Source: Zygophlyctis sp. KS116 (taxonomy: Eukaryota > Fungi > Chytridiomycota). From it: a DNA stretch of 32,000 bases. Of this stretch, positions 1-32,000 are shown one piece after another. A model generated the notes under the pieces. That model saw only the letters and a list, made by a program, of their open reading frames with translations. It searched no databases and had not been told where the DNA came from. The stretch is taken from positions 1 through 32,000 of the forward strand of contig BAAFSQ010000001.1 of assembly GCA_054661495.1 (NCBI GenBank). Reading direction: 5' to 3'. A program made the translations under genes and the position numbers. The first letter of the stretch is position 1. Every line of letters starts with the position of its first letter.

Positions 1-357
1 CCCTGGTCTTATAATCCAAACCATTGACTGAGTGAATAGAAATGCAAAGAGTTTCCTAGCATTGGGAAAAGCAAAGTCCAGATATTCTTTTTCCCCACCA
101 GATACTGGTCTCATTGTTCCTAGTTCGCAGTAAGCAAGAACACCAAAGAGAGAAACGATTGCGCCCATGACAAACAGTAGAATTGTGAGACCTACAGAGT
201 TATTTAGCTCTACAACAACTAATCCAGGGACAGAGAAAATTCCTGATCCAATTAGCATTCCAACACACAGCATAATACCATCGAAGCGAGATAAATTGCG
301 ATCTAAATTCCTGTTAGTGTCTAAAATTGCAGAGCCCGATGGATTATTAGGAGCCAT
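1..357 (-). CDS. APC-superfamily (LAT/Mup1-like) amino acid permease, 5' part; runs off the window edge
   Basis: Not in the ORF track. Minus-strand ATG at 357 reads MAPNNPSGSAILDTNRNLDRNLSRFDGIMLCVGMLIGSGIFSVPGLVV...LAYCELGTMRPVSGGEKEYLDFAF...WIIRPG. GSGIF and ELGT-x-x-P-x-SGGE-x-x-YL are LAT-family motifs. Confidence 0.88.
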   Translation of the reverse strand, partial: MAPNNPSGSAILDTNRNLDRNLSRFDGIMLCVGMLIGSGIFSVPGLVVVELNNSVGLTILLFVMGAIVSLFGVLAYCELGTMRPVSGGEKEYLDFAFPNARKLFAFLFTQSMVWIIRPG

Positions 358-618
358 AGTGTCTAACAAAGACGTGTTCGGACTTTTTCCGAAAAATTGC
401 CGGAGCCCAAGCTGACCGCCCAATGCAGTTGGGTGTGTTTTTAACTAGAAATATATAAAACTTTAACAGTATTGGCACTTGATAAAGTCTAAAATTCAAA
501 AGATTTGCAAAACCAAAGTGAATTGATTGATCAATTATTGTACAATCGGCGAAATTTGTAATTCTCCGTAGCATTTTTAGGAAAATCACTGCGTAAACAA
601 GGGGGACCTTGTAAGACT

Positions 619-2699
619 ATGCAGAAAGAGGGTTTAGAAACATCGCAGATATCCTTTTCACTACAAAAACACTTGTTTAATCAGTATAATAATTGGTTGT
701 TGCGTTTTAAAAGCTCGCGTGAATCAGTATTGAAATTTATAAAACCTCTTGATTATAGTCAAGGAATGCATTTAGAAACTGAAATTCTGGCAAAGATGTC
801 GATTCAGGAAACAGCGACGCTACAGACCGTGTCCGAAGAAGATTTTGCAGATTTAGAATCCAAAACTGTTGAAAATACTGAAATTTTAGATTCAGTTGGA
901 ATATCAGAGTTTAATAAAGGTAACTTTTGCATGCATTGATTATTTAGTCGTAAAGGGATTTAATAATTTGGAAATTGAAACTGAAATTGATGATCCTGAA
1001 AAGAATCTTTGGATAAGAGATTCTCAAATTACTCTCAAAAATGAATCTTCATTTATAGATCCAAACGATGAGAGTATTCAAGATTTGACGCCAAATGCAT
1101 CTCAAAATGTTATTCCTAGGTTCTTTAATCCTTTTGGTAAACACGTACATACAAAATCCTTGTGTGACAATATAATTGTAAGATGATTCCTTTAATAGTA
1201 TAAAAGGCGTCGGTAGAATCAATATATAAAGAAAAGTCTGAAAGTGTTGAAGAATTTGAAGGGCTTAATGAATCTGATTTTCTTAATGTTACGATGGCTT
1301 GTGGATTGCCAAGATATCTAAATAAGAGTTTGTTTGTGAGATGTGGAGGGACTGAAAGTAATTCTCTGATTATATTTGAAGTTTTTAAAATGTAGATTTT
1401 TTAAAATTTAATTAAAATAGAATATGGGAGTCACTCTATATGCATTATCCTAATGAACAAGCTTTGGCATTTGGAGTTATTAAAGAATCTAATTCATCGT
1501 GTATAACTCCGAAAGATATTGATATTGTCGTTAAATGTAGATTTTGATTTTAATTATATGTAGATGTCGTTGAAACTCATCCTGCTCTTGATTTTTTGGA
1601 TACTATGGAAAACTTTCAAGTGAAATATGGTAATTATATTCAACTTAAATTTAGTGGAAACTGTTACAAGTAGAATCTTTTTTGAGAAAAGGCATAATTG
1701 GACTAATGAAATGACTTTTTCTGAATTTACTAATTCTAATATTCTTGATCTAATTAAAAACCTAGAGTCTGTAGAGGATATGAATTCGGTAATATTTGAA
1801 TGATTAATTAAAAAGATTCTAGATCCTTTTTCCTATAAACATTTTTATGTCATTTACTGTAAATTTTGGGAATTGGACTCCAATAATTCCATGTTCATTG
1901 ATGAATCATCCTTGAAAACATTTGATTGCGGTAGTCTTACAACTAGAATGGTGTCTCGTGTAATTCAAGGTTGTGGACTTGGCAGGAATCCATCAAAGCC
2001 CGGATGTATGACATACAAGGAATTCATTCCGTTTATAATTGCCTCTGAAGCTAAATCAACTATTCCTAGTATTGAATATTGGTTTAGATGTCTGGATACT
2101 GATGGCGATGGAGTCATCTCTCTTCATGAATTATATTGGTTTTGGGAAGAACAATTTGATAGAATGACCATGTCAATGATGAGCGAACCCTGGAAATTTG
2201 ACGATTTTGTCTGCAATTTGTATATTTTAATACTAACAATTAGGATAGATTTAGTTAAACCTGCAAAAGAAAGTTGTTTTACCCTTCAAGATCTTAAAAA
2301 TTGTGGTGCTCCTGGATTGTTTCTTGATATGATTTTCGACCTTAGAAAGTATGATAATCATATTCGACGAATCGATCCAATGTTTAGAGAGCTTGATGAT
2401 ATTACCATTACAGACTCTACGGGGGATAAAATCAGTCTAAGGTAGTTTAGGTTGATTTAATGGGAAGTGGTTGGAATAAATACGCTTATCGAGCGTACGA
2501 AGAGTTATCGAGCGAAGAGAACTCAGAGGCTCAAGCAGAATATGATGATTTTACGGATTCCCGTGATAATTATTTCTGGGGAGAGAAGGATGATTTTACT
2601 GACATTCAAATTGAATCCAGTGAAGCAATTTTTGAAGCTATATCAAATAATACACAATCACCCGACTCAAACGCTGCATCTACGATCGTGAGTGCTTGA
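619..2699 (+). CDS. PP2A regulatory subunit B'' (PR72/PPP2R3 family, EF-hand), ~621 aa, 9 exons
   Basis: Introns at 920-947, 1178-1206, 1392-1420, 1537-1563, 1630-1654, 1789-1815, 2220-2243 and 2442-2467. The spliced product contains VVETHPALDFL, FSYKHFYVIYCKFWELD, SIEYWFRCLDTDGDGVISLHEL and WNKYAYRAYEEL. Confidence 0.92.
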
Positions 2700-2744
2700 A
2701 GATTTTTTGTATGTACATAATTTAGATAATAGAATTATCATAAC

Positions 2745-3346
2745 TTAATTACTTGAGGGATCAGTAAAAACTGAAGAAATCCATTCTAAAACTTCTTTTT
2801 GGTCATCATCAAACTCCACCACACTTTTTCTCTTCCCCTCTTGATTCTTGTTGACATTTTCTCCCAATGTTTTACTCATAGCCTTTACTAACCGTTAAAT
2901 GAAGATCACTTACCAGCTGCGAAAAGAATTATCTGCAATTGATCAGTATCCAATCTCGTTGACTCTGACAAATCATACAGTTCAAATGCAAACTTGAGCT
3001 GCTCCGAACATGAATCATTTAAGAGTAAACATAATCCCCTCACGAATATCCTCTCGTCAACAAGATTATGTATAGCCATTTGATCAAAGAATTGATGAAT
3101 GAATGATGAGTCTTTCAATTCAACTTTGTCCCAAATAGGCTCAAAGTCCGTCCAATTTAATTGTTTGGTCCCTTTGATTGCAGACACTCTGGACATTAAT
3201 TCATTCTGAAAATACCGATCTACTGCATCTCTTATCTCAAGTATTTGAGGCCGAGTTACTATTGATTACTGATATAACTTCATCTTACAAAAGAATCCAG
3301 GATTAGAATAGATAATTCGATTTCTTTTGGATATAAATCCTCCCAT
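2745..3346 (-). CDS. N-myristoylated EF-hand protein (NCS/recoverin/calcineurin B-like), ~181 aa
   Basis: ATG at 3346 gives MGGFISK (MGxxxS myristoylation pattern). Introns at 3259-3288 and 2888-2913. EQLKFAFELYDLSESTRLDTDQL resembles the NCS EF3 region. Confidence 0.7.
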
Positions 3347-3411
3347 AGCAAAATATATACGTCACTCATATAAACAAATGTGCAATCTACAAGATTATTA
3401 TTAGATTTCAA

Positions 3412-5206
3412 CTACAAAGGATATATAGCATCCTCCCTACATATTAATTTAGGATGAATTTACCATAACGAACTGATATCAAGTCTTTGTTCACCAAACC
3501 ATGAGTCATCCAACTCCAAATATTTATTTTGAACACATTGACAGCTTTCCAGTGCATATACTTTTTTAAACTTGCTCTTTGATGGAATATTTCTGAGAAA
3601 GGATTCCACGCACGTAGAACTAATCAGGCTACATTTTTTGATTGAGAGATATTCCAAATTAGGACAGAACTGGAAGATCCGGCAGAGAAACTTTTCGTCT
3701 GCAAGAGTATGATTGAGAGAAAGTGATTTAATACAAGAAAAAAATCCTCTAATTAAACATGAATAGAGAAATTCAGAGCTTAAAGAATTTTGTCCGAATA
3801 AGTTTAGTGTGGAAATTCCCAATTTAGAGTCATAATTAGGATTTACCAAACTAGACAATATTGTCTCTGCAATGCCTTCATTTAATTCTCCAATAGGATC
3901 ATTAGGATCCTTATGTAAATCAAGTGTATTAAGCTGCCTCTTGTATAATAGCTTTGCAAAGCCATCTCCAGTCATTGAAGTACATCTTGTAACCGCCATA
4001 ATTTTAAGATTTGTACAGTCATAAAAAGATTCAATTGTTTTATCTGACAATTTAGAAGTAACATCTGAAATTTCAGGTGGATCTTCAAAAACTACACGAA
4101 TCATTTTTAGATTAGAACAAAGAGGCGTCAAGCTTTGAAACTGGATTTAGATTATTAAAAATTACCAATTCATCAGTGACTGCACAATCTACAAATCGTA
4201 AAGTTTCTAATAAACCTTGTTTCTTTACTAAAGCACTTGTCAATGCACCATTTAGTCCCGCAAACCCCAAGAATTTCAAATTGTTTAATCCGTTCCATAT
4301 AATAGAAACAGATTCCATAGTTATCCCAAAGCAGTAATCTAAAACAATACATTCTAATTTTGTACAATTATTTACCAAATTCAAGATGGCATCATCACTA
4401 CCAGAAGGAATCCCATCCAACCTCAAGGCTTTTAAATTTGGTAAATTTTGGGATAATACATCCAAAACTCCTTTTGTAGTAAAAAAAGGTTCCAATTCTC
4501 CTGAAGCTTCTATTGTTAAATGTAACAGATGAGATCCATAATGAGATAATAAATTTATAAGCGGTTTGAATACAATTTTAGATAGATCTTCAATTATTAG
4601 TGAGTGAAGACTTTGAAAATTGGATGCAATAGACTCTAGAACCTTTGGTTTTAAAAAAGGAATCCATTTTTCGTCGTGAGGAGGATGATAAAACGTAACC
4701 TTTTTCAAATTGGGCATAAACTGCAAAATTTTAAGGAATTTTAGATTGAATCCATCAGAAGGAATTGCTAAATTTTTGACAAATTTCCCATATCCTTGAC
4801 TATATAGAGGCTGCTTTTGTAGCTTCTTTCCTTCACAGTTTAGGGCAAAGTCTACGTCTAGGTCCAATGGCTCTGATATACGTTGTAGCAACGAATGCAA
4901 GTGGTGATCTTGATTTTGAATCAGCATCATAATTTCCTGTAATGTTTCATGTGCATCTTGAGACTCTTGCAATGATAAATCCTTTAAAATTTTTATAAAA
5001 TTTTCATTTTGTGAATCGTTTTCCAGCGCTGAATTTACAACATTTTGACAAAAAAGTTGAAAAGAATTCAAATTTAGAAAAATGTTTCTGTACAAATTAG
5101 GTCGCAGGAGCCGAAAAAATCTCTTATTTACAGTCAAGAGAGCCTTAAAGTCTCTTTTGTTCGTATGCTCTGATATCTTCAGCCAAAGTTCTGGCGGCAA
5201 ATTCAT
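3412..5206 (-). CDS. F-box / leucine-rich repeat protein, ~580 aa
   Basis: N-terminal F-box MNLPPELWLKISEH...LLTVNKRFFRLLRPNLYRNI, followed by cysteine-containing LRRs (NCTKLECIVLDYCFGIT, FCPNLEYLSIKKCSLIS). Intron 4141-4165 joins the two track ORFs. A probable last intron at 3437-3463 gives the end WEDAIYPL*; otherwise the stop is at 3460. Confidence 0.85.
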
Positions 5207-5337
5207 AGGGTTTCTGGTAAGGTTCAATCAACATGTGATTGATGGTCTCAAAGAGCCGCACTATGGGAGGAAAAATAGGATTCTTAAACTTTTGTTAAAA
5301 ATACTATTTTCATCTGATTTATATTAGTAATTAGCAT

Positions 5338-6678
5338 TCAAGCAGTAAATACCCTCGCAAGTCCAGGATGCAAAGTCACAAATATCTTTTCATAAGGTAC
5401 TACTTCACCACTAATATTTAAGGTCCCTTTATTAGAAGGTCGGGAACATTTGTTGTATACAAAAGATCCAGGCTCTAAAATCATTCATAAATGTAAAATA
5501 CCTAAAACAAAAGATTTGGCCCTTATATTCGAAATTTCAGGTCTATTTATCCATTCTCCGTTATTAGGATTTAATAGAATAGATAATCCTTGAAAAGATG
5601 AAAGTTTATTAGACCATATCAATTGCATACTTCCAGAATTTAGTGATTCACTGGAGACTTTAAAGTCTTTTGATAACCAAGAGTAATTTGACCCAATAAA
5701 TAGCTTGAAATCTCCTTGTACACGAATAGGCCAACTATGGTAGTCTGTAGGAATACTAGAAATTTCATTTATATCTTTACTATTTAAAGATGAGTTTGAT
5801 GACTCTATTGGAAGAATATAAAGAGTTCCAGTGTATGTTCTAAACTTTATCAGTCTGATCAAGGCTGCAACTGTAAATCTTTCACTTCCCAACCACCGAT
5901 AGGCTTCTGATTCAGTATCTAAATCTGCAATTAATCCCCATACAACTGATAAGTGAGAGAAACTGATCCCATGATTTGGTTGATAGTATGAAAAAATATC
6001 TAAAGGAGTCGTTTTACCATTTAAAATCGCAAGAAAAGCTCTTTCTGGACTATTCAAATTCAGATTTTGAGACATTGCATTTCCCGTTCCTGCTCCAATT
6101 ATTCCTATTGGAGTATTTCGTACAGTACTCCAATCTTTTCTAGTTAATAGCCCATTGATAATTTCATGAAACACTCCATCACCAGATATAGTAACTATTC
6201 CTGAATATTTATCAAAGTCCAAATTATGTGCTATAGATGTTGCATGTTTTGCATGACTTGTTTCAACAAGCTCGTACGGTAAACAGCTGATTGTAATTAG
6301 AGGTTTTATCAGACGATTGTATAATTTAGAAGCTGCTCTGGTGCCACCAAATGGATTTAGAACAAAAAGGATCGGATTTCGTTGACTGAATTTTGGAATT
6401 GATGGCTTAATAGAGTCAATCTTTGCAAATATTTGATGAATGAGATCCTGATCTGTCAAGTAAGTCAAAAGCAAATAATTTCCATCCTTTTGAACCTTTA
6501 AATATTCCAATGTTCTGTAGAGAATTGACGAATTTCCCTTTCCGGTGCTATTTATCGGCTGATCAAAGCTATGAATAGAAATGATTTGATCGCAGGATAA
6601 TTTGGCTTCGGTCCACTCTATCTGTGGAGTAAAATTAAGATTTCCCTTCTTTCCCAATGTGCTCCAAATAACATTCAT
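5338..6678 (-). CDS. Sphingosine/long-chain-base kinase (DAGK catalytic family, Lcb4/5-like), ~437 aa
   Basis: Motifs NPFGG, SGDGVFHEIINGL, GAGTGNAM and WGLIADLDTESEAYRWLG. Intron 5475-5501 adds the last exon ...LNISGEVVPYEKIFVTLHPGLARVFTA*. Confidence 0.92.
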
Positions 6679-6797
6679 TTTTGCGTTTAATTGTTTGGAC
6701 TTGCGTTGGATCAATCGCTAATTACTATTCATCAGTAGCTGAATATCCTGGTTTAATTTTAATGCTTAATTTATTACATGCAAAGTATTTAGTTAAT

Positions 6798-9700
6798 TCA
6801 TAGTCCGATAGTTTTTCTTAAAATTGCATCAGCATCTCTTTCTTCTCCTTCAGTCTCTAACCATGATAAATTACTTCCTGTATTTGAGTCTAAAATATCT
6901 GATAGTCTTTCTTCAACAGTGTCACTCATGATATATCTCCAAACAAAGGTATTTTTGGTTTGTCCGATACGGTGAATACGATTAATTGCTTCATTTTAGG
7001 GATTTTAATTATACCTTGTTTATCGAGACCACTTAAAACCGGTTCAATAATGAAAACATGAGATGCAGCAACAAGTGTCAGACCACTACTCTGAGATTTA
7101 GAGTTTAAAAGAAATGCAGAAATGTTGGGATTGTTTTGGAATTCAACTGCAGACTTTCCTTTATGCATCCTCTTTTTACTAGAGTGCTCTATACGAATCC
7201 ATGAAATTCGATTAAGATCAAGAGATTTAGTCATGATTTCAAGAACCTGTTCCCACTGCGAAAATATTAAAACCTTTACTAAAGGATCAATTGATTTCAG
7301 GTGTATAATATGTTTTACAATTGTATCTAATTTGGTTCCAAATGATTCAGACAGATTTATAGCAGAAAGATCTTTAAGCAAGGAATCAAACTCAGTACAC
7401 CTTTTTTTACGAGGCTGCTTTTTATCTTGATATTTAGATGCTAAAAAAGTAGACATATCTGCAACTGTTGCTTTCTATACATCATCAACTTTTACATTAC
7501 CTGATTACATAAAGGGCATTTATGATGACGAACTAACCACATGGTAATACATTCTTTGCAAAAAAAGTGGCCACATGGGAGAATTGCTCGCTCCTCCATT
7601 GTGGTTTTACATATGCCACATTCCAAATCTTTGGTGTCCTCTTGTTCTTTCTCGTCTTCATCCAATAAGTTTTCTAAATATCGTTTTCGGCCCATATCAG
7701 AGGTATATGATATCTGCAATTTGTTTAAACGATCCTTCAAGGAATTTTCCAACGCATCCAAGTCCAGTGGTCGATCTAATGGAAAAACTCCATCTGAAAG
7801 CTTCTGAAGTCGAATATAGTAATCTCTTCTATGCTCTAAAACGTCCGAAATATTCTTCATCTCAATTTCCAATTTTCGTAAAAGTTTTTGCTGCAAATCA
7901 TAACGATGAGTAAACTCATTATACGCCGATAAGCAAATCTGAGATTCCAAAGCTGGAACATCAGTCCTTTTGGAGAAGGTGTTCATTTCAGATATTAACA
8001 GACGAAGACCTTTTTCATTATTGCCTAGAATGTATTGCAATCGCTTTGAATCTAATGGTTCAAAATGATGATCATTTTTAAAGTTTGAGTTATCATAGCG
8101 GCCAGAAATCGAACCTTTATTAGCATTTTCCAGCTCTCCACGTTCAGTTCTATCTCCTGTAAGTAATACTGTTCGATCATATAGCAAACGCCGATAACAG
8201 TATATTTGAGTGGCTAATTTTTCTTGGTTATTCAATCCTTTATCATATTCATCTCCTGTGGGAGCCTTAACATCTTCCTCTGGATCTTGGGCATCTTCAA
8301 GAGGCTTTGTAACTGATTCAATTATTGAAAACCGCCATTCATCAAGCAAATCCCATTGATGATTAAGATTTTCAGACACATGTCGAACCTTTTCAAATAA
8401 GGTTGCACAACGAATGCCGCCCGTGTATTTTTCTGTAGGTAAATAAACAGCAAATTCATTTTTTGGTCCACGAGCTTCTGAAGCAATAGAATCAGCGAAT
8501 GAATATATTTTTTCATTTAGAATCTTAATATTTGCTTCATCTGCTCCCAATATCTTACGACGAATATCTGTTGCAACTTTATAGTTTAGTTCTTCCTTTT
8601 CTGCAAATTCCGGAAATTTTGGCTGCAAGCTGGTTTCTGAATATGATGCCATGGTGTGATAACATGCACCAATAAAGAAATATACACGATGTTTAAGTTC
8701 TAGCCATAGGTCTAACCTTATTTTTAACATTGTAATGCGGTCGATATTTTCTTTCATGGCCTGTTCTTTTGATATATCCATATCCGCTATTTTATTTTGT
8801 TCAACTTTGATTTGCAATTCCTTTTTTAATTCTGAATTTATATCATGAAGAGCCAATTCTATTTCTTTTAAAATAGAATCATAGATTGACAATGAATGCT
8901 CAAAATTTTTCTTAAATTCATGAGCTTGGGCCAATTCGATCCTGTTTATAAGTATCAATCTCTGATGCATATACGCTTTGGTCGATGCCTGATCAACCAG
9001 AGTCTTTAAAACTTGCCGCATAGTCCTTAATTGACTTCCTAATACATGCTGATTATGTGTTCCGATTTGAGGATGACAGCTATTGTTATTAATTAAATCT
9101 TAAAAAATACCAAGTCTGTCTTAACTGGAGCAAATAAGATCTTAGAGGAGCCAAAACGGACAATTTTGGAGTTATTCCATCCAAAATATCCTTATTTCTT
9201 GAATCATCGATAGACTTAATTTCCTGTTTACATTTTTTAAGTAATTCATGGTAATAATAGTCTTCAATTGGTGATAGACTAGTAAAAATTTTTGATTCTA
9301 ATTGTGGCGGTAGGATTAATTCATTTCTGACCAAATCCTTAAAATTTCTATGCATGATTCTCCTTAAAAAGTCCATCATTAAATCCTGATTTTTGACCAA
9401 ATAATCCCAAGATTTAGATTCTATCAGTAAACCTTCTTGATCAACAAATTTCAATAACTGTAATAAATCATAAAACCCATTTTTCCCAAAAGGAGTTCCA
9501 GAAACACCCCAAGAATGAACCCGTGGAATTCTACCAGCCATTTTTGCCGCATTTGAATTTTTACTTTTAACCATTTGAGCCTCATCCATGACAACTCTCC
9601 ACCATAATATCCCATTTAAAACTGATTTTCTAATTTCAGACTGTGATTTACTCCTTAAAACTCGATCACTCCTTTCTAAAGAAGCATAAAATTCTTTTCT

Positions 9701-10252
9701 TAAATCATCATAGCTTGTAAGTACTATATCATATTTTAATAAATCAGTAATTTTTAGATCTGATATTCCAGCTTTAAACACATAAACTGATAACTGCGAC
9801 GTATGTTTTTTGATTTCTGATTCCCATTGATATAATATTGCTGATGGTGTGACTATTAGAGTTGAATTTGATGGTATTAGTCTATGATGAGGATTATCAT
9901 CTTGTAAATAAGGAGATTGAGTTGATTTCTCTAGTAATAAATTCCCATCTTGGCACTTGTTGATTATAATCAATGCTAGTATCATTAGAGTCTTTCCCAA
10001 TCCCATTTCATCCGCTAATATTCCTCCACTTATTTTAATTTCAGGATTATAGTTTAGAGTTTCTCCTGTTAGTCTATTTACATAATATCTTCCCTTGTTT
10101 TCCCATAAAATGACTTGCGCTCGACTTGAGTCTTCCCTTGACAAACACCAAGAGACTGTTTTATTTTGGTAGTCCATCAGAGTACATGTTAGTTGTGGAG
10201 GTGGAGGGAGTAGAGGATATTCTTTAAAAGGAAGAATAGGACAATCAAACAT
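6798..10252 (-). CDS. SHPRH/Irc20-like SNF2 ATPase with RING E3 ligase, ~1123 aa
   Basis: GGILADEMGLGKT, WWRVVMDEAQMV, SGTP, LLQLRQTCCHPQIG (across intron 9080-9110), RING CGIC...CGHFFCKEC...CPLC, FSQW, and QAINRIHRIGQT (across intron 6989-7014). A third intron lies at 7475-7500. Confidence 0.92.
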
Positions 10253-10554
10253 TTATCTCAAAAAAAATGACAATTTTTAGAGTGTCAAAAACAAAAAAAA
10301 TACAAACATTTCTAAAACAAGATATGAACTTTAAAGGATGTACAAGGCCAATTATTATAAATTAATCGTTCACGCAACGCAAAAATAAATTCTTATACCC
10401 TTTTTGCAGAGTATAATATTGGATTTTTATATAGTCTTTATTTTCGGACAACTTTTTCGGCCAAGATGAAGCGCTAAATTTCATCAGTTTCTAAATCTCA
10501 ATCATTCGCGTTGAGCTATTATTATCTGTTATAAATTTCCGTCATTCATCCGTC

Positions 10555-13545
<2,991 letters not shown>

Positions 13546-13662
13546 TCTCATTGATTCAAAATTTAAAAATTGAACAGTATTTTTAGAAAAACTGTAGTGC
13601 ATTTTATGACGTCATTTGTTTACATTGATCCGCATTTTCCGTTTACATCACATTTTGTACTT

Positions 13663-14945
13663 ATGCCACACAATTTGGATGGTAATTTTATGACCTCTTC
13701 TTGTATCCAGCTACTAAATTCAATATTTGGCACTGGAATTTTAAGTGTCTCTTTTGCGATTTCAATTTTTGAAGTTTACGGACCTTTAGTGCTCATTCTT
13801 ATTGGGGCATTAACTCTACTATCTCTTTATTTATTAATCGAATCAGCAGATATAGTTTCTAAAAGGAGGTCGGCGCAATTAAAATCCTTGGAATTGTTCG
13901 AGCCTTGTTATGGAACAATCGGACATGAAGCATTTGGAATATTTGGAGAATTTATCAGCCATATTTGTATAATTATTACTAGTTTTGGAATCGCTGTAAG
14001 TTATATGATCGAAATTGGACATATACTACCAACATTTGCTCAAAACTATGGCGTGTCTATTTCTATACAAGCCAGTATTTTCATTTCGTTAATTCCTATT
14101 ATTCCAATCCTTTTAAAAGATACGTTTCAAGCATCTGCATTGTTTTCTAAAGTCGCATGGATATTTTCAATGCTACTAGTCATTAATATCTTGTATCTTC
14201 TATTTACTACTAGCCCGACAACTAGTGCAATCTCAGATAATACTCTAAATTCATTATTAGAAATACGACCTAAATCTGCCTTTACTAGTGCTATTGGAAT
14301 CCTAATTTTTAGTTTTCAGTGTCATCAGAATGTAAGATTTATTTAATCATAAAGATTTAGTTTTTCTCAGTATACAGGAATATCTATTCTCAAAATCACA
14401 AAGATCCAATGATTCTATCTAAAAAAGTTGTAAACTGGTCTATTTTCTATTCAACTCTATTATATTTTGTAATTGGTCTCAAGTCTTTTTTTCTTTTTGG
14501 AACTAAAACCCAAGTTATGATAATTGATAATTTCCCAGAATCAGCAGGACTAGAATTATTGAAATTTATATTTCTTTCAACTACCATTTGTAATATCCCG
14601 TATCAATTATTTCCATGTAAAGAATCATTGGACAGTATTTTCAAATTATCTGTAAACATACACTATAAGAAGAGTTGTAATGAGCCCAGTTTTATTGGCT
14701 TTGTCAAATTCATACTCTCAAGCGCAAGATTAAAGCTAATATCATTACTTTTATTGTTTACAGCATATTTAATCAGTATAAGTTCTATAAACTTGGAATA
14801 CACGCTCTCAGTTGTCGGAACTCTTAATATATTCATAGTATGTATTCTTCCAGGACTATTTTACCTTTTTCTCGGAAATCAGATAATTTTAAAGATTGCA
14901 GCGGGTGTTTTAGCAGCGTTTGGATTTATTCTGTTGGTGTATTAG
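13663..14945 (+). CDS. AAAP/Aa_trans (AVT/SLC38-like) amino acid transporter, divergent, ~417 aa
   Basis: LLNSIFGTGILSVSFA, FGIAVSYMIEIG, IFSFQCHQN|FFSVY (intron 14332-14360), CILPGLFY; multiple hydrophobic segments. The start Met is uncertain. Confidence 0.85.
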
Positions 14946-14951
14946 ATACTA

Positions 14952-15001
14952 GTATAAGATCGCTGGTATAAGAGTATAAGAGTAATGTATGAGTTTATGA
15001 G
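14952..15001 (+). repeat. Short intergenic direct repeats GTATAAGA x3 plus two (G/T)TATGAG variants
   Basis: GTATAAGA at 14952, 14966 and 14974; GTATGAG at 14987; TTATGAG at 14995. Confidence 0.6.
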
Positions 15002-15038
15002 TAAAACCTAGATTTAAACCTGAGCCTGCGCCTAGAAA

Positions 15039-18000
15039 ATGACCAGAAACTGTGGATATTCTTATCATCACAAATGTAAATCTTATGATATGAATGAAAT
15101 GGGAAACATTTTGATCGAGGCAATGAAGGAATCGGATTTGGAAATCGTTTGCGATCGTCTGGTTTTGATCAAGGAATCTTGTCCAAAAGACACAAAACGG
15201 CAGATTCTTTCCGATAAATTAATTCAAGAGCTCAAGAGTTCCGAAGGGAATGCCGTTTTCAAGGAATTATTAATAGAAATCAAAGCTGATGATTTACAGT
15301 ATGTCTGTACTTCTCTGGTATTACTAAAATCAACTTCATCAATGAGAAAACCTATCAAGGATGATCTTTTACTGTTACTAAAGGCTCATATCAATTTTAG
15401 GAATAAATCAGGATCACAAAATGATGCTGAAAAGTATAGAAATTCAAGTCACTTGAAAAATAATAATGGACATAACGGAGATTGGGTGGGGCTAAGATGT
15501 AGATTTGCTTGTGAACCATTCAATATGGATCTTTTGAAAGTAGAGTTTGGGGAGTATGGGGGCATAAATGGAATGTGGATGGATCAAAAGGATTGGATAG
15601 TTTACATAATGGTATCTTCAAATTCTTTTTATAAAGTAGTATATTAATGCAAAAAGCGCATCTTTAGCGTACTCGAGTTTAAATGATTCTAGTTTGAATT
15701 GTGATATTAAGAATCGTTTGAAAATGACTTTAATGACAAAAGATAGTATATTGGATGAAACGGCTGGTTTAGAGTCTATTTGGGCTTCTCCAAACTATCA
15801 AAAGGATTTAAGAATAGCAGTTTCTGTTAAATCCGCATATGTTCAAAAACAGAATTTAAGAACTATAAATGATATACTTTGGAAATATGGCAGTCAAAAA
15901 GGAAATAGCATATTTAGGCCAGAAAATAATGAAGTTATATTCATTTATCATAACTCAGATTCTGCTTTGAAAGCTTATGAATCTATTAATCGTGATGTTC
16001 TTGAATTAAGGGATGCAGCAGTTGATATTTTCACAGAAAATGAAGCTATTGAAAGACAAAATGGTGCGTTGGGAGATAGGTCTACAGTGAGAGAAAATCC
16101 AACAGATCCAAGACTACGTTCTTCTTCTTATGAACGTCCTAATCGAAGAGACTGCTTGTATATACAAGGATTAATTGGATCAGTTAATGAAGAAAAGATT
16201 AGAGACGATCTTTTAGAGGATTTTGGAGATATTTTAGAACTGTGGCTTTCTAGACTAAAAAAACATTGTTTTGTTTATGTAATTATTTTTCTATTAAATC
16301 TAGTTTAAAAGTGAAGAAGACGCCAAAGATGCAGTTTCATATTGTGATGATCTTAAGTGGCCAGAAGATAATGGAAAACGTCTAAAGCCAGAATTATTGC
16401 TCACAAGAGATGCCAAAGCAAAGGAGGAAGCTCTGAGGAAACTAGAAAATGACCTTGGAGGACCAAAAGTTGACTTTCAAAATATAAGCAATTGGGTTGA
16501 GCGAAAACAAAAGCAAAAATATGAATTCAAAATTGAACAAGAGAAAAGAATCAGAGCGGAGCAGAAAGTAAAGGCTGAGCGCGAAGAGGTAGAGAGAGAA
16601 CGAGATTTGAGACTTTCGATTGAAAGGAAAAATAATTTGGAAAAACGGCAGGCTGAAGAGCGAATCAGAGCTCAAAAGGTAAGCTTTTTTACATAAAATG
16701 AAAGGTTATCGAAGAAAGATCACATTTCAGCACTAGGCCGGTTTTAGAGAATTCGGATGGTTCCTTTAGTCATGCTTATGAAAGGGAAACCCCTCCGCAG
16801 AGAAAATCCGAATCTCATAGTTATGATACTACCAGCCACTTCTCCGGCTACAGAAGTTCTTCTAGTAAAAGTACGAGAGAGCAATTCACCTTTGTCACAC
16901 CCAGCGCAAACCTTGATAGTGGCAGTCTCATATCCAACCATTCTACTAGTCCATTTGACAAATCGCTACCAAGTAAATAATTTATTGATATAATAATATT
17001 AGGAAATCCTATCGTAGACTGGTTTCAGGCAGCTGTTTGTGATTTGTCAAAGGAAGGCTTGGAATGCATCGCAAAAAAGCTCATACCTGGCGATCATAGG
17101 CACATTGGTAGGACGGAACTCGTTGCTATGATTGAGGGCTCATTGAATTTGGCTATAATATCATTTAAGGAGCTTCTTAAAACTGAAGGAGGTGACATTA
17201 AACGAAGGCCTGGTGATTTACCGCATTCTGTGGACAGAAAAAGATCATATGATGATCCTGAACTTTCACCAAGTAGTCATTATCCTCCCAAAAAAAGACT
17301 CGGTGCAAACGAAGAGCTTACTAGTATTAAATCTATTGTTCTTATATCAAATTTGGATGAAACTGTTGATGAGAAAACTTGGAAGCTCTTATTTCAAGAA
17401 TACGGTCCAATTGTACGATTTTGGAGACACCCTAATGGTAAAGAATGTCTTGTCAAGGTGATTTGATTATTGTCTAAATTTAGTATACGACTGTTGAAGA
17501 TGCCAAGCGAGTTCATAAAGACTTAAATGAAGAGTATTATAGAGACTATGTTACAAATGAATTAACTCATTATAAGTTTTCTACCAGATTGGTGGATGAA
17601 TCTTACGCTGTGGAATATGTCAATAAACAGCAAAAAGAAGAAGAAGAAGCCAAAAAGTTTCGAAAAGAAGAGGAAGATCGCTTAAGGGAGGAGAATAGAC
17701 GTAAAGAAGAAGAGATGATCCTTGCCGAAGAGAAAAGAAGATTACAAAATGAAAAGATTGAGGCTGAACGATTTTTAAAGGAGAAAGAGGAAATAGAGCG
17801 TAGAAGAGATATTCAGCGCATAAAAGAAGAATCATATATCAGACATGTACAATCACCAGAATATTTTCATCCTAAAATGGAAGAATCACCAAAAAAACTC
17901 ATCTCTCCTCCCTATGGATCTGCAAACTTGTACTTGAACAATCAATCTTTTCAAAATGAAAACACCGTACTTTTACTTTTTTAATTTTCTAGGAAAGCTG

Positions 18001-18654
18001 TCTATTAGTAGGAATTTTTAATCCTCCTTGCAAAAGTTTGAATGATATTTCTCACATGTTTCAAGGAATATGCGTAATTGATCATAAATTTGACAACTCT
18101 CATACAAACTTATTCTTAAAGGTATTTTTTACATTATTTAAAATCAAGTTTCCAAACTCTTCTGATGCCAAGCTAGTTTATCAAAAATTAAATGGATTAG
18201 TCTGGCATTATGAGACACTTCACAAGATCCAAGCGCACTACATAACTGAAGAAACGGGACTTGAAAGAATAAACACTGTTTCTGAACCAACTTTAAAATC
18301 AGATGCCTCAGAATCATGTGGTATATTTAAATTCAAAGTTTAAAATTTAGGATACTGTCATATTTCAGGACTCATTAAACCTATTAGATCTTCCAAATTA
18401 AATTCATTTTTGATCAAGTATGGAGGATTGAATGCATACTCTAATGCATCTAATGATATTATTGCATCTGTAATCCATTGTAAATTTAAAAATAGTTCAA
18501 GGACAATAATGAGCTGTCTAGACTGATTCAAGATTTTTCAGGGAAAAAATTGGAAGGAACCAATGAAAGATCTAAAGCCAATTTTAAAATTATTTCAGAG
18601 CAAGAGTTTGAAGGATCTGTCAAGGATTTTAAAACCATCTTGTTTAAAATTTAA
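15039..18654 (+). CDS. Large RNA-binding protein with ~6 divergent Acinus-type RRMs, SAP/HeH-like helical repeats and E/K/R-rich helices, ~1123 aa, 10 exons
   Basis: Introns at 15612-15639, 16279-16303, 16679-16704, 16973-17002, 17458-17483, 17967-17992, 18122-18148, 18321-18350 and 18470-18495 join six track ORFs plus unlisted exons into one frame. The best RRM is CLYIQGL...FGDILELWLSRLKKHCFVY|FKSEEDAKDAVSYCDDLKWPEDNGKRL. Confidence 0.75.
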
Positions 18655-18743
18655 AAACGTTTACAGTTTACTATTGAGGAAATAAGTTGACTTATCTGCG
18701 AACCTAAACTTTGGACTTATTCTAAAGAGTTTGGCAATACAAG

Positions 18744-20528
18744 ATGCGAATTAAATTGTCTTTTCCGGATGGGCTTATTGATGACTGCTGGTTTGGATTT
18801 GAGACTGACAGCTTACAAACGGTGAATGATCTTTGTCTGGCGATTCAAGATCGTTTTAAAATTGGAAATTCAAGTCTGAAAATGGATGGTTTTATTTTAT
18901 TAGGAGACGATCGGGTCTCTAATTTACTGAGAGATGATGATTTGATTCTTGTCAAGAGTTTGAAAGAATTGAATTCTCCAGTTAAAATACCGCAGGATCG
19001 GTCATTGCAAGTTCATATCCATGATAGATTTTCTGATTCGTCGCATGATACACTTTCAAATAATGATAATTATAATCATAGTACACATATGATAGACTCG
19101 ACAGTTGTTGACTCAAAAAGTTTAGATTCTCAAAAATATGAAATTGCAGATGATTTAGTAGATGATGATGAAGTAGATAAAGTAGAAATGGAAGATGTCA
19201 AGGCTGACAGATTAGAAAAATGCGCTGATATAGATTTAAAAGAAAATGGACAAGAAGATTTAAGTGAATCAGTAGAAAAAGGCAAGGTAGAGGATGCATC
19301 TCCTGTAGAAACTCGACTTGAAATTTCTAGAGATTTAGAAGATGGACAGGTTTTAACTACTGATGAAGTAGTTGATGAGGATAAGCAATTGTTTGTTCCA
19401 ATTCCAGAGTTTTCAGAAGACGAATTGGATGATAGTTTTACTACATCAAATAATAATATGACGGTAATAGTAGTAGAAATAAATCTAGACATTTTCTTAT
19501 TCAAAAGAATCAAAGTATAGAGTAGATGGATTACGTGAAAAAGGAACAATTATTCATTTTGAACAAGTTCAAAGAAAGGGAGGATGGATGGATTATGGTG
19601 GAAATACTATGGAATGGACTCCACCTGAATCTAATAAAGGATGGAATATTTCACCTGCAAAACACAAAATTCCAAATGATGATGTAGATCATTGGAATAC
19701 TCAAATTAAAGATTTTGACTCAAAACCTCTTAAAAAGAAGTCTAGATATGATAATGAAACATTTAATCGTGGTAATTCATATAGAAATAATTCTTCTTGT
19801 ACATGTTTTATTTGGAATTTAGGAGAAAATGTTTCAAAAGTTGAATTAAAACAATTATTTTCTGATTGTGGAAAAATCATTGATATTAAACTTGTTCAAG
19901 ACAAAAATCATGATCAAACTGGATATATTCAATTCTCAAATTCTTTTGGAGCAAATCGTGCTTTTGGATTAGATCAAAAACTTTATTTAAATGGATCTAA
20001 AATCCGTATCAAACTATCTGAATCAAATTTATCTAGCAAATTTATCCAAGAATCATCTCTTAAAACTCTAAATAATTCTCAAGAATCACCTGTTTCAAAA
20101 AATCCTATAATAGACCAAACCACAAATCCAATATTAAAAATCAGCAATCCAAAAACTCAAAGTATTAACAAGCCAGAACCAAAATCCCCAGAGATTTTAA
20201 CACCGTGTAAGAATTTTAATTTTTAAACCTAGGTTACTGTGTAGCTTCTGGTCTTTGTAAGCCAATCAAAATCTCAATTTTCACATCATTTTTATTAAAG
20301 TCTGGTGCAATCACTTGTTTCTCAAATGAACAAGACTCTGTAATTTTGAGTGTATTTTATTTTTTTTAACAAAAGTTTAATTCTATTGTCAAGATGAATG
20401 CATTGATTCATGATTTTTCTGGAAAGAGTCTGATTGGATCTAATCCAAAGACTATTTGCACTTTTAAAGTGTTGGAGGTTGAGGACTTTGAAGGGTTCAA
20501 GCCCTACTATACAAAAAAGTTTTTTTAG
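18744..20528 (+). CDS. Coilin-N-like domain + acidic linker + RRM + degenerate C-terminal RRM, ~569 aa, 4 exons
   Basis: N-terminus MRIKLSF...CWFGFETDSLQTVNDLCLAIQDRF...LKMDGFILL...LLRDDDLILVK follows the coilin N-terminal domain pattern. RRM CFIWNLGENVSKVELKQLFSDCGKI...TGYIQF. Basic patch PLKKKSR. Introns at 19464-19488, 20207-20232 and 20352-20375. Confidence 0.72.
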
Positions 20529-20586
20529 TCATTCTTGCAGTTTTAAATTGTTGAGAAAGATCAGGAGGGTTAAAAGTTAATCATTA

Positions 20587-20734
20587 AAGGGTTGAAAATT
20601 CTTCTTGTAAAAAAAGTTGGTCATTCAGGGTTACCAAGGGTTGAAATTCTTCTTGTAAAAAAAGTTGGTCATTAAGGGTTACAGACGTGTTGTGTTCATC
20701 AAGGGTTGAAATTCTTCTTGTAAAAAAAGTTGGT
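20587..20734 (+). repeat. Three ~34-nt direct repeats upstream of eIF1
   Basis: AAGGGTTGAAATTCTTCTTGTAAAAAAAGTTGGT at 20587-20621 (one extra A), 20636-20669 and 20701-20734. Copies 1 and 2 extend with CATT(C/A)AGGGTTAC. Confidence 0.95.
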
Positions 20735-20745
20735 GCGGCCATTGC

Positions 20746-21105
20746 ATGACTGACAATATCCAAAATCTTGCTGCCTATGACCCTTTTGCTGATACCGGAG
20801 AATCTGATGACTTAAAAGTTGAAGGATATATTCGTAAGATTTCTTTCTAACTCTTAGATATTCGAATTCAACAGAGAAATGGAAGAAAAACACTCACAAC
20901 TGTCCAAGGGCTTCCGTCCGATTTAGATCCTAAAAAGATTCTTAAAGCCTTTAAAAAGGATTTTGCTTGTAATGGTAGTATTGTGAATGATGAAGAAATG
21001 GGAAATGTAATTCAATTGCAGGGAGATCAAAGAGCAAAAGTTGCTGGATTTCTAGCAGAAGCAGGAATAGTTGCCAAAAATAAGATCAAAATTCATGGAT
21101 TTTAA
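20746..21105 (+). CDS. SUI1: Translation initiation factor eIF1 (SUI1), 111 aa
   Basis: Missed by the ORF track. The 24-nt intron 20834-20857 (gtaagatttctttCTAACtcttag) gives MTDNIQNLAAYDPFADTGESDDLKVEGYIHIRIQQRNGRKTLTTVQGL...KKDFACNG...VIQLQGDQR...IKIHGF*. Confidence 0.97.
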
Positions 21106-21315
21106 ATTTAATTAAAATATCTTCAATCTTGCATTTTTCCTTTTTCTCTTGATTTTATGTCATTTTATAATTGGAGGTGGCACTGGGTTCCATGCATTAG
21201 CCTAGAAACCTGACTAGTAAAAAGATGAGAGGCAGCGTATTTGAAATTGATGGTTTTTTGTTAATTTTTTTACTTTATTAAACCTCTATGGATACGAATA
21301 CTGATCTGCGCTATT

Positions 21316-22725
21316 CTAATGTCCGACAGATTTCCTTTGGATAATTTGCATGGTTAAGCATGTCGACATTATTAAAGTACCAGTCCCTGCTAAAAATAAT
21401 GCAGCCGTTTTCTTAAAATCCCATGGAGCATTTCTAGGATCATTAAGATCTCTATACTTGAAGTAAAATAGCCCAGGAAGAATGTAACAAATTGTAGTAG
21501 ACCCGGTAGCTCCAACAACTGATAATACCTAGAATTTAAATTAAAATGTTATTTACAGTAGTTAAATCTTCTACAGAGATTGCAATAAGATATGAGAGTG
21601 TCATGATTGAAGTTGTAATTAAAAACTAATTTTAAGAATAAATAATTTACATGATAGTTTTTGTTACTTCCACTTACTGAAATTATTTTTTGGATTGAAT
21701 TCCTGCAAGGGTGGCATTGCAGAGGATAACTAAATAGGACAAGCATCGCTATTGCAAGCTGACCGCATGTCACTGTAAATGAAGATGGATACATTGCGAT
21801 AATGTTTGATTTGATGAGATTTCCAAAGGTAAGATATCCAAAAATTCCAATGACTAGATATACAACCGTAGATACTGAAATAGAAACTGTAATCAGTTTT
21901 CTCATTATAGCGATTGAATTATCTGTGATTTCATTGTGAACTGAAAATATCTATCATTATTTTTTAAAAATTTACATTTTGATGGCAAGTAAAAGCAAAA
22001 ACAAATATAGGAAGATACAGAAAAAAATTAGAATCTACATGTGCTAATCTTATATCTGGAGGTCTTGTAGAGTAAGGTGCATCAGAATAGAAGAATACCA
22101 CCAAAAAAGCTAAATAAACAACAAAGCAAAGAGCCAATGCTGACACGTACCTTAGAGAAGACAATTTCCTAGCAAAAGCAAACGGAGATATTATCCACAT
22201 ACAAATTGAAACCCAAAAAATCCGAGAAGTATAAAGCGAATCTGTTCCCATTCCAGGAAACAATCCTAAAACAACTTGCGGAAGTAAATCACGACAAATC
22301 ACTAGATAGGAAACCGAGACTCCAAAGCATTTTACAGCAATCGCAATATCAAAAAAAATGGCTAAATTAGGCCATGTCATCTTTGAGCATGAAAAAAAAG
22401 ATGCATTCCTTCCAGACTTTTGAGCCAAAAGCGATAACAAATAAAGTCCAAAAGCCGAAGCACTTGCACTTGTGAGAATCAATACACTACCCAACACGAA
22501 TCCAACATTCGCAATTGCAGAAGGCATAGCCAATATCCCTGCTCCCAGGATTGTTTGTGTAATATTCAATGTTCCTGATACTAAAGTCCCTGCATGATCG
22601 GGCTCATTTGGAGTATTTACAGAGCCCAACATCTCTTCATGAAGAAGCGATGATGTCGCCTCATTATGACTATCTCTTCTCTTTGCTATTGATCCTTGAT
22701 TTGCTCCGTCTTCCATCTTTGGCAT
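21316..22725 (-). CDS. AAAP/Aa_trans vacuolar amino acid transporter (Avt5/6/7-like), ~443 aa
   Basis: TILGAGILAMPSA, AIAVKCFGVSVSYL, FVFAFTCHQN|IFSVHNE, SYPLQCHPCR, VGATGSTTICYILPGLFY. Introns at 21951-21975, 21626-21650 and 21529-21556. Confidence 0.93.
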
Positions 22726-22904
22726 ATGGTTGTCTGTATATCTTTTGGTTAAAACAATACGCGAACTTCACACCAAAACGCGAACTTGGTGATGGCTACC
22801 GAGGCCCTGATTTTGCACTCGGTCAATCTCAAGTTTTTAAATTAAGAAAAATGTATTTAGATTGGATAATTGTGTATCATAATCCTTTGATATTTTACAA
22901 ATTA

Positions 22905-23279
22905 CTAAAATCGATCTAATTGCAACTCTACTAAAACATTCAACTTTTTCGATGATATTTCAATAATCCTTTTCTGAACTTTTTTAATTGTTCCTGACAG
23001 ATGCAAAGTTTGAAAGCATAAAGATTGTTTCTTTATAGATGTTATAAATGTCAATGCAGCAATTAGATGTCTTGCATAATTCCGATCTATTCTTATTATT
23101 CCTAAACAGGTCTTTGGATTGTAATACTTTATAGATAAGGATCCTATTCCGACACTACCAAAATTTGCTTCAATTGAATCCTTGATTGTATTATACAAAT
23201 TCGAGTCTGTAATGCTTTGATCGGGATCTTGTTCAAAGTGTATTTGGAAGAGAACATATCTAACCTTGAATCTCACCAT
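22905..23279 (-). CDS. POP5: RNase P/MRP subunit Pop5 (Rpp14/Pop5 family)
   Basis: MVRFKVRYVLFQI, IEANFGSVG, IKYYNPKT, LHLSGTIKKVQ; intronless. Confidence 0.9.
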   Translation of the reverse strand: MVRFKVRYVLFQIHFEQDPDQSITDSNLYNTIKDSIEANFGSVGIGSLSIKYYNPKTCLGIIRIDRNYARHLIAALTFITSIKKQSLCFQTLHLSGTIKKVQKRIIEISSKKLNVLVELQLDRF

Positions 23280-23390
23280 TTTTTAAATGTAAAAACCTAG
23301 ACAGTCTTTTTTGTTAGCCCTGACAGAGTCCAAGAAAAATTTAAGTGCTGAAGGAAAATCCTAAAAAAATTAGCGTTAAAAGCATCGGAA

Positions 23391-26300
23391 ATGGATACAC
23401 GTCCAGTCTTGAAATTCAAAAATGTATATCCACAGGCACCACCAAAGCCAATTTACACAAATGTAAAGATTGATGTTTTATCTAAAACAAGGCTTAAAGT
23501 ATACATTGATTTTTCTAATTACAGGCGAATCGGGAGTCTATAATGTTTCCATCCGGACAGTAAACTATTTTGCATTTATAAAAAGTTCAATAATTGCATT
23601 ACCTTTAGATAAGGACAGTCCAAAATCTAAAATATCTTTAAATCATACAGGAATGATAAATCTATTTAATGCTTCGCACCATGATCATGTAGTTGCGAGT
23701 ACGTGCCGACATGATTCTTCAATCAGGATATGGGATGTTTTTCCAAAAGAAGATCCTCAAATTTTAGAATCTCCAAAAGTCATTTTAAATGGTCATAATG
23801 GTAAAATTGAATCTATAACTTTTCATCCAATATTTTCTGATATTTTGGCCTCAACGTCAACAGACGGAACATTGAAATTGTGGAGTTTAAACTCATTCAA
23901 GGATAAATTATCTCTACAAACAAATGATGATTCTTTTCTTCAATCTATATGCTTTGATTATTTTGGTAATTCTATAATATCAATCAGTTCATGCTCAACT
24001 CTGCAATTGTACGATCCTCGATCGAGCAATTATCCTATTCAAAAGGTACAGACATTGAGTTCTAAAATTAAACCTGCAAAAGTAGTTTGGCTTCATCCAG
24101 ATCCCTTATTAGTCAGTACTGGTTTTGATAAAAATAGTAATAGGACAGTGTTTCTATGGGACACTAGAAGATTAGATAAACCATTGTCCGAAACTTCATT
24201 TGGATCATCTTTTGCACAATTGGAGCCAGTCTGGGATTCAGAACTTCCAGTACTTTATCTACCAGCCAGGAATGAGAGTCTAAATATAATGGAATTAAAA
24301 AATGGAAATCTTTATCGGACAAACAATGCAACGTTGGACAAAACATCATCATGTCTAGAAATACTTCCAAAATCTTTATGTAACACTAGTAAATGTGAAA
24401 TTGCGAAATTTTTAAGACTTGGGTAAATTGATTATTCTTTAAAAGCTTAGTTCTGATCAATCAATAGATACTCTTAGTATTCATGTTCCCCGTGTAAATT
24501 CAGATACTGTATTTCAGCAAGATCTATATCCAGTTTACACTCTTTCAAGCATCAAAGATTCAAGTTTTTGGTTTGATACATCTAAAGCAAACCAATTAGA
24601 TTCGGTTTTAGAACCGGATAATCCTCGTGTTCCTAGCGCGGCCGCTGAGTTTACAGTGCATGATGCAATCAAGCCTTTACACGCTCAAGATGAAATCCAA
24701 GACTCTTTGCACTTTGATGCATTCATGGAGACAAAAACCTGGTGGCTAACTAGAAATTGGGAGAAAGTTTCTGTAATCCTAAGAAACAAGATTTATATAT
24801 CTGTTAAAGAAAAAAATCTTGTATTAGTGGATTGCCCCTCGAATCTGGCTTCGTTTCATTTTGATGATAATTCTAATACTGCATCATTGAAATGGCCAAC
24901 TTCTGAAATATTACTCAAATTTGAAAATTTAACGCATATTGATATGCTCATTGATGCATTAAGTAGATTCAGTACCAAAATTTTTTCTGGGACAACATGC
25001 ACCTACCAGCCTGTTTTAGTGGATAGATTCCGAATTCTTGATACTTTGCAAAGAACGCAGGCTTTTGGAAATTGGCCCATCAGATATGCGATTTTAGAAA
25101 AAGACGCTATAATCTCGATATATAATGATAAAAATCTTGACGAGTCCGAAAAGATTCTTGATCTCGAAAAGCTGCTAGGAATATTTCCGGTCTCAATCAC
25201 CAGTCATCAATGCCCATCAGGAAGATTCAGCGTTCTTCCCATTTTTATGTTTAGATTAGTATTTGCTAGCTATCATTATTTATTTTGCGCCAAAACTGAA
25301 AAACAACGAGATAATTGGATAGTATCAATCGTCTACTGGACCCGAAAATACGACTTTCATCCTCCTAGATATCTAGTAACTGATTCAAATCAGTTATTTA
25401 ACATAGAGCTTCTGCAAATCACGCCTCAATCCAACACCGATATTGAAATTGGCGAACACTATATGATGTTGATATTATATGATTCAATACAGGTTGTAAA
25501 CGGCTCATACGATAGCACTTCAATTTGTTTAACAATCTCAAGATCAGATATTACTAATTTAAAGCCTGTGGGTGATTATATATTCATGCTTATTTTTGGC
25601 CAATACAAATCAATCACTTTCAGATTAGATTTTCAGCAGAATCAAGATTTGATGCAGGAATCATTCCAAGAATTCATGATGCAAAATATTCCATCTAGCA
25701 TTGGGATTAAATCTGACGAGGACCTTGAAGAGTTAACAAAGCTTTCTATTGATTCTAATACCCTATCTTTCTATATTGATGATAAAGTTTTTGATTCTAG
25801 CAGTATGTTTATGATTGTTTTTGGAAATTCAGGTGAATTACAAGCTTGTAAACCAAATTATAACTCTGTTTTTAGAGACTATGCGTGTTTACTAGAAACA
25901 AAAAGCGAAATATTTCACTGGAAAGGACCAAATTGTAAAAAACGCATTCATGCTAAAGCTCTTGATGTAGCAGTTAAAATTAGAAGATACAGAAACTTGC
26001 GTCCGAAATTAACACTTATTGAAAATGATGAACCGAAAGACATGCTAAAACTTTACTCACTCATTGGATACTTTGATCCTGATAAAGTAAAGGATGGTCC
26101 GAATATTATTCAAGGAGATTCTAAATTATTTCAAATCGACTCAAAAGCGAAATATGTTTCATCCAAATTGATTCTTGTAAAAAAGAGTCGCAGATTATCA
26201 AAAAATCTGCTAAAGCCAAATCTGGTCTTCATTGTAACTTTACAAAACATGATATTTTTATGGAATGGTAGTGTATCGAATCATTCAGACAAGGCGTTGG

Positions 26301-27553
26301 GCAGGACATTTTCCAGACATTTAGCTCATATAGTTAAAGAAAAATCACCCGCCATTTGTGAATGTATGGAAAATCAAGAGCATCCTTTATTCTGGGAAGC
26401 ATTTGATGATGTTTGTGGACCTCTTCCAATTCTAATGTGTCCCAATGAACCTAGAGGAAATATTGCACCAGTTGTGGATCAAAAAGAGATTGATTATAAG
26501 ATTTTTGAATATCCTACAGTTTATGAAGAAGAAGGACAGAACTTTAGAATGGTCAAAGTCTCTATATTTAGAATTGTGAATTTTCGCTTAAGACCAGTGG
26601 AAACTCTACCTGTTCTTCTAAAAACCTCTGAAAGTTATCTTGTATTATATTTATATCAAAAACCTCTAAGCGGTCTTACTAGAGCCATAAACTTCTTTTG
26701 GCAAGGATCGCAAAGTCCTGTTATTGACAAAGGGACAGCGGCAATGTTGACTATAGAACTATCAGAAGGATTTGATGGGGAATGCTCGCAAATACGACAG
26801 GTACAAGGAAAAGAATCTATTCAATTCTGCCGAATATTAGGCGGAGTAAATATTGTAGATTCAGAACTTTCCTTTCCAGTAGCATTTGATATTAGAGCAA
26901 AAGGACCTAATTTGCCGTGTAAATCATATCAAATTGCAGATTTTGAACAAATTCCATGGCACATCAATCACGTTATGCTCTTTTTATCAGCTCATGAAGC
27001 CTATGTTTGGGGAGGACAGTTTGCGTTAGAGTCTGAAATATTTTATGCAAAAGAACTTGCGACTAGATTTGGGATTTATGCAGTACAAGTTAACCAAGAT
27101 TTTCAAGATATGAATCTTGCAAAACTTGGAATCATTCACTTCAATGATCCAATGCATCATAGTTTAAGTAAATGCACGACTAGAAGATTCAATGAGAGGT
27201 TCTTTCAGACAGTATCGATCACAGGATCTGTTGAAATTCAACCTTTAAAAGACATGACTCAATCAGATTTAGAAGAATCTAAAGGGGAAATATTTATTCT
27301 TGATAATTTAGAAACAATATATGTATGGGTCTCTGAATCATGTAAACCATGCCAAATAAGTCTGGTAATTACTGATTTACGTAAAATGTGCACAAATAAC
27401 AGATTGCATGATAAAACCAAACTTTTTATCACATTTAAAGGCCATGAACCTTTTGAATTCAGATCATCCATTCACGGATGGAAGAATACTGGAATCAATA
27501 CGGATAAGGTGATTTCAGCAGAGGAATATCTCCAATTGTCAAGGTCAACATAA
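23391..27553 (+). CDS. Villidin-like (class 4) coronin: coronin WD40 + PH domain(s) + gelsolin/villin repeats, ~1360 aa
   Basis: Introns at 23499-23524, 23560-23585 and 24423-24450 make a single frame. Coronin features: KFKNVY, GHNGKIESITFHP, STGFDKNSNRTVFLWDTR, CEIAKFLRL, VPR..FQQDLYP. PH end FCAKTEKQRDNWI. Gelsolin repeats IFHWKG, IFLWNG, FFWQGSQS...DKGTAA, QVQGKE, MTQSDL...IFILD...IYVWV, GHEPFEF. Confidence 0.85.
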
Positions 27554-27706
27554 TTACAAGAGTAATCAAACGTGCAAAGACTGCAAACTTAATTCAAAGA
27601 TGAAAAGTGTGTTTTTATAATTCAAGAAACTTACTCCAACATAGCTGCGAGTAACGTCGCAAAAGACTATGATTTCATTTCTAGATTTTCTTGTGGGATA
27701 TTAATA

Positions 27707-28117
27707 TTATTTCATTTTTTTAAATCCTTGTGAATCATCCAGCTTTGAATTTTTAGTAGAATCTAAATTCATTAGTAACGATCCCATAATTATAAAAACA
27801 GCTCCAATCCACCATTGTACAGATAAAGACTCTTTAAACAATATCAGTCCTAAAATCCCCTTTAATTACTTTTAATTAGAGAATACAGTGGTTGCTAAAT
27901 TAGCAGAAGTATTGACTGTTGTAACTAGAATTGACGCTGGTGAGTCTGCTAAAGCTTTAGTGAATAACCACCACATTCCTCCATTCGATGCCATTACGGC
28001 ACCAGTCCATAAAATCCTAGAATAGGTATCATGGGCTCCTGAAGCCAATTTAGCACATACTGAAGCCAATGAAGCTAAAATACCAGAGAGCAGTGCTAAT
28101 CGTAAATGACTAGACAT
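27707..28117 (-). CDS. TMEM42-like small DMT-fold membrane protein, ~127 aa
   Basis: ALLSGILASLASVCAKLA, SNGGMWWLFTKAL, VNTSANLATT|GILGLILFKESLSVQWWIGAVFII (intron 27860-27886). Confidence 0.82.
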
Positions 28118-28156
28118 GAATACGTGATCAGTAAACAAATAAAATATCTTTTGAGA

Positions 28157-28555
28157 ATGGCAATTCTGATTCATAAGGAAAAGATATTCATATTATTGAC
28201 ATTATTCCTCATCATGTCATTATCTCATCCATACTTTCAATCCTTGGAAAATCCAACTGTAGATGTCAAAGTTGTTAAAAGAGATCTTTCACCGCCAACT
28301 ATCACCCATATTCCAATTACTGCGATTCCTGTCATTACTGCAATTCCTGTAATTACTGCAACCAATGTTCTTATTACCAGTATGACAATATCAGCCTTGC
28401 CGACAGGAATTACCCCGGACACTTCTACTGCTAGTACCATCAGTACGCCCAAACAAGTATCAAAAAGCTCTTCAATGCATGATCTCTCTATGATGCCATT
28501 ATTAACATTTTTAGGATTTACTATTCTATTGCATCAGTTTCTACAAGATGTTTAA
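28157..28555 (+). CDS. Small secreted or GPI-like Thr/Ser/Pro-rich protein, ~132 aa
   Basis: Hydrophobic N-terminus (IFILLTLFLIMSLS), dibasic VKR|D, Thr-rich core with ITAIPV repeats, then SKSSS followed by a hydrophobic tail LLTFLGFTILL. No family recognised. Confidence 0.55.
   Translation: MAILIHKEKIFILLTLFLIMSLSHPYFQSLENPTVDVKVVKRDLSPPTITHIPITAIPVITAIPVITATNVLITSMTISALPTGITPDTSTASTISTPKQVSKSSSMHDLSMMPLLTFLGFTILLHQFLQDV
28316..28360 (+). repeat. 18-nt coding tandem repeat (ITAIPV x2.5)
   Basis: attactgcgattcctgtc / attactgcaattcctgta / attactgca. Differences fall at third codon positions. Confidence 0.85.
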
Positions 28556-29828
28556 TAAATTTCTGATGTCTCGAAAATGGGTTATTGCAATGAGTGGATC
28601 TGCGGCAGCTTACTATTATCTGAAAGACTCTAAATCATCATTTTATTCTCAAGTTGCAATGCCGCTATTGCATATATTTACAACAGCCGAAGAGGCACAT
28701 AATCTTGCAATAAGACTCTTGAAAACTGGATTAACTCCAACAAACAATTCTGAATTTCCAGCTCTTAAAACTCAATTGTGGGGAATGAACTTGGATAATC
28801 CAATAGGACTAGCTGCTGGATTTGATAAGAATGCTGAAGCTATCGATGGGAATTTCGGATTTGGATTTGGAATGGTTGAAGTTGGATCGATATGTCCACT
28901 TGCACAGTCTGGGAATCCATTGCCTCGGTTTTTTAGATTGCCAGAGTACTACTAGTTATATAATAATTTTAGGGATAAAGCTGTAATTAATAGATATGGA
29001 TTTAATTCTCTCGGACATTCTTGGGTTGAAAATGCTTTAATGAAAAGATTACAAGATTATCATGGGAAATCCAAGATTTTTAGTCAAAAGATTAATGTAT
29101 TTGGACTACCAAATTATTTACCAAGATCTTTAAAAATGGAAAGATTACTAGGAATTAACTTGGGAAAGAATAAAGTCTCTGATCCAAATTCACATCAGGA
29201 TTATGTAGATGGTGTAGAGAAATTAGGTCCTTTTGCGGATTATTTAGTAGTAAATATTAGTTCTCCAAATACTCCTGGATTAAGATCTTTACAAAGAAAA
29301 CAAGTTTTACAAGATTTAATTGATCAAGTAAAGACTGCAAGGGATAAGTTGTATCATGTTCCTCCATTATTAGTAAAAATTGCTCCTGATTTGTCTGATC
29401 AAGAAATTGGAGATATCGCGTCTGTGATTATAAATACTGGAATTGATGGAGTTATAATCTCAAATACTACAATTTCAAGACCATCAGACTTAAAAAGTGG
29501 TATTATTTACAATCTTAAATTAATAGATTCAAGTTTAGTAAATGAAACTGGTGGATTGTCTGGTGCTCCTCTTTTCCCATTATCTTTATCAGTTGTTAAA
29601 AAGTTTTACAAGTTGACTAATGGAAAGGTACCTATTATAGGTTGTGGAGGTATATCTTGTGGAGATGATGCAATACAATTTGCAAAAGCAGGAGCTAGTG
29701 CAATTCAGATTTATACTAGTTTTGGGTATCAAGGACCTGGAGTCGTTTATAAGATTAAAAAAGAAGCAGCAGATATTTTATTAAAATTAGGGAAAACATG
29801 GCCAGAGATTGTTGGGTCGGATCATTGA
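28548..29828 (+). CDS. Dihydroorotate dehydrogenase class 2 (quinone, mitochondrial; Ura9-type), ~408 aa
   Basis: NPIGLAAGFDKN, QSGNPLPRFFRLPE|DKAVINRYGFNS, GINLGKNK, NISSPNTPGLR, VKIAPDL, SNTT, GGLSG. Introns at 28946-28972 and 29500-29526. Confidence 0.95.
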
Positions 29829-29878
29829 ACAAACAGTAGCACAGTCCTGAATTTAGGTCTGCACTCAAGGTTAATACA

Positions 29879-30448
29879 ATGTCAAGATTTTTGATTCCAG
29901 CCATTCTTTCACTCTATATAGTCAATAGAAAAGTTGTATCAGTTGGAATAACGCAAGGGTATTCCATGAGCCCAACATTCAATCCTAAAGGTGATCAGTC
30001 AAATAGAAACGATTGGGTTCTATTATCTAAATTCACTTCTGCATTCAATCGGGGAGATGTAGTCTTCTTTAAAAATCCACATAATCATCGACAAACATTG
30101 GTCAAGCGAATTGTTGCGGTTCCAGGCGATTTGGTGCGAAGGAAACCACCAGGGATCGCAGATCTTTTATTTATACCAGACATACTTTATAATTTCTCAA
30201 AAGGGATAATGCATCAGAACTTTGAAGGAGATACCTGGATTGTTGTTCCCGAGGGACATGTATGGGTTGAATCGGATTCAGAAGATGATCGAGTTGTGGA
30301 TTCTAGGCATTATGGTCCTGTGCCAATTGGATTAATTGTAGGAAAGGTTGAAATGATCTTATTTCCAATGGACAGATTTGGAAAATCTCTACAAGCTTCA
30401 AAGTCTAGAATTGTTGATGAAGGTCGTCTAATTACGAGACAAATCTAG
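29879..30448 (+). CDS. Mitochondrial inner membrane peptidase (IMP1/IMP2, peptidase S26)
   Basis: Catalytic Ser in GYSMSPT, Lys in LVKRIVA, VPEGHVWVE, DSRHYGPVPIGLIVG. Subunit identity is ambiguous. Confidence 0.88.
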   Translation: MSRFLIPAILSLYIVNRKVVSVGITQGYSMSPTFNPKGDQSNRNDWVLLSKFTSAFNRGDVVFFKNPHNHRQTLVKRIVAVPGDLVRRKPPGIADLLFIPDILYNFSKGIMHQNFEGDTWIVVPEGHVWVESDSEDDRVVDSRHYGPVPIGLIVGKVEMILFPMDRFGKSLQASKSRIVDEGRLITRQI

Positions 30449-30465
30449 TGCCAAAATGACAGCTT

Positions 30466-31804
30466 CTAATCACTATAATATTCATCAGAGTCATAATTCA
30501 AGATATCGAATTCCACCTTGTATCTCAAGAGTCCTCCAATACCACCAAAACCCCTCACAAATTGTGATCCTTCTTGTGATTTGTTTGTGACGAATTCTAA
30601 AGTAGTACCAAAGGATTTATAGTTTTCTGCAATCTAAAGTTTAAATTGGTTTTAATAAATACCCATTCCACAATAGTCATCTTATCAACAACTTCCAATT
30701 CTACTTTTGTTTCTGAATCTTCAAAAAGTTCTCTATTTGTTTCTTGATCCTTATTTAAAAATAAAACAGTTTCGGATCCTGTTTGAGGATTCTTGAGTAA
30801 ATATCGCATAGTTTCAAGATTTTCCCAAATAATCAAAGTTTCAACAGCTCCTAATTCTAATGCCTTGAAAGTATCATCAACACCAAAGCAATATTTTCCT
30901 GAATCAATTGAAATTTCATCAAAGTATTTTTGCAGTAATTTCTTTTCTTGGATAAACTTGACATTTGCGAGAAAATCTGCAGAAAGTTCAATCGCCTGAT
31001 TAAAACCATTTTCACCTCCATAAGACACATCCACCACCTTTACTACTTTAGCAGCCAATCTTTGATCAAAATTATCAGACTGTCCCAAGTCATTCTTAAA
31101 ATCAGCTGAACCAGCTAAAATGATTCCTGAAACATTAACCTTATCATTTGTTATATAATGTTGCACTGCCAATTCACAAATTTTAGAGACATAATTGTGT
31201 CTTTTTTCCTCTCTTAAACGTGCAAAACGTAGAGCAGACTGACCACCACGACCATGCTTCTTTGGCAAATCAACACTTAGACGCTGTAAAATTTCTCTAG
31301 TATTTCCAGCAAGAGTACCGAATAAAGTTCCATTACCATCCATTACAATAAATCCAAATTTAGAATCACATTCCAAGAGTTCTGATAGTGCCTCTGTATG
31401 AAACTTGTTATCACACAAATAAAGAGATGTGTTAATAGGCTTGAATGGTTCAAAATCAATATTGACTTTTTTCTCCTTTCCTTCATCAGTTATAATGGTG
31501 CCACAATACACAACCAAGCCATTCGTTGGCACTTTTGGATATAATTTAAGCCGCTGCTGTGTTGAAGTGATTGCCGATAGGACCGATAAACGATTGACTC
31601 TAGACTTGATATTAGATGCAGTTCCATATTCATCAGCCAACATTTTAGAGATCCTTGAAATCTGATCTTTAGGCTAATATTAGGTATTATGAGTACCGGA
31701 ATAATCAGGGATATCATTGAAGTTCCGTTGCCTCTAGCTGCTTCAAGAGACTTTATCAATCTCTTGACTTTCCACATCTCAATATTGGATTCTGTGTCGT
31801 CCAT
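30466..31804 (-). CDS. SUP45: Eukaryotic release factor 1 (eRF1), ~428 aa
   Basis: [12 protein letters not shown]|PKDQ (23-nt intron 31674-31696), TASNIKS, YLCDNKF, GRGGQS, and last exon ...[20 protein letters not shown]...DSDEYYSD* (intron 30634-30662). Confidence 0.97.
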
Positions 31805-31872
31805 TTCAAATCAAAAAAAATTTCCGGAAAAATTTAACTTTTTTGTTTTACAACAGAATTTTAATTTGATAG

Positions 31873-32000
31873 TTAAACTTGAATCTGCTCAATAGAATGT
31901 TTTTGAACAATCAAGACTGAGCAGTTGGAGACTTGATCAATCCATGCTTTTAAGAATCCCTTGTAACTCTTCATTCCGAGTATAATTAGATCTGTTCTAG
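31873..32000 (-). CDS. 3' end of a gene entering from the window edge, possibly the C-terminal USP-like domain of a Kha1/CHX-type cation/H+ antiporter
   Basis: Open frame RTDLIILGMKSYKGFLKAWIDQVSNCSVLIVQKHSIEQIQV*. DLIILG...SVLIVQ is the typical USP-like C-terminal pattern. Only about 41 aa are visible. Confidence 0.45.
   Translation of the reverse strand, partial: RTDLIILGMKSYKGFLKAWIDQVSNCSVLIVQKHSIEQIQV

Follow-up and report, generated by a model that had tools for sequence, protein, structure and literature searches.

An array of five or six RRM-like units, apparently grown by duplication of a two-exon cassette, in a gene conserved in a small clade of uncultured, chytrid-like freshwater organisms

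The analysed window (a stretch of 32,000 nucleotides, positions 1 to 32,000 of contig BAAFSQ010000001.1 from Zygophlyctis sp. KS116) carries at 15039-18654, on the + strand, a single gene of 10 exons with one open frame of 1123 aa. When joined, the ten exons measure 3372 nt, which equals 1123 codons and one terminal stop, and the nine introns between them are all of the GT-AG type and only 25-30 nt long. One spliced frame of about this length had been proposed in the initial annotation, and it was confirmed both by the frame check and by two full syntenic orthologues (L013 and L033), which come from other metagenome assemblies and have an identical exon structure. Our results indicated that this uncultured, chytrid-like freshwater organism has a real gene here, and that the gene is conserved. 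The features of the gene and of its neighbour are as follows.

15039-15611, 15640-16278, 16304-16678, 16705-16972 and 17003-17457, + strand: exons 1-5
17484-17966, 17993-18121, 18149-18320, 18351-18469 and 18496-18654, + strand: exons 6-10
15090..15380, + strand: N-terminal helical domain (aa ~18-114) of two helix-helix-loop-helix repeats, SAP-like by structure (AF2, VIA-align)
15477..15732, + strand: RRM-like unit 1 (aa 147-222), degenerate RNP motifs, split by the intron 15612-15639
15802..16056, + strand: RRM unit 2 (aa 246-330), non-aromatic RNP1, intron-less here
16141..16411, + strand: RRM unit 3 (aa 359-440), split by the intron 16279-16303
16412..16678, + strand: E/K/R-rich helical stretch 1 (aa ~441-530), after unit 3, by composition
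16705..16972, + strand: Ser/Thr-rich linker exon (aa 530-618; 34% S+T), poorly conserved
17003..17187, + strand: conserved small domain (aa ~619-680), highly conserved in L013 and L033
17320..17618, + strand: RRM unit 4 (aa 725-815), split by the intron 17458-17483
17619..17831, + strand: E/K/R-rich helical stretch 2 (aa 816-886), after unit 4, by composition
17961..18262, + strand: RRM-like unit 5 (aa 930-1012), split by the 27-nt intron 18122-18148
18351..18612, + strand: probable degenerate RRM-like unit 6 (aa ~1033-1110), RNP2-like C-H-I-S-G-L, split by the intron 18470-18495
20235..20525, + strand: C-terminal module of the neighbouring Coilin_N gene, a copy of unit 6 in two exons with the intron position of unit 6

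A frame of this length could be an artefact in which several adjacent genes, or a decaying pseudogene, have been joined by wishful splicing. The very short introns would fit such a reading, as would the RNA on the gene, which consists of one 184-nt metatranscriptome contig that lies wholly in exon 1, spans no intron and may represent DNA carry-over. However, the ten-exon frame is open in three species at ~62% identity, even through the linker exon (32% identity to L013), and both the start and the stop are conserved. Differences between strains point in the same direction. Indels of 1 nt (at 16297, and at 18130 and 18133), like all those that are not multiples of three, are confined to predicted introns, the sole exonic indel (at 17219) is of 3 nt, and the listed substitutions show a synonymous excess (20 synonymous, 13 non-synonymous and 7 intronic). 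A strain variant with 2 nt deleted inside the 27-nt segment of unit 5 indicates that this segment is an intron and not coding. Given the frames kept in the syntenic orthologues, the placement of the strain indels and the pattern of substitutions, the gene model stands beyond chance, and we regard an artefact as highly improbable.

The orthologue in L013 has 1137 aa, nine introns at matching places and 62% identity overall. Relatives are otherwise few: an exhaustive phmmer search with exon 2 recovered only 6 ORF fragments, a word search with exon 5 recovered 3, and the JGI metagenome contigs searched for relatives of the locus yielded none. This narrow distribution agrees with the lineage-specific character that had been suggested for the gene, which so far has come to light in just one small clade of uncultured, chytrid-like freshwater organisms. 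Unit 1 is missing in L033, P0002 and P0006, so that arrays of five or six units occur among the relatives.

The strength with which the units could be assigned as RRMs differed. Unit 2 is confidently predicted as an RRM, as its AF2 model follows the order beta1-alpha1-beta2-beta3-alpha2-beta4 with a C-terminal helix (pLDDT 83-91) and was matched by Foldseek, with a probability of 1.00, to the RRMs of U1A, Nup35 and Nab3. The evidence supports an RRM-like character for units 1, 3, 4 and 5. For unit 1, the leave-one-out HMM gave 23.9 bits (a score reached by 0 of 1000 decoys) and hhalign aligned it with unit 3 at P 1.6e-4; its AF2 model has an alpha-beta-beta-alpha-beta order with low pLDDT, and a weak match to the NELF-E RRM was detected. 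Unit 3, with 77% identity to L013, combines a near-canonical RNP2 (L-Y-I-Q-G-L), an Acinus-like RNP1 (K-K-H-C-F-V-Y-F) and a K-W-P loop, and gave a Pfam RRM_1 half-hit at E 9e-4 (E 8e-3 for its L013 counterpart). Unit 4 (73% identity to L013) gave a similar half-hit at E 6e-3 and was aligned with unit 3 by hhalign at 93% probability and E 3.5e-7. The half-hits of units 3 and 4, obtained in two species, stay just below the gathering score, since each domain is interrupted by an intron. None of 1000 decoys reached the leave-one-out score of unit 5, whose intron-less copy in L033 matched a Prp24 RRM at E 0.055 and had only RRMs as its nearest ESM Atlas clusters. Unit 6 is marginal by its statistics (leave-one-out p ~0.002-0.04; hhalign P 0.01, in register), and its intron has the position and phase seen in the other units.

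When a profile of the units (A8) was compared with the PDB, 187 chains were matched with E-values down to 1.7e-7, and the best 60 of these 187 all belonged to RRM proteins. Exon-wise phmmer searches of the PDB (exons 2 and 3, the halves of unit 3, the read-through of unit 5 and the orthologue unit 1) returned only chance or very weak RRM matches. The six RRM-like units of the initial annotation can thus be upheld for units 1-5, with the reservations that unit 6 is marginal and that unit 1 is absent from some relatives; each of the motifs quoted there was found at its named unit.

Phase-0 exon ends at codons 191, 404, 770, 974 and 1071 fall into one alignment column, which is anchored by the intron-less copies. 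Across the orthologues, this beta3 intron was found at the same spot in every unit in at least one species, and unit 2, which lacks it here, carries it in relatives. Since the same phase-0 intron recurs in strand beta3, we read the gene structure as demonstrating that a two-exon RRM cassette was duplicated repeatedly to build the array, whose unit number (five or six) is still variable. An amplification by internal duplication had been anticipated, and the common intron bears it out.

Outside the RRM-like units, the N-terminus is predicted to form a SAP-like helical domain, which was recognised by structure though not by Pfam, as the Pfam SAP model had no match in the window, this domain included. 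The AF2 model (made for the orthologue fragment P0003) reached pLDDT 85-92, and its best VIA-align matches were SAP domains at Z 6-8, including FAN1 (Z 8.1), PIAS1 (Z 8.1, rmsd 2.3 over 65 residues), SIZ1, SF3B2 and E1B-AP5; a Z of ~8 lies in the range where helical bundles may match by chance. This domain was overlooked in the initial annotation, and it fits an Acinus/SAFB-type layout. A third SAP-like motif was suspected in exon 5 and was dropped, as BLASTP did not relate it to the N-terminal domain. The long E/K/R-rich helices described after two of the units were recovered as composition behind units 3 and 4, with 57% E/K/R across aa 470-530 (exon 3 as a whole has 74% identity to L013) and 65% across aa 816-886, where neither P nor G occurs. 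The small domain at aa ~619-680 had no match in Pfam or the ESM Atlas. NLS-like basic clusters are present in the protein and point to a possible nuclear localisation.

The last unit is also found outside the array gene. The adjacent Coilin_N gene ends in a copy of it, with BLASTP identities between unit 6 and this C-terminal module of 46% (E 2e-12) and 43% (E 3e-11). A unit 6 copy closes the Coilin_N gene of L013 too, and the two genes adjoin each other in three assemblies.

Acinus was the family to which the array had been assigned. In Acinus, the subunit of the ASAP complex that bears an RRM, RNP1 reads KSHCFVTY and RNP2 reads VHISNL, and the Acinus-type RRM has a short loop 3 and a C-terminal helix (PMC6057467). 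The RNP1 of unit 3 is identical to that of Acinus at 5 of 8 positions, among them H3 and C4, both deviations that mark Acinus, and, without any gap, its K-W-P is as far from RNP1 as that of the human Acinus RRM (6G6S); the two also have in common a short beta2-beta3 loop and their overall ungapped length. Profile A8 aligned with 6G6S from end to end (2-78), with a single 2-residue indel and 27.5 bits. Further likenesses are the H-I-S-x-L of RNP2 in unit 6, the extra helix that follows the RRM, as in unit 2, and the layout, in which a SAP-like domain precedes and an E/K/R-rich stretch follows. The Acinus pattern of unit 3 therefore stands as regards the RNP1 deviations, K-W-P and loop lengths. 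It is weakened by the rank of 6G6S, which came fourth when the unit profile was compared with the PDB, at a score no more than 2 bits from those of RBMY and RBMX, and by searches with the single halves of unit 3, which did not find Acinus. A profile of the second halves of units 3 and 5 likewise gave only chance matches in the PDB, with neither Acinus nor any RRM, and 6G6S was absent from the top 50 structural matches of the unit 2 model, which were generic RRMs. The label 'Acinus-type' for the whole array did not hold, as the signature is confined to unit 3 and the RNP motifs of units 1, 2, 5 and 6 are degenerate, with the aromatic residues lost in most units.

Acinus has one RRM as opposed to five or six RRM-like units here, and a SAP domain in its long isoform, whereas in the array protein SAP is recognisable only by predicted structure. 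The RSB motif (Pfam PF16294), through which RNPS1 and SAP18 are bound, is a basic K-T-K/R hairpin (PMC5441173). As noted earlier, it is absent here: in three orthologues, PF16294 matched none of the exons at E<=10, K-T-K/R does not occur in the protein, and a genome-wide search with the same model, which found zero matches anywhere, is hence insensitive. An RS/RD/RE tail is also lacking, as the 1123 aa contain only 9 RS/SR dipeptides and the C-terminus is the RRM-like unit 6. Looking in the genome for SAP18 and a separate canonical Acinus, we recovered SAP18 (contig 9; 39.4 bits, over the cut-off), as well as Pinin (75 bits), but no canonical Acinus and no other SAP+RRM gene. The nine Pfam SAP loci inspected encode PIAS-type ligases, a Cce1-like resolvase, Tho1/SARNP-like, RFC1-like and PYM-like proteins, and RING proteins. 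DNA patterns for K-x-H-C-F-V occurred elsewhere in the genome only in a copia-like element and in non-RRM contexts, and matches to half-unit profiles were limited to the array gene and its neighbour.

On these sequence comparisons, descent from Acinus is a plausible lead. In its strongest form, the gene would be the true Acinus orthologue of the lineage, in which a SAP-RRM-charged ancestor had its RRM cassette amplified and still acts with RNPS1 and SAP18 on the exon-junction complex, by way of an RSB-like segment that has diverged beyond recognition. The residues and spacing of unit 3, the SAP-like N-terminus and the charged stretch favour this, as does a genome with SAP18 and Pinin in which no other SAP+RRM gene and no second K-x-H-C-F-V RRM turned up; 6G6S is, moreover, the second-best single-domain match and the sole end-to-end alignment of high rank. 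Yet the missing RSB motif and tail, the failure to separate 6G6S from RBMY and RBMX and the half-unit searches all speak against it, and in an assembly of 1175 contigs a canonical Acinus may merely be unassembled. We consider it somewhat unlikely. In another version, an Acinus orthologue was amplified to five or six cassettes, its RSB link to SAP18/RNPS1 was either lost or rebuilt, and one copy was donated to the coilin-like neighbour, so that both nuclear-body-type proteins would have a common docking module; this is in our estimation unlikely.

It is also conceivable that the array has no particular relation to Acinus and that the shared residues are convergent. The protein would then be a generic, fast-evolving multi-RRM protein comparable to arrays of the SPEN or Prp24 type, tied through the common C-terminal module to the coilin-like neighbour and to snRNP or Cajal-body-type assemblies. 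SPEN/SHARP and Prp24 likewise have several consecutive RRMs, some of them non-canonical, and the top PDB matches of the unit profile were SHARP/SPEN, PABP and RBMY, with PRP24 also appearing and the SHARP RRM region as the top summed match. The whole copy of unit 5 is closest to Prp24 RRMs, unit 2 resembles generic RRMs, and the Coilin_N gene with its terminal module keeps its place beside the array. In contrast, the array protein has no HAT repeats, Lsm-binding tail or other family marker (Pfam scans of any exon gave no SPOC match), and per-domain scores are below those of Acinus or RBMY. The RNP1 H-C pair together with K-W-P at equal spacing would be an unusual double coincidence, and in so compact a genome, the fact that two genes are neighbours says little about function. 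We give a generic origin of this kind a slim chance of being right.

Proteins of the SAFB / SLTM family have a SAP domain, an RRM and a Glu/Arg-rich coiled coil, and are of the nuclear-scaffold type. The array protein shares with them the order of SAP-like domain, RRM and long charged helix. It differs in that SAFB has a single RRM with a different RNP1, whereas the array protein has no Gly-rich tail, and no SAFB chain was found among the best 60 of 187 PDB matches of the unit profile.

Apart from the question of ancestry, we think it probable that the locus is an expressed-type gene for a nuclear-type RNA-binding scaffold with a cassette-built RRM array, restricted to a small clade; its functional roles are read from residues and architecture. 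The protein would run from a tandem SAP-like helical domain through RRM units 1-3, an E/K/R-rich helix and the Ser-rich linker to the small conserved domain, RRM unit 4, a second E/K/R-rich helix and RRM-like units 5 and 6. Unit 3 may be the main RNA-binding module, as it is the only unit in which RNP2 and RNP1 are both near-canonical, and it would then bind with the face of its beta-sheet, the mode proposed for Acinus. Units 1, 2, 4 and 6, with non-aromatic RNP positions, could be protein-binding pseudo-RRMs, the charged helices may serve as spacing or oligomerising modules, and the SAP-like domain might add a contact to nucleic acid or chromatin. Although the ancestral cassette possibly came from an Acinus-like RRM, the array protein would not be a canonical ASAP subunit, because it lacks the RSB motif.

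The gene documents a case of domain-array growth by exon-cassette duplication in which the common intron is a built-in marker, and in which unit number varies between close relatives of a fungal-like lineage that is little known and has extremely short introns. Should the Acinus link be true, an accessory factor of the exon-junction complex was rebuilt into a multivalent scaffold. A true orthologue would be an Acinus with several RRMs, the first of its kind, and nature's own experiment on the rewiring of an EJC-peripheral factor where introns are ~25 nt. If the link is false, this is one more lineage-specific multi-RRM protein. The finding has no bearing on any long-standing question in the field. 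As to the C-terminal unit, its presence in the coilin-like neighbour as well would be consistent with a common partner-binding or dimerisation module.

The contig around the gene is eukaryotic, gene-dense and AT-rich (about 33% GC), and the features discussed here are:
15039-18654, forward strand: gene under study, ten exons
17003-17187, forward strand: strongly conserved ~60-residue domain at the start of exon 5
18744-20528: Coilin_N gene, with matches to Coilin_N (E 4e-9) and to a canonical RRM_1 (E 4.8e-11; ORF 19588-20226), and with a copy of unit 6 at its C-terminus

Joining ten stop-free plus-strand segments gives a 3372-nt reading frame (1123 codons and one stop), exactly the length (~1123 aa) proposed in the initial annotation, and all of the motifs quoted there were found in it. 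The nine introns are all GT-AG and 25-30 nt long. The start codon (15039) is 93 nt downstream of an amino-acid-transporter gene, and 89 nt separate the stop (18654) from the Coilin_N gene that follows.

An exhaustive phmmer search of 1.84 billion representatives with exon 2 returned only six relatives, all exon-sized metagenome ORF fragments, which bears out the earlier proposal of a lineage-specific architecture. Two of these led to full syntenic loci. One, L013 (a 6.5-kb Logan contig), has the same order of transporter, orthologue, Coilin_N gene and SUI1 as our contig; its orthologue has ten exons (1137 aa) with matching intron sites and is 62% identical overall (51-77% per unit, but only 32% in the Ser-rich linker). 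A third orthologue is L033. When freshwater metagenome contigs were compared with our sequence, 1-nt strain indels were confined to predicted introns (16297; 18130 and 18133), and the exon 5 indel was a 3-nt insertion. The in-frame 27-nt segment at 18122-18148 carries both 1-nt deletions (18130, 18133) and is therefore a non-coding intron. The 40 strain substitutions listed comprised 20 synonymous, 13 non-synonymous and 7 intronic changes. The shared exon layout and the intron-only 1-nt indels confirm that this is a single gene, as first reported. RNA support is minimal, consisting of one 184-nt metatranscriptome contig within exon 1, and metatranscriptome contigs covered none of the exon junctions. 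Across the three orthologues, 27 of 27 modelled introns were GT-AG (22-30 nt); given these short introns and the ~90-nt spacers between genes, the genome is extremely compact.

Five units of the protein are RRM-like, and for one the predicted fold is confident. Unit 2 lies whole within one exon, and its predicted fold (beta1-alpha1-beta2-beta3-alpha2-beta4 plus a C-terminal helix; pLDDT 83-91) matched solved RRMs with a Foldseek probability of 1.00. In exon-wise Pfam scans, units 3 and 4 each matched RRM_1 over their first half, as far as the intron; the unit 3 half-match was seen in two species and that of unit 4 in three. Our register-checked profile of the units (whole where intron-free, otherwise halves) matched 187 PDB chains, with all 60 matches listed being RRM proteins. 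In a leave-one-unit-out HMM test, units 1-5 each scored above all 1000 shuffled decoys, and hhalign paired unit 3 with unit 4 (probability 93%). In L033 the copy of unit 5 has no intron; it weakly matched Prp24 RRMs (E 0.055), and the ESM Atlas clusters nearest to it were without exception RRM clusters. The unit 1 model, from an intron-less orthologue fragment (P0003), was of low confidence (order alpha-beta-beta-alpha-beta). Of the six RRM-like units initially described, five are thus upheld by the decoy tests and the unit 2 fold, whereas unit 6, marginal in the HMM test, is only a probable member.

With regard to the origin of the array, five of the six units have a first exon ending in phase 0 (after codons 191, 404, 770, 974 and 1071), at one shared alignment column in strand beta3 directly past the RNP1 core. 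The corresponding unit 2 intron is absent here and present in L013 and three orthologue fragments (P0003, P0005, P0006); the beta3 intron is missing from unit 1 in L013 and from unit 5 in L033. Since the introns share phase and column, the array is most simply explained by a two-exon RRM cassette that was repeatedly duplicated, with the intron occasionally lost afterwards. The two long E/K/R-rich helices noted earlier directly follow units 3 and 4 (57% and 65% E/K/R), and each of these units with its trailing helix appears to be a copy of one RRM-plus-helix module. L033, P0002 and P0006 lack unit 1 together with its linker, so that arrays of five or six units occur.

The initial annotation interpreted the array as an amplified Acinus derivative, and our results support this in part. 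In the solved human Acinus RRM (6G6S), RNP1 reads KSHCFVTY and RNP2 reads VHISNL, loop 3 is short, and a further helix is present at the C-terminus (PMC6057467). Unit 3 (RNP1 K-K-H-C-F-V-Y-F) has the unusual H3 and C4 in common with Acinus, K-W-P lies at an equal ungapped distance in the unit profile and 6G6S, loop 3 has no insertion in the tool alignment, and unit 6 reads C-H-I-S-G-L in its RNP2 region. The profile also spans 6G6S end to end (27.5 bits, E 2.2e-5). However, 6G6S ranked only fourth in the PDB search: SHARP and PABP, each with a score summed across several RRMs, and RBMY (28.9 bits) came before it, and RBMX was on a par with it. It was not found by either half of unit 3 alone or by the second-half profile of units 3 and 5, and it was absent from the top 50 structural matches of the unit 2 model. 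In contrast to Acinus, the 1123-aa protein has no RS tail and no K-T-K/R hairpin, the signature of the RSB motif (PMC5441173); Pfam exon scans found no RSB motif in any orthologue, in line with its reported absence.

A genome-wide search for canonical Acinus and SAP18, proposed earlier as a check, recovered SAP18 and also Pinin in the source assembly (12.7 Mb, 1175 contigs), but neither a canonical Acinus nor any SAP+RRM gene, nor a further K-x-H-C-F-V RRM. The gene under study could represent a heavily altered Acinus; alternatively, Acinus could be absent or unassembled here. PYM is a partner of Y14-Mago, and one ORF on contig 29 (L007) has a PYM-like N-terminus, recognised by eye, followed by a weak SAP-like match; exon-junction-complex accessory genes thus seem to be present. 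The H-C-F-V pattern search also met a copia-type retrotransposon on contig 654 (L030), whose integrase and reverse-transcriptase ORFs were identified by eye in the translations.

The N-terminal ~100 residues are confidently helical in the predicted structure, with SAP domains as best structural matches (FAN1 and PIAS1, Z 8.1, then SIZ1, SF3B2 and E1B-AP5). We term this predicted domain only SAP-like because Z ~8 is borderline for helical bundles and the Pfam SAP model gave no match. At the extreme N-terminus (aa 5-13; 15051-15080), a Cys/His pattern (C5, H10, H11, C13) may form a small metal-binding knuckle, where AF2 confidence is low; C5 and C13 are kept in 3/3 orthologues and H10 is Arg in L013. 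The exon 5 domain had no match in Pfam, PDB sequences or the Atlas. Linkers hold basic clusters (e.g., K-K-R, R-K-R).

The architecture is new and lineage-restricted, assembled from ordinary parts. A near-canonical RNP2 (L-Y-I-Q-G-L) together with the aromatic residue at RNP1 position 5 is retained in unit 3 alone, with non-aromatic residues at that position in units 1, 2, 4 and 6; unit 3 is therefore expected to be the one principal RNA-binding RRM, perhaps aided by unit 5. The surrounding putative pseudo-RRMs, spaced by the charged helices, would bind proteins, the SAP-like domain at the front could make nucleic-acid contact, and the whole may act as a multivalent nuclear scaffold. The unit 6 copy ending the Coilin_N gene (46% and 43% identity) has a matching intron, and the occurrence of this module in both proteins suggests a common partner. 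The Coilin_N part and C-terminal module both occur in the L013 and L033 neighbour genes, whose middle ORFs gave no RRM_1 match. Between the coilin-like and SUI1 genes (20596-20747), a 39-nt unit occurs in three direct copies spaced 48 and 65 nt apart, with the later two matching the first at 97% and 72% identity.
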